Source: Thermoplasmata archaeon
GTDB taxonomy: Archaea; Thermoplasmatota; Thermoplasmata; GCA-020350865
Assembly (NCBI GenBank): GCA_020348445.1
Contig: CP070751.1
Coordinates: 2,273,153-2,337,152, forward strand
Reading direction: 5' to 3'
Length of the DNA: 64,000 nt
Below are positions 1-64,000 of the stretch, piece by piece (positions within the stretch are counted from its first letter, which is position 1; each line of letters begins with the position of its first letter). The notes below the pieces were generated by a model that did no database searches, had not been told where the DNA came from, and saw only the letters and a list, made by a program, of their open reading frames with translations. A program made the translations under genes and the position numbers.

Positions 1-1568
1 GCATCCTCGGAATCCAAATCATTCAATTCATTACAAACTTTGACAGTCTCATCGAGTTTACCCTGTAACATCAGGGTTTTTGCCTTTTTAAGGTGAGCAT
101 CCCTTTCCTTGGGTTTGATTTGTAAAATCCTGTCATAGCAGACAATGGCTTCGTCATAGCGATCAAGTTCACACAGAAGTTCGGCTTTTTTATAGAATTT
201 TTCCAAGTCATCTGGATGTGTTATCAGAGCGTTGTCATAGCATCTCAGTGCCTCTTCAAAGCAGGCCTCTGCATCTTCATATCTGCCCAGGTTGTTGAAG
301 ATCTCCCCTCTGAATATCCAGCCCTCATCATAATCTGGGTTGAGTATAAGGGCATTTCCAAGGGATGCCAAGGCCTCTTCGGATCTGTTCATGCTGTTTA
401 ACGCGTCAGCTTTGGCATACCATGCGTGATCGTAGTTGGGATTTATATCAAGTGAGAGCTCTATAAGTTCCAATCCCTTTTCTGCTTGGCCTAATTTGTA
501 AAGAGCATATCCCTTGGCGTAAAGTGCATAATCAAAATCTGGCACGAGTTCAAGGGATTTATCATGATATTCTATCGATTCCGAGTGTCTGCCCATTTTA
601 TCCAGAGCATTGCCTATGTTGTTCCAGGCTATCTCGTAATCGGGATTGACTTCAATGGCTTTTTCGAAGTATGGAATGGACTCATCATATCTTCCCAAAT
701 TGTAAAGTGCATTACCGATATTGTTCCAAAGCACCTCGTCCTGGGAATCGTATTTCAAGGCCTGTCTGTAGCAGAACAGTGCATCCTCGAGCCTGTCCAT
801 ACCATGAAACGTGTAACCCTTGTTGTACCAGGCATGTTTGTAGTTTGGTGACAGTTCTAGGGCATGATCAAAGCAGCGCAACGCCTCCTCCTGGGCACCC
901 AAGATGAACAATGAAAAACCCTTGTTGTTCCAAGCCTCTTCATCTTTTGGATTCAAACTGAGGGCCGTATCATAACATTCGATGGCCTTTTCATATTCTC
1001 CAAGAGAATACAATGCCCGTCCTCTACCTGTCCATGCTCTCTCGAATTCCTTGTCTATTTTCAAAGCCTTATCGTAGCACTCGATGGCCTTAAGCGGTAT
1101 TTCCAAGTCCTCATAAAGTGTCCCCTTCCGAAACCATGCATTTTTATTCTGTGGATTGATCTTCAAGATGGTGTCATAGCATGCCAAGGCGCGTTTGGTC
1201 TTCCCAAGTTGCGCCAAAGCATTTGCCTTATCGTATAGGGCGCTTTTGTATTCGGGATTGATCTCCAGAGCCTTATCGTAAATTTCCACTGCCTCTTCAT
1301 ATTTATTCATATGACTCAGAGCACTGGCCTTGTTATACCATGCTACTTCATACTTTGGATTGGCCTCTATTGCCTTGTTGTAGCATTCAATGGCATCTTC
1401 TCTCTTTCCTATGGCGTCCAATGCCACGCCCTTGTTGTTATAGGCTATCTCATTTTGAGGATCTATTTTTATGGCGCGATCAAAATGCTCTAGGGCTTCC
1501 TCGTATCTATTGAGGTCGCATAATTTGTTGCCTTTGGATAGATGCACATTCAAATCTGGTTTTTCCAA
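1..1568 (-). CDS. Tetratricopeptide-repeat (TPR) protein, 3' end runs off the window (absent from the ORF track)
   Basis: Translated by hand on the minus strand: tandem 34-aa repeats such as AYNNKGVALDAIGKREDAIECYNKAIEANP and AWYNKASALSHMNKYEEAVEIYDKALEINP. The same frame is open at the window edge (KLDETVKVCNELNDLDSEDA). Probable TTG start at 1568 after AGAGGA; start uncertain. Confidence 0.9.
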   Translation of the reverse strand, partial: MEKPDLNVHLSKGNKLCDLNRYEEALEHFDRAIKIDPQNEIAYNNKGVALDAIGKREDAIECYNKAIEANPKYEVAWYNKASALSHMNKYEEAVEIYDKALEINPEYKSALYDKANALAQLGKTKRALACYDTILKINPQNKNAWFRKGTLYEDLEIPLKAIECYDKALKIDKEFERAWTGRGRALYSLGEYEKAIECYDTALSLNPKDEEAWNNKGFSLFILGAQEEALRCFDHALELSPNYKHAWYNKGYTFHGMDRLEDALFCYRQALKYDSQDEVLWNNIGNALYNLGRYDESIPYFEKAIEVNPDYEIAWNNIGNALDKMGRHSESIEYHDKSLELVPDFDYALYAKGYALYKLGQAEKGLELIELSLDINPNYDHAWYAKADALNSMNRSEEALASLGNALILNPDYDEGWIFRGEIFNNLGRYEDAEACFEEALRCYDNALITHPDDLEKFYKKAELLCELDRYDEAIVCYDRILQIKPKERDAHLKKAKTLMLQGKLDETVKVCNELNDLDSED

Positions 1569-1697
1569 GGGGCATTCCTCTGCGGTAGGTAATTGATAGG
1601 CATGAAATAAATAGTTTTCTTCCTTAGTTCATAAGAAGAAGATTATCAGGGCCATATTCCAAACGTTTTAATATCACATGATTCAATAGGGCAGCCG

Positions 1698-2972
1698 ATG
1701 ACTCTGATTTCAGAAGCAAAAAAAGGCCTATCGGATTTGATTTGCGAGGTGGCCAAGCTCGAGGGTGTGGATCCTGAGAAGCTCAGAAAGCAGATTGCTG
1801 ATGGCAGGGTAACGATACCGTATAATCCTATCCATTCCCCGAAACCACTGGCCCTTGGAGAGGGATTGAGCGTTAAGGTCAATGCCAATATCGGCACCTC
1901 ACCTGATCATGCCGATTTGGATGAGGAGATACAAAAGGCCAAGGTGGCCTTGGAATATGGCTCAGATGCCGTAATGGATCTCAGTATCGGCGGTGATTTG
2001 GACCAGATAAGAAGAAAATTGATCGAGGTTGTGGATAAACCTTTTGGCACTGTTCCTATCTATCAAGCCGGTATCGAGGCTGCAAAAAAGAGTGCGGTCG
2101 TGGACATGACAGAGGATGACATGTTCAACAGTATTGAAAGGCATGCCAAGGACGGTGTTGATTTTATTGTGGCCCACTGCGGAATCACATTGGAGAGTGT
2201 AAACAGGCTGAAGAATCAGAAGAGGATAGTGGATTTGGTTTCCCGCGGAGGTTCTTTTCACACAGCGTGGATTCTCCACAATCAAAAGGAGAACCCGATC
2301 TACGAGAATTACGATTATCTTTTAGAGATGGCCCAGAAATACGATCTTACACTCAGTCTTGGGGACGGGATGAGATCAGGCTGCATCTACGATGCAAATG
2401 ACAGGGCAAAAATGCAGGAACTTTTGATAATAGGGGAGCTTGTGGAAAGAGCCAGGGAAAAGTGTGTATCCACCATAGTGGAAGGCCCAGGCCATGTTCC
2501 CTTGAACATCATCGAGAGCAATATTAAGATCATGAAATCAGCAACAAAGAACGCACCGTACTATGTCTTGGGCCCTCTTGTCACTGACATAGCGCCAGGC
2601 TACGATCATATAGTGGGTGCAATTGGCGGGGCCATAGCAGGATACGCAGGTGCAGATTTCTTGTGCTATGTCACTCCCTCTGAGCATTTATCTTTGCCAA
2701 CTGTGGAGGATGTGAAGGAAGGGGTGATCGCAGCCAGAATAGCGGCCCACAGCGCTGATCTGGCAAGAGGCTTGGGCTGGGATATAGACATTGAAATGGC
2801 CAAGGCAAGAAGGGACTTGGACTGGGAAAAGATGTTCAAGTTGGTCATCGATCCCGAGAAGGCACGAGGTTACAGGGACCAAAGAAAACCAACTTCTGAG
2901 GAGTTCTGCTCCATGTGCGGGGATCTGTGCGCAATAAAATTACCAAAAAAATATTTGAGAGGGGAGGATTGA
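1698..2972 (+). CDS. thiC: Phosphomethylpyrimidine synthase ThiC (radical SAM), short archaeal type
   Basis: KVNANIGTS, VMDLS, GTVPIYQA, SRGGS, LSLGDGMRSG, EGPGHVP, LGPLVTDIAPGYDH, LCYVTPSEHL and the C-terminal CSMCGDLC cluster motif. BzaA/B/F paralogy cannot be excluded without a tree. Confidence 0.9.
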   Translation: MTLISEAKKGLSDLICEVAKLEGVDPEKLRKQIADGRVTIPYNPIHSPKPLALGEGLSVKVNANIGTSPDHADLDEEIQKAKVALEYGSDAVMDLSIGGDLDQIRRKLIEVVDKPFGTVPIYQAGIEAAKKSAVVDMTEDDMFNSIERHAKDGVDFIVAHCGITLESVNRLKNQKRIVDLVSRGGSFHTAWILHNQKENPIYENYDYLLEMAQKYDLTLSLGDGMRSGCIYDANDRAKMQELLIIGELVERAREKCVSTIVEGPGHVPLNIIESNIKIMKSATKNAPYYVLGPLVTDIAPGYDHIVGAIGGAIAGYAGADFLCYVTPSEHLSLPTVEDVKEGVIAARIAAHSADLARGLGWDIDIEMAKARRDLDWEKMFKLVIDPEKARGYRDQRKPTSEEFCSMCGDLCAIKLPKKYLRGED

Positions 2973-3015
2973 GGAAGAAAACTGTGTTCTTTCCCCTCTG
3001 ATATTGGAAGATTTT

Positions 3016-5415
3016 TTATTCGTATCTCAGGGCATCCCCAGGTTTAAGATGAGTAGCACGCCAAAGGGAAGGCTGTATCACCAACAGGGTCATAACAATG
3101 GTAAGAATCAGTGATATGAAAATGTACTCAACAGGGAATATAAAGGCGATATCAATGTGCATCAATTCATATATCATCTGATTAAGATACATACCAACGA
3201 AGAAGCCCATGGGAACCCCGGCTGCCCAGCCAAATAACGCTATTACCAATCCCTCGGTTCCGAAGACAGAGCGGATGCTCCTTGAACTTGAGCCAAGGCA
3301 ACGAAGCATGCCTATCTCCTTTGTCCTCTCCACCACGTTCATTGTTAGCATGCTGGCAAGCCCTATCATCGTTATGAGCACGATTATGCCTCCCACAGCC
3401 ATCATGAGGTTCATAACCTGCTGGTTGGCCTGTTGGTTCTGCTCCTCCGCAACATAAAGGATGAGATTGTTCACCACAAATCCTCTTTCTAGCATAGTAT
3501 CCTCGATTTCTGTAGCCACCCTGTCTATGGCATCGTGGGACGAGGATTCTGTAACAAAAGCAAATCCTGTGACCTCATCCCCCATCATGAGCTTGTTCTG
3601 GAGGGTCGAAATGGGAATAAAGCATGACATACCATTGTTCATAAGGACCGAGGAAAGACCAATGACCTCAAAGGAAAAGGTCCCGGTGGCCATCTGAACC
3701 TCTATATTATCACCTACCCTGATATCATGAATATCGGCCAAGGTCTTACTAAGTACTATCACGGATACATTGCTCTGCTCATCAAACTCATTATACCATC
3801 GCCCCTTATCCAGGGTTCTTTTATAGTCGTAAGCCACCGTATTATAGGTATAGCCAAAGACGGTAAGGGTATCATCTTTGAACATTACCTCTGTTACCAC
3901 AAGAGGTTCTGCGGTCTTTATTCCATCAATATCCAAGAGGACATATTGAAGGTCCTCATAAAGGGGCCTTCCCCCCTCTGGGGATCCTGTTGATATGATA
4001 TCGCTTGTCAAGTATTCGAATTCCTGGCTTACTGCTGCCTGTATGGAGAGCCCAGTGGATATAATGGCCAAAAACATGCCGACTGCAAGCGTTATCTGTA
4101 GTATAGTGGATAATGAACGCCCCTTCTTTCTTGCCATGTTTCGAAGACCCATCTGGGCACTGCGGGGAAGACCCTTCATCTTCATGAGCGCTAGATCGAA
4201 TCTTGATTTGCCATAGTTGGCTTGTATGCCGTGGTTCTCCATACCTTCCCTTGCTGTCATGCGAAGAGTCTTTATCAAAGCTGGGAATGTGGAGAGCAAT
4301 GTAAGACCCAAGCCCACTGCCATGCTTGCGAATACTACAGGAAGGTAAACGCCAAAACCTGGGGTGATTCCGAAGAAGGTATCTGCCAAAAACGATACCA
4401 TGAGATGTGACATATATATCCCCAAAATCCCACCTAGAAGGGAGCCAGTTCCTCCCATGATAAGTACTGTTTGAGTGTATGATCTCAGCACCTGAAATTT
4501 TGTCGCACCCACTGCCTTTAGCTGCCCTATCTCCTTTTTCTGCTCTGTGATCATTGTGTGCATGGTGTTGGAGATTAGGAATACAGAGCAAAAGAGGATC
4601 ATGAGGGTGAGTATGACAAAGAAGCTCGACATGTTAGAGAATTGTTGTTCCCCGGGCCAGTCGCCATTAAGCCTGACATCGGGAATCTCTGTAAACGATA
4701 CAAACTCGGTGTGCGCAAGAAGATACGCTTGAATATCCTCCACTGCTTTATCTGCATCCTCCTGTGTATTCTTCTCTAAATCAAAGCTGATGATGTTAAA
4801 ACCTGACGAGTTGGATAGCATATGAACAGTTTCCATATCAGCATAGAAAACCGCGAGGCCGAACATGGGGTAATCAGAGTAGAGAAGCGAATGGCCTGTC
4901 CCTGAAATTACCAGTCCCTGGACATTTCCTTCGAAATCGTAGACTTTTACTGTATTCCCTACTCCTCCTTGATAGAGGTTTACTCTCTTCATGTTCCTGT
5001 CCGCAAGAAGCTCCATATAGCCAGGTGCCTCTCCAGAATCCTTTGCAACTATGTCAACATTCTGCTGTGAAAAATTCTGGATTCCAATTATTATGACATC
5101 ATTTCGCCGCTCTCCAATGTACATCCTTGTGTAAAAAACTGATCTACCTTCCACGGCATTGACATTGTCCAGGTCATTGAGATCCTTTTGCTGTGAATCA
5201 TTTAAAACCAAATCCGAAATCCAGATCCGAACATCGTACATGTTGCTGTCCTCAACCTCCTTTTCCATGGCTTCGTCCATGAGAGGCACAACCGAAAACA
5301 GGCCCAAAGCAGCAACTGCCAGCGTGATGGTGAGCACTGTGAATACTGTCCTGGCCTTTCTTTTTCCAAGATCTCTAAAAGACTTTTTCCCAAGGGCAGA
5401 TACCATAGTAATCAC
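3016..5415 (-). CDS. ABC transporter permease, MacB/FtsX family with two periplasmic-type core + FtsX units
   Basis: Two FtsX signatures (ITEQKKEIGQLKAVGA; VVERTKEIGMLRCLGS), C-terminal LKPGDALRYE, 8-TM layout; 2-nt gap from the ATPase gene upstream. Start GTG 5415 or ATG 5406. Confidence 0.9.
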   Translation of the reverse strand: MITMVSALGKKSFRDLGKRKARTVFTVLTITLAVAALGLFSVVPLMDEAMEKEVEDSNMYDVRIWISDLVLNDSQQKDLNDLDNVNAVEGRSVFYTRMYIGERRNDVIIIGIQNFSQQNVDIVAKDSGEAPGYMELLADRNMKRVNLYQGGVGNTVKVYDFEGNVQGLVISGTGHSLLYSDYPMFGLAVFYADMETVHMLSNSSGFNIISFDLEKNTQEDADKAVEDIQAYLLAHTEFVSFTEIPDVRLNGDWPGEQQFSNMSSFFVILTLMILFCSVFLISNTMHTMITEQKKEIGQLKAVGATKFQVLRSYTQTVLIMGGTGSLLGGILGIYMSHLMVSFLADTFFGITPGFGVYLPVVFASMAVGLGLTLLSTFPALIKTLRMTAREGMENHGIQANYGKSRFDLALMKMKGLPRSAQMGLRNMARKKGRSLSTILQITLAVGMFLAIISTGLSIQAAVSQEFEYLTSDIISTGSPEGGRPLYEDLQYVLLDIDGIKTAEPLVVTEVMFKDDTLTVFGYTYNTVAYDYKRTLDKGRWYNEFDEQSNVSVIVLSKTLADIHDIRVGDNIEVQMATGTFSFEVIGLSSVLMNNGMSCFIPISTLQNKLMMGDEVTGFAFVTESSSHDAIDRVATEIEDTMLERGFVVNNLILYVAEEQNQQANQQVMNLMMAVGGIIVLITMIGLASMLTMNVVERTKEIGMLRCLGSSSRSIRSVFGTEGLVIALFGWAAGVPMGFFVGMYLNQMIYELMHIDIAFIFPVEYIFISLILTIVMTLLVIQPSLWRATHLKPGDALRYE

Positions 5416-5417
5416 CT

Positions 5418-6092
5418 TTAAGTGTTGACAACCTGCCCATCCAGGATGGTGATTCTCTTGCTAGCCCTTCTTGCCAGTTCCTTGGAGTGGGTTACGAAGA
5501 TTACGGTCTTGCCCTGCTTGTTAAGTTTCTCAAGAAGCTCGAACATCATCTTTTCGGTCTTTGAATCGAGGTTCCCAGTGGGTTCGTCCCCGATTATTAT
5601 CTTGGGATCGTTTGCAAGGGCCCTTGCTATTGCCACCCTCTGCTGCTCCCCACCCGAAAGCTCGCTGGGCAGGTTGTTCAGCTTGTCACCCAAACCCACA
5701 AGCTCGAGGTTCCTTTTGGCTATCTCTCGTCTCCCTTTTACGCTGCCCTTCTTTGCTAGGTCCATGGGTAGCATGGCATTCTCAAGGGCAGTTAATGTTG
5801 GGAACAACTGGAAGAACTGGAAGATGATACCAATGTTCTCCCCGCGCCATTTGGCCAGTTTATCTTCCTTCATGCTGTCTATTCTCTTTCCGTCCACAAT
5901 TACAGCACCCTTTGTTGGTCTGTCTATGCCCGTTATCATGTTCAGCAGGGTGGATTTCCCGCTGCCTGATGGCCCCACAATGGCGATAAGGCCCCCGTTG
6001 TCCATGACCAGATTGATGTTCTTCAGTGCCTGAAATTCTGTTTTCCCAGAGTTGTATACCTTATCAAGATCTCTCAATTCGATATTTACCAT
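5418..6092 (-). CDS. ABC transporter ATP-binding protein (LolD/MacB-like)
   Basis: Walker A GPSGSGKST, signature LSGGEQQRVAIARAL, Walker B IIIGDEPTGNLD, H-loop VTH. Confidence 0.95.
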   Translation of the reverse strand: MVNIELRDLDKVYNSGKTEFQALKNINLVMDNGGLIAIVGPSGSGKSTLLNMITGIDRPTKGAVIVDGKRIDSMKEDKLAKWRGENIGIIFQFFQLFPTLTALENAMLPMDLAKKGSVKGRREIAKRNLELVGLGDKLNNLPSELSGGEQQRVAIARALANDPKIIIGDEPTGNLDSKTEKMMFELLEKLNKQGKTVIFVTHSKELARRASKRITILDGQVVNT

Positions 6093-6202
6093 GTTTTTAC
6101 CTCCTATATTATCCGATACATTTTACGGCGTTTACACTAATTCTTGCCTATTTTTCACAACTTTTTTCTATACTGGCTTAGTTTTTAAAAAGCTCAGATT
6201 CC

Positions 6203-7036
6203 TTATCCCCTCCTTGGCTCATGTGGGGGATTGTACTGGGAACTTCCATTGAACTCGTTCTTTGAGAGCACCAGTATGAAGATAGCGATCAGTGCGAACA
6301 GTGTCCCCAATATGGTAAACAATCCTAGGATCGCACCTGTCATTGCAATTCCCCAACCAGTTCTTCTGAATGCCTGCAGTGCACCGATTAATGCTATTAT
6401 GGAAAATAATACAATTAGAACTCCGCAGACGATAGTCACGCTCCTGATAAGATCCCAGGGAGGATAGCTGCCTTTTTCCACCACTCCAGAACCAGTATCC
6501 ATTGTAAAAGAGTATTCATTTGAAAAGTCCTCTTCTTTATCCCGGGAATGACGTGATGGATCGATAAATGTCTTGTAAATAATTGTTATGTACCCTTCCT
6601 TCTCAACCATGATCTTCCGATTTCCCGAGGGTACGTTACAGAGTATATAGTTACCATCGGAATCTGTCTTTGTGCTTAGGGGTTCTCCTACAATGGATAT
6701 ATTTACCCCGGCAATGGGAGTTCCATTTTTTGCCACAACAGTTCCTGTGATATCACCGTTTTGTTCCTGGCCAAAGAAGGTAAATCCCTCTTCCATATCT
6801 CCGAATACAAATCCAAAACTCAAAAGGGCCATACCCCCTACTATACCAAGAATAGCGGTAATAAGTAGCAATGCACCTGCAATAGATGGTTTTGAGGATT
6901 TCCCTTTTACAGGCGGTGGCGGGGGTTCATAGTAATAATGATGATGTATTTCCATTGGTCGTTCATAGGCCGGGGGCTTTTGTGCAGAATCAGGTTTCTC
7001 TTCCATTTTTTCCATCTCCTTTTCATTATTTGTCAT
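6203..7036 (-). CDS. Membrane protein with carboxypeptidase-regulatory-like (prealbumin-fold) extracellular domain and His/Pro-rich N-terminus
   Basis: GDITGTVVAKNGTPIAGVNISIVG...TDSDGNYILCNVPSG.RKIMVEKEGY flanked by hydrophobic helices. ATG at 7036 follows the RBS GAGGTGA, which overlaps the pspC stop. Confidence 0.7.
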   Translation of the reverse strand: MTNNEKEMEKMEEKPDSAQKPPAYERPMEIHHHYYYEPPPPPVKGKSSKPSIAGALLLITAILGIVGGMALLSFGFVFGDMEEGFTFFGQEQNGDITGTVVAKNGTPIAGVNISIVGEPLSTKTDSDGNYILCNVPSGNRKIMVEKEGYITIIYKTFIDPSRHSRDKEEDFSNEYSFTMDTGSGVVEKGSYPPWDLIRSVTIVCGVLIVLFSIIALIGALQAFRRTGWGIAMTGAILGLFTILGTLFALIAIFILVLSKNEFNGSSQYNPPHEPRRG

Positions 7037-7041
7037 ATTTC

Positions 7042-7410
7042 TCACCTCGGTGGTTTAAAATGGTGGTGATAATGTATTGCCCCTGGGCTGTATGTAGTAG
7101 AAACTTGTTGCTGTGGATAATAATAGCTTGGGTACTTATCCACGAATATCCACAATACCAGGTACACGATCACACCTATTCCTACGCTCAGTATGGTCAC
7201 AACAATCCAAAGAAGTCTTACTAATGTGGGATCCATATTAAAATGACCTGCAAGACCCCCGCATACTCCGGCAATCCACTTGTCACTTGTAGATCTGTAT
7301 AGTTTCCTTGGTGGATGATAGTGGTGCTGTATTTGATGTGGGGGTTGGTGGGAATCCCCATAATCACCAGTGTTCGCCTCATTTATGGGTTTTGTTTTGG
7401 GTTCTGTCAT
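7042..7410 (-). CDS. pspC: PspC-domain protein
   Basis: KLYRSTSDKWIAGVCGGLAGHFNMDPTLVRLLWIVVTILSVGIGVIVYLVLWIFV matches the PspC signature. Confidence 0.85.
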   Translation of the reverse strand: MTEPKTKPINEANTGDYGDSHQPPHQIQHHYHPPRKLYRSTSDKWIAGVCGGLAGHFNMDPTLVRLLWIVVTILSVGIGVIVYLVLWIFVDKYPSYYYPQQQVSTTYSPGAIHYHHHFKPPR

Positions 7411-7553
7411 GCCGCATCACCTTTTTTTCTTGTGATACGATTATCTAAATCAGAATATATATAAGGCAAAGAAAAACAGTTCCTAAATAAACTTTAGTAA
7501 GAATCTTCCGATAACTTTTATATATGAGAAGTTTTACCTTTTCAGGTGCTTAG

Positions 7554-8828
7554 ATGAAATCAGAGGACTCTGGCCGATCATTTTTATTATCTCGTGCTGT
7601 TGAGGAGCCGTTGGAAGCCACATTTGAATTGGGAGAGAATATAAAGGATATCTCATATAAACAAAAAAGGCCCGTTGTCCTGGGGATTTTAGGTCATATA
7701 ATCTTTTTGATATTTTTGGTACCTAGCATATACTATATCGTTTCTCTCATTGTTGATGGATTTCGCGGACGAGCCGAACTCACAACAGGATTGATCTTGG
7801 GTTCCTTGGTTTTTGGGCTGATACTCATATTTTTGATATCGATTACAGCAACGTCTATTATCTATCTCGTTCAAATTTATAAGTTCAATACCTTCCTTCG
7901 GAAGCGTTATTCTTTGATTGCGGGTCTTTCCACAGCAGAAACAAAGAAAGAGATCCCAGAAAAAGAGGAACCAAAGAAAAAGACCAAAGGCGAGGGTAAA
8001 TATCTAAAAAATCCTATATTTGCAATGCTGGACTTGGTCGAGGAATCCATGCATGAACTGCCTCAGATAGTCAACCTCATAAGATATTGTACATACTTCA
8101 TAATGGTCACAACATTATTTTTAATAATTACCATTTTTTTCAAAATGACCATGGATATTGAGATGTTTTTCTTAACAAGTTACTGGGAGCTAATTCTCGG
8201 AGCAATCGCTGTTGTATTGTTCCTTCCGGCTCTCAAATTACTGCTTGATTCTGAGATGCAATTTCGGTTCCTTGAGATTCGGCATAACATAATCGATGGT
8301 GTTAGGTTTGAAGAGGATATCACCGTGCCCGAGGGTGAAGATTCACTGAAAAGGCTCATTGCCTACTTGACTGAATCCGATCCTTACATAAAGAGTTCAG
8401 TTTTAGTAAATAAGGCGAAATTTCGTGAAGATGTGGTTCTTGAGGGTGAATCTGGCAAAGAATATCGATTTGATGCGTACTTTTCAGATTTCAACATTTT
8501 AAAGGAACAATCCATCAGTCTGGGTATGCCAATGGGAGGTTACGCGGTTTTCATCAAGGTGTTTTCTGAAGATATTGCCCTAAATAAGCTTAAAAAGCTC
8601 CGCAAATCTGTAACAGATGTTTGCGAAAAGGAGGATACTTTCCCGTTGAGAATAATCGCCCTTCAAAAGAAGATAAAGGAACTTCCAGATGATGTGTACG
8701 AATATGTGCTTGAGAATCCGGTGATATTAAAACGTACACCGACACACATCCAAATCGCTGCCGAGGATGAAAAGGTATATTCGTTCATACCGATGATATC
8801 TTACGGAAAGGGGGTGGGTAAGCAATAG
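7554..8828 (+). CDS. 4-TM membrane protein with a C-terminal Mrr/PD-(D/E)XK-like domain (possibly degenerate)
   Basis: Two pairs of hydrophobic helices, then a soluble C-domain containing FREDVVLEGESGKEYRFDAY, which resembles the V.G.SG..H.FD motif of Mrr-like restriction-endonuclease folds. Confidence 0.5.
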   Translation: MKSEDSGRSFLLSRAVEEPLEATFELGENIKDISYKQKRPVVLGILGHIIFLIFLVPSIYYIVSLIVDGFRGRAELTTGLILGSLVFGLILIFLISITATSIIYLVQIYKFNTFLRKRYSLIAGLSTAETKKEIPEKEEPKKKTKGEGKYLKNPIFAMLDLVEESMHELPQIVNLIRYCTYFIMVTTLFLIITIFFKMTMDIEMFFLTSYWELILGAIAVVLFLPALKLLLDSEMQFRFLEIRHNIIDGVRFEEDITVPEGEDSLKRLIAYLTESDPYIKSSVLVNKAKFREDVVLEGESGKEYRFDAYFSDFNILKEQSISLGMPMGGYAVFIKVFSEDIALNKLKKLRKSVTDVCEKEDTFPLRIIALQKKIKELPDDVYEYVLENPVILKRTPTHIQIAAEDEKVYSFIPMISYGKGVGKQ

Positions 8829-8877
8829 TAGCTTTCTTCTTACATCTTTTGAACTGAAATTAAAAGTGTGGTTCGTC

Positions 8878-9267
8878 ATGGCCAAGAAGTACAAGAGCTG
8901 GGAGCTTTACATGTGTCTTGCACTGAACAGGCTCGTCATGGAACTGGATCTGGACCTCTACCAGGATGGGCTAGAGGAAAAGCTCGATGAGATCTTGGCC
9001 CAAAGGGATGTCAAATTGCCAAAATCAGAGATATCGTACGAGATAAAGTCCAACTACCAGATGACGAACAAGATATTGAACAAATTGAAGGAAATGGGCC
9101 TAATCGATATAGAATTCGAGGATCCAATTTATAGTATCACCATTACGAAAAAGGGTGTGTTGTATATCCGTAAACACAACGAATTTTATATTTCGATGTA
9201 CGAGGATATTATCCGTGACCACTACAAATACCGGCAGATTCCCGCGTGGTTCAGGACAAAGGGATAA
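8878..9267 (+). CDS. Winged-helix DNA-binding-like protein
   Basis: LPKSEISYEIKSNYQMTNKILNKLKEMGLIDIEFEDPIYSITITKKG: HTH, wing and the typical ITxKG ending. Confidence 0.6.
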   Translation: MAKKYKSWELYMCLALNRLVMELDLDLYQDGLEEKLDEILAQRDVKLPKSEISYEIKSNYQMTNKILNKLKEMGLIDIEFEDPIYSITITKKGVLYIRKHNEFYISMYEDIIRDHYKYRQIPAWFRTKG

Positions 9268-9312
9268 AGAACTGAAGGATTATTGTTCATCATGTTTTTA
9301 AATAAAATGAAC

Positions 9313-9981
9313 TTACTTAATAGCGTAGAAGTTTTCAAAGAAACATTGGGATATATCCGAATCCTCAACCTCTGAGATCGCTTCATCCAATTTCATTTTC
9401 AATTGGGGGAACATCTTCTTGAGATCCATTAAATATTTTTTTCCAGATTCTATATCGATTTCAGGATGGAATTGCACTCCCCATACTGGTGCGTTCTTGA
9501 TTTGAAATGCCTGAACATTGCATTGTTCCGAGGAAGCCAGAATATTAAAATCATCAGAAAGGTTACAAGCTTCATCAAAGTGTGAATTGAAAACAAGAAA
9601 ATCTCCTTCTAATCGTTTAAAAAGGGGATTACCCTTTGTGAGGCACACTAGCTTCCAACCGATCTCGGGAGTTTTTGACTTTCGGACACCTTTGAGCCCC
9701 AGCAATGCCCGTGCAATCAGCTGATGTCCAAAACAGATTCCCAATGTCGGGATATTTTTATCGATAATTTCTCGTACCAATTCCATTTCTTTTTCGATCC
9801 ACTTTCTATCGTTTAAAATGGATTCTTCGGAGCCCGAAAGAATGATATGATCATATTTATCGAGATCTTTAGGGAATTTTCGTTTAGAGGCCTCGAATAT
9901 TTCCAAATCTTCCTGATAATATTTTGAGAAATATTCTGAATATTTTTTATTTATGAAGTTATCTAAAACCAATGTTGTCAT
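9313..9981 (-). CDS. Stand-alone type 1 glutamine amidotransferase (GMP-synthase-like GATase)
   Basis: IILSGS, nucleophile elbow LGICFGHQL, SHFD and QFHPE; Cys-His-Glu triad intact. Confidence 0.9.
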   Translation of the reverse strand: MTTLVLDNFINKKYSEYFSKYYQEDLEIFEASKRKFPKDLDKYDHIILSGSEESILNDRKWIEKEMELVREIIDKNIPTLGICFGHQLIARALLGLKGVRKSKTPEIGWKLVCLTKGNPLFKRLEGDFLVFNSHFDEACNLSDDFNILASSEQCNVQAFQIKNAPVWGVQFHPEIDIESGKKYLMDLKKMFPQLKMKLDEAISEVEDSDISQCFFENFYAIK

Positions 9982-10057
9982 GCCCCCTACACAAGAATAT
10001 GATTATTAAAATATTTCTTTATCACAGCTGAAAGTTAAAAATGGTTTATACGTTTCC

Positions 10058-11821
10058 TCACTTCATCACACCTTGTGTCCCACATTTTGGACATTGTACC
10101 TTTTGTGGGCCAGGTTTCGTTACCATGAAAAATATATTATGGCAACTGGGGCAAGTAACCTGAAGTGTTTGGGTTTGTGGTTGGATCGGCGTTGTTTGAC
10201 CAGGTAAAGAAGAAGAAGTTTGTTGGGGATATTGTTGGATTGGATATGTGGGGGTGGGCCCTTTTGCTGCTTTACTACGCTTATACAGGACCAATGTTGA
10301 TGCTATGGCTAAAGCTACAATTATACCAATGATCCCAGACAATAAAAGTAGCGGCAACCCCTCTTCGTCTGCCCCATCCCCTCCATCCCCTTCATCCGGT
10401 TCTTCCTGTGCACTTATCACGACTGTAAATTCATCGGACCATTCTGATGAATCACCGTGGATATCAATGGCACATACTGTAATGTTGTAAGTACCTTGTG
10501 AAGACCAATTATGAGATAATGAGTCCGTGGTTCCAGAATTGACATAGTCTGTCTCGGAAGTATTACCATCGTCCCAATCAATTCTATACTTGACCTGGTC
10601 ATCATTTGGATCCAATGCAGATACAGAATATGAGTAAGTTTTATCCACATCCCCGCTTTCAGGGCCCTGGGGTTTATCTGGTTTATTTGGCGGCTTTTGT
10701 GGGATTGCACATTTAAGTGTCCTTTCGTTTTCATCGTAATAACTGATATGGAGATAATCCTTGCTGTCCATTGCTATAGACGAGTAGAGGCCAATATTCT
10801 TCGAGGAATCCACAGTTTCTTCGATCCAACGGGATCCATTATATTTCTGATACCTAAGCTCGTTGGTTTCGAAATTATCATTATTTATATCACCCCAGGA
10901 ATAGCATATGGTTGGATTATCATCACTGTCCAGGGCTATTGATCCTGAAAACCCACTAAATTTAGTAGTGGCTATGGTTTCGCTGCTCCATACGCCTGCC
11001 TCCCTTACAGCGTACATTACGTTAAAATAGTAAACTCCATTCATACTATCTACGAAAAAATCGAAGTAACTCATATGTGGATCTCCATTGCTGTCAAGTG
11101 TCAATGATCCGGCATGGCTAACATATTGTGGTGAATGGACGATTTCTGTATCCCAATTACTTTGGGTCCGTTTGGCATATCTCACATCCCAACTCTCATT
11201 CGCAGTGTATCCGATATGCGGATTGTCATTTTCATCCACTGCTATAGAAATATAGAAACCCACATCTCCTTGTGAATCTACTGTTTCGATGTCCCATTTA
11301 CTTCCCGTCCATTCTGTATATTTGAGGTCCAAGGAGGTATTATCATAATAGCTGATATGAGGATGATCGCTGCTATCCAGTGCAAGTGATGAGAATTGGC
11401 CCACATCTTTCTCCGAATCCACAGTTTCGATATTCCATTTGCTCCCACTCCATTTTGCATATTTCAAATCACCGTTGGTTTGGTCATAATAAGAGATATG
11501 CGGAATATCATTACTATCCACAGCCAATGATGAAAAATAGCCTATATCTCCTGCACTTTCGACGGTCTCAACCTTCCAATTGCTTCCAGTCCACTTTACA
11601 TATTTGAGATCTTCACTAGCATTATCAAAATAACTGATGTGCGGAAAACCACTGCTGTCCATTGCTATGGAATTGTACATTCCCACATCATCGGCAGGAT
11701 CTGGAATCTCGATGTTCCACGTCTCGGCCTTCACATTTTCGCTTTTAAGATTCACAAACCCAAAAAATCCCCCGATTATCATGAACCAGATAATGCTAAT
11801 TGAGACAAATCTATAGTTCAT
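10058..11821 (-). CDS. Exported beta-propeller protein with PKD-like domain, C-terminal TM and cytoplasmic zinc ribbon
   Basis: Signal peptide MNYRFVSISIIWF... (ATG 11821, RBS GAAGGCG); about 7 repeats of DVGxYxSxAxDSxDxPHISYYD; PKD-like PNKPDKPQGP...YRIDWDDG; TM helix; CPSCHNIF...CPKCG. Confidence 0.8.
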   Translation of the reverse strand: MNYRFVSISIIWFMIIGGFFGFVNLKSENVKAETWNIEIPDPADDVGMYNSIAMDSSGFPHISYFDNASEDLKYVKWTGSNWKVETVESAGDIGYFSSLAVDSNDIPHISYYDQTNGDLKYAKWSGSKWNIETVDSEKDVGQFSSLALDSSDHPHISYYDNTSLDLKYTEWTGSKWDIETVDSQGDVGFYISIAVDENDNPHIGYTANESWDVRYAKRTQSNWDTEIVHSPQYVSHAGSLTLDSNGDPHMSYFDFFVDSMNGVYYFNVMYAVREAGVWSSETIATTKFSGFSGSIALDSDDNPTICYSWGDINNDNFETNELRYQKYNGSRWIEETVDSSKNIGLYSSIAMDSKDYLHISYYDENERTLKCAIPQKPPNKPDKPQGPESGDVDKTYSYSVSALDPNDDQVKYRIDWDDGNTSETDYVNSGTTDSLSHNWSSQGTYNITVCAIDIHGDSSEWSDEFTVVISAQEEPDEGDGGDGADEEGLPLLLLSGIIGIIVALAIASTLVLYKRSKAAKGPTPTYPIQQYPQQTSSSLPGQTTPIQPQTQTLQVTCPSCHNIFFMVTKPGPQKVQCPKCGTQGVMK

Positions 11822-11968
11822 ACTAACGCCTTCTCTTATATCTGGATACATTTTGCTTTTTATTAACTTTTTGTGCGTTATTTGTTGTTTAAATGCAAAA
11901 AAGGAAGGCAATCCTACATTTCCAGTCAGCGAAGTCGTTAAGAGAGGATCGCAAAAAACCAAAAAAAT

Positions 11969-13576
11969 TCACTTGACCCACTTTTTCGGAACGGATTCAG
12001 GATCGTGGGGATCAGAGCCCCATTCCTTCTCGATTGCATCGCACCATCCATCACCATCTGAGTCCTTTTGGATGTTGCTCAGTATTTCACTTGCCTTCTC
12101 GAAGCAGTTACTATGTGAAGAAATGTGTTTCAGAATCTCTTCAGCGTCCTCCTTTGAGAACTGTCTTAAAAATGCCCTGGCCAACATCAATCGCACTGAA
12201 TCGATGCGATCCCAGGCTTTATTTTGACGGATGAACACCTGAGTCTGAAGGATAAAATCGCTAATTTTTTCGAAATCTTTCCCCATCTTATCAAACAGAT
12301 ACTTGATATCCTCGAAGTATTCCTCGGTTGTGAGCTTCGCTTTTGTGCTTTTCTTAAGGTTTCTTGCCACAATATTGATAGCATCCTTAAAGTTCCTGTT
12401 CACAAAGGGGTCTTCATCCAAGTTGATCACTTGATCTTTTCTTATTCTGAGATATTTTCTTTTACTCTGTTCCCTCCTGAAGGAAACGCCGCTTAAGAAT
12501 GCGGACTCAGTCAAATAATATGGATCGACCTTGTATTTTTTAGCTGAGGTCTTGATGTCTTTATCGTGCCCCAATATATACGATAACTTAACCTGGGACT
12601 CGACTGGAGTGAGATCACCGGAAGGAACTGCACCCAAATCTATGGGTATTAAGCCCGTGTCAAATTCAAAATCTGATACCCCTCCCAGTACCTGCGAGGA
12701 AATCACCACAAAATATTCCTCTTTAAGTGCCTTTTTTATCATAGGCATGATGGAATTCTTCTCCAGCTCCTTTGTATGCACATTTCCAGGTCCATAACCT
12801 GCAATCACAAGGCCCTTTTCGCACCTTTCCAGAAATTTCAAGTAATCCAATTTTGTAAAGAAAGGATTTGTATAAATGAGCTTTACCCCTTCCTCGAACT
12901 TACCATCATAATATGTGTTATATCCGTTTTCCTGGCTTATATCAGCGATTGTCGATGCTATCTTCCTCCAATCTTCAAAGGCCATATCTGAAGAACCTTT
13001 TTCAACAACCGGGTGTGTGTATATCTCATGATAGTATTTTCTCTGATTCTCCTGCTTTAAGAATCCCTCGACAAGGTCCGCCCCTGGCACAAGCCCTCCC
13101 TCTTCGTACCTTATGGATTCGATGGCGCCCCCGCAACGAATCAAATAAAGTTTGTCCAGAGGCCTAACGAACCTCTTGTATTTCAAGTCCTTCCCATATG
13201 TTTTTAATTCATCCCAACTTATCTTTGCGATTTCCTCCCCCGCAAATGCATCTGGTTCCCAATTATGTTTCTTCTGTAATCTCGAACTGTAAACCGTCCT
13301 ACCGAAATTAAAAATAACGGCAACACAGGGTGGATCAACCCTGGTAAGAAAGATCAAGGAATTCCTTATGTTCTCCCCTGCATCAGTGGAGGAGAAACCG
13401 GTTTTGAGGGGTCGTTGAGATCCGGTTATGGCTATGTTGCATTTCATATTCTTCATCATATATCTCAAAGCAGAAAATGCCCATGCCATTGTATCTGTCC
13501 CGTGTGTAACCAGTATCCCAAAATCAGCCATACTTTTATAATCCGATTCCTTTGATCGTTTTTTTGTTCTGGTCAA
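11969..13576 (-). CDS. L-asparaginase/glutaminase-fold protein with permuted N-domain, Thr-to-Ala at the GGTI nucleophile, and C-terminal extension ending in a Ca-binding TSP3-like repeat
   Basis: THGTDTMAW, TGSQRP, QKKH, GYGPGN and GDLTPVESQVKLSYILG in canonical order; the normally N-terminal CGGAIES...SSDMAFEDWRKIA segment lies internally. TTG start 7 nt after GGAGGG. Confidence 0.8.
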   Translation of the reverse strand: MTRTKKRSKESDYKSMADFGILVTHGTDTMAWAFSALRYMMKNMKCNIAITGSQRPLKTGFSSTDAGENIRNSLIFLTRVDPPCVAVIFNFGRTVYSSRLQKKHNWEPDAFAGEEIAKISWDELKTYGKDLKYKRFVRPLDKLYLIRCGGAIESIRYEEGGLVPGADLVEGFLKQENQRKYYHEIYTHPVVEKGSSDMAFEDWRKIASTIADISQENGYNTYYDGKFEEGVKLIYTNPFFTKLDYLKFLERCEKGLVIAGYGPGNVHTKELEKNSIMPMIKKALKEEYFVVISSQVLGGVSDFEFDTGLIPIDLGAVPSGDLTPVESQVKLSYILGHDKDIKTSAKKYKVDPYYLTESAFLSGVSFRREQSKRKYLRIRKDQVINLDEDPFVNRNFKDAINIVARNLKKSTKAKLTTEEYFEDIKYLFDKMGKDFEKISDFILQTQVFIRQNKAWDRIDSVRLMLARAFLRQFSKEDAEEILKHISSHSNCFEKASEILSNIQKDSDGDGWCDAIEKEWGSDPHDPESVPKKWVK

Positions 13577-13693
13577 AGTATTCCCTCCAGCTAAACCAAA
13601 TCACCGAAAGAGTTGTTTGAATTAAAAGTTTATGCCTAAAAGGGCGAGAAACATTCAAAAATTTAAATAACCCAAATTCATTCTCTCTAAGCC

Positions 13694-14275
13694 ATGTTCC
13701 CCTTAGGTCATATAGGTATAACCATTGGCATTGTATATCTGATGCTATCGTTATTATCCTCTAGAAATAAACTCAGCGACCCTCGTAAATCGCCATTCGA
13801 AGAACTGGATTTCCGGTTCGTTATATTTGCAGCACTTTTACCTGATATCGTTGACAAGATCGTGGGGATGCTGATATTTAAAGATGAATTCTCAAATGGC
13901 AGGATATTTATGCATTCTGCCGTCGTAATCGGCATATTGTCCATATGTTACTTCATTGCAGCCAGAATTAAATTAAAAAGTGCTCTTATTACCATATGCT
14001 ATATCTTTTCCGTATGGATGCATCTATTATTGGATATGATGTGGGTGGAACCAAAGACTCTGTTTTGGCCACTTATGGGTTTAGATTTTCCAAGATCTGA
14101 TGTTGAATTTTCTGATTACTTTGGGATGCTAATAACGAATTCCTTCACATATTTTACGGAGATTTTGGGTGGTTTGATAATAATCATATTAATTATTAGG
14201 CACAGGTTGTTTATAAAAATGCATCTTATTGAATTTATTAAGGATGGAAAACTTAAAATATTGTCTGAATCCTAG
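13694..14275 (+). CDS. Membrane-bound metal-dependent hydrolase (YdjM/DUF457-like)
   Basis: N-terminal MFPLGH, LLPDIVDK, GRIFMHS and HLLLD motifs among TM helices. Confidence 0.8.
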   Translation: MFPLGHIGITIGIVYLMLSLLSSRNKLSDPRKSPFEELDFRFVIFAALLPDIVDKIVGMLIFKDEFSNGRIFMHSAVVIGILSICYFIAARIKLKSALITICYIFSVWMHLLLDMMWVEPKTLFWPLMGLDFPRSDVEFSDYFGMLITNSFTYFTEILGGLIIIILIIRHRLFIKMHLIEFIKDGKLKILSES

Positions 14276-14961
14276 ACGAGAAATAAGTGAAGTTCCTTGC
14301 TTTTTCTTAACATAGGCATTTCTTTCTTTCCCCCATCTTGGCCCTGGTCATACAACCTATATCCAAAGACCATGGAAAAAATTGCTATTGAAATGATTGG
14401 GATCATCTCCGCGATGGCATTTGAGCCTGAAGGTTGGGGCATAAAAAAAAGTGGAACAGCAATAAGTCCGAAGGCTAAAAGAGCAAATGCAAGCCATCCA
14501 AGGGTCCTTTCAGATTTTTTTTTGAGGGCCATCCCAATGAACACGAGGGACACTCCAACCAATATAAAGAAAGTGATGGAGAAGAAGGTATGGGGGGCGC
14601 CTGTGGATTCCGGGAAAATACCAATTCCGATCAATGCGCAAGCATCCATAAGGTAGAACGAGGATCCAATTTTACCCAGTCGAGAATTCAATGCAGGTAT
14701 CTTTCTCATGCCAACCACAAAACAAACACCCAGGACACCTGCTATCACAAGACCGCAGTTGAACAGAACCGAAGCCATGCCGTGTGCAGCCCAAATGGGT
14801 CTATCCCCTGGAGATCCTCCCAAATCCGAGAGGTAGTTCTCTGTCCAACTGAACCAGGGACAAAGGAGAATAGCAAGAGCGATGCATGTCAATCCAATTA
14901 TCGGTGCCAGTATCCCGCAGAGCCCGGATATTCTTGTTGAGACAAAGGAGTTTCCGGTCAT
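14272..14961 (-). CDS. DUF998-family membrane protein
   Basis: GILAPII...PWFSWTENYLSDLG, FN.GL...G, GIGIFPE...HTFFS with about 6 TMs. Confidence 0.75.
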   Translation of the reverse strand: MTGNSFVSTRISGLCGILAPIIGLTCIALAILLCPWFSWTENYLSDLGGSPGDRPIWAAHGMASVLFNCGLVIAGVLGVCFVVGMRKIPALNSRLGKIGSSFYLMDACALIGIGIFPESTGAPHTFFSITFFILVGVSLVFIGMALKKKSERTLGWLAFALLAFGLIAVPLFFMPQPSGSNAIAEMIPIISIAIFSMVFGYRLYDQGQDGGKKEMPMLRKSKELHLFLV

Positions 14962-15128
14962 CTTTTCATTAGCAAATAAGAGTAGGGGTTTTTTAACTTT
15001 TATGGGTCCGGTTGCCCCTTCCTCTTTTTGATAAAAAATATATAATTAACACACTTCTTCCACCACTTGAGTGTCATTTTGATAAAGATTTAAGTTACGA
15101 TTCTTATTATCTGCAAATTAAGTTTTAC

Positions 15129-15533
15129 TTAATGTTGATGAAGTTTTAATATCTCAATTGCCTGTTCGAGTTTTCTATCTCTTTTTCCGGTTTTAATCTT
15201 TTTCTTTTTTGAAATATCCTCAGCCTTTTTCACGATCTCCTTAATGTTCGTTTTTTTAACGATGGCCTTCCAGATTTCCTCCCATTCCCCTTGGATTGCG
15301 TTTACATCCTCCCCCCATTCAATTGGATTGACATAATCGATTCTTTCGGATAACCTATGAGTTTTTAATTTTAAAATATCGAGTTCCTCATCCAATCCCA
15401 CATAATAAAGCTGGATATCTTCTTTTTTCAATATCCTTTTAATTTCCTTCAGCTGGTTACAATCATTGATGATTTCGTGTAGGCTTTGTCTTAACTTAAG
15501 CCTGTATATCAAATTTAGTGTATCCTCGTCCAA
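15129..15533 (-). CDS. Hypothetical helical/coiled-coil protein
   Basis: 134-aa ORF, TTG start with upstream GGGGAAG, charged helical composition; no family recognised. Confidence 0.6.
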   Translation of the reverse strand: MDEDTLNLIYRLKLRQSLHEIINDCNQLKEIKRILKKEDIQLYYVGLDEELDILKLKTHRLSERIDYVNPIEWGEDVNAIQGEWEEIWKAIVKKTNIKEIVKKAEDISKKKKIKTGKRDRKLEQAIEILKLHQH

Positions 15534-15715
15534 GTATCTTCCCCAGATAGTTCTGTGTGATGTATGACCTATCGAATATTAAAATTTATGCCCAATTAAG
15601 AATACAACCTAATATTCTTTCCCTGGTTACCTAGATGTTGATTTAAATATCAATAATATATGTAATGAAAAATAGGTACTATTTTTGTCAAATGAAGTAA
15701 AAGAAGAAAAAAGGC

Positions 15716-16153
15716 TCAACTTTCACTTTTTGGTACCATTTCCAACTTTTCCTTTAGAGCCATAACGACCTCAAACAGTTTCTCCTTGCAATTCTCGTCA
15801 TCTATATGCCGTTCCATTGGCCCCTGGGTAAGAAGGTATATATCAGGGCGATCATGTAGTGACATATAAGGAACCATGAGTATCTTGAGGTAAACATTCT
15901 TCTCTTTTTGGATTACCTCAGCTTCTGCAGCGTACCGATTCCCTTTTTTGGTCAGCGCACCGCCTGGAATAATTGAGCGCTTGAAGGCCTTCTTTCCTTC
16001 ACCCCATATTGCAATATGACGCATAATCTCTTTATCCCATTTTTTTTCCTTAAACTTGAACTCTTTATCCTCCAATACCTTCTCGTATATTTCCATAAAT
16101 GAGTCCACTGTTTGATCCTTTACAACGAATTCATCCCATATTCCTTGTCTCAT
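15716..16153 (-). CDS. Hypothetical protein
   Basis: ORF with normal composition; ATG 16153 (MRQGIWDEF) preferred over the upstream GTG; no family recognised. Confidence 0.6.
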   Translation of the reverse strand: MRQGIWDEFVVKDQTVDSFMEIYEKVLEDKEFKFKEKKWDKEIMRHIAIWGEGKKAFKRSIIPGGALTKKGNRYAAEAEVIQKEKNVYLKILMVPYMSLHDRPDIYLLTQGPMERHIDDENCKEKLFEVVMALKEKLEMVPKSES

Positions 16154-16432
16154 TTTAATCACCAAACCCCGTATCCACAACTCGCCTTGTCTGTAAGGTC
16201 GAGCCTCTTATATTATCAAATGACTTCATTGAGTGGGATGTGATTAAAGATATTTATTTCTTTTGTGAGGTTTGGAAATGAAGGTCATATGATGTTTTTA
16301 GACTTATATAATGCAAATAATTATAATCCTCCATATATCCCCTGATAATTTATCGAAATGTTTATTACAAAATATAAACATCTCAATTGTAATCAGAACT
16401 TCAAAATTAAGATGATAAGGGGGATATTAATC

Positions 16433-16777
16433 ATGAACATGAGAGTAATGGGGATTGTCAAGGAAAAGGAGAGTGGAAAACCACTTTCAGGCTTACTTGT
16501 TTGTGCATACGACAAAGATCTAATCTATTCTGACTTACTTGGAAAAGCTAAAACCGGCTCAGATGGAAAATTTATTATTGAGTACGATTCTAAAGACTTC
16601 CAAGAGCTGCTTGATAAGAATCCTGATATCTATCTTGATATCTATCGGGAAGCTGATGCAAACATTGCCCATCAAAAAAAGGTCAAACCCATATTCACAA
16701 CCAAGAAATCCATTAGGTATAGCGCAAGTTCCTCGGAAAAATTTTACATAGAAATTCCACGGAAACGATTGGGTTAG
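16433..16777 (+). CDS. Small transthyretin-like/prealbumin-fold protein
   Basis: RVMGIVKEKESGKPLSGLLVCAYDKDLIYSDLLGKAKTGSDGKFIIEY...NPDIYLDI; ATG 16433 after the RBS AAGGGGGA. Confidence 0.6.
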   Translation: MNMRVMGIVKEKESGKPLSGLLVCAYDKDLIYSDLLGKAKTGSDGKFIIEYDSKDFQELLDKNPDIYLDIYREADANIAHQKKVKPIFTTKKSIRYSASSSEKFYIEIPRKRLG

Positions 16778-17247
16778 CTGCTCTTTAAACGGAACCTGAT
16801 GTTTTTTACTCGGTTTGATCAGGAGGTTGTATAAATAACTTAAGGTTTCAAGGGAGGTGTTTGGTTTTCTGGGAGGTATTTATCCTCACAAATACATAAA
16901 ACAAGAAACTCAAGTCGGTTTTTTATTGAAACTTTCCTTGTGTTTTTTTGCTTTTAATTCCCATATATAAGCTCGTAATCTACCTCGACAGACTATGGCT
17001 TTCTCGTGCGGCAATTTCCCGCGGCGAATCAAAGAGTGCTCTTCTGACAAATCTATCACCTTGACCTATGTTTATTTGCCCCTTCATTTGATATAAAAGG
17101 AAGTATACAAATTTCGATGCTGATTATCATAACAAAAATTCACTCTAATATGATGTAAATACATATTTTGGAATCGAAGCGCCCAGCAGATTTCAGAAAA
17201 GTCATACTCCAAGGGCACTGACCAAATTATCGGGAAATAAGGTCTTT

Positions 17248-17379
17248 TGTCTGACAGAGTTTAAGTGCTCTGCTTAGCTTTAAAATAAGAATTTAGCTAT
17301 GGTATATCCCAAGAAAATGACATAATAGAAAAACTTATATAGTCTGACAGATATATATGTATTGTCTGACGAATGTCAG
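17248..17379 (+). promoter_or_regulatory. Putative promoter with repeated GTCTGAC boxes and a CTGAC-N4-GTCAG palindrome
   Basis: TGTCTGACAG at 17248, GTCTGACAG at 17342 directly after the TATA-like AAAACTTATATA, TGTCTGACGAATGTCAG at 17363-17379; a further TCTGACA at 17043. Confidence 0.45.
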
Positions 17380-17522
17380 TCAAATGATGGAGAAGTATGA
17401 TATAGACCTTTGTTTACGGGCCTATTAAAACGCTAGAAACCAGACATCTGGAAATTCTAAAAAAGCAGCATACTTACCATCACTCCTGTAAAATGCAAAA
17501 AAAACGAAAGGAGGTGAAAAAC

Positions 17523-17960
17523 GTGAAGGTATATCCAAGGAAAACTGCCCTTACTGCGGCAGTGCTTTTCCTAGTGATGGTCTTTGCAGCACCTGTTGTA
17601 TCTGCATCTGAGGACTTCGGCTCTTACTATGACGGCCCATGTCAGGCAGATAATATACCTGAGATGGATCCATACGCAGAGCCCCAAGACCCCCCCATGG
17701 AGGAGCCTCAGCCAGAAGAGCCTAAAACTGATCCACTCCTTGAGGTAAAGGATCAGCCAGAAGATCCACATACACCACCACCGGAAAACCAACAAAGCAC
17801 AGAGCCCGAGGAAATCACACCACCTGATATACCTCAAGAAGTTGAGGAGGAACCCATACCACCAGACCCCATTTCCCCAGAGGAGCCCTCACCCGGAAAT
17901 GGTAAGTCGAATGCCCACGGCAAAGGATTCCTACGCAACCTCTTAAGAAAAACTAAATGA
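17523..17960 (+). CDS. Secreted Pro/Glu-rich low-complexity protein
   Basis: GTG start after AGGAGGTGA; signal peptide ...AAVLFLVMVFAAPVVSA; PE/PD-rich body; basic amphipathic end GFLRNLLRKTK. Confidence 0.75.
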   Translation: MKVYPRKTALTAAVLFLVMVFAAPVVSASEDFGSYYDGPCQADNIPEMDPYAEPQDPPMEEPQPEEPKTDPLLEVKDQPEDPHTPPPENQQSTEPEEITPPDIPQEVEEEPIPPDPISPEEPSPGNGKSNAHGKGFLRNLLRKTK

Positions 17961-17967
17961 GATCCAT

Positions 17968-18020
17968 GGGTAAGGACCTAAAAGCCCCTTACCCTAATCT
18001 TTACTTATTTTATTTATTGA
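17968..18020 (+). terminator. Hairpin plus T-rich tract after the Pro-rich gene
   Basis: GGGTAAGG (17968-17975) / CCTTACCC (17987-17994) perfect 8-bp inverted repeat followed by TAATCTTTACTTATTTTATTT. Confidence 0.6.
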
Positions 18021-18120
18021 ACAAAGAAATTCAGTCTTTTTTCCGAAGATCGGCATAAGACTTGTAAGCTATATCCATAAGCGGATCAAGTATGTCATTA
18101 CAGATAAATAGAGGCTGTCA

Positions 18121-18188
18121 ACTTTGCCCCTCCTCCGTGTTCCTCTTAATCCCTATTTAAAAGATATTTAAGGAACACTTTGCCCCTC
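18121..18188. repeat. 12-bp direct repeat enclosing an 8-bp inverted repeat
   Basis: ACTTTGCCCCTC at 18121-18132 and 18177-18188; GTGTTCCT (18137-18144) / AGGAACAC (18171-18178). Confidence 0.7.
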
Positions 18189-18368
18189 GGTTATGCTATT
18201 AAATAATAGATCTTAAACCTCAGGGCTCCCTGCCCTCTCCTCCCACCCTAAACATCCCAAACCAACAGCATATAAATCCTGTAAGTTGACACCCACGATA
18301 AATGAACCGATAATCTTAAATCGCCTCCACACCATTGGATTTCTCAGATAATATCAGGGGATATCCAT

Positions 18369-19877
18369 ATGAAGATAGTTGCAAAACGATTACCACTTTA
18401 CACAGGAGGACCTGACATTGTGGTCATGGGAAAAGAGCATGCAGCAGAACTTGATCTTCACCCAATGGATCGAGTGCATGTAACAAATCCTAATAATCAG
18501 TCCAAGTCCTTGACCGCATATTTACATTTCTGGCATGAAGCAAATCCTGTTCTGGGTGTATTCGCTAACACATTCGATAAGCTGGAGATAGAAGACGGGG
18601 AAACTGTATCAATATTTCCCGCACCCAAACCCAGTTCCATCGCACACATTATAAACAAAATGAACAGAATGCAGCTTTCGGAGAAGCAGATATTTGAGAT
18701 TATAAGGGACATTGTTGACAACAAACTCACAGACCTGGAAATAGCCTCTTTCATAACTTCCATATATATGGGTGGAACCACTTTAGACGAAGCTACGTAC
18801 CTTTCCAAGGCAATTGCCAAGACGGGAGATACTCTTTCCTTTGATGCCGATATAATCGCAGATAAACACTGCTCGGGCTCGGTTCCAGGGAACAGGACCA
18901 CACCCATCGTGGTGCCGGTCATTGCCGCTTTAGGGATTACAATTCCAAAATCCTCATCTCGCTCCATAACCTCCCCCGCAGGAACTGCAGATGTAATGGA
19001 AGTGTTCTGCCAGGTGTCTTTTGATAAAGATGAAATCAAGAAGATAGTTTCAAAGACCAATGGATGTATTATCTGGGGAGGAGGACTCAGAATAGCCCCC
19101 GCCGACTCAAAGCTGATTTCAGTGCGTAAACCATTAAAAGCCGATCCAGAGGGACTACTTATGTCCTCCATATTGTCAAAGAAATACGCAATGGGCGCGA
19201 CACATGTAATACTTGATATTCCCCTTGGCCTTGAAACGCGATACAAGAACATTGGGGAGGCAAGGCTGCTTGAGAGGGAAACCATCATGATTGCCAATAG
19301 ACTAGGGATGAAGGCGAAGGTGGTGATCACAGACGGGGACGAGCCCATAGGAAGCGGCATCGGTCCTGTATTGGAGGCCATTGATGTGCTGAAAGTCCTG
19401 CGAAACGATGACGACGCACCTTCGGATCTTCGAAAAAAGGCTCTCCTTGTTGGAGGAAAGCTGCTTGAGCTCATAGGCCTTGAGAAATTCGATTTTGAGG
19501 GCAATGGTGCCGATCTCATGAGCTCCGTTTTATCAAGTGGCAAGGCTTATGAGAAATTTAAACAGATAATAGAGGCGCAAAAAGGAGACCCCGAGGTCAC
19601 TGTTGAGCAACTTAGAAAACGATTATCGGAACACACATTCGATATCGAAGCTGACAGCTTTGGAATGATATACGATATACAGAATCCGGTTGTAGCCAAG
19701 GTTGCAAGAATGGCTGGAGCTCCTCAGAATTCAGGATGCGGAATTTATTTTCATTATAAATTTCAGGATGCCGTTTCCGCTGGGGATGTATTGGCCACGG
19801 TCTACTGCGGAAATCCTGATAAATTGAGGCGAACAAAGAGAACCTTGGAATCTAATAAGATGATATTCATCAAGTGA
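18369..19877 (+). CDS. deoA: AMP phosphorylase (thymidine/pyrimidine-nucleoside phosphorylase family, long archaeal form)
   Basis: N-terminal extra domain (A.ELDLHPMDRV), DKHCSGSVPGNRTT, IPKSSSRSITSPAGTADVMEV, WGG.L.IAPAD, SILSKK, PIGSGIGPVLEA; 502 aa. Confidence 0.85.
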   Translation: MKIVAKRLPLYTGGPDIVVMGKEHAAELDLHPMDRVHVTNPNNQSKSLTAYLHFWHEANPVLGVFANTFDKLEIEDGETVSIFPAPKPSSIAHIINKMNRMQLSEKQIFEIIRDIVDNKLTDLEIASFITSIYMGGTTLDEATYLSKAIAKTGDTLSFDADIIADKHCSGSVPGNRTTPIVVPVIAALGITIPKSSSRSITSPAGTADVMEVFCQVSFDKDEIKKIVSKTNGCIIWGGGLRIAPADSKLISVRKPLKADPEGLLMSSILSKKYAMGATHVILDIPLGLETRYKNIGEARLLERETIMIANRLGMKAKVVITDGDEPIGSGIGPVLEAIDVLKVLRNDDDAPSDLRKKALLVGGKLLELIGLEKFDFEGNGADLMSSVLSSGKAYEKFKQIIEAQKGDPEVTVEQLRKRLSEHTFDIEADSFGMIYDIQNPVVAKVARMAGAPQNSGCGIYFHYKFQDAVSAGDVLATVYCGNPDKLRRTKRTLESNKMIFIK

Positions 19878-20070
19878 CGTAAAAGCTCTGGATTTTGACA
19901 AGGAGTTTTTCAATCAAAGGATTATAGGTTGTTTTAATAGAACCTAAAAATGGATTTGAAAAATTTAAAAAAAAAGAAGGTTTGGGAGAGAGGAGCATCT
20001 CTAATACGTTGGAATGAAAATTTGTAATTACCGATACTAACAAACAATAGATAGTATCATTTTATTAACG

Positions 20071-20235
20071 TTATTTCTTATGAGCCACGCAGTACTTTGA
20101 CCTGCCCGATGCATAACTCTTGCACCTTTTACCAGCTTTGGTCTTAGCTGCGCATTTCGCTTTCTTCTTTGTACCTTTTTTAGCGGTCTTCTTCTTTGTT
20201 GTCTTCTTCTTTTTACCTTTCTTTTTCTTTGGCAA
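20071..20235 (-). CDS. 54-aa Lys-rich protein with C-x9-C-x10-C-x2-H (DUF5763-like) zinc finger; below the ORF-track cutoff
   Basis: Hand translation: MPKKKKGKKKKTTKKKTAKKGTKKKAKCAAKTKAGKRCKSYASGRSKYCVAHKK*. TTG start 6 nt after AGGTGA; stop TAA at 20071-20073. Confidence 0.8.
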   Translation of the reverse strand: MPKKKKGKKKKTTKKKTAKKGTKKKAKCAAKTKAGKRCKSYASGRSKYCVAHKK

Positions 20236-20317
20236 GTTACATCACCTATCAGGGGGAAATGATTTATGGTTTAATATTCTTTTGCAGAGAATTTAAAATT
20301 TTTATTATTTTCAGGAA

Positions 20318-20977
20318 TCAACATCCGCAAATAAAAGCATCATCAAACACTTCTTCATCCAATAGATCTCCAATACGGTAATAATTGATATATTTCACCC
20401 ATTCAGAATGAGGGATAGCAAATTGCGATTTTTCAATTTCCCATATCATAGAATCTATTACGCCATCAATTGTTCTGATTTTTTCGTCAACGAATTTACC
20501 TGCCTGTTTTATATTGGGCGCAAGTAATGTGAAAATAATATCATCTTGGTATGAAAAGAAAGTATAAGCAAGAAAAGTAATTGCAGCTTCGTCTGTTGCC
20601 GCAAAATCTCTAAGATACTTAAATACAGATTCTGTTTTTTCGGGTTTTATATCCAGGGTTACAGAAAAGCGTCCCCAGGATTCGAGATCAACGTAATCTG
20701 GTATTTTAAAGAAATTGGGTGTGAAAAGCTGAATGATCTGCAGGTCCCAAACACCATCCATTTTCAGTAAAAACTCGGTAAACAATCTTGGAAGTGATTC
20801 AAAATCCTTGACATCGAACATCATATTGATATCTGAGTGAGTATAACATCTATCTGTATATAACAATTTAACCTGTTTAAATAGTTGCCAATCCCTCAAT
20901 TCCTTGTATTTCTCATTTATCCGCTCAAAAATATCTTCTTTGCCTGCCTCAACATCTATCATCACAATTGTCATCAT
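20318..20977 (-). CDS. Protein with two tandem Lrp/AsnC-like ligand-binding (RAM) domains, no HTH
   Basis: Two repeats of a beta-alpha-beta-beta-alpha-beta pattern: TIVMIDVEAGKE...DINMMFDVKDFESL..LFTEFLLKMDGVWD and FSVTLDIKPEK...DIIFTLLAPNIKQA..FVDEKIRTIDGVID. Confidence 0.55.
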   Translation of the reverse strand: MMTIVMIDVEAGKEDIFERINEKYKELRDWQLFKQVKLLYTDRCYTHSDINMMFDVKDFESLPRLFTEFLLKMDGVWDLQIIQLFTPNFFKIPDYVDLESWGRFSVTLDIKPEKTESVFKYLRDFAATDEAAITFLAYTFFSYQDDIIFTLLAPNIKQAGKFVDEKIRTIDGVIDSMIWEIEKSQFAIPHSEWVKYINYYRIGDLLDEEVFDDAFICGC

Positions 20978-21327
20978 CTTAATTGCCTCCCCTGGCCTTT
21001 TTTACTTGGGGCCGTATGCCGTACTTTTAAATATAATTTTCGCATTATTAACTCACGAGTTCCTCAACTGGATTTTTATGAGAATATGAAGATTCCAAAT
21101 TATTCTATATTCTCATCAACCCAGACCTTGAGCACCTCTTGAAGCTTCTCTTTCTTTTCAGAATCGAAGTCTTTAGAGTGCCTGAGATCAAGTGGTCAAC
21201 TTGGAAAAGGAGGTTTTTGTTCAACTTAACCCACGATTCGTTGACTATTATTTCTCCCTGCCATACAAAAGATTTATGAACTTAATTCGTTATTATCCAG
21301 ATGAACCAACCCGATAGGAGGGGTAAT

Positions 21328-22125
21328 ATGAAAAATATGCAAAAGAACATATTAGCAATATCCTTGGTATGTGCGCTCTTTATTGCCATTTCATTGACTG
21401 GATGTCTTGATGACAATGGTGGCGGCAAAAGGGAGGAAGAAAGTGATAAAATAACACCTCCTGATTATAAAATCGGTGACACTTGGACAGCAAAAAATAC
21501 TCCGGAAGAGGGAGAGCCATTTACCATGACCCTCACTGTAACGAGTGAATCCTACTTGTATGAAGGCGAAACTGTTATGATTCTTTCAGTTGAATATTTT
21601 ATGGAAGAATATGTCGAGGAGAACAGTGGGCTCACTTTTAACGATACCACAGGTTCTGGAACGGCATATGCAGAGAAGACTTATAGTGAAATAATTTATA
21701 TGGAAATAGATATGACCACCCAGATAAAATACCAAGGCTCCGATGAATGGCACGATGTCGAAATGGAGCAGAAAAGCACTTTCCAACATGAAGGGAACGA
21801 ACCTTCTAAGCCCTCCATCGGGGATACTTGGACTATAACAGAAACTGAAGACTATGAATATACAGTATGGATGGATGGTCAGAAGATTTCTAATGAATCA
21901 GATTCAAAGACAAAAACAAAAAACTATGAAGTATTGGGGAAGAAAAATGTCACTGTCGAAGCAGGTAAATTCGATTGCTTTGAAATAAGATTCGATATAG
22001 TCGAGGAGGATTCCTACACCATTGAATATTACTCTCCTGATGCAAAAATAGACGTAAAGACAGTAGAGTACGAAGATTCCAATATCATCAACATTATTGA
22101 GTTAATCTCATACGATGTTTCATAG
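21328..22125 (+). CDS. Archaeal lipoprotein with internal duplication
   Basis: Lipobox ...FIAISLTGC; repeated PDYKIGDTWT / SKPSIGDTWT; KNVTVEAGKFDCFEI motif. Confidence 0.7.
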   Translation: MKNMQKNILAISLVCALFIAISLTGCLDDNGGGKREEESDKITPPDYKIGDTWTAKNTPEEGEPFTMTLTVTSESYLYEGETVMILSVEYFMEEYVEENSGLTFNDTTGSGTAYAEKTYSEIIYMEIDMTTQIKYQGSDEWHDVEMEQKSTFQHEGNEPSKPSIGDTWTITETEDYEYTVWMDGQKISNESDSKTKTKNYEVLGKKNVTVEAGKFDCFEIRFDIVEEDSYTIEYYSPDAKIDVKTVEYEDSNIINIIELISYDVS

Positions 22126-22253
22126 TAAAAAAATCGATTAGACAAAAAAAAATGTAACCTTAGTATTTCATTCGCAATTTTGATCTTTATTCAAAATAAT
22201 CATATGGTATTACACTTAAAAACCCAATGTGACCTTCAATTCCCTTTGGATCA

Positions 22254-25200
22254 TCATTTTTCTTCCTCGTCGACCTTTATCTCCACCACATCATTGAGAT
22301 CGTCCTCAATAGATGATGCTTTTCCATCCCTCTCCAAGGCTTTCAGTTCGAATAAATAATCGTCAATCTTCTTATCCAAAATTAGAAAGTGATTTTCCTC
22401 AAGTTTACCATCCTTGACATGACCTTTGATCTCTTCCCTGAGGGAGATCAGTTCTTTCTCGCAGGTCATGTAATCGTCCTTATATTCTTTGAATATCTCA
22501 TCTATCTTTTCCAAATATCCGCGAAGCTTGCCACGCTTCTTTCTTAGTGATAAAAATCCAAACATGAATAAAAGGATCGATGCAATAATTGTCAATCCAG
22601 TGACTATCGGTTCCATGGTCTCCCAGGTAATTCCCTCCGCTTTTACTTTTGTTTCACCAGTTATGAATGACCAATTATAATTGTCATCCAAGCTGATACT
22701 ATTTAAATTCTTTGCATTTGTGGAAATGCTCACATTGTATTGGGTCTTGGCGGTTAAAGGAGCATTAGGCGTAAATATAAGGGTGGTTCCCTCCCACGTG
22801 AAAACACCGCTTACAGCCGGAGTTATGGAAAATGCATCTTCAGTATCATCTTTATTCATTGGCTCACTAAACGAAATCGAGATGGTGGTATCCATGGGTA
22901 CATTTGTTCCTGTAGGTTTCCAGGAATTATCCAAGGCATATGGATGGATCACACCAGCAGCTGATTCCGTGGTAAATTTCCAGCTGTACTCTGAGATTAA
23001 GCCATTTCCTGTTAGATCACTGGCATTTGTGCTTATATTAATTATGTATTGAGTGTCATATTGCAGATTATTGCTTAGGGTAAATATCATGGTATTTCCA
23101 CTCCAGGAAAAAGTACCTGGGATTTCCGGAGAAATCGAAAATGCACCCTGAGAGTTTGTGTGATTCATTTCCTCACTGAAAACAATTGTTATGGTTGTGA
23201 CTATGGGGATATTGTCACCAGTGGGGGATTTATCAATTATCGTTGGTGGAATATCTGTTGTTGACCTAAATACGATGCTTTTTTCCTCGGATAACACCCC
23301 CTCCCCTTCTAAGTTTTTTGCAGAGACTTTATAGTAATATGTGATGCCGTTGGTTACATCTATGTCATTATAAAACAATACATTAGATATCTCCTCCAAA
23401 AATGTCTCTGTACCGGGATTATATCCCCTATATATTCTGTAATTTGTAATGGGAGATTTACCGCTTGAAGTGGGAGCATTCCAGGTCAATCGTATGTAAG
23501 AATCCGTGGACTCTGCCTGGATATTCTGGGGGACCGAGGGTGTGGCCACCAAGGTGGTCTCGTTGGGGCTGTTGGATGTTGAGCCTAAGTTATCCAGTTC
23601 ATCATAAGATTTAATTGCAAACCAGAACCTGGTGCCATGGCTGAAACCCGAGACAATATGGTACTCTGTGCTACCTGCACTTTGGGGAGTCCAACTCTGC
23701 ACATATGTTGCTGAAACATCCCAATTTGCATCGGTGATTGATCCTGTTGTCGAATATTTTACAATATATCCAGAAGCAGAACCTATACTACCGTTATCAC
23801 TTGGCGCGGTCCATGTCAGGTTGATGGAATCGAATGAGGGATTTAGTGCAGTCAAATCATTTATGGGAGTAGGGGGGCTGCTGTCAACAGTAAATTGCCA
23901 GGATATCATAATGAGGTTATCGAAAATATCCATAACCCAAAGGGATACTGTGTGCAATCCATCATCGAGTTCGATTGCGGGTGTATATGATACACCACTT
24001 TGTGTAACTGTTGTAGAGGATGTTACATTTATTCCATCAATTTCAAGCAATACACTATTTTCGTTTATCCCAGCAGGATCGCTATAACTGCAATTGATTG
24101 TTATTAAATTGTTATTAGTTACATAGTCTTGGGAAGGCTGGAAATCCGAGATGGTTGGTGGATCCGACTCGACATGGGAGACGAGGGGGAAATTATCCTG
24201 CCCGCCACCGTTTAAGATATAAGGATTGTCTACTATGCCAAAAGGTGCAATAGAATCAGGTACTGTCCAGTCCATCCACCAGTTGCCCTGCGAGTTGAAA
24301 TCCCAGAGGTTACTGCCGTCATCGTAGCCCTGTATATTGACTGGATCATGGACGCTAGTGCTGCCATTGTTGTTGGCAATGTTGTTGTGATGAATGAGGT
24401 TGCTGGAAGAAGAATTGATGTAAACCGCGTAATATGAGTTATTGTTGATGTCGTTATAGGAAATGATATTCTCATTGGATGATGATGAGATATTGATTCC
24501 GAATTCGCTGTTGTTTACTATGGTATTTTGACTTATAGTGTTGCTGCTTGAGGATTTGATCATAATACCGTCGATTGTGTTTGATAGGATATCGTTGTTT
24601 GTGATCTCATTGTAATTGCTCATGGAATAAAGGAAGATTCCTGACCTGTTATTTGATGTGATCTCATTTCCAGATATGATGTTGTCGTTCGAGGAACTAA
24701 GACAGATACCGCTTTTTTTGTTTGATGTGATAGTGTTTGCCGAAATCGTGTTGTCATTGCTGAAAAGCATGAGATTGACACCATGATCTCTATTCATGGT
24801 GATGTTGTTGCCTGAGATCGTGTTATTGTTGCAACCATTAGTAAAATAGATGCCTTCATATATATTCCATGATATATTATTGCCTGAGATAATGTTGTTG
24901 CTGGATTTATGGAAGTAAATGCCACGATAATTTGAGAACACATTGTTGTTTGAGATAATATTATCATTTGAATCATGCAATTCGATGGCATTCCACGATT
25001 GATTGGTGATATTATTGCCTGAGATTGTATTGTTTGTGCTTGAAAGCCAAAAAGCAATGCCATAACCATTATATGAAATAGAGTTGCGAAAGATCGTGCT
25101 GCCGTTGGAGGACGAGAGATATATTCCATATAAAGTATCTGAAATGTGGTTGTAAGAGATCGTGTCGTTGTTGGAACTTTCGAGATGTATACCTCGGCTG

Positions 25201-28200
25201 TTTGATTTGATAATGTTTTGATATATTGCGCAATTATTTGCATGGTCTAGATATATGCCGGCATCCGATCCCCCGCTGTTTGTAATATTGAACTCTGTGA
25301 TGGTCGTTAAGTTTGCCTCGATTATAACCACATGTCCATTCCCACCCCCATCTATTACTGTTAGATTTCTATACTCACCCACGAGGTTCAGCGTCTTGTT
25401 CACTATAACATTCTCATAGTACCTTCCAATTGCTACCCATATCGTATGACCGTCCAGGGTATCAGGGTCGTCTATGGCTTCTTGTATCGAAAGGAATACC
25501 TCCAGTGTATCCAGATTGGTCACCGGATAGGCTGAAGGTAGTGTCCATCCACTGGAATTTGCCCATGGATAATGGTCTAAGTTAATTCCACCAGTTATGG
25601 GCCTGGGAATGTCCACGAACCTGTCGCCGTCGTCATTTGGTGTCGTCCAGTCGTCCCAGTGATTGCCACCTTGTGGATAGGGGAGGTTCCAGGAGTTGGT
25701 GCCATCATCATATCCATGTTGGGTGTTGGATATGAAATTGTTGTGATATATCAGGTTGCTGTTTGATCCTTCAAGGGAAATCCCTTCGTTGTTTGAAAAA
25801 ACGTTATTATTCAAAATCGTAATGCCATCTGAAGATTCGAGGCGGATTCCATATTGGGTGCTTAAACTGACATTGTTGCTAGAAATCGTGCCCCCGGTAC
25901 AACTGTTAAAGTTGATGCCGATCCTGTGATCCGATATGTTATTTTCCGTGATATTGTTGTTATTGGAATTACCGATGTAGACTGCAATATCGTTATTTTT
26001 GATTTTGTTATTCGAGATAGTGTTGTCATTGCCTTTATTTATAATATGGATTGCGCTCTGTATATTCCAGGTGATGTTGTTGCCGGAAATAGTGTTATTA
26101 TTACACCAGAGAATAAGAAAGATACCCCAATCGTTGTCCGATACATTGTTATCCAAAATATCGTTGCCTGCTGAATTACTGAGGTAGATGCCTTCATCGG
26201 TGTTGGAAACCACATCATTTCCCGAAACAGTATTATTATTGCTTGAAAGAGAGAGTAGAATTCCATTATCATTGTGCGAGATGTTGTTGTCCAGAATCTT
26301 ATTGTCGGTACTGGATGTAAATAGCACTATACCATAAATTAGGTTCCAGCTGATATTGTTTGATAGGATCGTGTTGTTGCCGGAGGAGTTGAGGTATATG
26401 CCATTATAATTATTCAAGGCTGTGTTGTTAACGATTGTGTTGCCCTTGCTGGAGTGATCCAGGCAGATGCCATCGAGATTATTCCTGATGAAGTTGTTGC
26501 CAGAAATTACGTTGTTGCTGGAAGCATCGAGGTAGATGCCATAACGATCATTCATGGTGATATCGCTGGAAGAGATCGTATTTCCATTGGAAGAATCCAG
26601 GTAAATGCCCTCCCGATTGTTCGAAGTTATATTGTTGCCAGAAATGATGTTATTACCGGAAGCATCAAGGCGGATACCAATCCCACTGTTTTCAGAGATG
26701 TTGTTGCTCGTAATAGAGCTTTCGTGGGAAGAAGAAAGGCGGATTGCGGTATTCTCGTTAAAGATCACGGTATTGTTAATAACGGTGCTGTTTATGGAAT
26801 CGTGTATTCTTATTCCGTAATCAGAAGTAAGATACCTCTGGGCGATCTCGATTTCTGAAAGCGAGCGGTTGTATATGGAGACCTCGTCTATGAGGCTGTC
26901 GATATACCTTCCACCGTAATCAGGGTTGTAACTGAAATTTACAGGATTTTCATTTAAGGCGATAAGGCTGGGATATGGATTGTCCTGATTGCCTCCGTTC
27001 TCCTCGACTCCGTTTACGAATATTCTCACAAGCCCGGTAATACAGTTGAAGGTTCCAACAATATGGGTCCATTGATTCAAGGGGATGACCGTAGAAGACC
27101 ATCTTGCTCTCCAGTCTCCATTTACATAAACATCCATTTGCGCGTAATTGCCGCTGTTAATCATCAGGTTGTATGCATAACCCTTGTAAACTATGGTCTG
27201 ATGTGTTCCGGTATAGGATTCAAGTTTGACCCACGCCTCGATGGTGATGTTCTTCGTTATATTCAGGCTGTCAGATGTGGGGATGGTGACATAATTGTTA
27301 CTTGACGCTTCGAAATCACCTGCTCTTTGGAATTTCCCAGATGCTGTGCTAACACCGTTTTCTGCTCTCCCGTCATTTCCCATTCCCGAGTAGTCAATCA
27401 CTTCGCCTGCTGCCCCGCTCCAGGATGCCTCGTCCATCTTCCAGTATCCCACGAGGCCATTTTTATCGATATATGCCCTGCCAGAGATATTGTTTCCCTG
27501 GATTGTATTATCGTGGGAGTTTTCCAGATGAATATTATCGATTTTGTTCCCGTTCAGGATATTTTGGGTAACATTGTTTTCACTGGAACTCATTAAATAT
27601 ATTCCACTTTGCCTGTTGGAACACACTGTATTGTTCGAAACAGTATTGTTTTTAGAAGAATCGAGGAGGATGCCCACATTGTTGAATCTCACATCATTGT
27701 GGATAATTTCGTTGTTTTCGGAATCAATAATTCTTATTCCGCTTGTGGGGAATTGATAAAGTCTGGCAACCTCGCTTTCTAAAAGCATGTAATTATAGAT
27801 TCTGACCTCATCGATTTTACCGTGGAAAAACCAACCTTGAAAGTACATACCAATCTGCATTGGACCTGTGCCAATATAAGCTCCAGTTGATGTATCACTT
27901 ACTTCTAATATTCCGTCTCTGTACAATCTTCTTTCTCTGGTAACACCGTCATAGGTTCCAACCCAATGATGCCATTCATTGACATCGGGATATGGAATTG
28001 CAGTAACGAGGTCATCACCCCAGAACGCAAACGTGAATGTATCTTCCACTCGATATCCAAAATGCAATCCCTCATTTTGTGCTTCTACTCCATGTGAAAT
28101 AATAATATCCCCGGTACCTTTGCTTTCTCTATACGTCCAAGCCTCCAATGTAAAGGACTTCCCGACTCCCCCTATCTGCAAACTGGAACCGGCACCGACA

Positions 28201-30773
28201 TCAACGTAATCCTCATTATCGTCGAATGTTCCCGCTCTTCCGAAATTAACTGCGGTGGTGTTTGCATTCCCATAAGCGGTCCCATGATTTGCCTTACCCG
28301 AGTGGTCCTCTACCTCACCTGGAATCCCACTCCATCTTCCTTCATCCATTTTCCAGTACGCGACAAGCCCGGAATCAATGATATCTTCCGGACCCACAAC
28401 CACGTTCTCCTCAATCACATTGTCATTGGAATTTTCAAGAAGGATACCCTCCAGTTCATTATCAAGAAGGGAGTTGGAAATCATCGTGTTATTGTTAGAA
28501 TTCACAAGGTGGATGCCGTTATCGTTGCTAAAGGCCAGGGTATTGTTGACAAGATTGTTTCCATCTGAATGGGAAAGACATATACCGTACACGGAAATTG
28601 TAGCATGATACAAAGCATCAATCTCCCCTTGTGAAAGCGACCGGTTGTAAATCGCAAGCTCGTCCAATGCACCTTTCCAACCGCTAACCCATGACCACCC
28701 GATCCGCAATGGGTCATTCCCTGCATGAATTCCTCCAATATGCGGTTGTGTTCCTCTCAGGATGCCGTTTACGTAGATGCAAATATCCGAGCCGTCGTAC
28801 GTGGCTACAATATGATACCAATTGTATGGTTCCACTGCCTCCGAGCTTACAACTTCCGTATAACCGCTGGCAAATCCATTTGAGCTGACCCAGAAGCGGG
28901 GATATATCCCACTGGGATATAGCAAATCCAGCGCGTAGGCCATCTCACCAAGGTCCCAATTCTGATGTTTGTAAACGATTCCTCGATTCACAGTCACATC
29001 TTCAGGGTAAACCCATGCACTGATGGTAATCTCATCTGTAATATCCAGACTTGCAGAATCGCTCGCTTCGATATACTCGCCATTATCTGTAAAATAACCT
29101 GCCCTTCCGAATCTACCGAATCGGGTCTTTGGTTCGTTTACTGCAGTTCCGTGATTCCCCTGACCCGAATCATCTGTAACCTCATTCTGGGTTGTGTCCC
29201 AGAACCTCTCATCCATCCTCCAGTATCCAACAAGATTGGTTTTATCAATATCCACCAAGCTGTAAACGTTGTTATCCAGGATATCATTGTCATGGGAGTT
29301 TTCCAGATGCACATTATCGTCACCATTTCCCTTTAACGTATTTTGGCTGACATTATTTTCACTGGAATTCACAAGATATATTCCGTTAAGTCTATTGGAA
29401 CCAATTGTATTGTTAATGATATCATTGTATTCGGAGGAATGGAGAATGCAACCCCATTTGTTCAGGCTCACCTCATTTTTGGTAAGGCTGTTGTATGTGG
29501 AATCTTCAATTCTAATACCGCAGCCGGAAAAACGATAAAGACCTGCAATCTCACTTTCGGTTAATGCGGAATCGTAGATTGCAACCTCGTCGATTACACC
29601 CTTGAAATATTGAGTATTGTAATCACTGAATCCTATGAAAAGATCGATTGGAGTTCCCGCTATACTGGCTGACCCGGTGGCCGAATTAACCAAGACACCG
29701 TTCACATACATCCTCAGGGTGGTGCCCTCTTTTTGTGCAACAATATGGTACCATTGATCAGGAGATAATATCGGTCCATAAATATTCGAAATAACAGGGG
29801 TACCATCACCATACTCAAATTGAGGTTGGAAACCAGGTTGCGTCCTGATTCTATAGCCCATGTAGTTACCTGCAAATCCACTGAATTTATGGACTATAGC
29901 GTCATGGTTGTCCTGTGCACCTTCAGGTTTGACCCAAACCGAGATTGTAATATCCGATGTTATATTCAAACTGCTGGATTCGGGAACGCCTACAAAATCG
30001 TTTACTCCGTCGAAGTACCCTGCCCTGCCCATCTTTGCATCGTTTGTGGTATCTGCACTGCCATTTGTAAAGCCATGATTCTCGAAAATTCCAGAATCCC
30101 TCACATCGGAGTTTATTCCTTCCCACCTGCCCTCGTCCATCCTCCAGTTCCCCACAAGTCCTGTTCTGTTAATTCCATCAATTCCCTCAACGATGTTCTC
30201 ATCAATCACATTGCCGTGGGAGTTATCCAGATAGATATTGTCTCCTTTATTTCCCGCAAGGATATTGGAGGCTACCGTGTTATCGCTTGAGTTTACCAGG
30301 CGGATGCCGTATCGACCATTTGAGCGGATGATGTTGTTGGTGATGTTACAATTCTGGACATTATCCAGTTCTATCCCGGAATCAAAGGTGCCGTTTCCGC
30401 CGTTTGTGATGGTAAACCCGGTGATATTCACCCAGTGGGAGATGATATTCACAACATCGCCAGTACCCTGGCCGTTTATGGTGGTATTTGAGGTTCCGTT
30501 TCCGATTATGGTGAGAGTCTTGTTCACTGTAATGCTCTCATTGTACGTACCTGCCCAGACATATATGGTGCCACCCTCAATGGAGTTGTTGATGGCGTCC
30601 TGAATGGTAGGGTAATCACCAGGCACGGTAATGGCTTCTGCATCCTCAACAAAATTATTTATAACAATTAATCCCGTGAACATGGTCCCCAAAAGAAAAA
30701 TAATAAGGATTGTAGACCTGATCTTTTTACTCGTTATGATAGAAAATTCAACTTTCTTATGATTCCCACTCAT
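22254..30773 (-). CDS. Giant (2839 aa) membrane-anchored surface protein: NosD-type beta-helix with four inserted LamG domains, Fn3, two SbsA/Big_5 Ig-like domains, TM and cytoplasmic tail
   Basis: Signal peptide; VPGDYPTIQDAIN beta-helix cap; many GIxLxxSxxNxIxxN rungs; four LVxxW[RK]MDE LamG starts; PSVPQNIQA..IRLTWNAP Fn3; PTIIDKSPTG...FSEEMN Ig domains; C-terminal TM followed by RKKR. Confidence 0.9.
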   Translation of the reverse strand: MSGNHKKVEFSIITSKKIRSTILIIFLLGTMFTGLIVINNFVEDAEAITVPGDYPTIQDAINNSIEGGTIYVWAGTYNESITVNKTLTIIGNGTSNTTINGQGTGDVVNIISHWVNITGFTITNGGNGTFDSGIELDNVQNCNITNNIIRSNGRYGIRLVNSSDNTVASNILAGNKGDNIYLDNSHGNVIDENIVEGIDGINRTGLVGNWRMDEGRWEGINSDVRDSGIFENHGFTNGSADTTNDAKMGRAGYFDGVNDFVGVPESSSLNITSDITISVWVKPEGAQDNHDAIVHKFSGFAGNYMGYRIRTQPGFQPQFEYGDGTPVISNIYGPILSPDQWYHIVAQKEGTTLRMYVNGVLVNSATGSASIAGTPIDLFIGFSDYNTQYFKGVIDEVAIYDSALTESEIAGLYRFSGCGIRIEDSTYNSLTKNEVSLNKWGCILHSSEYNDIINNTIGSNRLNGIYLVNSSENNVSQNTLKGNGDDNVHLENSHDNDILDNNVYSLVDIDKTNLVGYWRMDERFWDTTQNEVTDDSGQGNHGTAVNEPKTRFGRFGRAGYFTDNGEYIEASDSASLDITDEITISAWVYPEDVTVNRGIVYKHQNWDLGEMAYALDLLYPSGIYPRFWVSSNGFASGYTEVVSSEAVEPYNWYHIVATYDGSDICIYVNGILRGTQPHIGGIHAGNDPLRIGWSWVSGWKGALDELAIYNRSLSQGEIDALYHATISVYGICLSHSDGNNLVNNTLAFSNDNGIHLVNSNNNTMISNSLLDNELEGILLENSNDNVIEENVVVGPEDIIDSGLVAYWKMDEGRWSGIPGEVEDHSGKANHGTAYGNANTTAVNFGRAGTFDDNEDYVDVGAGSSLQIGGVGKSFTLEAWTYRESKGTGDIIISHGVEAQNEGLHFGYRVEDTFTFAFWGDDLVTAIPYPDVNEWHHWVGTYDGVTRERRLYRDGILEVSDTSTGAYIGTGPMQIGMYFQGWFFHGKIDEVRIYNYMLLESEVARLYQFPTSGIRIIDSENNEIIHNDVRFNNVGILLDSSKNNTVSNNTVCSNRQSGIYLMSSSENNVTQNILNGNKIDNIHLENSHDNTIQGNNISGRAYIDKNGLVGYWKMDEASWSGAAGEVIDYSGMGNDGRAENGVSTASGKFQRAGDFEASSNNYVTIPTSDSLNITKNITIEAWVKLESYTGTHQTIVYKGYAYNLMINSGNYAQMDVYVNGDWRARWSSTVIPLNQWTHIVGTFNCITGLVRIFVNGVEENGGNQDNPYPSLIALNENPVNFSYNPDYGGRYIDSLIDEVSIYNRSLSEIEIAQRYLTSDYGIRIHDSINSTVINNTVIFNENTAIRLSSSHESSITSNNISENSGIGIRLDASGNNIISGNNITSNNREGIYLDSSNGNTISSSDITMNDRYGIYLDASSNNVISGNNFIRNNLDGICLDHSSKGNTIVNNTALNNYNGIYLNSSGNNTILSNNISWNLIYGIVLFTSSTDNKILDNNISHNDNGILLSLSSNNNTVSGNDVVSNTDEGIYLSNSAGNDILDNNVSDNDWGIFLILWCNNNTISGNNITWNIQSAIHIINKGNDNTISNNKIKNNDIAVYIGNSNNNNITENNISDHRIGINFNSCTGGTISSNNVSLSTQYGIRLESSDGITILNNNVFSNNEGISLEGSNSNLIYHNNFISNTQHGYDDGTNSWNLPYPQGGNHWDDWTTPNDDGDRFVDIPRPITGGINLDHYPWANSSGWTLPSAYPVTNLDTLEVFLSIQEAIDDPDTLDGHTIWVAIGRYYENVIVNKTLNLVGEYRNLTVIDGGGNGHVVIIEANLTTITEFNITNSGGSDAGIYLDHANNCAIYQNIIKSNSRGIHLESSNNDTISYNHISDTLYGIYLSSSNGSTIFRNSISYNGYGIAFWLSSTNNTISGNNITNQSWNAIELHDSNDNIISNNNVFSNYRGIYFHKSSNNIISGNNISWNIYEGIYFTNGCNNNTISGNNITMNRDHGVNLMLFSNDNTISANTITSNKKSGICLSSSNDNIISGNEITSNNRSGIFLYSMSNYNEITNNDILSNTIDGIMIKSSSSNTISQNTIVNNSEFGINISSSSNENIISYNDINNNSYYAVYINSSSSNLIHHNNIANNNGSTSVHDPVNIQGYDDGSNLWDFNSQGNWWMDWTVPDSIAPFGIVDNPYILNGGGQDNFPLVSHVESDPPTISDFQPSQDYVTNNNLITINCSYSDPAGINENSVLLEIDGINVTSSTTVTQSGVSYTPAIELDDGLHTVSLWVMDIFDNLIMISWQFTVDSSPPTPINDLTALNPSFDSINLTWTAPSDNGSIGSASGYIVKYSTTGSITDANWDVSATYVQSWTPQSAGSTEYHIVSGFSHGTRFWFAIKSYDELDNLGSTSNSPNETTLVATPSVPQNIQAESTDSYIRLTWNAPTSSGKSPITNYRIYRGYNPGTETFLEEISNVLFYNDIDVTNGITYYYKVSAKNLEGEGVLSEEKSIVFRSTTDIPPTIIDKSPTGDNIPIVTTITIVFSEEMNHTNSQGAFSISPEIPGTFSWSGNTMIFTLSNNLQYDTQYIINISTNASDLTGNGLISEYSWKFTTESAAGVIHPYALDNSWKPTGTNVPMDTTISISFSEPMNKDDTEDAFSITPAVSGVFTWEGTTLIFTPNAPLTAKTQYNVSISTNAKNLNSISLDDNYNWSFITGETKVKAEGITWETMEPIVTGLTIIASILLFMFGFLSLRKKRGKLRGYLEKIDEIFKEYKDDYMTCEKELISLREEIKGHVKDGKLEENHFLILDKKIDDYLFELKALERDGKASSIEDDLNDVVEIKVDEEEK

Positions 30774-31028
30774 ATTTCATTCCTCCGGCGTTACTGTTTT
30801 ATATCTTTCAATGTTGTAATAGGTTCATTCGCTGTAGGGCCATTCTTTGGACCAGATTCCACCTATACCAGACTTAGATATTAATGCTTTGGTAGTATAT
30901 GATGTTATGCTGAATTCGAAGTCTTCGTTCAAATTCTATTGCAGGTTCACGGCTTGTTAAGGGGTGCTAATCAACGAATAACTGGATTATTTATGAATTA
31001 TTTAATATTTTAGATATTGTAAAATAAA

Positions 31029-31110
31029 TGTCTAAAAAGTGTTCCATAAATCATTAATATGCAGGATTTAATATATTTATAGTCAATAATTTGACTCTCG
31101 GGGGTATTTT
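31029..31110 (+). promoter_or_regulatory. Upstream/promoter region duplicated with the SBBP gene (copy 1)
   Basis: TGTCTAAAAAGTGTTCCATAA (31029-31049) and AATATATTTATAGTCA (31070-31085) are identical in copy 2; AGTCAA-TAAT-TTGACT palindrome follows the TATA-like box. Confidence 0.6.
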
Positions 31111-33825
31111 ATGGGGAAAAACAGTAGGCGACCAGTACTGGTAGGTATAGTATTAATGATATTATTAACGGTGCAAATAGCGCCTTTCTGGGAACCGATA
31201 CACGATAATGTTTCTTTTAAATCGGCCCTAACTGAACCTACAGAGGCAGACTTTGCTTCCCATGCTATTGAAAAATTGGTACCGTCAGAGCCTGAAAAAA
31301 GCCCTGTTGTCCAAGATGAGCATCCGTATTCTGCATCGGATCTTCCAGAAGTGGAACAAAGCTACTTCACAGAGAACCTTGGTCAATGGGAAGACCACAT
31401 AAAGTTCCTTGCACAGACCTCTTTTGGTTATGCAGCATTTGCAGAAGATGGCATTTACTATTATATGGTCCTTGGGGGGGAGGGCCATACCATAAAGATC
31501 ACATTTGAGAATGCCGGGATATCCTTTCCTACTGGACTTGGCGATTGTGGATTCGAAAGTAACTTTTTTTACGGAAATGACCAAACCAAATGGATTTCTG
31601 AAGCAAGAAGTTACAAAGAAGTACTATATGAAAATGTATGGCCAGGCATCGCCATCCTGTATTATTTCAAAGACAAAAATCTCAAGTATGACATAATTGT
31701 AGGTGAACATTCTAATCCCCAAGACATCTCATTTGTCGTAGAAGGACATAAGGAGCTGAATATCGGGGAAAATGGTCTTGAAATATCCATTTCAAAAAAG
31801 GTCCTAATAAGCGATACTGGCCTTGTTGCTTTCTACGAGGACGGGGAATCCGCATCTATACAATTTAAAAAGATCAACGACAACACCTACGGTTTCGATG
31901 TTGACAAAAAGGACGGGAAAAAACTAACAATCGATCCAATTGTATTCTCAAGTTCAACATTCTTGGGCGGTTCGGGATATGACGTGGCAAGGGATATGGA
32001 GTTGGACTCAAATGGCAACATAATAATTCTTGCAGATACATGGTCAGTTGATTTCCCCAACACAACAGGGGCATATCAGACCTATAATGCTGGAGGTATG
32101 GATGTAGTTATCACGAAGATGGATCACAATACCAGCTACATAATATTCTCCACCTATATCGGTGGCGTGACCTGCGATTTCCCCCATGCCTTGGATCTCG
32201 ATGACGAGGGCTATATATATGCCACAGGTGAAACATGGTCCAGGGATTTCCCAACAACTAACGGTACCTTCCAGGAAGAGGCCCCAGCAGGAAGTACAAA
32301 TGTCTTTGTCCTAAAGCTCACATCCTCGGGTAGTGATCTGATATACTCCACATATGTAGGAAGCAGCTATCCCGACTGGGCTACAGACATCGAGATTTTA
32401 AATGGGTATGCCTATGTGGTGGGTTATACCTATTCTTATGATTTCCCTTATGTAGATTATCCAATTAATAATGCCCACGGGACTGTTTTTTTCTTTATCC
32501 TGAACCAGAATGCGTCAAACCTAACGCACACTGCATTTTGGGGTGGATTCCAAAACGAGATGGCATATTCATTGGAAATCGATTTTAATGGAGATATAGT
32601 GGTGGGTGGAACTACAAATTCCATGGATTTTCCCACCACAAAAGGAGTATATCAGGAAAATGCCACAGATTGGAACAACGGATTCCTGCTGAGGTACAGG
32701 CCGTCAACCAGCGAAATGCTATTCTCCACTTACATTGGCGGGAGTGCCCTAGATGAAATTCGTTCAATATATTTGGATGCGAACAGTGATATATACTTCT
32801 CAGGCATCACAAATAACCCTGAGTCTTCTGGACAAATACCATTTCCCACAACTGAAGGGGCATATGATAGAACGTACAACGGAAGCAAGGACGCCTTTAT
32901 TGGAAAGATGTTAAGTGATGGTACAAAGCTGATTTTTTCCACGTTATATGGCAGTCAAGGAGAAGAGACGGTGGGAAGCATCGATGTGGACAGCCAGGGC
33001 AATATTTACTTCATATGTAACCTGAATTCGGACGTGAACTTCACAGTCACACCAGATGCTTTTGATTGCACATTCAATCAGGAGGACGATGTGGTGTTTG
33101 CGGTTCTGAATGCCGATTGCTCAGATGTTCTTTATAGCACCTACCTGGGTGGAAATTTATCAGACTTGGGGGAAACCTGTCTTCTTTCCGGGACAGACGA
33201 AATTCTCCTTTTGGGAACCACAGCCTCCAAGGACTTTCCCTCTACAAATGGATCGTATCAGACAGAAAACGATGGCTCCGGGGTTCTGTTTATCTCCAAA
33301 TTTGTCGTTGGTGACTTTTTATTTTTGCACGAGGGATGGAACCTGATTTCCATACCTCTTGTTCAACAGGATGACAGTCTCACAAAAGTCCTTGGATCAA
33401 TTTCCGGATGCTATGATGCAGTTCAATGGTATGATCCAACTGATACAAGAGATTCCTGGAAGCACCACAAAGTGGGAAAACCTTATGGTAACGACCTGTT
33501 TAATTTAAATGAAAAAATGGGTTTCTGGATCCATATAACACAATCTGGAGGCACACTATTCAATTATACTGGCATTCGCCCCTCGATGAATCAAATAATT
33601 TCCCTTCGTCAAGGCTGGAACCTTGTAGGTTACCCCTCTGAAACTGTGTACAATCGAATCCAAGGATTGAACATAATCGATTTTGGCATCGAAGTGGATA
33701 TGATAATCTGGTTCAACGCAAATTCCCAAACCTGGCATAAGATGGGTTCTGAAGATTATTTTGTGTTCGGCAGGGGTTATTATATCCATGCAAAAAGCGA
33801 ATGTGATTGGGAAGTTCCTTTGTGA
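31111..33825 (+). CDS. Exported SBBP beta-propeller protein (DUF7948-like N-domain) with C-terminal twin-GWN domain, paralog 1
   Basis: FTENLGQW, YENVWPGI..KYD, LTIDP, repeated STY[IL]GG..D SBBP blades, GWNLISIP...GWNLVGYP tail; no C-terminal TM. Confidence 0.85.
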   Translation: MGKNSRRPVLVGIVLMILLTVQIAPFWEPIHDNVSFKSALTEPTEADFASHAIEKLVPSEPEKSPVVQDEHPYSASDLPEVEQSYFTENLGQWEDHIKFLAQTSFGYAAFAEDGIYYYMVLGGEGHTIKITFENAGISFPTGLGDCGFESNFFYGNDQTKWISEARSYKEVLYENVWPGIAILYYFKDKNLKYDIIVGEHSNPQDISFVVEGHKELNIGENGLEISISKKVLISDTGLVAFYEDGESASIQFKKINDNTYGFDVDKKDGKKLTIDPIVFSSSTFLGGSGYDVARDMELDSNGNIIILADTWSVDFPNTTGAYQTYNAGGMDVVITKMDHNTSYIIFSTYIGGVTCDFPHALDLDDEGYIYATGETWSRDFPTTNGTFQEEAPAGSTNVFVLKLTSSGSDLIYSTYVGSSYPDWATDIEILNGYAYVVGYTYSYDFPYVDYPINNAHGTVFFFILNQNASNLTHTAFWGGFQNEMAYSLEIDFNGDIVVGGTTNSMDFPTTKGVYQENATDWNNGFLLRYRPSTSEMLFSTYIGGSALDEIRSIYLDANSDIYFSGITNNPESSGQIPFPTTEGAYDRTYNGSKDAFIGKMLSDGTKLIFSTLYGSQGEETVGSIDVDSQGNIYFICNLNSDVNFTVTPDAFDCTFNQEDDVVFAVLNADCSDVLYSTYLGGNLSDLGETCLLSGTDEILLLGTTASKDFPSTNGSYQTENDGSGVLFISKFVVGDFLFLHEGWNLISIPLVQQDDSLTKVLGSISGCYDAVQWYDPTDTRDSWKHHKVGKPYGNDLFNLNEKMGFWIHITQSGGTLFNYTGIRPSMNQIISLRQGWNLVGYPSETVYNRIQGLNIIDFGIEVDMIIWFNANSQTWHKMGSEDYFVFGRGYYIHAKSECDWEVPL

Positions 33826-33856
33826 TTCGCATTTGATGGTTATTTTGAAAATGAAG

Positions 33857-33936
33857 TGTCTAAAAAGTGTTCCATAATCCTTTAATACCTAGAGTTGAAT
33901 ATATTTATAGTCATAAATGACGCTCGGGGGTTTTTT
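33857..33936 (+). promoter_or_regulatory. Duplicated upstream/promoter region (copy 2)
   Basis: Same 21-bp and 16-bp blocks at 33857 and 33898 (offset 2828 bp); GTCAT-AA-ATGAC palindrome in place of the copy-1 palindrome. Confidence 0.6.
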
Positions 33937-36657
33937 ATGGGGAAAAACAGTAGGCGAACAGTACTGACAAGTATAGTATTAATGATATTATTAACAGTGC
34001 AAATTGCGCCTTTCTGGGAACCGATATACGATGATGTTACTTTTAATTCGGCCCTAACTAAAACTACAGAAACAGAAGTCAATGACTTTGCTTTTGACAA
34101 ATCGGATTTGTCAGAGCTTGAAAAAATCCCTGTTGTCCAAAATGAGTATCTGCATTCTGCATTTGATATTCCTGAGATGGACGGCGGCTACTTCACAGAG
34201 AACCTTGGTCAATGGGAAGACCACATACACTTTCTTGCCCAGAGTTCCTTTGGTTATGTTGGACTAGGCAATGATAAAGTATTCTATTATTTAGTCCAAG
34301 AAAAAAACTGTCATGTCATCACTGTCAGCTTCCATAATGCTGATGGTACTAATCCTGTTGGCGGAAGAGATGCTGGATTCGACAGTAACTATTTTTACGG
34401 AAATGACCAAACCAAATGGATTACAGAAGCAAGAAGTTTCAAAGAGGTCCTATATGAAAATGTATGGCCAGGCATCGACATCCTGTATTATTTCAAGAAC
34501 AAAGATCTCAAGTATGACATCATTGTGGGTGAAAACTCTGAGCCCAAGGACATCTCAATAACCATCGAGGGTCATACCGGCCTTAACATACAAGAGGACG
34601 AACTTGAGATATTTGTTTCGGATGGAGTATTATTAAGTGACAAGGACCTTGTAGCTTTCTACGAAGATGGTGAGACCACACCCATACAGTTCAAAAAATT
34701 CAACGACAACACATATGGTTTCACTGTAGAAAAAATTGATGGAAGGGTACTGACAATCGATCCATTTGTACTTTCCACCTCGACATTTTTCGGAGGATCA
34801 AGTTCTGATTCGGCAAGGGATGTGGCAGTTGATGGGAGCAATAACATAATAATCTTGGGGGATTCTTATTCAGAGGATTTCCCCAACACAACTGGAGCCT
34901 ATCAGAATTACAATGCTGGAGCAGGCGATATCGTAATCACAAAGATGAATCATAATGCCAGCGAACTGATATTCTCCACATACATCGGTGACTGGGGAGG
35001 GGACATCCCCAAGGGTATAGAAGTTGATGACAATGGTGATATTTATGTGGCAGGTACCACATGGGCATGGAATTTCCCAACGACCTTAGGTGCCTTTCAG
35101 GAATCTGACCCTTCAGGTACATATCCCGATGTTATAGTCTTCAAACTTTCTGCTCAAGGTAGTGACCTGTTGTACTCAACATATGTTGGCGGTACTCAGA
35201 GCGATGGGGCATATGACATAAAAGTCAAGGATTATAATGCCTATATCGTGGGAAATACACTTTCCTATGATTTCCCCACAGTGGGGCCTCCTGTTGGGGA
35301 TCCCCACGGTACAGTTCTATTCTTCATATTGAATAATGAAGGCTCAAGACTTCTGAATTCGGCATTCTGGGGAGGACTCAACAACGAGTTTGGATATTCC
35401 ATTGCCATTGATTCAAATGGCGATGTTGTCGTGGGTGGAGGCTCCAGTTCCATGGATTTCCCAACCACATCTGGAGCATATCAAGAAACAGTAAATGACT
35501 TGAGCAATGGCTTTGTTTTAAAATATCGTCCATCAACTAATGAGACAGTATTCTCCACGTTCATTGGCGGGGATGCTGGCGAAAATGTTATTTCTGTAAA
35601 TGTCGACGAAGAGAATTATATCTATTTCACAGGGACAACAGGTAATCCAGGTGAAGAGATGATACCGTATCCCACAACACCAGGTGCCTTCGACAGGACA
35701 ATTAACGGAAACAGGGACGCATTCATCACAAAGATGGACCCAAATGGCACCATGTTGATTTATTCCACTTTCATAGGAAGTGATGGTCTTGAGGAGGTCG
35801 GTAGAATTGATGTTGATTGCGAGGGGAAGGTTATACTGACGGGTTCAATTGATTCGGATGTGAACTTTACTGTAACTCCAAATTGTTTTGATGATTCCTA
35901 TAATGGAGAGGAGGATGCAATCGTAGTAATTCTGAATTCTGATGGCTCAGATCTCATATATTCCTCTTTTTTGGGAGGGAACGAGTCAGATAAGGGATTT
36001 GTGTGCTTCCTAAGAGATTCAAATGAACTCCTCGTTTTGGGCATGGCAGTCTCTTTGGACTTTCCTGTGACCTATGGAGCCTACCAGACTGAAAACAAAG
36101 GTTATGGTGACATTTTCCTAACAATCTTCAGTATCGGAAATTACACGTTCTTGCATAATGGCTGGAACCTGATCTCGATCCCCATGATTCAGCAGAACAC
36201 AAATCTTGGCGTCGTATTGTCATCAATAAGTGGATATTACGATGCCATCCAGTGGTACGATGCAAGCGCCACATTGGATCCATGGAAACACCACCAGATT
36301 TCAAAACCCTTTAATCTGAACGACCTAAATGACATCGAACACAAGATGGGATTCTGGATACATATAACAAAACCCGGTGGCGTCCTTTTTGAATACCTCG
36401 GCACACACCCAACTGAGAATCAAATGATTACTCTTTATCCAGGTTGGAACATGGTGGGCTATCCATCCCTTACAAACTACAACATAACAGAGGGATTGAA
36501 TAAACTCACCTTCTCAACAGATGTTGATGCAATCATTACCTATAACGCTGCTGCGCAAAGATGGGAACGGCTTGGAGAGTCTGATTACTTCCAAATCGGA
36601 AAGGGGTATTACATCCATGCAAAATCTGAATATGTTTGGGAAGTTCCCTTTGAATAA
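33937..36657 (+). CDS. Exported SBBP beta-propeller protein with twin-GWN domain, paralog 2
   Basis: Collinear with 31111..33825 (MGKNSRR start, FTENLGQWEDHI.FLAQ.SFGY); ATG 33937 chosen by homology to paralog 1. Confidence 0.85.
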   Translation: MGKNSRRTVLTSIVLMILLTVQIAPFWEPIYDDVTFNSALTKTTETEVNDFAFDKSDLSELEKIPVVQNEYLHSAFDIPEMDGGYFTENLGQWEDHIHFLAQSSFGYVGLGNDKVFYYLVQEKNCHVITVSFHNADGTNPVGGRDAGFDSNYFYGNDQTKWITEARSFKEVLYENVWPGIDILYYFKNKDLKYDIIVGENSEPKDISITIEGHTGLNIQEDELEIFVSDGVLLSDKDLVAFYEDGETTPIQFKKFNDNTYGFTVEKIDGRVLTIDPFVLSTSTFFGGSSSDSARDVAVDGSNNIIILGDSYSEDFPNTTGAYQNYNAGAGDIVITKMNHNASELIFSTYIGDWGGDIPKGIEVDDNGDIYVAGTTWAWNFPTTLGAFQESDPSGTYPDVIVFKLSAQGSDLLYSTYVGGTQSDGAYDIKVKDYNAYIVGNTLSYDFPTVGPPVGDPHGTVLFFILNNEGSRLLNSAFWGGLNNEFGYSIAIDSNGDVVVGGGSSSMDFPTTSGAYQETVNDLSNGFVLKYRPSTNETVFSTFIGGDAGENVISVNVDEENYIYFTGTTGNPGEEMIPYPTTPGAFDRTINGNRDAFITKMDPNGTMLIYSTFIGSDGLEEVGRIDVDCEGKVILTGSIDSDVNFTVTPNCFDDSYNGEEDAIVVILNSDGSDLIYSSFLGGNESDKGFVCFLRDSNELLVLGMAVSLDFPVTYGAYQTENKGYGDIFLTIFSIGNYTFLHNGWNLISIPMIQQNTNLGVVLSSISGYYDAIQWYDASATLDPWKHHQISKPFNLNDLNDIEHKMGFWIHITKPGGVLFEYLGTHPTENQMITLYPGWNMVGYPSLTNYNITEGLNKLTFSTDVDAIITYNAAAQRWERLGESDYFQIGKGYYIHAKSEYVWEVPFE

Positions 36658-36719
36658 TAATTATTGTAGAAAAATATATTAGTAAAGGGAGCATGTAACC
36701 CAAAGGTGAGGGGCAAATT

Positions 36720-38258
36720 GTGAATTGGCAAAGACAAGTAATCAGAATTTCTTCCATACTCCTGTGTATTATACTGCTTGGAATAACCTTGGGGAGCTCA
36801 TGGAACGTTCATGCACAAGAAGATTCTGTTCCCGTAGAAATAGTATCGACAGATGATTATGATAAAACCATCGAGCCTAAAAGTACTGCCACCTATAATT
36901 GGACTCTAGTAAATAATGACATCAACAACACCTTTGGAGTAGAGATCTCCAAATCGTTGTCAGAATTGGGCTGGACCGCAAATCTAAACCAGGATTATTT
37001 AACTTTGGAGCCAGAATCGACATGGATAGTTGTTCTGAGCGTAACTCCCCCAAAGGACATGAAGCGAGGTGAATTAAAGATCAACTTGAATTTCAATATC
37101 ACAAATAAAACTGGTCGCTGGTATGTTGAACTTCCTCCTGTTTTAACTGAAGTTTACGAGGATCCCAAGGTAATGGGCCTCTTTGATAACCCTTTACCAT
37201 CGCCTCTAGACAATAAGTATGGCGTATTTTTGCTCGATATAATCATTTGGACACTCATCGTTATAATTGCCTATCTGATCTTCGAACAATTAATTCATCG
37301 TTGGACCAAGAAGACGAAGACCGAACTTGACGACATCATATTTAAAATTATAAGATCACCTGTTCTAATCCTCATGATATTATATGGAATTATAACGTCT
37401 TTGGAGGTTTTGGATCTTCCAAAAAATATTGTCGGCTACGTTGAACAGGTATACTTTATCGTCCTCATAATCGTAGTGACTTGGGTTATTTTTAAACTGT
37501 TTAAAGACATCCTAATTTACTACGGAAAGATCTACGCTGAGAAGACTGAGAGCCAGATCGATGATATTCTAATACCAGTTATAGAAAAGGTTGGTGCCAT
37601 CATCATTGTTATGGTTGCCGTGACCATCCTTTTGGCGTACACAGGTATCGATTTGACCATGCTTGCAGTGGGGAGCATAGTAATTAGCATGGTGATTGCC
37701 TTTGCACTCCAGGACACGATCTCTAATTTCTTCAGTGGAATATACATTTTGACAGATAGACCTTTTAAGGTGGACGATCTGATACTTTTAGAATCGGGTG
37801 AAGTCTGTAAAATCGAACATATAGGAATGAGAAGCACCCGTTTGTACAACACTTTAGAACATACAATGATAATAATGCCCAACAATAAGCTGGCCAACGA
37901 CAAAATAGTAAATTACACCGAGCCAGATACAAAATTCAGGATAAGTGTGCAGGTGGGAGTGGCGTATGGAACAGATCCCGATAAGATAATCAAGATTCTA
38001 TTGGATATCGTAGAGAAGAATCCAAACCTTATACATGAACCAGAGCAGTACAAGCCCTCTGTGCGTTTTTCCCGGTTTGCAGATTCCAGCTTGAATTTCG
38101 AACTTGTTGTATGGATAAACGATGTAGAGGATAGATTTGACCTTACCACAAAGATTAACAAAGAGATTGATAGGAAGTTCAAAGAAGAGAACATCGAAAT
38201 TCCATTCCCTCAGAGGGTTGTATGGATGAAGGATGTGAAAAAAAGCAAACAAAAATGA
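36720..38258 (+). CDS. mscS: Small-conductance mechanosensitive channel with N-terminal extracytoplasmic Ig-like domain
   Basis: AFALQDTISNFFSGIYILTDRPFKVDD, IGMRSTRL, IMPNNKL, GVAYGTD, FADSSLNFEL, EIPFPQR; signal peptide and beta-rich domain precede the TMs. Confidence 0.92.
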   Translation: MNWQRQVIRISSILLCIILLGITLGSSWNVHAQEDSVPVEIVSTDDYDKTIEPKSTATYNWTLVNNDINNTFGVEISKSLSELGWTANLNQDYLTLEPESTWIVVLSVTPPKDMKRGELKINLNFNITNKTGRWYVELPPVLTEVYEDPKVMGLFDNPLPSPLDNKYGVFLLDIIIWTLIVIIAYLIFEQLIHRWTKKTKTELDDIIFKIIRSPVLILMILYGIITSLEVLDLPKNIVGYVEQVYFIVLIIVVTWVIFKLFKDILIYYGKIYAEKTESQIDDILIPVIEKVGAIIIVMVAVTILLAYTGIDLTMLAVGSIVISMVIAFALQDTISNFFSGIYILTDRPFKVDDLILLESGEVCKIEHIGMRSTRLYNTLEHTMIIMPNNKLANDKIVNYTEPDTKFRISVQVGVAYGTDPDKIIKILLDIVEKNPNLIHEPEQYKPSVRFSRFADSSLNFELVVWINDVEDRFDLTTKINKEIDRKFKEENIEIPFPQRVVWMKDVKKSKQK

Positions 38259-38377
38259 TTGATATCTGATTATCATATTTTTACTTTCATTTAACTCCCC
38301 CACTCAGGTTTTTAAAGACTTTTTTCTATAAGATTTCAGGTACATCGATATTACCTTATCTGTAAGGGGGAGTAGAA

Positions 38378-38893
38378 ATGACTTATGATGATCTAAAGGA
38401 ATTCAAAGGTCGCAAGTATATGGGAATGCCCATAGGAGGAAGGCATGTATGGAATTACCCAAACGGGGTTTGGAAAGAGGAAAAGGTTGATCCAGAAGCC
38501 TGGATTTTTGAGTTTCAATCGATAAAACAAAGGAGTAAATCTGCTCCAGAAAATTCCGGTGTCCCAATAAACACTCAGTATCACTGGTATATCTTAGCTG
38601 ATCAACGGGTCAGAAAAATCGATAAGGACACGTATGAAACTGTAATGGAGGGTGTAAAGCACAAGCTCTCCCACAAAAGACCGCATTGGCGCAAATGGAG
38701 CAGCGAATATCTGAATAACATATCGGACAGGGACAGAATAATGGCGATTTTGAAAGATATGCTCTTGCGACTTACAGTTGACCGCCGATTTGAATATGAA
38801 AATGCAGCAGAGATGTACTTGAAACCGGAAGAAGGTGATGTCAAAGACTGGGTGGGAAATAGACGTGGGGGACTAAAAAGAGATAAGTTCTGA
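38378..38893 (+). CDS. Conserved hypothetical protein (Trp/His-rich, YxGMxxGxxHxWxY motif)
   Basis: RBS GGGGGAG; YMGMPIGGRHVWNYPNGVWKEEK...APENSGVPINTQYHWYILADQ.V.K.D.DTYET resembles an uncharacterised family I recall from bacteria and fungi (unverified). Confidence 0.7.
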   Translation: MTYDDLKEFKGRKYMGMPIGGRHVWNYPNGVWKEEKVDPEAWIFEFQSIKQRSKSAPENSGVPINTQYHWYILADQRVRKIDKDTYETVMEGVKHKLSHKRPHWRKWSSEYLNNISDRDRIMAILKDMLLRLTVDRRFEYENAAEMYLKPEEGDVKDWVGNRRGGLKRDKF

Positions 38894-38974
38894 TGGGTAA
38901 AGTTGAAACTCATATATCGAGGAGAAAAATAAAAAATAGAAAGAAAAAAAGATCTGTTTTTAAACCAACGCAGG

Positions 38975-39166
38975 TTATAGTTTCTTTACATTGGTTGCTT
39001 GTGGGCCCTTTGGGCTCTGTTCGATGTCGAATTCTACAGAATCACCCTCATTCAGGATTGTTCCTTCCGAAAGGGCGTTTTTATGCACGAACACATCCTT
39101 GCCGTCTTCGATTTCAATGAAACCATAGGACTTCCGGTCGTTGTACCATTTCACAGTTCCTTGCAT
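38975..39166 (-). CDS. cspA: Cold-shock domain protein
   Basis: [15 protein letters not shown] (RNP1), DVFVH (RNP2), [20 protein letters not shown]. Confidence 0.95.
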
Positions 39167-39462
39167 TTGATTTCACCTCCTCAGATACTATGTATCTGAT
39201 TCTTAAATAAAGAATTTTCAATCAAAAAGTCGTGAAACCAAATTTGGTAGATCCAAAAGGTGTTAGGCTTTTTAATCTTCATCTTTATTACACTCTTGGT
39301 AGACGATAACTACTATAACTACTTTTCCATGCCATTTTACATTCTCGAATAATGGGTATTTATCTTGTATTATGCACAGATAATGTAGTACTACTGATAA
39401 ATTTCCCAAGATCGAATCTGTCAATACAAATGTTTAAGGTCTAATATGTCATATCCATACTC

Positions 39463-39663
39463 ATGGGGCAACAAGAGGTTTATGACTTTCTAAAAGCACA
39501 TCCAAATGAATGGTTCACTTCAAAAGAGATCAGCGAAGGAATAAATATCTCCATCGGCTCCACCACAGTATGTCTTAAGAAGCTACGAGAAAACAATGAG
39601 GTACAATATAAAGCGATAGGGAAAAAGGGTGGAAAGAGAACTCAATATTCTTATAGTTTTTAG
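39463..39663 (+). CDS. Small winged-helix protein
   Basis: MGQQEVYDFLKAHPNEWFTSKEISEGINISIGSTTVCLKKLRENNEV: classic HTH spacing with a wing. Confidence 0.7.
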   Translation: MGQQEVYDFLKAHPNEWFTSKEISEGINISIGSTTVCLKKLRENNEVQYKAIGKKGGKRTQYSYSF

Positions 39664-39942
39664 AATTCGATTTTTTAAAGTCACAAATTTCGGACATCTT
39701 CCATATACGGAATTTTGTACGAGCTAGTTTTAGACCACGCGGTTTTTTAATAGGACCATATGATTTGCGGGAGATCACTTTGTTTTTGAGGTTGCGCAAA
39801 TCGGTGTGTCGGTCAACAGGTTGATAGACAAAAAAACTGTGGGGAGGAGGTTTAAAATCTCTTAATAAAAAGAGTGATTATCAATAGAAAATTTTTTATC
39901 TGTTTATTGCAATAAGTTGCTGTCATGGAAGGGAAGAGATGT

Positions 39943-40551
39943 ATGAACGAAGATAATAGGAGATCAGGAACGAATTTACTCATAATCGGGATAACATTGT
40001 TTTTAATTGGCCTCTTTGATAACCACATATCAGATTTGATTCAGGAATTCAATGATGATGTTCGTATTTACGGTTGGGGTTGGATCCCCCAGCTTATAGG
40101 AGGCCTTCTGGCGATATATGGATTCATGATACTTCTTGAGGAATATCTAGCAACCAGTAAACAGCCATACCCTGGGGTACCTCAACCTACTCCTTTACCT
40201 CTTTTGTTGTTCATGGATAAAGAAATAAAAAAGGTGATATGGCTGCTTATGATCGTAGCCTTGGTTATATACATTCTATCACCGGGTCTACAATGTCAAA
40301 CCGTGGTCATTATTCTATTGGTCCTGGCGATTATATTCCTGATTTTTAGGGGAGAACAGCGCCCTTATTATCCCTATCCGCCTCCATATTATCCACCACG
40401 GCACCAAATGCCTTACAAAGTACGCTCTGCGAAACCTCCCCCATCTCCTAAAGGTGGGAGGGTTAAAATTTGTAAAAGATGCAACACATTGCTCGAGCTT
40501 GATTGGGTTGCATGCCCTATTTGCGGTGAACCCACGTTAGATAAAAGATGA
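39943..40551 (+). CDS. 4-TM membrane protein with Pro/Tyr-rich tail and C-terminal zinc ribbon
   Basis: Four hydrophobic helices, PYYPYPPPYYPP, CKRC...CPICG. Start 39943 or 39925. Confidence 0.7.
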   Translation: MNEDNRRSGTNLLIIGITLFLIGLFDNHISDLIQEFNDDVRIYGWGWIPQLIGGLLAIYGFMILLEEYLATSKQPYPGVPQPTPLPLLLFMDKEIKKVIWLLMIVALVIYILSPGLQCQTVVIILLVLAIIFLIFRGEQRPYYPYPPPYYPPRHQMPYKVRSAKPPPSPKGGRVKICKRCNTLLELDWVACPICGEPTLDKR

Positions 40552-40583
40552 TTTTGCGTACAATTTTCGGAAGATAGTTTCTG

Positions 40584-40597
40584 GGGCGCGCAAAAGG
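40584..40597 (+). repeat. Post-stop motif GGGCDCRCAARA, copy 1
   Basis: GGGCGCGCAAAAGG, 32 nt after the stop at 40551. Confidence 0.55.
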
Positions 40598-40661
40598 GGG
40601 CGCGTCGGTGGAGGAATGGGAGGTTAGGGGAAACGGTAGGGGGGGTTACGAGGGTGGTTGA

Positions 40662-40746
40662 TGTACAGTTGAGATTACGTATGCAGTTCCCACCCATGAG
40701 AGGTGGTCTCAGTTTTGCGGGAGGCCTATCCGCGAAGGTGTACACC
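40662..40746. other. Putative structured non-coding segment (nested helices) in a G-rich intergenic region
   Basis: TGTACA 40662-67/40739-44, TGAGA 40670-74/TCTCA 40707-11, CCACC 40690-94/GGTGG 40702-06, GCGG 40717-20/CCGC 40730-33. Confidence 0.3.
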
Positions 40747-40920
40747 GTCTTGGAGTGAACTGCTTCTTCTAATTTTCGAGGAGGGTTTGGGAGGGTGTGA
40801 ATGGTATATTATACTGAAACCAAAAATATAAATATTCACAATATAATTGCGATCTGGCTTTATAAGGGAATCGCCAAAAAGGACGTTCTCAGAGGGGCCA
40901 ATATAAGGAGGGAGAGAAAA

Positions 40921-43857
40921 ATGAGAAAGGAAAAGGTAATAAGACTGTTTTTATCTCTAATGACAGCTTTTATTTTGGTGGTAAGTGTGTTTGCAAGCGA
41001 AAATACTACATATTATAACGAGATGGATAAGTCCGATGCAGAAAGACTTGAGATAATTCAGCCATCTCAACCACAAGTAACACCCCAGCCAGATGAAAGG
41101 TTCTTCGAGATGGAAAAGGAAACGATTTTAACACCAACGGAGCATGGTAATGACCATGAGGATTTAAAGACTCTAGAAAACAACAAAGTAAATGAAGAAT
41201 TGATCATTGAAGAAGAAACGAGGATAGAAGAGTCCTACGAATTACTTTCTGCAGCGCCACCCGGGGGCTCAAGCACTTACGATTACGTTATCATCACCAC
41301 AAATGATATTGTTGATAATAGTGAAGAACTTGAGCATTTTGTCAATATGAAAGAAATTGAAGGACATTCTGTAAAAATCGTAACTGAAACAGATTTTGAA
41401 GGTCTTACAGGTCAATATCCAAATGATCGAGCCGATAAAATACGAAAGTGGTTGATCGATAATTATCAAACCATGGGTATTGAGTATGTTTTGTTTGTTG
41501 GAGATCCTGATCCTGAAGATTCCAGGGATCCAGGTGATCATGTTGGAGATGTTCCAATGAAGATGTGTTTTACACAATCCTTTACTCCTTTTAATCCGGG
41601 TATTCCAACTGATTTGTACTTTGGAGATCTGGATAGCAATTGGGATTTAGATGGTGATGGAATTTACTGCGAATTTGATTCAATTCTAAATCCGAGAAGT
41701 CCAAATGGGTCAATTCATGAGGATACCTTTTCAATTTTTTGGATTGGGGAAGTCATGTGTAATTTCAGTACCAATTATACTTTTTGGACGTATAGTGATG
41801 ATGCGGTAAAGGTCATGCTTGATGGGGAGTACATCATTGATAATTGGACTCCACACACACAAACTGTTGATGAAGCAACTCGTTTTATGAATGCTGGAAG
41901 ACATGATCTGCAAATATTCTATCGTGATGATTATGGTGATGGGATTATTCGATTGTATTGGAGAACCGAGGTTGATAAAAATGATCCTTGTTTTTTTAAA
42001 AATCAAATTATTCCTTCTTATAACCTTTATGATGAAGGTGGCATTATAGGTGGACTTACTGGGTACTACTATGACAACCCTGATTTTACTGATCATAAAA
42101 TCACTAGGAAGGACCCAGAGGTTGCATTTTTCTGGGGAAGTGGAGATAAGGGATTAAATGATCCAGACCATCACACCGAGGTCATTGTTGGAAGAATTCC
42201 TGTTTACGATGATGATTACGGGCATCTTGAAAAAATTTTTAGAAAAATCATTGATTACGAAACCGATCCAGGTGATATAAGCTGGCGGAAATCTCTTCTT
42301 CTTCCAATGGTGCCCATGGATTCCAAAACTCCAAGTTGGGGTCTTGGTGAAGCATTAAAGGACAATGTTGCTATTCCAAGCGGTTTTTCCTATTACCGCA
42401 TTTATGATGAGGATTACGCATCCTCCGGCGGTCCAACTCCCGAAATCTGGCCTTGTTACTATGATAACACCTACAACGAGTGGAAAAAGGGTTATGGTAT
42501 GGTTACCTGGCATACCCATGGAAATGAAATAAAAGGTACAAGAGTAATGCATCTTGATAATATATCACATCTTGATGATTCAAAACCATCATTTACATTT
42601 CAAGCATCCTGTCTTAATTCATGTCCAGAGCGAAAAGACAATCTAGCATATTCATTGCTCAAACATGGAGGGATTGCAACAGTTTCATCCACAAGAGTAT
42701 CCACATATACGGGAGGTCATTATACATCATTTTATCCACAGCACGTTATAAACCATGATATGGCATATTTCTACACAGGGTATGTCATTTATTATGGAAT
42801 AAACGCGGGGTCTGCACTAAAAGTTGTTAAGAGTGCACATGATCCAATTGGAGCGAATACCCTAAGATATGTTCTCTATGGAGACCCAGATTGCTATCTT
42901 CTGATTACTAATCCCAATGAACCTCCTGTTGTGGACATAAATGGCCCATATACTGGATACGAGGGAAGTTCAATAACATTCGATGCCAGTGGGTCTTATG
43001 ATCCCGAGGGCGATATCTTAGATTATAGATGGGATTTTGATGACGATGGAATTTGGGATACAGAATGGTCAGCAAGTCCCACTGTTAATTATACTTGGGG
43101 TGATGATTACACAGGAGATGTAAAAGTCGAAGTTCGTGATCAACTTGGGAAAACAGGTAATGATACCACTACAGTTAATGTTTATAATTTGGCTCCAGCA
43201 ATCGAGGATGTTAAAGCCTATATTCTTGTGGACTTCACCCTACGAGCAGCCGGCGAGAAATATCACAATGTAGAGATGCTCATTTTAGAGGATGGCTCCC
43301 AAATCGGATACGCGGAAGTTGTCAGGTATCCTGGAAGCCCGGATGATCAGAGCAAAACTTTGGTGGATGTGAAATGTAATGTTACCAAGGTCATCTCGGT
43401 TAAGGTCTTGTATACTCCCTTAAACGACAAAGTAAACGGTCAGCCCAACGGCGCCACCCCATGCTGGGTGAACGTCTCTTTTGAAGATGGAGGTTATAAT
43501 CGCTCTCATCATACCTTCAACGTCAAGCATCCCAATACATGGGAGTGGATAATTGGTGTGAATAAATTCTTTTTAAATCATGAGATGACCTTTGAGGCCG
43601 ATGCCTCTGATGTGGGAAGCGATGATTTGACATTCACCTGGGACTGGGACGATGGAACATCTGATACAGTAACCACTTATTACAACGACGTAGCAAATCC
43701 AGATCCCTTTCCAAGCCCCGAAGGAACCTATCCCTTCTTGGCAATGGATGTGGCAAAACATACTTTCACTGTAAGCGGAAGCTACAATGTCGTGCTAACG
43801 GTATCGGATGATGATGGTGGTGCATCAGGTGTTGTTTTAACCATTTCCCTGATTTAG
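40921..43857 (+). CDS. Exported gingipain-like peptidase C25 with inserted permuted PA14, PKD domains and conserved C-terminal insert, paralog 1
   Basis: YDYVIITT, ADKIRKWLIDNY...YVLFVGD, VIVGRIP, WHTHG (His) and FQASCLN (Cys) dyad, YVLYGDP, PKD NEPPVVDINGPYTG; ATG 40921. Confidence 0.85.
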   Translation: MRKEKVIRLFLSLMTAFILVVSVFASENTTYYNEMDKSDAERLEIIQPSQPQVTPQPDERFFEMEKETILTPTEHGNDHEDLKTLENNKVNEELIIEEETRIEESYELLSAAPPGGSSTYDYVIITTNDIVDNSEELEHFVNMKEIEGHSVKIVTETDFEGLTGQYPNDRADKIRKWLIDNYQTMGIEYVLFVGDPDPEDSRDPGDHVGDVPMKMCFTQSFTPFNPGIPTDLYFGDLDSNWDLDGDGIYCEFDSILNPRSPNGSIHEDTFSIFWIGEVMCNFSTNYTFWTYSDDAVKVMLDGEYIIDNWTPHTQTVDEATRFMNAGRHDLQIFYRDDYGDGIIRLYWRTEVDKNDPCFFKNQIIPSYNLYDEGGIIGGLTGYYYDNPDFTDHKITRKDPEVAFFWGSGDKGLNDPDHHTEVIVGRIPVYDDDYGHLEKIFRKIIDYETDPGDISWRKSLLLPMVPMDSKTPSWGLGEALKDNVAIPSGFSYYRIYDEDYASSGGPTPEIWPCYYDNTYNEWKKGYGMVTWHTHGNEIKGTRVMHLDNISHLDDSKPSFTFQASCLNSCPERKDNLAYSLLKHGGIATVSSTRVSTYTGGHYTSFYPQHVINHDMAYFYTGYVIYYGINAGSALKVVKSAHDPIGANTLRYVLYGDPDCYLLITNPNEPPVVDINGPYTGYEGSSITFDASGSYDPEGDILDYRWDFDDDGIWDTEWSASPTVNYTWGDDYTGDVKVEVRDQLGKTGNDTTTVNVYNLAPAIEDVKAYILVDFTLRAAGEKYHNVEMLILEDGSQIGYAEVVRYPGSPDDQSKTLVDVKCNVTKVISVKVLYTPLNDKVNGQPNGATPCWVNVSFEDGGYNRSHHTFNVKHPNTWEWIIGVNKFFLNHEMTFEADASDVGSDDLTFTWDWDDGTSDTVTTYYNDVANPDPFPSPEGTYPFLAMDVAKHTFTVSGSYNVVLTVSDDDGGASGVVLTISLI

Positions 43858-43882
43858 TAATAATAATCGCCTTTTGATGGGT

Positions 43883-43897
43883 GGGCACACAAGAAGG
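43883..43897 (+). repeat. Post-stop motif, copy 2
   Basis: GGGCACACAAGAAGG, 25 nt after the stop at 43857. Confidence 0.45.
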
Positions 43898-44026
43898 TGC
43901 AGAAGGGAGATATAATATCTCCAAAAAAAGGGAAAAACACATGCACCACTTCTTTCGAACACAAAGCATCGGATACATAAAATATAGCTTTTGCCTTTCC
44001 TTTAGCAAGAATACAGGTGGAGAACC

Positions 44027-44596
44027 TTGACCAAAAACCACTACCAGATACTGGGTGTTTCTCGCAGTGCAACACACAAAGAGATCAAATCTGCTTACCG
44101 CGCCCTTGCCATAAGATATCATCCAGACGTGACACGCTTGGACAAGGAAAAGGCCGAGGAATGGTTCAAGCAGATCTCTGAAGCCTACTGGATTCTCAAG
44201 GATCCGTATAGGCGCAAGAAATACAACCTTACCCTACCTGCTCCCGCGAAAAAAACAAAAGTGATTTACGAGAAGCCGCCACCTTGGGAGCTTCAAAAAG
44301 AAGAAGATTGGATATGGGACGAGCGCCAGCTACGATACCGCAAGAAACAGACCAGTGATAATGGCATGTATGTGGCTCGTTCACCCTTCAGTTTTCTAAA
44401 AAATGGAAGGATTTATCGCCCCAAGACCCGTTTTGACAGGCTCAAGGAGGACTTTCAGAAAGATATGCAATCTTTCAGATTTTGGCTGATTAGGAGGGCA
44501 CGAATTACGCGCTTGAGGTATCGACTGCTTCTTGACTGGCTCAATAAAAGACGCCTTTACAGCCGGCATTTCAAACACCAAAAAAACAAATCTTAG
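44027..44596 (+). CDS. J-domain (DnaJ class III-like) protein
   Basis: NHYQILGVSRSATHKEIKSAYRALAIRYHPD...FKQISEAYWILKDP.RRKKY; HPD intact; no Zn-finger or substrate-binding domain; basic/aromatic tail. Confidence 0.85.
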   Translation: MTKNHYQILGVSRSATHKEIKSAYRALAIRYHPDVTRLDKEKAEEWFKQISEAYWILKDPYRRKKYNLTLPAPAKKTKVIYEKPPPWELQKEEDWIWDERQLRYRKKQTSDNGMYVARSPFSFLKNGRIYRPKTRFDRLKEDFQKDMQSFRFWLIRRARITRLRYRLLLDWLNKRRLYSRHFKHQKNKS

Positions 44597-44754
44597 ACAA
44601 AATTTACGTAAGAAAACTTTAGACTGGCTATACTTTCTCTTAAAGTCCCGAATTCATCAATTAAACATTATATTAGCGCAAATTTTAGACCTTGATAATA
44701 GACCCGAAAAATACTTATCCAGTCATTCCATATAGGTCATGATAGGGTGGGATT

Positions 44755-47700
44755 ATGTTAACGCATTTTTCAACAAATCTCAATACCAAAGTGTCCGCTA
44801 TCTTTTGTAGAAAATTTTACATGAAAAGTTTTAAAAAAAAGGAGTATAAGCCCCTAGAAAGTTACAGTTCAAAAGCAACACTTATTCTTACTTTTTTAAT
44901 TTTAACATCGGCTTTTTCAGTGAGAATAGGAACTTCTGCATCTACACCATCGGGTATACGACTTTCATGGACCCAGAATGCCACCAACTCCACAATTGCA
45001 ATCCTTTGGGAGACAGACAGTGCAGGCAACCCCAACGAGGTTCAGTACGGTCTCACTTCATCCTGTGAGATCGGCACGACATCTGGCTTCAGCTTTGCAG
45101 ATTCATGGGGAGTCTATTATACACATCAGGTTGAACTTACAAGCCTCTCTCCAGACACGAAATATTTCTACAAGGTTTCGGGTGACAGTGGAGAATGGAG
45201 CTCAGTATATAACTTCACAACAGCCCCTGATTCATCAATCAACTGGACCTTCTTGGTTGCAGGTGATTCCAGGAGCAATTATGGTGATTGGGACAGTGTG
45301 GTTCAGGCCATGGCTGTGAACACAGAGGCACGTTTGCTCTTCTTCGGAGGCGACATAATAAGCGACTTCGATACCCAAAGTCAGTGGTATGAATGGATGA
45401 TCCCGGCCGAACCCCTTGTCTCTCATGTGCCTTTTATTTCATGTAAGGGCAATCACGAGGACGACTCAACCGGAGATCCTTGGGACAATTATCTCAACAC
45501 TTTCGCATTTCCCGGAAATGAAGATTACTTCTCTTTTGATTATGGAAATGCACATTTCATAGTGCTGAACTCGGAGGACACCACCAATTCCTCACAATTG
45601 TCATGGCTGGAAAGCGATCTTCAGGCCGCTTCATCGGACCCGTCGGACCCCTGGATATTTGTCACTTTCCATAAACCTCCTTATAGTTCGGGAGGACACG
45701 GTTCGGATCAGGACACCAGGGACAATTTCGTTCCCCTTTTCAGGGATTACGATGTTGATATTGTATTTTCGGGGCACAATCATTTCTATCAGAGAACCTA
45801 TCCACTTAACTGCTCGAATATTGACTTTCCAGTCATTTCCGATTATGTGAAGAATTTCTACTATTATCCCGACCCATTATTTGTAATAGCAGGAAGGGCA
45901 GGGGCTGGATCAAGGGAACCGAATAACGACCCAGGCTGGTTCGTTGAAGAAACCATGACCTCTGAACTTCACTACATGAAGATCGATGTTTATACCAATG
46001 GAAGCGTTCATGCCACTGCAAGATACACCGACAATACCATATTCGATGACTTCTGGATAATAAAACACGGCACAGCTCCTCCTCGCACTCCACCCCCTCA
46101 ACCTCCTGAACAGATTCATATCGCCACAACAGGTGATACTACTGAAATGGTTGTAACGTGGGTGACCCGGGGCTCAACCCCAAATTCCACAGTTGAATAC
46201 GGGACGTCTTCGGGATTATACGATTATTCAACCCATGGAAGCAACCATACATACACTGATGGTGGTTGGGTCGGGCAGATCCATGATGTGGTTCTCACAG
46301 GACTTTTACCTGACACAGAGTATTTCTACAGGGTTGGTGATGAATCACTTGGATGGAGTTCGGAATTTAACTTCACAACTCCTCCTGATTATCATAAAAA
46401 TGTATCATTTGCAGCCTATGCTGACCATGGTCAGAGTTCCAATGCTCAAGCCACAACTGCCAATATCATAGCAGATTCATCAATTGATCTCATTGTTCAT
46501 GCTGGTGATCTTTCCTATGCAAACGGCAACCAGCCTGAATGGGACATCTGGTTCAATCAGATAGAGGAGAACGTTGCAAGAAAACCCTACATGATAGTAG
46601 CAGGCAATCATGAATTAGTTTATGATATAAATGCAACTCTTGCGCGATTTAATATGCCCTATTTACAATCAGGATCAGATTCAGAATTTTATTACAGCTT
46701 CAATTACTCCATGATTCATTTTGTAGCAATATGTTCTGATGTTGATTACTCTATAGGCAGTGAGCAATATAACTGGTTGGTTGATGATTTAGCAGCAGCA
46801 GATTCAGATAGAGTTGTTCATCCTTGGATTATAGCATTTTCACATCGACCAATGTACAGCTCCAATACCCAACATGGGAGTGATTTATCTTTTAGAAGTG
46901 ACATAGAACCGTTGCTTGATTTATACAGTGTGGATCTCGCAATTTGGGGACATGATCATGCATATGAGAGAACGTATCCAACATATCAGGAGATACCATC
47001 AGATACTGATCCGAGACTCTATATCAGCCCCATAGATACGATCCATATGGTGGCAGGTATGGGGGGTGCCCAGCTTTACACCGGCTGGAATAACCCCCAA
47101 CCAGATTGGTCGACTTATCGGGAGGCTGATTGGGGTTATGTTAGAGTTACAGTGGATACGGATGGAAATCTTCATTCTGAATTCATCCGCAACGTTGATG
47201 GTAAGGTCCGTGATGAATTCTGGATAGTAAAGGAAGGAGTTATCCCTCCCTTGCCTCCAATCACCGAGGATATCACATTGATACCAAGAGGTGCTAATTG
47301 GCGCTACAATGAAACAGATCCTCAACCTGTAACAAGTCCGAACTGGAACCAGTCAGGTTACGATGATAGTGGATGGCTAACAGGGGATGCTCCCTTTGGA
47401 TTTGGTGAATCCGTAACGTATGGAACCGAACTCAATGATAATGATGGAAGCTACTACTTCAGAAAGACTTTTGAAATCGAATCGGTGGATGATTTCGTAT
47501 CCTTGACCCTGTATGTAGCCTCGGATAACGATGCCATGGTCTATCTTAACGGAATTTTAGTGGATGATGATTCAGGGGCCAATCATGAATTCGAATACTG
47601 GAACCGAGCAGTGGAAATCCCTCTTAGTGCTCTTCAGGAAGGTACCAACATCATCGCCGCCTTTGTTTATAACACCGCCGGATCATCAGATGCATACTTT

Positions 47701-48933
47701 GATCTGAAACTGGAAGGCGAGGTTATTACAGATGATGGAACCACTTTAACTCTACAGCCAGGCTGGAACTTGATTTCCCTTCCCTATATTCAGTACATTG
47801 CCGATGTAGACACTGTCTTCTCCTCCATATCAGGATCATATGACTCAGTTCAATGTTATGATGCATTCGACAAAAGCGATCCCTGGAAACATGACAATAT
47901 CCATAAACCATCCAATTTAAATGATCTCAAGATAGCCAATCATACCAAGGGGATCTGGATACATATCACTGATTCAGTGGAAGTGCCTTTCGATGTCCCG
48001 GGTCATCGGGCCACTGAGGACCAGACAGTTGCACTATATCCCGGGTGGAACCTGGTCGGTTATCCTTCCTTAATCAGCTGTAATAGAACCGAGGGCCTAA
48101 ACAATACACTATTTGGAACCCATGTAAACAAGATTATATGGTACAATTCATCCACTGGAAAATGGCATAGCATGGGTGAGAACGATTATTTCGAGGTTGG
48201 AAGAGGTTACTATATCCACGCTTTAACATACCATGTATGGAAAATGAAATATGCACATATTCCACGTATACGCATTTCCGTTCCTGCATACTTCTCCCCT
48301 GGACCATTATGGGATCAGGCAATCTCTGACGCTCCAGCAACAGCTATCATGATCATGAATCCATCAAACGGTCCCGGCTCTTCATTTGATCAAACCATTG
48401 CCGATACAGTGGCCCAGGCACAGGATAAGGGAATAAAGGTCCTTGGCTATGTTTATACTCAATACGGTGGCCGGAATTCAGCTGTCGTCAAGGCAGATAT
48501 CGACAACTACACCGCTTGGTATAGTGTGGACGGTATATTCGAGGATGAGGTATCCAATGATGCAGTTGATTTAGCCTATTATCAAGACTTGGCAAATTAC
48601 ATCAGATCTGGTTCAGGCTCCTTCATCATGCTCAATCCCGGAACAGTTCCCGATGAACAGTACATGGATGTGGGGGATGTCGTGGTGGTCTTCGAAGGAA
48701 CTTACGCCAGTTACGCAGGTGCGAGTTTTCCGTCATGGCTCGATAACTATCCCCGCACACGATTTTCGCACCTCGTCTATGATACCGCCCTCGCAGATTT
48801 TCAAGATGCTTGGTCATTGGCTTTGAACCATACAGTGGGCTATGCCTATATAACAGACGACGTTGCACCCAATCCATGGGATACTCTCCCGAGTTATTGG
48901 GACCTGGAGGTTGATGCTAGCAATAATTCCTGA
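44755..48933 (+). CDS. Exported multi-enzyme: two Fn3 + purple-acid-phosphatase-like domains, jelly-roll domain, twin-GWN domain and spherulation-specific family 4 (GH135-like) domain
   Basis: PAP1 AGDSR/GGDII/GNHE/GHNH; PAP2 ADHG/AGDLSY/GNHE/GHDH; YYFRKTF...SDNDAMVYLNG jelly roll; GWNLISLP; VPAYFSPG...NPSNGPG...VLGYVYT...VDGIFEDE. Start 44755 or 44821. Confidence 0.85.
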   Translation: MLTHFSTNLNTKVSAIFCRKFYMKSFKKKEYKPLESYSSKATLILTFLILTSAFSVRIGTSASTPSGIRLSWTQNATNSTIAILWETDSAGNPNEVQYGLTSSCEIGTTSGFSFADSWGVYYTHQVELTSLSPDTKYFYKVSGDSGEWSSVYNFTTAPDSSINWTFLVAGDSRSNYGDWDSVVQAMAVNTEARLLFFGGDIISDFDTQSQWYEWMIPAEPLVSHVPFISCKGNHEDDSTGDPWDNYLNTFAFPGNEDYFSFDYGNAHFIVLNSEDTTNSSQLSWLESDLQAASSDPSDPWIFVTFHKPPYSSGGHGSDQDTRDNFVPLFRDYDVDIVFSGHNHFYQRTYPLNCSNIDFPVISDYVKNFYYYPDPLFVIAGRAGAGSREPNNDPGWFVEETMTSELHYMKIDVYTNGSVHATARYTDNTIFDDFWIIKHGTAPPRTPPPQPPEQIHIATTGDTTEMVVTWVTRGSTPNSTVEYGTSSGLYDYSTHGSNHTYTDGGWVGQIHDVVLTGLLPDTEYFYRVGDESLGWSSEFNFTTPPDYHKNVSFAAYADHGQSSNAQATTANIIADSSIDLIVHAGDLSYANGNQPEWDIWFNQIEENVARKPYMIVAGNHELVYDINATLARFNMPYLQSGSDSEFYYSFNYSMIHFVAICSDVDYSIGSEQYNWLVDDLAAADSDRVVHPWIIAFSHRPMYSSNTQHGSDLSFRSDIEPLLDLYSVDLAIWGHDHAYERTYPTYQEIPSDTDPRLYISPIDTIHMVAGMGGAQLYTGWNNPQPDWSTYREADWGYVRVTVDTDGNLHSEFIRNVDGKVRDEFWIVKEGVIPPLPPITEDITLIPRGANWRYNETDPQPVTSPNWNQSGYDDSGWLTGDAPFGFGESVTYGTELNDNDGSYYFRKTFEIESVDDFVSLTLYVASDNDAMVYLNGILVDDDSGANHEFEYWNRAVEIPLSALQEGTNIIAAFVYNTAGSSDAYFDLKLEGEVITDDGTTLTLQPGWNLISLPYIQYIADVDTVFSSISGSYDSVQCYDAFDKSDPWKHDNIHKPSNLNDLKIANHTKGIWIHITDSVEVPFDVPGHRATEDQTVALYPGWNLVGYPSLISCNRTEGLNNTLFGTHVNKIIWYNSSTGKWHSMGENDYFEVGRGYYIHALTYHVWKMKYAHIPRIRISVPAYFSPGPLWDQAISDAPATAIMIMNPSNGPGSSFDQTIADTVAQAQDKGIKVLGYVYTQYGGRNSAVVKADIDNYTAWYSVDGIFEDEVSNDAVDLAYYQDLANYIRSGSGSFIMLNPGTVPDEQYMDVGDVVVVFEGTYASYAGASFPSWLDNYPRTRFSHLVYDTALADFQDAWSLALNHTVGYAYITDDVAPNPWDTLPSYWDLEVDASNNS

Positions 48934-49058
48934 GGTGTGGTGTTATGTTTACCTCAACAAAACCACGTGATAGGATGGATTTTCTTATATCTCGTAATGA
49001 TAATAGGAACATAAGATATATAAACAGATTTTGTAATATTTTTATATCTATGGGGATT

Positions 49059-51440
49059 ATGGTAAGGCGATCTTTGAAATTTCAAATAGTATGCATAATC
49101 GTGTTGTTAATGATTACTTCGGAAGTTCCACTGAGAGTGGAAACAGTCGCAGCCGAACCACCGCTGCAGCTGGAGCATGGGGAGGGAAATTTCACCTATG
49201 AAGACGATGGCGGGAATATCGACAAGCCAGTAAGGGTATTCTATATATATCCGGAGACCTTCGATACCACCGATGATCCCAGGATCGTGTTCGTTCTCCA
49301 TGGCTATTATCGGGATGCGGAGAAGAGGGTGCGAGGGTACCGCCCCTACCCCCACCTGTACGATGCTCTATTCCTTTTTCCAGAGTTCACAACCGACGAC
49401 TGGCCCGATTCGCAGCACTACCACGAGGGGAATGTCCTGGCGGACAACGGTACCATGAATCCCAGGGCCGATTGGAGCTACAGCACCATTTTGGAGATAT
49501 TTTACCAGGTGGTAGCCTCCGTTCCAAATCCTCCCGATACATTCGACATACAGGGGCACTCCGCAGGGGCTTATGTCGCACACAGGATGGCATTCCTTAT
49601 GGATGAGGCTCCCTTCGGTCACATCGTTGTGGCAAATGCTGGCTGTTATCTCCTTCCGACCTATGATGAACCTTACCCTGACGGCATTGCGGACATGGAT
49701 ATCTCAACCGCTGACCTTGCCCTCGCCTTTTCCAGAGACCTGACCCTCACCCTGGGAACCTTGGACAATGACCCAGATGCACCTCTTCTGAGCCATACAG
49801 AGTGGGCTGAAGCCCAGGGGCCCCATCGCTTTGCCCGGGGGCACTATTTCTATAATTATTGCAAAAATCTGGCCGCGAACCTCAGTCTGCCATTCAGGTG
49901 GAAGCTGGTAGAGGTCGAGGGTGTCGGTCATAGCCCTAACGCTATGGCTCCGTCTGCGATTGAGGCCATCTTCGGAAGCCATTCAAGGAACTTCACCCCA
50001 CTGGATGACGCTCACATAAAGTATAATAATAACAACTATGGCGATGAACCGGTGATACAGGTGGATGCGGACTTCGGGATGAGGGCTTTTCTGAAATTCG
50101 ATCTCACATCTCTTGCGGACGTCCAGATCAAGTTCGCAGCCCTGCGGCTCAATGTCACCGACTCCAGCGAGGGAATACAGTTTGTGCACTTTGTACCGGA
50201 CAACAACTGGAGCGAGGACACACTCACAAATGATACCAAACCTGATTTTGCCGAGCAGGTATCCACCGGATATGGTGGCATCGAATATATCACCACGGTC
50301 ATGCGCCTCACGGAGTTCGTCCGGACCCATCAAGGAGATGTGGTGTCGTTGTACATGGAGACAAACTCCTCTGATGGATTCTATTTCTCATCCAAGGAGG
50401 CGGGTCATGCACCCGAGATTCTGATATGGGAGGTGGAGGAACCGCCACAAACCGAAACATTCACACTTATTCAAGCAGGTGATGGCTGGTCCTACAGTGA
50501 GGTTGATCCCCAACCTGATCCAGACTGGAACGTGCCTCTATTCAATGATAGTGCATGGTCAAGTGGACCAGCGCCTTTTGGATTCGGGGATCCCATAACC
50601 TACGGAACCGTTCTCAATGATAATGATGGAAGTTACTACTTCCGAAAGACCTTTTATATAGATCCTGGTGTTGAATACGAAAACCTAACAGTCTATGTGG
50701 CCTCGAACAACTATGCCATGGTCTATCTGAACGGCATCCTGGTGGACGATGACTCAGGTGCCAATCACGAATTCGAATACTGGAACAGGGTGGTGACCAT
50801 TCCCGGAGATTACCTTCTTAAAGGGACCAATACCATTGCCGCTTATGTATACAACAACGTAAGCTCACTGAATGTGTTTTTCGATCTTAGGTTAGACGGC
50901 GAGATCATTGTAAATCATCGGCCTACCATTACCCTTCATCCCGGATGGAACCTGATATCACTTCCCTGTGTTCAAATTAACGCAGATATTGATACAGTTT
51001 TCTCCTCAATTTCGGGATCGTACAATGCGATCCAATGTTATGATGTTCTGGACGCGGAAGATCCCTGGAAACATTACCACATTGATAAACCATCTCATTT
51101 GAATGACCTTCATGAGGTCCATAATGATATGGGAATCTGGATACACATCACTGATTCTGAGGATGTTCTTTTTGAGGTCCCTGGGATTCTACCAACCGAG
51201 GGACAAACAGTCACCCTAAAACCTGGCTGGAATCTTGTTGGTTATCCAAGGTTGACAAATTCAACTAGAACTGAAGGTCTCAATAACACAGTGTTCGGAA
51301 CCCATATCAACATGATAATGCGTTTCGATACGACTTCCGGTAATTGGGGGAACGTAGCTGTGGACGATATTTTCGAGGTGGGAAGGGGATACTGGGTCCA
51401 TTCTCTGACCTCTCATGTATGGAAATTGAAACTTGATTAA
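49059..51440 (+). CDS. Exported alpha/beta-hydrolase with DNRLRE/CBM96-like domain, jelly-roll domain and twin-GWN domain
   Basis: Signal peptide from ATG 49059; FVLHG, nucleophile elbow GHSAG, VANAGCY, EVEGVGHS; DDAHI...NYG...RAFLKFDLTSL; tail collinear with the equivalent part of 44755..48933. Confidence 0.8.
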   Translation: MVRRSLKFQIVCIIVLLMITSEVPLRVETVAAEPPLQLEHGEGNFTYEDDGGNIDKPVRVFYIYPETFDTTDDPRIVFVLHGYYRDAEKRVRGYRPYPHLYDALFLFPEFTTDDWPDSQHYHEGNVLADNGTMNPRADWSYSTILEIFYQVVASVPNPPDTFDIQGHSAGAYVAHRMAFLMDEAPFGHIVVANAGCYLLPTYDEPYPDGIADMDISTADLALAFSRDLTLTLGTLDNDPDAPLLSHTEWAEAQGPHRFARGHYFYNYCKNLAANLSLPFRWKLVEVEGVGHSPNAMAPSAIEAIFGSHSRNFTPLDDAHIKYNNNNYGDEPVIQVDADFGMRAFLKFDLTSLADVQIKFAALRLNVTDSSEGIQFVHFVPDNNWSEDTLTNDTKPDFAEQVSTGYGGIEYITTVMRLTEFVRTHQGDVVSLYMETNSSDGFYFSSKEAGHAPEILIWEVEEPPQTETFTLIQAGDGWSYSEVDPQPDPDWNVPLFNDSAWSSGPAPFGFGDPITYGTVLNDNDGSYYFRKTFYIDPGVEYENLTVYVASNNYAMVYLNGILVDDDSGANHEFEYWNRVVTIPGDYLLKGTNTIAAYVYNNVSSLNVFFDLRLDGEIIVNHRPTITLHPGWNLISLPCVQINADIDTVFSSISGSYNAIQCYDVLDAEDPWKHYHIDKPSHLNDLHEVHNDMGIWIHITDSEDVLFEVPGILPTEGQTVTLKPGWNLVGYPRLTNSTRTEGLNNTVFGTHINMIMRFDTTSGNWGNVAVDDIFEVGRGYWVHSLTSHVWKLKLD

Positions 51441-51585
51441 TCCCATCTCAGTCACCTTTTCGTGGGACAAACTAAATATAATATATTCATTTATAAATTC
51501 TTAGAAATTAATTAGCTTGAAAGGGAACTAAAATATAGATGATTTGATTTATACAAAAAAAGAATAAGGGAAATAGTAAGGGCCA

Positions 51586-52791
51586 GTGAATAAAATGGAA
51601 ATGGAACATTTTGTACCACTAACAAAAGCGGAGCTGGTAAATGAACTTGAATCAGAATTACCCACGGAGATTCAACCTCGGTTCCGTCAATTCGCCAACT
51701 TACTTTCCTCCACAATTCATAATGATTTTCATAAAAACCTGGAAGATCTAAAGGAATCGTACAGGCCCTTTGATCCCGATCCCGATGTTCCCATAAGAAA
51801 TCCTGTGAAGGATCCCGATGACACTCAATTTATGAAACGCCTTGATTATCTTCTTAAGAAGGCCAACTTTAAGAAGTTGGGTGAAAAAGAACTCAACCAC
51901 GCACTTACCACTCACTCGCTATATTCAAGAAGTGTGGATGTGAACCTATCAGAACTTGATGAATGGGCACTTTATCACCGTGGCCTTTCAAGAAGGATTC
52001 ATAAAATAAAAAGCTGGAAAACCCTCTTTCGACAGCGGAGGCTCGAGGTGGAAAGCTATGATCGTCTGGTTCTTGCCATCAGGTTCACACCCGGTTTTAT
52101 TGCCAGCTCTGAAGAGCGGCGCAATGCCCTGGATTCGGATCATATCTATATCAAGTACTTTAGGAATGTTCCCCTAAATGACCTCGAGATGGTGTTTCCA
52201 AACACCAGCTACCACATGTCCATTTGGGACAAAATAAAGGTTGCAGTGCCCACACTGGGTGCAGCAGTTCTGGCTGCGGGAAGGGTGCTGCCTGTGATTT
52301 TAGCAGTGGCAGGAGGCGTTGCGGGGGCATCCATGGGCGGCCTTGAAATGGCAGCAGTTGGAGGTGCACTTGGTGCCCTTATCGGAATCGCCTTTCGGGC
52401 GTACATCAACTACAAGAACGCACGCATCACTTATATGCAGGCCCTGACCGAGGGATTGTACTTCAAAATACTGGATAGCAATGCAGGTGTTTTCCACCGC
52501 CTTTTGGATGCTGCAGAAGAGGAGGAGGTAAAGGAGGCACTTTTGGCGCAGCATTTTCTAAGGGCAGCTCCTTTAAGTGAATCAGAACTTGATGGTGCTG
52601 TTGAGGGATGGTTCAAAAAGAAAAAAATTCCCTTTGATTTCGAGGTTGATGACGGACTTGCCAAGCTCTATCGTCTGGGGCTGGCCAGAGAGGACAAGGG
52701 AAAATGGAGTGTTATTGATTTGAAGGATGCAATAATTCATTTGGACGAAAAGTGGGATGCTTTATTCAATCCTACAACTGATTTAAAGTGA
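51586..52791 (+). CDS. DUF3754 / TMEM143-family membrane protein
   Basis: LKESYRPFDPD, LKKANF, IYIKYFRNVPLNDLEMVFPN, LYFKILDSNAGVFHRLLDAAEEEEVKEALLA, FDFEVDDGLAKL. Confidence 0.8.
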   Translation: MNKMEMEHFVPLTKAELVNELESELPTEIQPRFRQFANLLSSTIHNDFHKNLEDLKESYRPFDPDPDVPIRNPVKDPDDTQFMKRLDYLLKKANFKKLGEKELNHALTTHSLYSRSVDVNLSELDEWALYHRGLSRRIHKIKSWKTLFRQRRLEVESYDRLVLAIRFTPGFIASSEERRNALDSDHIYIKYFRNVPLNDLEMVFPNTSYHMSIWDKIKVAVPTLGAAVLAAGRVLPVILAVAGGVAGASMGGLEMAAVGGALGALIGIAFRAYINYKNARITYMQALTEGLYFKILDSNAGVFHRLLDAAEEEEVKEALLAQHFLRAAPLSESELDGAVEGWFKKKKIPFDFEVDDGLAKLYRLGLAREDKGKWSVIDLKDAIIHLDEKWDALFNPTTDLK

Positions 52792-52862
52792 TTTGAAGTT
52801 CATGTAAAAATAACTCCGTTGGCATAAGCCTAATACCGTTAAGTATAGATACCAAAGATGAA

Positions 52863-53558
52863 TTGCATACTAAGATAGAAGGAGGTGGAAATATTTCGAA
52901 AGATAACAAGATTAAGATCACCAAAGACGGTCCCTATATTGTTAAAAACGCAATCCCCCTCATGAAAATGAAAATTGTAGTAAATTCAGAGGGAGATGGA
53001 ATTGACTGGAAGATTGGGAAAAAATACCCCTTACAAAAAAACATTGCCCTCTGCAGATGTGGAGAGTCCCGCAACAAGCCATATTGTGATGGGACCCATG
53101 AGAAAATCGATTTTGATGGAACTGAAACCGCAGACAAAAGCCCCTATCTCGACCTGGCCTTGGTGTATGATGGTCCAACCTTGAAGTTGACTGATGTGGA
53201 GGAGATATGTGCAGCCTCACGGTTTTGCGCACCTGAGGGAGGAACATGGGAGCTCACAGAACGCTCAGATGATCCCAAGGCTAGGAAACTTGCGATCCAA
53301 CAAACTGCAAACTGTCCGTCCGGCCGCCTTGCGATTTGGGAAAATGAGACCGGCGAGGAAATCGAGCCTGAATTGAAGCCCTCCCTAGGATTGGTTGAAG
53401 ATCCTCATAAAAATGCCAGTGGACCGATCTGTGTGCGGGGGAAAGTTCCCATCGAATCTGCTGACGGTTTCACATACGAGATTCGCAACCGCGTTACCCT
53501 GTGCAGATGCGGCAAGTCATCCAATAAACCGTTTTGCGATGCTAGCCATCTCGATTGA
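52863..53558 (+). CDS. CDGSH iron-sulfur protein (two CDGSH motifs flanking a divergent 4Fe-4S-like domain)
   Basis: LCRCGESRNKPYCDGTH, CAASRFC...CPSGRL, LCRCGKSSNKPFCDASH. Start codon uncertain. Confidence 0.9.
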   Translation: MHTKIEGGGNISKDNKIKITKDGPYIVKNAIPLMKMKIVVNSEGDGIDWKIGKKYPLQKNIALCRCGESRNKPYCDGTHEKIDFDGTETADKSPYLDLALVYDGPTLKLTDVEEICAASRFCAPEGGTWELTERSDDPKARKLAIQQTANCPSGRLAIWENETGEEIEPELKPSLGLVEDPHKNASGPICVRGKVPIESADGFTYEIRNRVTLCRCGKSSNKPFCDASHLD

Positions 53559-54016
53559 TAGCTAATGATGGGAGTCTTTTTTGACTTGTGATGAGTGAGG
53601 TGGTTGAGGAAACTAAAGATGGGAGGGGATCGAGGTATGAGGATGGATATCTAAAGATGGGTCCAAATGGGGCTTGGTTCTTAAATATATTCCATATACC
53701 ATTGGTCACGGGACATCCCTGGGCAATCCCGCAGAAGGCATATTTTTACATTCTCCCATCTTTAAATCAAGGATTATAGAATATAATTAAAAGTTAAAAA
53801 TATTATCAATTTATTACAAAAAAATATTAACAATTCGAAAGAAATAAATATCCAGAATTCATTTACGATTTTTATTGGAGGGAGACTAAGGAGTAGGTGG
53901 AATAAGATAACCGAGGACTTGAATTTATCGAAGTCATGAACTAATTTCAATCGTCTTTTTATCTTTTTTCACTTTCCTTTTGTTGAACCTTTAAATAAAT
54001 CAGGAGGGAGTAAGAT

Positions 54017-55687
54017 ATGAGATCAAAGAAGACAAGTATAATGTTAGTAATAGTTATGATCGCCACTGTGTTTGCAGTGGCCGTGTCTGGGAGTGCGGAA
54101 GGAACAATTCCAGATGGAATGGTTTCCTATTGGAGATTGGATGAAGGGGGTGGAGGGATTGCAGGAGATTCTGCAGATGCGAATGATGGGAACCTAAAAC
54201 CTATTACTGGTCCATCTTGGACAACAGGTAAAGTTGGAGGTGCGCTGAGCCTTGATGGTCTGGATAATTATGTAAATTGCGGGAATGATGCAAGTTTGGC
54301 AATTACTGGGAGTCTCAGTATTGAAGCCTGGATTAAACCAAATGTGGCAACAGATAAGTATCAAATTGTAAGTAAGTGGGATAATGTTGCTGGTGGAAGA
54401 TCTTATTGGTTGGATATTGGTCAAAATAATCTAAGATTTTACATATCCAGTGATGGATCAAGTGGTGATGGAATCGCATATACAATTAATGCGGGACAAT
54501 GGCAACATGTTGTTGGAACGTTCAGGGATTCTGACAATCTACTCAGTTTGTATATAAATTCTGCAAACGTTATTTCAAAAACATCCACCCAGAATTCCAT
54601 TTACAGCAGTTCAGTAGATGTTTTAATTGGTGCATTACATGTAACTGGTTCTCCTGGTAGATTTTTCGATGGTCTAATCGACGAAACTCGAATATATAGC
54701 AGAGCATTAACTGCAGCTGAAATACAGGAGCATTATAATGGAATCTTTAACAATAATGCTGATCTGGCAGGCCTGTGGCATTTTGATGACGCTTCTGACA
54801 ATATTGCGACAGATTCTTCAAGTAATAATAACCATGGAATTTTATTACCATCTGGTCCAACATGGACAACTGGTATAGTTGATGATGCGTTAAGCTTCGA
54901 TGGTGTGGATGATTATGTAAAAACTCCAAATCTTGGTCTAACTGGTTCGTTTAGTGCTGAGTTCTGGTTTAAGCCGGATTCTTTCCCGCCTTATGGCCAA
55001 TATTCTGAAATGATACTCAGCGATATTTGGGATGATGAAACTTCCACATGGTCATCAGATGGTTTTTACATCGGATTTAGAAAATGGGAACCTACTCAAC
55101 TTACATTCCAAATAAGAACTAATTTGAATCATATTACCTCCTCAACAACCTTATCCTCTGGACAATGGTACCACGCAGCTTTTACACATGATGCAGATAC
55201 CACCATATCAAAGATATACATAAATGGAGTAGAGGATGCAAGTGGTTCTGGTGGTAATTTTGTGGATTCCACTTTACCTCTAAAGATTGGAGCTGACCAG
55301 CTCTTTCTACCACATTATTTTGATGGTGATCTTGACGAAGTCGCAATCTGGGATAAAGCCTTAACATCTGATGAGGTTTTACTACATTACACCAACGGAC
55401 TCATTGGAAAAGACTATTGCTATGTACCACCGGACCTAGCCATCCAAAACCTGTTCCAGGAAATCGGGGAAGAAAATCTACCACAAGGCACTGAGAACAG
55501 CCTTTTAGTAAAACTGGATTCAGCACTCGAATCTCTGGAGAACGGTGAGGATAAAGAGGCAATGAACGTATTAAATGCCTTCATAAATGCCGTGGAGGCA
55601 CAGAGAGGAAAGAAGCTCACAGACGCGCAGGCTGATGAGCTGATTGCAGCTGCAGAGGACATAATAACGACTATAAATGAGAGCTGA
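54017..55687 (+). CDS. Exported protein with two LamG domains and a C-terminal FIMAH-like helical domain
   Basis: Signal peptide; MVSYWRLDEG...WQHVVGT...IDETRIY; LAGLWHFDD...WYHAAFT...DEVAIW; tail LPQGTENSLLVKLDSA...LNAFINAVEAQRGKKLTDAQADELI. Confidence 0.85.
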   Translation: MRSKKTSIMLVIVMIATVFAVAVSGSAEGTIPDGMVSYWRLDEGGGGIAGDSADANDGNLKPITGPSWTTGKVGGALSLDGLDNYVNCGNDASLAITGSLSIEAWIKPNVATDKYQIVSKWDNVAGGRSYWLDIGQNNLRFYISSDGSSGDGIAYTINAGQWQHVVGTFRDSDNLLSLYINSANVISKTSTQNSIYSSSVDVLIGALHVTGSPGRFFDGLIDETRIYSRALTAAEIQEHYNGIFNNNADLAGLWHFDDASDNIATDSSSNNNHGILLPSGPTWTTGIVDDALSFDGVDDYVKTPNLGLTGSFSAEFWFKPDSFPPYGQYSEMILSDIWDDETSTWSSDGFYIGFRKWEPTQLTFQIRTNLNHITSSTTLSSGQWYHAAFTHDADTTISKIYINGVEDASGSGGNFVDSTLPLKIGADQLFLPHYFDGDLDEVAIWDKALTSDEVLLHYTNGLIGKDYCYVPPDLAIQNLFQEIGEENLPQGTENSLLVKLDSALESLENGEDKEAMNVLNAFINAVEAQRGKKLTDAQADELIAAAEDIITTINES

Positions 55688-55714
55688 GCCTAGGTAAAAC
55701 AGATTGCTTAGTAG

Positions 55715-55728
55715 GGGCTCGCAAAAAG
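55715..55728 (+). repeat. Post-stop motif, copy 3
   Basis: GGGCTCGCAAAAAG, 27 nt after the stop at 55687. Confidence 0.45.
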
Positions 55729-55917
55729 TGGTATGTTGGCAACGAATTGAGAGACCAGTGGAAACTTCAGAGGTGAGGGTTGGGGTGGGATGCAAAATAG
55801 TAATATTATTCCTGAGCCAAACATATAAATAAACATAACTACATTACTGGCTTGGTAATAAAAAGAACTGCCAGATGAGACAATCTCAAAAGTACCAATT
55901 CAAGGAGGGAGAGAGAT

Positions 55918-58866
55918 ATGAGAAAAATAAAGGCAATAAGATTGATATTGACAGTAATATCCACTTTTGTTTTGGTGATAAGTGTGGTTGCGGCTGTATA
56001 TGGTACAAATGGTACCATGATGAAAGAGTCCGAGCCCATGCAGCTCGAGATCAATCAGCAATCTCAACCACAAGCAGAAACCCACCTAGGGGAAACAGTT
56101 ATCGAGAACGAAGAAAACCCTGTTTATGAATCTGAGAAAGGCGATCCTGGGGAATCGAAGATAATCGAGGGCAACATAGAAAATAAAGTAATCACCGTTG
56201 GGGAAGAAGAGAGCAATATGCTATCCAACGGACCGCCTTCTACTTCAGAATCAAATCCTATACCCTTTAGCACTTACGATTATGTGATCATTACTACAAA
56301 CGATATTGTGGCAAACAGTGAGAGACTTGGCAATTTTGTCTATTTTAAGGAACTGATAGGACATAGCGTCCTGGTCGTTACAGAGGATGATTACGACGTG
56401 CTCACTGGCCCACCGCCAAATGGCAGGGCAGAGAAGATCAGACAATGGTTGATTGACAACGAGCCCACAATGGGGATAGATTACGTCCTGTTGATTGGAA
56501 ATCCAGATCCCGATGAGCCCCTGGATCCAGCAGATTCTGTAGGTGATTTGCCAATGAAGGCCACAATGTACGGCTACTTCGATCAGAGCCAGAGCAATAT
56601 TCCAACGGACATGTACTATGCCGAGCTGGAAGGCGATTGGGACCTTGATGGTGACGGGTACTATGCCGAAAATGTAGATTTCAACAATCCCGAAACACCC
56701 GATCCCATCAATATCAATACCGACTATTTCTCTGCACGATGGGAAGGGTACGTTTATTGCGATTTCACAGAGGAGTACGAATGGCAGACTTTCACGGACG
56801 GTGGTGTGAAGCTCTGGATAGATGGTGTTAAGATCATCGACAACTGGGACCCATTCAGCGAGCATGGCCCCGAAAATGACAAGGTTATGAGGGACATGAC
56901 TGCAGGCTACCATACTATCAAGGTCGAATACAAGGAGCATACTGGTGACGCCATCATGAGGCTCTATTACAGGACAAATGTGAGTTCAAGCGATCCAAAT
57001 CACGTGGGCCGTCAGATCATACCCCTGGACCATCTAAGGAACGAGACAGATACTGCCGACGGCCTCACCGGCAGATACTTCAACAACATAGATCTAACAG
57101 GTCCGCCTGATCTTTACAGACCCGATAACGAGGAGGTCAATTTCATCTGGGGGACCGGAGACAGGCATCCTAATGGACCCCAGAACGATGCCGATGTCTG
57201 GGTTGGCAGGATACCTGTCTACGATAGCGACTATGAAGAACTGGATAGCATCCTGGGCAAGATCATTCAGTACGAAACCGACCCTGGGGATATCAGCTGG
57301 AGGGAGTCCATTCTCATACCTGTATGGCCCCTAACCGACACCACCCCCGCCTATCAGTACGGCGAGGAGGTGCTCAACGATTATGCAATCCCTGCCGGAT
57401 TCTCATACTACCGGATATACAAGGAGGACTACTCCCCAGTGGGAGGACCCACACCTGAGGATTGGCCCACCTCTTGGACCAAAGTTTTAGGTGAATGGCA
57501 AAATTGTTACGGGGCCGTGACGTGGTGGACCCACGGCAGCGAAACAACTGCATCTAATATATTCTCCTCGTCAAAGGCTCAATACCTAAACGATTCAAAA
57601 CCATCCTTTACTTTCCAGAACTCTTGCGGCAACGCAGATCCCGAGACCACAAACAACCTGGCGTATGCAATCCTGAAAAACGGTGGAATAGCTACTGTAG
57701 GATCAACCAGGGGTTCAACTGGCTCCCGTGGTAACTGGACCTATGACTCTTCAAAGTATGCCAATCCCAATTTTGGTTACGCGTACTTTAAACATGTCAT
57801 CCAGGACGGCTGGCCAGCAGGCAAAGCCCTGGTTGAGGCCAAGAAACCCACGGGCAGTATACACAATAACGAACTGAACTACAACCTCTTTGGAGATCCC
57901 GAGACTTACCTTCTGCTTACGTTCCCTAATCATCCACCAGTTGCGGATGCAAACGGACCTTATTCTGCAGATGAAGGCACCACTGTTGTATTTGACGGAT
58001 CAGGTTCATACGATCCCGAAGGCGATCCGCTTGAGTTCAGGTGGGACCTAGACGGTGACGGGAATTGGGACACAAACTGGTCGTCAAGTGCCACAGTTAC
58101 CTTTACATGGGGCGACGACTACACGGGTAATATCAATCTTCAGGTGAGGGACCTGCTTGGACTCAAAGGCGAAGATACCACGACTGTGACAGTGAACAAT
58201 GTTGCGCCCACAATTGAAGAAATAAAAGCATACATAACGGTCAACTTCACGCTGCGCATAGCAGGTGAGAAGTGGCACAACGTCGAGCTGTTCGTCTTAG
58301 AGGACGGTACCCAGATTGGCTACGCTGAGGTGGTGCGCTATCCAGGAAGCCCAGACGACCAAGCTGTAACAATCACAGCAATATGCGATGTCACCAAGGT
58401 CATTTCAGTTAAGGTCCTGTACACACCTTTGAATGATACTGTCAACGGCCAAATAAATGGTGCAACTCCCTGTTGGGTGAACATCTCCTTTGAGGATGGT
58501 GGTTATAACCGTTCTCATCATACCTTCAACGTCAAGCATCCAGATACCTGGGAATGGATAATTGGTGTGAACAAGTACTTTGTTGGTCATGAGATAACAT
58601 TTGAATCCACTGCATCCGACCCCGGAAGCGATGATCTAACTTTTACCTGGTTCTGGGATGATTTGACTCCTGATACAGTGACCACCTACTTCAATAATGG
58701 AGTTAGTCCAGATCCATACCCAAGTCCAGGTGGAATTTATCCTGTTTCGCAGTTTGATCAACATGGGCACACTTTTTATGCCAACGGGAATTACAATGTC
58801 CAGCTGACAGTGACCGACGATGATGGTGACAGTACGAGTGTTGTCATAGTTGTTATCTTGATTTAG
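55918..58866 (+). CDS. Exported gingipain-like peptidase C25 with inserted permuted PA14, paralog 2
   Basis: Collinear with 40921..43857; WWTHGSET (cf. RgpB GHGSET) and FQNSCGN dyad; same PKD and C-terminal insert. Confidence 0.88.
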   Translation: MRKIKAIRLILTVISTFVLVISVVAAVYGTNGTMMKESEPMQLEINQQSQPQAETHLGETVIENEENPVYESEKGDPGESKIIEGNIENKVITVGEEESNMLSNGPPSTSESNPIPFSTYDYVIITTNDIVANSERLGNFVYFKELIGHSVLVVTEDDYDVLTGPPPNGRAEKIRQWLIDNEPTMGIDYVLLIGNPDPDEPLDPADSVGDLPMKATMYGYFDQSQSNIPTDMYYAELEGDWDLDGDGYYAENVDFNNPETPDPININTDYFSARWEGYVYCDFTEEYEWQTFTDGGVKLWIDGVKIIDNWDPFSEHGPENDKVMRDMTAGYHTIKVEYKEHTGDAIMRLYYRTNVSSSDPNHVGRQIIPLDHLRNETDTADGLTGRYFNNIDLTGPPDLYRPDNEEVNFIWGTGDRHPNGPQNDADVWVGRIPVYDSDYEELDSILGKIIQYETDPGDISWRESILIPVWPLTDTTPAYQYGEEVLNDYAIPAGFSYYRIYKEDYSPVGGPTPEDWPTSWTKVLGEWQNCYGAVTWWTHGSETTASNIFSSSKAQYLNDSKPSFTFQNSCGNADPETTNNLAYAILKNGGIATVGSTRGSTGSRGNWTYDSSKYANPNFGYAYFKHVIQDGWPAGKALVEAKKPTGSIHNNELNYNLFGDPETYLLLTFPNHPPVADANGPYSADEGTTVVFDGSGSYDPEGDPLEFRWDLDGDGNWDTNWSSSATVTFTWGDDYTGNINLQVRDLLGLKGEDTTTVTVNNVAPTIEEIKAYITVNFTLRIAGEKWHNVELFVLEDGTQIGYAEVVRYPGSPDDQAVTITAICDVTKVISVKVLYTPLNDTVNGQINGATPCWVNISFEDGGYNRSHHTFNVKHPDTWEWIIGVNKYFVGHEITFESTASDPGSDDLTFTWFWDDLTPDTVTTYFNNGVSPDPYPSPGGIYPVSQFDQHGHTFYANGNYNVQLTVTDDDGDSTSVVIVVILI

Positions 58867-58891
58867 TAGTAATTACAGTCCTTTAGAATTT

Positions 58892-58928
58892 GGGCGCGCA
58901 AAAAAGGACGTGTCAGTGGATTGGGAGG
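58892..58928 (+). repeat. Post-stop motif, copy 4 (longest match to copy 1)
   Basis: GGGCGCGCAAAAAAGGACGTGTCAGTGGA versus copy 1 GGGCGCGCAAAAGGGGGCGCGTCGGTGGA: 24/29 identical; both followed by TGGGAGG; 25 nt after the stop at 58866. Confidence 0.6.
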
Positions 58929-58977
58929 CCATATGACAACAAATGTAGGGGTGAGGTGAAATAATATGCATATGCTT

Positions 58978-60300
58978 TTAGCAGATCCTCTGAGATGAGA
59001 TCGAAGAAATAACATTCCCTTTCGAATCATAGATGGTGTTAACACTCAGTTCAATATCTATCTTTTTACCATCCTTGGTCATTATTTTCATTTCTTTATT
59101 TCTCAATTTTCCTGTTTTGGCCCATTCATCGAAGCATTCCCTAGCATAAGCCTTGGATTCTTCCGCATATATACTTAAAAGAGGCATACCTATGAGTTCA
59201 TCTCTTGAATAGCCCAGTGTTTTTATTGCCATATCATTGCATTCTAAAATTTTCCCCTCTGGGCTGACCCTATAGAATAGATCGGGTGAGGTATTGAAAG
59301 TTGTGCGATATATTTCTTCGCTCATTAGTAACGCTTCCTCCGTCTTTATTTTTGCCCATGCAAAGGAGAGCTCTTCAGCCAGCTCTTCAAGAAGGTGAAT
59401 CTCCTCTTCATCAATTTCATACTCTGATTTAGAGCACATGGTCAATACCCCCACAATAGAATCCTGATATTTCATGGGAATAAGTATTGTTTGATGTTCT
59501 TCCTCTTGCTCATAGTACCCACATGTGGCACAATATCCTTCATTGCTTCTCATCCTCTGGTTAGATTGGGATTTCAATACGGCCTTGATACACTCGGGTG
59601 CTTCACCTTCACCATCAGGCCCTATTTCCCAGGTACTCTGTTGATGCTTTCCACTGTGTGCTAGGGGTACTATTTTGCCACTGTTATCATCCAGAACAGC
59701 AATGGCTATATCCATGTAATCCCTCGTTTCGATCAATTTATCACATGACTTTTGCATAAGTGAAGATAATTCTGATTCGCGGCCGATTATTTGTCCTATT
59801 TCCTTTATTGAAAATAGCAAACTATTCAGATACCTGATCCGTTCTTCAGTCAGTTTGTTCAAGGTGATATCCCGGACAATGCCAAGCATACGAATTGCCT
59901 TCCCATTCTCATCCCTAATGACGTCTCCTGTTTCAGAAACCCAGCGCACGGTGCCATCTGGCCAGACGATTCGATGTTCGATTGCGTATTCTTTACCATC
60001 TTTAACACAGGCATCTACAGAATCCTGAACAAATTGTCTATCATCCGAATGAACGCTACCTAAAAATGCATCATAGGTAGCGCCGAATTTACCCTTATTG
60101 AATCCAAACATGGGTTCGATTGTTTCGGACCAGTGCAGATCTCCGGTGAGAATGTCCCAATCCCAACTGCCGATATTGGCTGCTCTTTGTGCCAATTTAT
60201 ATCTCTCTTCACTTCTTTTCAGCGCCTCCTCCACCTTCTTTTGCGCAGTGATGTCTTTAGGTTTCTCGACCTTTGTTTTAGAATCCTTATTCTTCTCCAT
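58978..60300 (-). CDS. PAS-GAF-PAS sensory protein without output domain (possibly a truncated fragment)
   Basis: IGSWDWDI...VHSDD...EHRIVWPDGTVRWV...GIVRDIT; GAF LMQKSC...ILIPMKY...VGVLTM; second PAS ends SSISSQRIC* with no HisKA/HATPase. Confidence 0.8.
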   Translation of the reverse strand: MEKNKDSKTKVEKPKDITAQKKVEEALKRSEERYKLAQRAANIGSWDWDILTGDLHWSETIEPMFGFNKGKFGATYDAFLGSVHSDDRQFVQDSVDACVKDGKEYAIEHRIVWPDGTVRWVSETGDVIRDENGKAIRMLGIVRDITLNKLTEERIRYLNSLLFSIKEIGQIIGRESELSSLMQKSCDKLIETRDYMDIAIAVLDDNSGKIVPLAHSGKHQQSTWEIGPDGEGEAPECIKAVLKSQSNQRMRSNEGYCATCGYYEQEEEHQTILIPMKYQDSIVGVLTMCSKSEYEIDEEEIHLLEELAEELSFAWAKIKTEEALLMSEEIYRTTFNTSPDLFYRVSPEGKILECNDMAIKTLGYSRDELIGMPLLSIYAEESKAYARECFDEWAKTGKLRNKEMKIMTKDGKKIDIELSVNTIYDSKGNVISSISSQRIC

Positions 60301-60433
60301 TTACTTCCCCCTTCTTTTTTCCTTCCCGGAATCCCCACTTTCCGAAAAGGCAATTCTCTAATCTGCTCGGTTGTATATAATATTTCTGTTAGTTATTGTA
60401 CAGATTCTGAATCTTTATTCAGATGTTTATTAA

Positions 60434-63400
60434 CTATATTGTCTTCAGTTCCCTAAGTCTATCCTTATACTTTTCTTCGAGAAGTGTTAATTGAATGTAG
60501 GTCAATCGTTCCTTTTCAGTATCAACTTTAATTTCGGTATCTATATCGATTAATTCCGAAACAGATGTACTTTCATCAAGGCGGCGTTTGTACTTGCGGT
60601 ACAGCCGCTTTTTTCGAGTAATGACCATGGAACCCAAGATCACTGCACCGATACCCATTAATATACCCATGACCAGTTCACCTATCTCGAATTCCACACC
60701 CCAGAACCTTATCAGGTTCGGGTCTTTTTGAACTTTCGGATCCAATGGTGCGTAGTCATCGTAATCGGGCACACCGTCGTTATCATCATCAAAATCCGCA
60801 TTATTGGCTATCCCATCCATATCTGTATCCAAGGGCACACTAGTGTTATCCTTGGGATCGGATCCCGCAGCCTCTTCGATATAATTTGACCAGCCGTCAT
60901 TATCGTCATCATCGTCCATGTCATCAGGGATATTATCTCCATCAAAATCGGGAGGGTGGTCATTGGCATCGTGGATGTCTGTTCCGTAACTGCGCTCCAG
61001 ATCATCGGAAAAACCGTCATTATCATCATCATCATCGGCATTGTCCCCGATGCTATCGTTATCAGAATCCTGCCATTCGGTCCTGTCTTTAGGGAATTGG
61101 TCACTGTTATCTCCCCAGCCGTCATTATCGAGGTCCCTCCATTCTGTTGGATCATCTGGGAAAGCATCATCGAACTGATCCCCGTGTCTGTCGCCATCTG
61201 AGTCAACGTATTCGAAGGGATCCCAAGGTAAGTCCTCACTATTATCTCCCCACCCATCACCGTCGCTATCGACCCATTCAAATCCATTATCTGGAAAAGC
61301 ATCTATAAAGTCTGGGTATCCATCGTTGTCATTGTCCGGTTTAAAATCTATACAGTTTCTATTCAATCTTATAGTAAAGGAATTACTATCTTCATTTACA
61401 AAGGCAAGATCAAGATCAATATCATTATCCACATCACCCAGGATAGTGGATCTGACACGGGATATAGTTGGATAATCCTCCCTAAAGTAAAAACCGCCCT
61501 TTCCGTTATTTTTATAGACCGTAATTGAGTGGCCATAATAGTTACCAATGATTAAGTCTTGATCACTATCTGAATCTATATCTCCCAAACACATAGATCG
61601 CGGGTATTCTCCCACAGGATAGTCCGTCTTCGTACCAAAATTACCTAAACCATCGTTTTTTAGGATCGAGACACTTTCACTCCAAGCATTTCCTACAATA
61701 ATATCTAAATCTCCATCACTCTCCACATCACCGAATATAACTGCTTGTGGATTATCACCTACTGGATAATCGCGACTCCACGAGAATTCACCAGCACCAT
61801 TATTTCTAAATACTACTACCTCATCATCTTCGGTATCTGCCACTACAATATCCATATCATTATCTTCATTGATATCTCCCATATAGATTGCGCTTGGATT
61901 ATCGAGTCCATCGAGACCACCATAATTTTTTTCATTCCCGAAACCCCCTATTCCATTGTTAATACGAACAGAAAGATCATTGTCATTTTTGTTCAAAGTA
62001 ACCATATCTATAAAATTATCCCCATTGACCTCTGCTAGATATAATATTGGGCCCGAACCCATTAAATATTTATATTGAGATCCAAAGATCCCAGTCCCAT
62101 CATTTTTTCTAAGCGAAACATATCCAGAGGAGGCAGTCCCTCCACCTGAGTAGAATAGATCTAGATCTCCATCATTATTTATATCGCCCAATGCAACTGT
62201 ATTTGGACGGTTCCAGTCATCTACTGTATAATCGGTTCTTTCACCGAAATTTCCATGGCCATCATTAAAATATACTGATATTGTACTGCTTCCATAATTA
62301 GCGATGACAATATCAGATATATCATCTCCATCGATATCGCCCATAAATAAAGAACGTGGTCCAGATTCCATAGGATAATGTGTTTCTATATTGAACCAAC
62401 CATGACCTTCATTTATCAGTATTGAGATTCTATCCGGTTTTGGCCTACCATTAGGAACTGCAATATCCAGATCACCATCCTTATCAATATCACCTAAGTC
62501 AAATAACCTAGGATATCCGCGCCCCACTTTAAACTCTAACTTGGCCTTGAACGAACCGTCTCCAGAGTTAATAAATATTCCGACAATATTCTCTAGATTT
62601 AATTTTTTTGTTATTAATACATCCAAGTCACTATCACCATCTATATCATCTAAATGTATGAAAGATGGATAATCGCCAGCAGGATAATCAGTTCTATCTG
62701 GGAATTTTCCGGTGCCATCGTTCTTTAAAACAGATATTGAATCCTCACCTGGGTCCAATATAGGTCCCTTGTTCGTCACCACTATATCCTGATCAGAATC
62801 TCCATCTATATCACCTAAAGAAATCGAGTATGGGTTATTAAAGTCCGTGTAATTGGTTAAATCTACAAATGCCCCCGCTTTATCATTAAATAAAACAACA
62901 ATTGTATCATTATAGGGTAGTGTGGCCACAATATCAAGATAATTATCTCCATTTATATCGCCCATGTGAATATCCTCGGGGTGATATCCTACCCAATAAT
63001 CTTTTAAATTACCATATTGTCCACTTCCATCATTTTTCAAAACCGAGACATTATAGTTCCTACTATTAGCGGTTACAATATCTAGATCGGAATCTCCATC
63101 CACATCGCCGACATAGAGATGAAATGGCCACTTACCCACCACATAATCTTGTTCTGATCCGAAATTACCAAAGCCATTGGTGTTGAATCTCACAGTGACA
63201 CGGTCATCGTAGGGAATGGCGTGAACAATGTCCGGATCGCCATCACCATCGATATCACCCATCATTAATGAGGACTGCCCCGCTACATCTGAATAGGTTG
63301 TTTTGTTTTCAAAGTTACCTTTTCCATCATTTGTCATCGTATAGAAATTGTCATCATCCATACTCGCAGTCACAACATCAAGATATCCATCGCGATTGAT

Positions 63401-63574
63401 ATCTACTAATGCGACATCCATGCAACATATTCCCATTTTATACCATTGTACACTTGTTTCTATTTCTACAGCATCCGCAGGTTCTGATATGAAAGCCAGA
63501 CCAGAAAAAAGGCTCAAAAACATTCCTATTACTAGCGCACAAACTATACTCCTATCCGATTTGATTTTCCACAT
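60434..63574 (-). CDS. Membrane-anchored FG-GAP/VCBS beta-propeller protein with thrombospondin type-3-like Ca-binding repeats
   Basis: Signal peptide; about 14 repeats of GD[IV]DGDxDLDIV.AN...VSVL.NDG.G.F; DxDxDGxxDxxDxFPxD repeats; TM followed by RKKR and a helical tail. Confidence 0.9.
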   Translation of the reverse strand: MWKIKSDRSIVCALVIGMFLSLFSGLAFISEPADAVEIETSVQWYKMGICCMDVALVDINRDGYLDVVTASMDDDNFYTMTNDGKGNFENKTTYSDVAGQSSLMMGDIDGDGDPDIVHAIPYDDRVTVRFNTNGFGNFGSEQDYVVGKWPFHLYVGDVDGDSDLDIVTANSRNYNVSVLKNDGSGQYGNLKDYWVGYHPEDIHMGDINGDNYLDIVATLPYNDTIVVLFNDKAGAFVDLTNYTDFNNPYSISLGDIDGDSDQDIVVTNKGPILDPGEDSISVLKNDGTGKFPDRTDYPAGDYPSFIHLDDIDGDSDLDVLITKKLNLENIVGIFINSGDGSFKAKLEFKVGRGYPRLFDLGDIDKDGDLDIAVPNGRPKPDRISILINEGHGWFNIETHYPMESGPRSLFMGDIDGDDISDIVIANYGSSTISVYFNDGHGNFGERTDYTVDDWNRPNTVALGDINNDGDLDLFYSGGGTASSGYVSLRKNDGTGIFGSQYKYLMGSGPILYLAEVNGDNFIDMVTLNKNDNDLSVRINNGIGGFGNEKNYGGLDGLDNPSAIYMGDINEDNDMDIVVADTEDDEVVVFRNNGAGEFSWSRDYPVGDNPQAVIFGDVESDGDLDIIVGNAWSESVSILKNDGLGNFGTKTDYPVGEYPRSMCLGDIDSDSDQDLIIGNYYGHSITVYKNNGKGGFYFREDYPTISRVRSTILGDVDNDIDLDLAFVNEDSNSFTIRLNRNCIDFKPDNDNDGYPDFIDAFPDNGFEWVDSDGDGWGDNSEDLPWDPFEYVDSDGDRHGDQFDDAFPDDPTEWRDLDNDGWGDNSDQFPKDRTEWQDSDNDSIGDNADDDDDNDGFSDDLERSYGTDIHDANDHPPDFDGDNIPDDMDDDDDNDGWSNYIEEAAGSDPKDNTSVPLDTDMDGIANNADFDDDNDGVPDYDDYAPLDPKVQKDPNLIRFWGVEFEIGELVMGILMGIGAVILGSMVITRKKRLYRKYKRRLDESTSVSELIDIDTEIKVDTEKERLTYIQLTLLEEKYKDRLRELKTI

Positions 63575-63788
63575 GTATTACCCCCCCTAAGGGTTTCAAT
63601 TGTACAATCAGGAAGTTTTTACAAATATAAATATTTTGACATACCTTATTGAATCATAGAATTATATTAATAAAACCCAGTGCTAAAACGCTATGCAAAT
63701 ACAATGGAACGTATATGTGTGGTGGCATCAAAGGAGGGAGGCACAGACTGCGGGAGGTGAAGCGGGTGATGACAATCCGATAAACTCG

Positions 63789-64000
63789 TTACCGTAATCT
63801 CCTCCAAAACACATACAACAAAACAGTCATTATTATGACAACAATTCCGATTACAATGCCTATTTGTCCAATATTCTCTATTGCACCCTTTGTGGTCTCA
63901 CCACCATTTTGAGATGAAGACACATTATGCGACTCCAGTATTTGAGTCGCCAGGGAGAACGAAATTAATAAACCAGTATCGATTCCTTTAAGTAGTTCTT
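63789..64000 (-). CDS. C-terminal fragment of a membrane-anchored protein (5' part outside the window)
   Basis: Open frame from 63998: ...SSSQNGGETTKGAIENIGQIGIVIGIVVIIMTVLLYVFWRRLR*, i.e. polar linker, TM helix and basic stop-transfer residues. Confidence 0.7.
   Translation of the reverse strand, partial: ELLKGIDTGLLISFSLATQILESHNVSSSQNGGETTKGAIENIGQIGIVIGIVVIIMTVLLYVFWRRLR

What the first reader, a model, noticed from the sequence alone, without database searches (positions are those of the whole stretch)
11969..13576. Permuted L-asparaginase fold with the catalytic Thr replaced by Ala
Seen: the chain starts at the HGTDT strand (13504). The segment that opens every type I asparaginase and GatD sits internally at 13150-12920, between the N-domain remainder and the C-domain: LYLIRCGGAIES...GGLVP...GSSDMAFEDWRKIA, versus E. 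coli AnsA IYVAYTGGTIG...GYIP...DSSDMTPEDWQHIA (recalled from memory). The order is therefore B-A-C instead of A-B-C. A good RBS sits 7 nt before the TTG start and the next gene starts divergently at 13694, so there is no room for a missing N-terminus. Known: the Thr of GGTI (AnsA T14) is the acylating nucleophile; T91/D92/K163 form the second triad. Here GGTI is GGAI (codon GCC at 13126-13124, one base from ACC) and DSS is GSS, while HGTDT and the Lys (QKKH) remain. Inference: a naturally permuted, catalytically rewired or pseudo-enzyme asparaginase. It is co-oriented with a stand-alone GATase two genes downstream.
Basis: partly seen in the sequence, partly recalled or inferred. Interest (0 to 1): 0.85.

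Follow-up and report, generated by a model that had tools for sequence, protein, structure and literature searches.

The report
Permuted asparaginase-like protein, nucleophile lost
This archaeal gene belongs to a previously undescribed family of asparaginase/GatD-like enzymes whose first domain is circularly permuted. This genome's copy alone has also lost the catalytic threonine, so it is probably an inactive but still maintained relative of real enzymes.

Summary
ORF 11969-13576(-) encodes 520-535 aa in which the asparaginase N-domain is read in the order B (HGTDT...K) then A (GG-x-I...SSDM), followed by the C-domain. The evidence is out-of-order Pfam hits, profile-profile alignment and two AlphaFold models compared with solved asparaginases and GatD.

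The permutation is not private to this gene. At least about 50 clusters (50% identity) from Asgard archaea and bacteria share it, alone or fused to a receiver domain, a divergent GATase-like domain or a helical tail.

The Thr-to-Ala change, however, is private. T151 and D194 are 58/58 in the relatives; only this protein has CGGAI/GSSDM. An independent Logan assembly gives the same protein and gene order, so it is not a misassembly. The gene is intact and under purifying selection.

Best reading: a permuted GatD/type I asparaginase-like protein that has lost Thr-nucleophile hydrolysis and persists as a non-catalytic, possibly ligand-binding, protein.

The link to the GATase two genes downstream is weak and specific to this lineage. 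The scan noted a REC-asparaginase fusion before, on other DNA (e1-1113552).

The parts
11969..13576 (-). Whole ORF, 535 aa from TTG 13576 (alternative ATG start at 13531 gives 520 aa); stop TGA at 11971-11969
   Evidence: The NCBI record has 535 aa and the Logan gene aa.
13193..13531 (-). Segment B (residues 16-128): the second half of the canonical asparaginase N-domain, now at the N-terminus. Contains HGTDT (13504-13490; T27, D28) and K102 (13273-13271).
   Evidence: Pfam PF00710 positions 79-177. hhalign to canonical 78-166, E 2.4e-31. VIA alignment of model 16..370 to chains at about 75..330, Z about 22.
12911..13192 (-). Segment A (residues 129-222): the canonical N-terminal half, now internal. 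Carries strand beta1 with CGGAI (13135-13121; C148, A151), the hairpin, GSSDM (12997-12983; G194) and the helix EDWRKIA.
   Evidence: Pfam PF00710 positions 1-77 at 13153-12920, E 3.4e-6. hhalign to canonical 2-79, E 2.7e-19. The fragment model aligns to chains from residue 1-2 onward.
12527..12910 (-). Segment C (residues 223-350): asparaginase C-terminal domain
   Evidence: PF17763, E 6e-15. hhalign to canonical 198-317, E 1e-27.
12065..12526 (-). All-helical tail (residues 351-504), shared only with the closest subclade (P0003-P0006). No family assigned.
   Evidence: AF2 secondary structure, pLDDT above 90. Alignment A1.
11999..12064 (-). Acidic DxDxDG-type repeat (residues 505-526) resembling a bacterial thrombospondin type 3 calcium-binding repeat; below threshold
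   Evidence: PF18884, E 0.0012, 19.1 bits against a cut-off of 25. Conserved in P0003-P0006.
11953..11967 (-). Two oligo-T runs (T7 and T6) directly after the stop codon: an archaeal terminator-like signal, suggesting a monocistronic gene
   Evidence: Read. That oligo-T acts as an archaeal terminator is established knowledge, so this is inference.
13583..13588 (-). GGAGGG ribosome-binding-like site, 6 nt before the TTG start
   Evidence: Read.
9313..9981 (-). Stand-alone class I glutamine amidotransferase (GICFGHQ...VQFHPE), two genes downstream. Doubtful partner.
   Evidence: PF00117, E 1.2e-26. It is the best of 12,982 own-genome ORFs against an HMM of the GATase-like domain fused in long relatives, but at only E 0.007. 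It is absent from the syntenic loci of the closest relatives.

Best explanation
The gene encodes a cytoplasmic member of an undescribed family related to type I L-asparaginase and GatD. In this family the N-terminal domain is circularly permuted. The HGTDT/Lys half comes first, the TGGT/DSS half second, and the C-domain is re-attached after the helix that normally precedes HGTDT.

Shown: the permuted order, its conservation in roughly 50 or more clusters from archaea and bacteria, and high-confidence models in which all three segments superpose on solved asparaginases and GatD.

Inferred: the family as a whole consists of active amidohydrolases, because the nucleophile Thr, the DSS loop, the T-D pair and the Lys are almost invariant.

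The window's copy has private substitutions at three of these positions: T151A (the acylating Thr), T148C and D194G. It therefore most likely no longer hydrolyses amides by the Thr-acyl mechanism. The ORF is nevertheless intact, its fold-determining residues are kept, and non-synonymous divergence is low against saturated synonymous divergence.

I therefore read it as a maintained, catalytically dead or severely impaired protein. It may still bind an Asn/Gln-like ligand, as engineered Thr-to-Ala asparaginases do, or it may act through its helical, acidic-repeat tail. Canonical GatD function is covered by two normal paralogues elsewhere in the genome.

The permutation probably arose by duplication of the N-domain (A-B-A-B-C) followed by loss of the first A and the second B. 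This is inference.
For: Permutation:
- Pfam hits fall out of order on the genome.
- hhalign places A at E 2.7e-19, B at E 2.4e-31 and C at E 1e-27 on canonical positions 2-79, 78-166 and 198-317.
- The full AF2 model has pLDDT 93.7 and pTM 0.91. Its residues 16..370 align to asparaginase and GatD chains at about 75..330, with about 245 residues aligned, rmsd 2.6-2.9 and Z 21-22.6, skipping segment A.
- The A+C fragment model (pLDDT 94) aligns to the same chains from residue 1-2 to about 328, with 195-212 residues aligned, rmsd about 3 and Z 15-16.7. C-domain-only chains align just 120-122 residues. Segment A therefore sits where the canonical N-terminus sits.
- An ESM Atlas cluster of 125 proteins of 402 aa matches with TM 0.91 over 360 residues, against TM 0.61 over about 250 residues for canonical forms.

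Family:
- 51 representatives score E <= 1e-30 as a single stretch.
- HGTDT precedes TGGTI, which precedes DSSxM, in essentially all members.

Private loss:
- T151 is 58/58, D194 58/58 and T148 55/58 in the relatives, and only P0001 deviates at the first two.
- Four nucleotide changes in three codons rule out a single base error.
- A second assembly gives an identical protein.

Maintenance:
- Against the closest relative, dN is 0.13 with pS 0.72, which is saturated.
- The catalytic core carries about twice the lineage-specific substitutions of its sisters (24 against 10 and 12), while the tail does not (5 against 6 and 7). The core branch length is 0.243 against 0.108 and 0.174.

Other points:
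- PDB entries 5dnc (T19A) and 7c8x (T13A) are Asn-bound Thr-to-Ala asparaginases (titles).
- Two canonical GatD-type genes have intact GTGGTIAS and HGTDT.
Against: - No activity or binding data exist.
The A+C superposition also comes from a separately folded fragment.
- The timing of T151A is unknown. The low pairwise dN/dS is dominated by the long shared history, so a recent inactivation on the way to gene decay is not excluded. The twofold excess of core substitutions fits that reading as well.
- Residual or alternative chemistry through the second Thr (T27) or the new Cys148 cannot be excluded.
- Raw reads were not inspected.
Confidence: 0.65

Rival explanations
1. The protein is still an enzyme with rewired catalysis. 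It would hydrolyse an amide using another nucleophile: the retained T27 of the HGTDT triad, or the newly introduced Cys148 three residues before the lost Thr.
For: T27, D28, K102, S195 and S196 are all retained. The T148C change needs two nucleotide substitutions and is unique in the family, which could mean gain rather than drift. Gly at position 194 is seen in the engineered GSQ variant 9ufr aligned to the query's GSS.
Against: From established knowledge, recalled rather than tested here, Thr-to-Ala replacement of this residue in E. coli and other asparaginases essentially abolishes activity and is used to trap substrate. The PDB titles for 5dnc and 7c8x fit this. No other family member uses Cys at 148; the variants there are S or A. 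The geometry could not be checked.
Confidence: 0.15
2. The gene was inactivated recently and is drifting towards a pseudogene. On this reading it is a relic with no retained function.
For: There are private hits at three near-invariant catalytic positions plus Y305F. The core has about twice as many lineage-specific substitutions as its sisters. No match was found in four same-genus genomes, so the gene is dispensable. The nearest relative P0003 has K102T, which hints at eroding catalysis in this subclade.
Against: The 535-codon frame is uninterrupted and the start signals are good. The tail is as conserved as in the sisters (80-82% identity). dN is 0.13 against saturated dS. About half of the private substitutions are conservative by my reading of the list.
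Confidence: 0.15
3. The GGAI motif or the segment order is a sequencing or assembly artefact.
For: Raw reads could not be inspected.
Against: The same B-A-C order occurs in about 60 independent sequences from many samples. The Logan assembly of SRR14739665 gives an identical 520-aa product and the same neighbours. Three separate codons are changed.
Confidence: 0.03

Closest known systems
Type I (cytosolic) L-asparaginases, e.g. Thermococcus kodakarensis TkA (5ot0), Pyrococcus horikoshii PH0066 (1wls), E. coli AnsA (2p2d)
   Same: Both domains are present: PF00710 at 89 bits and PF17763 at 56 bits. The fold matches at VIA Z 20-22 with rmsd 2.5-2.9. The HGTDT pair, the Lys and the SS of the substrate loop are kept.
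   Different: The order of the N-domain halves is swapped (B-A instead of A-B), with the C-domain attached after A. The nucleophile Thr is Ala. The score is 104 bits against the TIGR00519 cut-off of 260.5. There is an extra 185-aa helical tail.
GatD, the asparaginase-like glutaminase subunit of archaeal GatDE (1zq1, 2d6f)
   Same: Best NCBIfam scores are 105-110 bits. 1zq1_A is the top Foldseek hit and the top hit for the A+C fragment (Z 16.7). One bacterial family member lies in a gatC-gatA-gatB::aspS operon.
   Different: There is no GatD_N domain. The score is far below the equivalog cut-offs of 310-324. The N-domain is permuted. The genome has two canonical GatD-type genes elsewhere.
Engineered Thr-to-Ala asparaginases used to trap substrate (guinea pig T19A 5dnc; Bacillus licheniformis T13A 7c8x)
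   Same: The same residue is replaced by the same amino acid. Those proteins fold and bind Asn (PDB titles).
   Different: Those are laboratory mutants of canonical-order enzymes. This one is natural, is permuted and carries two further changes (T148C, D194G).
The permuted relatives themselves (P0003-P0026, P0122-P0171). These include Heimdallarchaeota 'asparaginase domain-containing protein' entries and bacterial REC-asparaginase fusions.
   Same: They share the B-A-C order at 26-77% identity, and the closest ones share the helical tail.
   Different: They keep TGGTI and DSS. Many carry an N-terminal receiver domain or a C-terminal divergent GATase-like domain instead of the helical tail.
Asparaginase-family enzymes of V4R-based conflict systems (preprint 10.64898/2026.10.19.760177)
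   Same: Both are asparaginase-family proteins placed outside primary metabolism and proposed to act on an amide to make or remove a signal.
   Different: No V4R gene lies near any locus examined. In the passages I read, the preprint uses 'permuted' only for FHA domains, not for the asparaginase. No PADLOC model was matched.

Membership tests
L-asparaginase/GatD superfamily (PF00710 + PF17763) | N-terminal and C-terminal asparaginase domains detected above Pfam gathering scores | tested here: met
   PF00710 scores 89.4 bits (cut-off 22.5) and PF17763 scores 55.6 bits (cut-off 34.6).
L-asparaginase/GatD superfamily (PF00710 + PF17763) | Two-domain alpha/beta fold superposable on solved members | tested here: met
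   VIA gives Z 21-22.6, rmsd 2.6-2.9 and about 245 residues aligned for B+C. It gives Z 15-16.7 and 195-212 residues aligned for A+C. Both queries are predicted models.
Canonical type I asparaginase (TIGR00519) / GatD (TIGR02153, NF003217) | Linear order TGGT segment, then HGTDT segment, then C-domain | tested here: not met
   The order is HGTDT (residues 25-29), then CGGAI (148-152), then the C-domain (223-350)..
Canonical type I asparaginase (TIGR00519) / GatD (TIGR02153, NF003217) | Score above the curated NCBIfam cut-off | tested here: not met
   103.9 bits against 260.5 for TIGR00519; 105 against 324 for TIGR02153; 110 against 310 for NF003217.
Catalytically competent asparaginase/glutaminase | Nucleophilic Thr in the TGGT turn (E. 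coli AnsA T14 / AnsB T12 equivalent) | tested here: not met
   Ala151, codon GCC at 13126-13124. It is Thr in 58/58 relatives.
Catalytically competent asparaginase/glutaminase | Second triad Thr-Asp-Lys | tested here: met
   T27, D28 and K102 are present and aligned to the conserved columns.
Catalytically competent asparaginase/glutaminase | Measured hydrolysis of Asn or Gln | not testable with these tools
   This needs an enzyme assay.
GatD (functional subunit of GatDE) | GatD_N domain (PF18195) and partnership with GatE | tested here: not met
   No PF18195 hit. Two canonical GatD-type genes lie elsewhere, at C1:4116470 and C1:3724822. Adjacency to GatE was not examined.
Permuted (B-A-C) asparaginase-like family defined here | A single collinear alignment over B, A and C to other permuted members | tested here: met
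   One stretch covering query residues about 16-410 in about 50 representatives at E <= 1e-30. Alignments A1 and A2. Atlas TM 0.91 over 360 residues.
Permuted (B-A-C) asparaginase-like family defined here | Near-invariant TGGTI and DSS motifs | tested here: not met
   CGGAI and GSS in this protein only.
Pseudoenzyme (maintained, non-catalytic homologue) | Loss of an essential catalytic residue while the fold is kept and purifying selection continues | tested here: inconclusive
   Loss of the residue and retention of the fold are shown. Pairwise dN is well below saturated dS, but selection after the loss cannot be isolated.

The most novel reading that the evidence does not exclude
After the lineage acquired the neighbouring class I GATase, the permuted asparaginase-like protein gave up its own Thr nucleophile. 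That GATase is the best own-genome match to the GATase-like domain fused in distant relatives. On this reading the protein persists under selection as a non-catalytic amide or amino-acid binding subunit. Alternatively it works through the unique Cys148 as a relocated nucleophile. Either way it would be a natural example of catalytic hand-over or nucleophile migration inside a circularly permuted asparaginase fold.
Probability: 0.12. Interest if true: 0.75.

Novelty: new variant of a known kind. Interest (0 to 1): 0.55.

Why it matters
Type I/II asparaginases and GatD are intensively studied, both as leukaemia drugs and for tRNA-dependent Gln synthesis. They are always described with the TGGT nucleophile at the extreme N-terminus. 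A natural, conserved circular permutation of the N-domain shows that the active site tolerates a different chain topology. That is useful for engineering and for understanding how the two catalytic triads are assembled.

The family's fusions and contexts point to regulated or specialised amidohydrolase roles that nobody has assayed. They include receiver domains, a divergent GATase-like domain, and one gene inside a gatCAB-aspS operon.

The window's copy is a natural version of the laboratory Thr-to-Ala 'substrate trap'. Together with its active-looking orthologues at 77% identity, it offers a ready-made pair for asking what an asparaginase fold does once hydrolysis is lost.

Tried and rejected
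I relied instead on the identical Logan assembly.
- Complex prediction of the protein with the neighbouring GATase returned 'no answer' (score 0.00). That is neither support nor evidence against binding.
- Stand-alone homologues of the long forms' C-terminal domain: a search with P0007 residues 420-815 among shorter proteins found only fragments of long forms from Heimdallarchaeota, and no GATase of the window's type.
- Defence-system models: PADLOC gave nothing for the protein, a long relative or the neighbours. A REC-fused relative gave only a weak REC-type hit.
- Distribution: no match at E <= 1e-20 in 40 relatives, including 4 same-genus genomes, and none at E <= 1e-25 in 400 genomes sampled from the phylum. 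This means 'not found in those searched', not 'absent'.
- Literature: five full-text searches found no report of a naturally permuted type I/II asparaginase or GatD. The hits on 'permutation' concern Ntn-type (type III) asparaginases or Taspase1, or are unrelated.
- A conserved operon with the GATase was considered and rejected. The syntenic loci of the closest relatives have either nothing (L014/L015) or a PIN-RHH pair (L009) at that spot.
- I could not compute a non-sequential superposition or inter-residue distances, because model coordinates are not exposed.
Full report
**1. The observation**

The ORF at 11969-13576 on the minus strand exists as described. It encodes 535 aa from the TTG at 13576, with GGAGGG 6 nt upstream. 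From the ATG at 13531 it encodes 520 aa; both versions occur in public gene calls. The open frame extends only 8 codons above the TTG. A YdjM-family gene starts divergently at 13694. No N-terminal piece can therefore be missing.

- HGTDT is residues 25-29.
- LYLIRCGGAIES begins at residue 143.
- Ala151 is GCC at 13126-13124.
- Cys148 is TGC at 13135-13133.
- GSSDM starts at residue 194 (GGT at 12997-12995).
- K102 lies in QKKH.

**2. The permutation is real**

Four independent lines agree.

(a) A Pfam PF00710 search over the whole genome reports two separate matches in this ORF, in reversed order. Profile positions 79-177 fall at window 13519-13220 (63.4 bits). Profile positions 1-77 fall downstream at window 13153-12920 (28.1 bits, E 3.4e-6).

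(b) I ran profile-profile alignment of family sub-alignments against 60 canonical asparaginases of about 330 aa.

| Query residues | Canonical positions | E-value | Probability |
|---|---|---|---|
| 141-219 | 2-79 | 2.7e-19 | 99.2% |
| 20-112 | 78-166 | 2.4e-31 | 99.9% |
| 223-344 | 198-317 | 1e-27 | 99.8% |

(c) The AlphaFold2 model of the whole protein is confident (pLDDT 93.7, pTM 0.91). Segment A has the canonical succession of strand, hairpin, short helix, strand and long helix. A sequential structural aligner places model residues 16..370 on residues of about 75..330 of asparaginases and GatD. About 245 residues align at rmsd 2.6-2.9 and Z 21-22.6. That is B plus C, with A skipped as an insertion.

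(d) To see where A goes, I folded residues 129-375 (A+C) separately (pLDDT 94). This fragment aligns to the same chains from their residue 1-2 through about 328. Between 195 and 212 residues align at rmsd about 3 and Z 15-16.7. Chains that contain only the C-domain align just 120-122 residues. A therefore superposes on the canonical N-terminal segment in the same frame as C. Together, B+C (245 residues) and A (about 80) account for a complete asparaginase.

The caveat is that both are predicted models, and A+C was folded on its own. I could not access coordinates to measure active-site distances.

**3. It is a family trait**

A word-indexed search and an exhaustive HMMER search found about 25 clusters at 90% identity and 51 representatives at 50% identity with E <= 1e-30. 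These align collinearly over B, A and C. In every member the order is HGTDT, then TGGTI, then DSSxM.

The ESM Atlas holds a 125-member cluster of 402-aa proteins whose models match at TM 0.91 over 360 residues. Canonical forms match at TM 0.61 over about 250 residues.

The architectures vary:
- A bare core of about 390-405 aa.
- REC plus core, about 540 aa (Pfam PF00072). One such gene sits in a clearly bacterial neighbourhood with LptE, a T2SS pseudopilin and cytochrome c.
- Longer unassigned N-terminal extensions.
- Core plus a domain of about 400 aa in Heimdallarchaeota and other Asgard MAGs (names). This domain carries CLGHQ and FQFHPE motifs. It gives sub-threshold PF00117 hits at the right profile positions (best E 4e-4) and an hhalign match to the window's GATase (87% probability).
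- Core plus helical tail plus an acidic TSP3-like repeat, which is the window's subclade (P0003-P0006).

Five literature searches found no description of a naturally permuted type I/II asparaginase or GatD.

**4. The Thr-to-Ala change is private to this genome**

Among 47 columns that are at least 88% conserved in the other 58 aligned members, T151 and D194 are 58/58 and T148 is 55/58. P0001 alone has A, G and C at these positions. It also has Y305F, where Tyr is 57/58.

The closest relatives, at 77% and 75% identity, read RTGGTIES and DSSDM. The three motif changes need four nucleotide substitutions.

The same protein and gene order appear in the Logan assembly of SRR14739665, on a 19.3-kb contig. 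An artefact is therefore very unlikely, although raw reads could not be examined.

**5. State of the gene**

- Against the closest relative's gene (L014), dN is 0.13 while synonymous sites are saturated (pS 0.72).
- Tail identity to the sister sequences is 80-82%, the same as between the sisters themselves.
- The catalytic core has evolved somewhat faster than in the sisters. Its branch length is 0.243 against 0.108 and 0.174. It carries 24 lineage-specific core substitutions against 10 and 12, while the tail carries 5 against 6 and 7.

This fits relaxed constraint on catalysis in a protein that is otherwise maintained. It cannot exclude a recent inactivation.

The nearest relative has K102T, which hints that catalysis may be eroding more widely in this subclade.

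Two canonical GatD-type genes, with intact GTGGTIAS and HGTDT, lie elsewhere in the 5.16-Mb single-contig genome. They mark the organism as an archaeon and cover the housekeeping function.

No match to the permuted protein was found in four same-genus genomes at E <= 1e-20, so it is an accessory gene.

**6. Context and the GATase**

The gene order DUF998, YdjM-like, permuted asparaginase, [variable spot], wHTH (HTH_45), a gene of about 420 aa, PspC, CarboxypepD_reg is shared with the loci of P0267/P0003 and P0004. The variable spot differs between loci:

| Locus | Content of the variable spot |
|---|---|
| L014/L015 | Empty |
| L009 | A PIN-RHH toxin-antitoxin pair |
| This window | A PKD/DUF7253 surface protein plus the 222-aa class I GATase |

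The GATase is therefore a lineage-specific insertion, not a conserved partner. The asparaginase-like gene also ends in T7 and T6 runs (11953-11967), an archaeal terminator-like signal.

On the other side, an HMM of the fused GATase-like domain of the long relatives hits the neighbouring GATase as the top ORF, and the only one below E 0.01, among 12,982 in the genome (E 0.007). It scores ahead of the four other PF00117 genes. I rate a functional link at roughly one in four.

**7. Function of the family**

The function is unknown, but the almost invariant catalytic set argues for active amidohydrolases.

One bacterial member (P0156) overlaps the start of a gatC-like gene. That gene is followed by gatA-like and a 1106-aa GatB::AspRS fusion. 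This suggests a GatD-like role, supplying ammonia, in at least one lineage.

The REC fusions suggest phosphorylation-gated activity in others. The scan noted this earlier on other DNA (e1-1113552). A recent preprint proposes asparaginase-family enzymes as signal generators in V4R conflict systems, but no V4R gene was seen near the loci examined.

**8. Verdict**

The permutation is confirmed and is a property of a family that appears to be undescribed, so this is a new variant of a known kind.

The loss of the nucleophile is real but confined to this one lineage. It most plausibly makes this copy an inactive, still maintained homologue (confidence 0.65). The rivals are alternative chemistry (0.15), a decaying relic (0.15) and an artefact (0.03).

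Noticed in passing
L017:6001-12206: A bacterial member of the permuted family (P0156, 402 aa) overlaps the start of a gatC-like gene. That gene is followed by a gatA-like amidase and a 1106-aa GatB::AspRS fusion (GatB 383 bits, AspRS 717 bits). This looks like a compact 'transamidosome' operon with an extra GatD-like gene, next to a DDE transposase-associated gene and GmrSD.
   Followed up: partly
window 9313-11962: The PKD/DUF7253 surface protein and the class I GATase sit in a variable spot between the asparaginase-like gene and the wHTH gene. The syntenic locus L009 holds a PIN-RHH toxin-antitoxin pair there, and L014/L015 hold nothing.
   Followed up: yes
L015 (GCA_001302785.1, LIZX01000092.1): The closest homologue is filed under 'candidate division WOR-1 bacterium DG_54_3'. 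Its contig nevertheless shares the gene order DUF998, YdjM-like, asparaginase-like, HTH_45, a gene of about 420 aa, PspC, CarboxypepD_reg with this archaeal genome. The contig is probably mis-binned.
   Followed up: partly
window 11999-12064: An acidic DSDGDG...DPxDP repeat resembling a bacterial thrombospondin type 3 calcium-binding repeat (PF18884, sub-threshold) ends a protein with no signal peptide. It is conserved in the five closest relatives.
   Followed up: no
P0003 / L014:8001-9605: The nearest relative keeps TGGTI and DSS but has Thr at the column of the catalytic Lys (K102T), with a Lys one position later. This may be a second case of catalytic erosion in the same subclade, or a local alignment shift.
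   Followed up: no
G000:C1:4116470-4117042 and G000:C1:3724822-3725406 (loci L005, L006): The genome carries two canonical GatD-type paralogues at 45% identity to each other. One is full length (437 aa). The other (395 aa) lacks most of the GatD N-terminal domain. Both score above the GatD equivalog cut-offs.
   Followed up: partly
L013:1220-6453: A REC-fused permuted asparaginase (P0009) is followed on the same strand by a second REC protein, a protein with a faint HD-CE hit, and a PNP_UDP_1 nucleoside phosphorylase. This is possibly a signalling or conflict-type operon.
   Followed up: no
P0279 and P0289 (same 265,808-bp contig): Two short proteins (282 aa and 66 aa) on one contig both match the C-terminal GATase-like domain of the long forms. 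This may be a split or frameshifted long-form gene.
   Followed up: no
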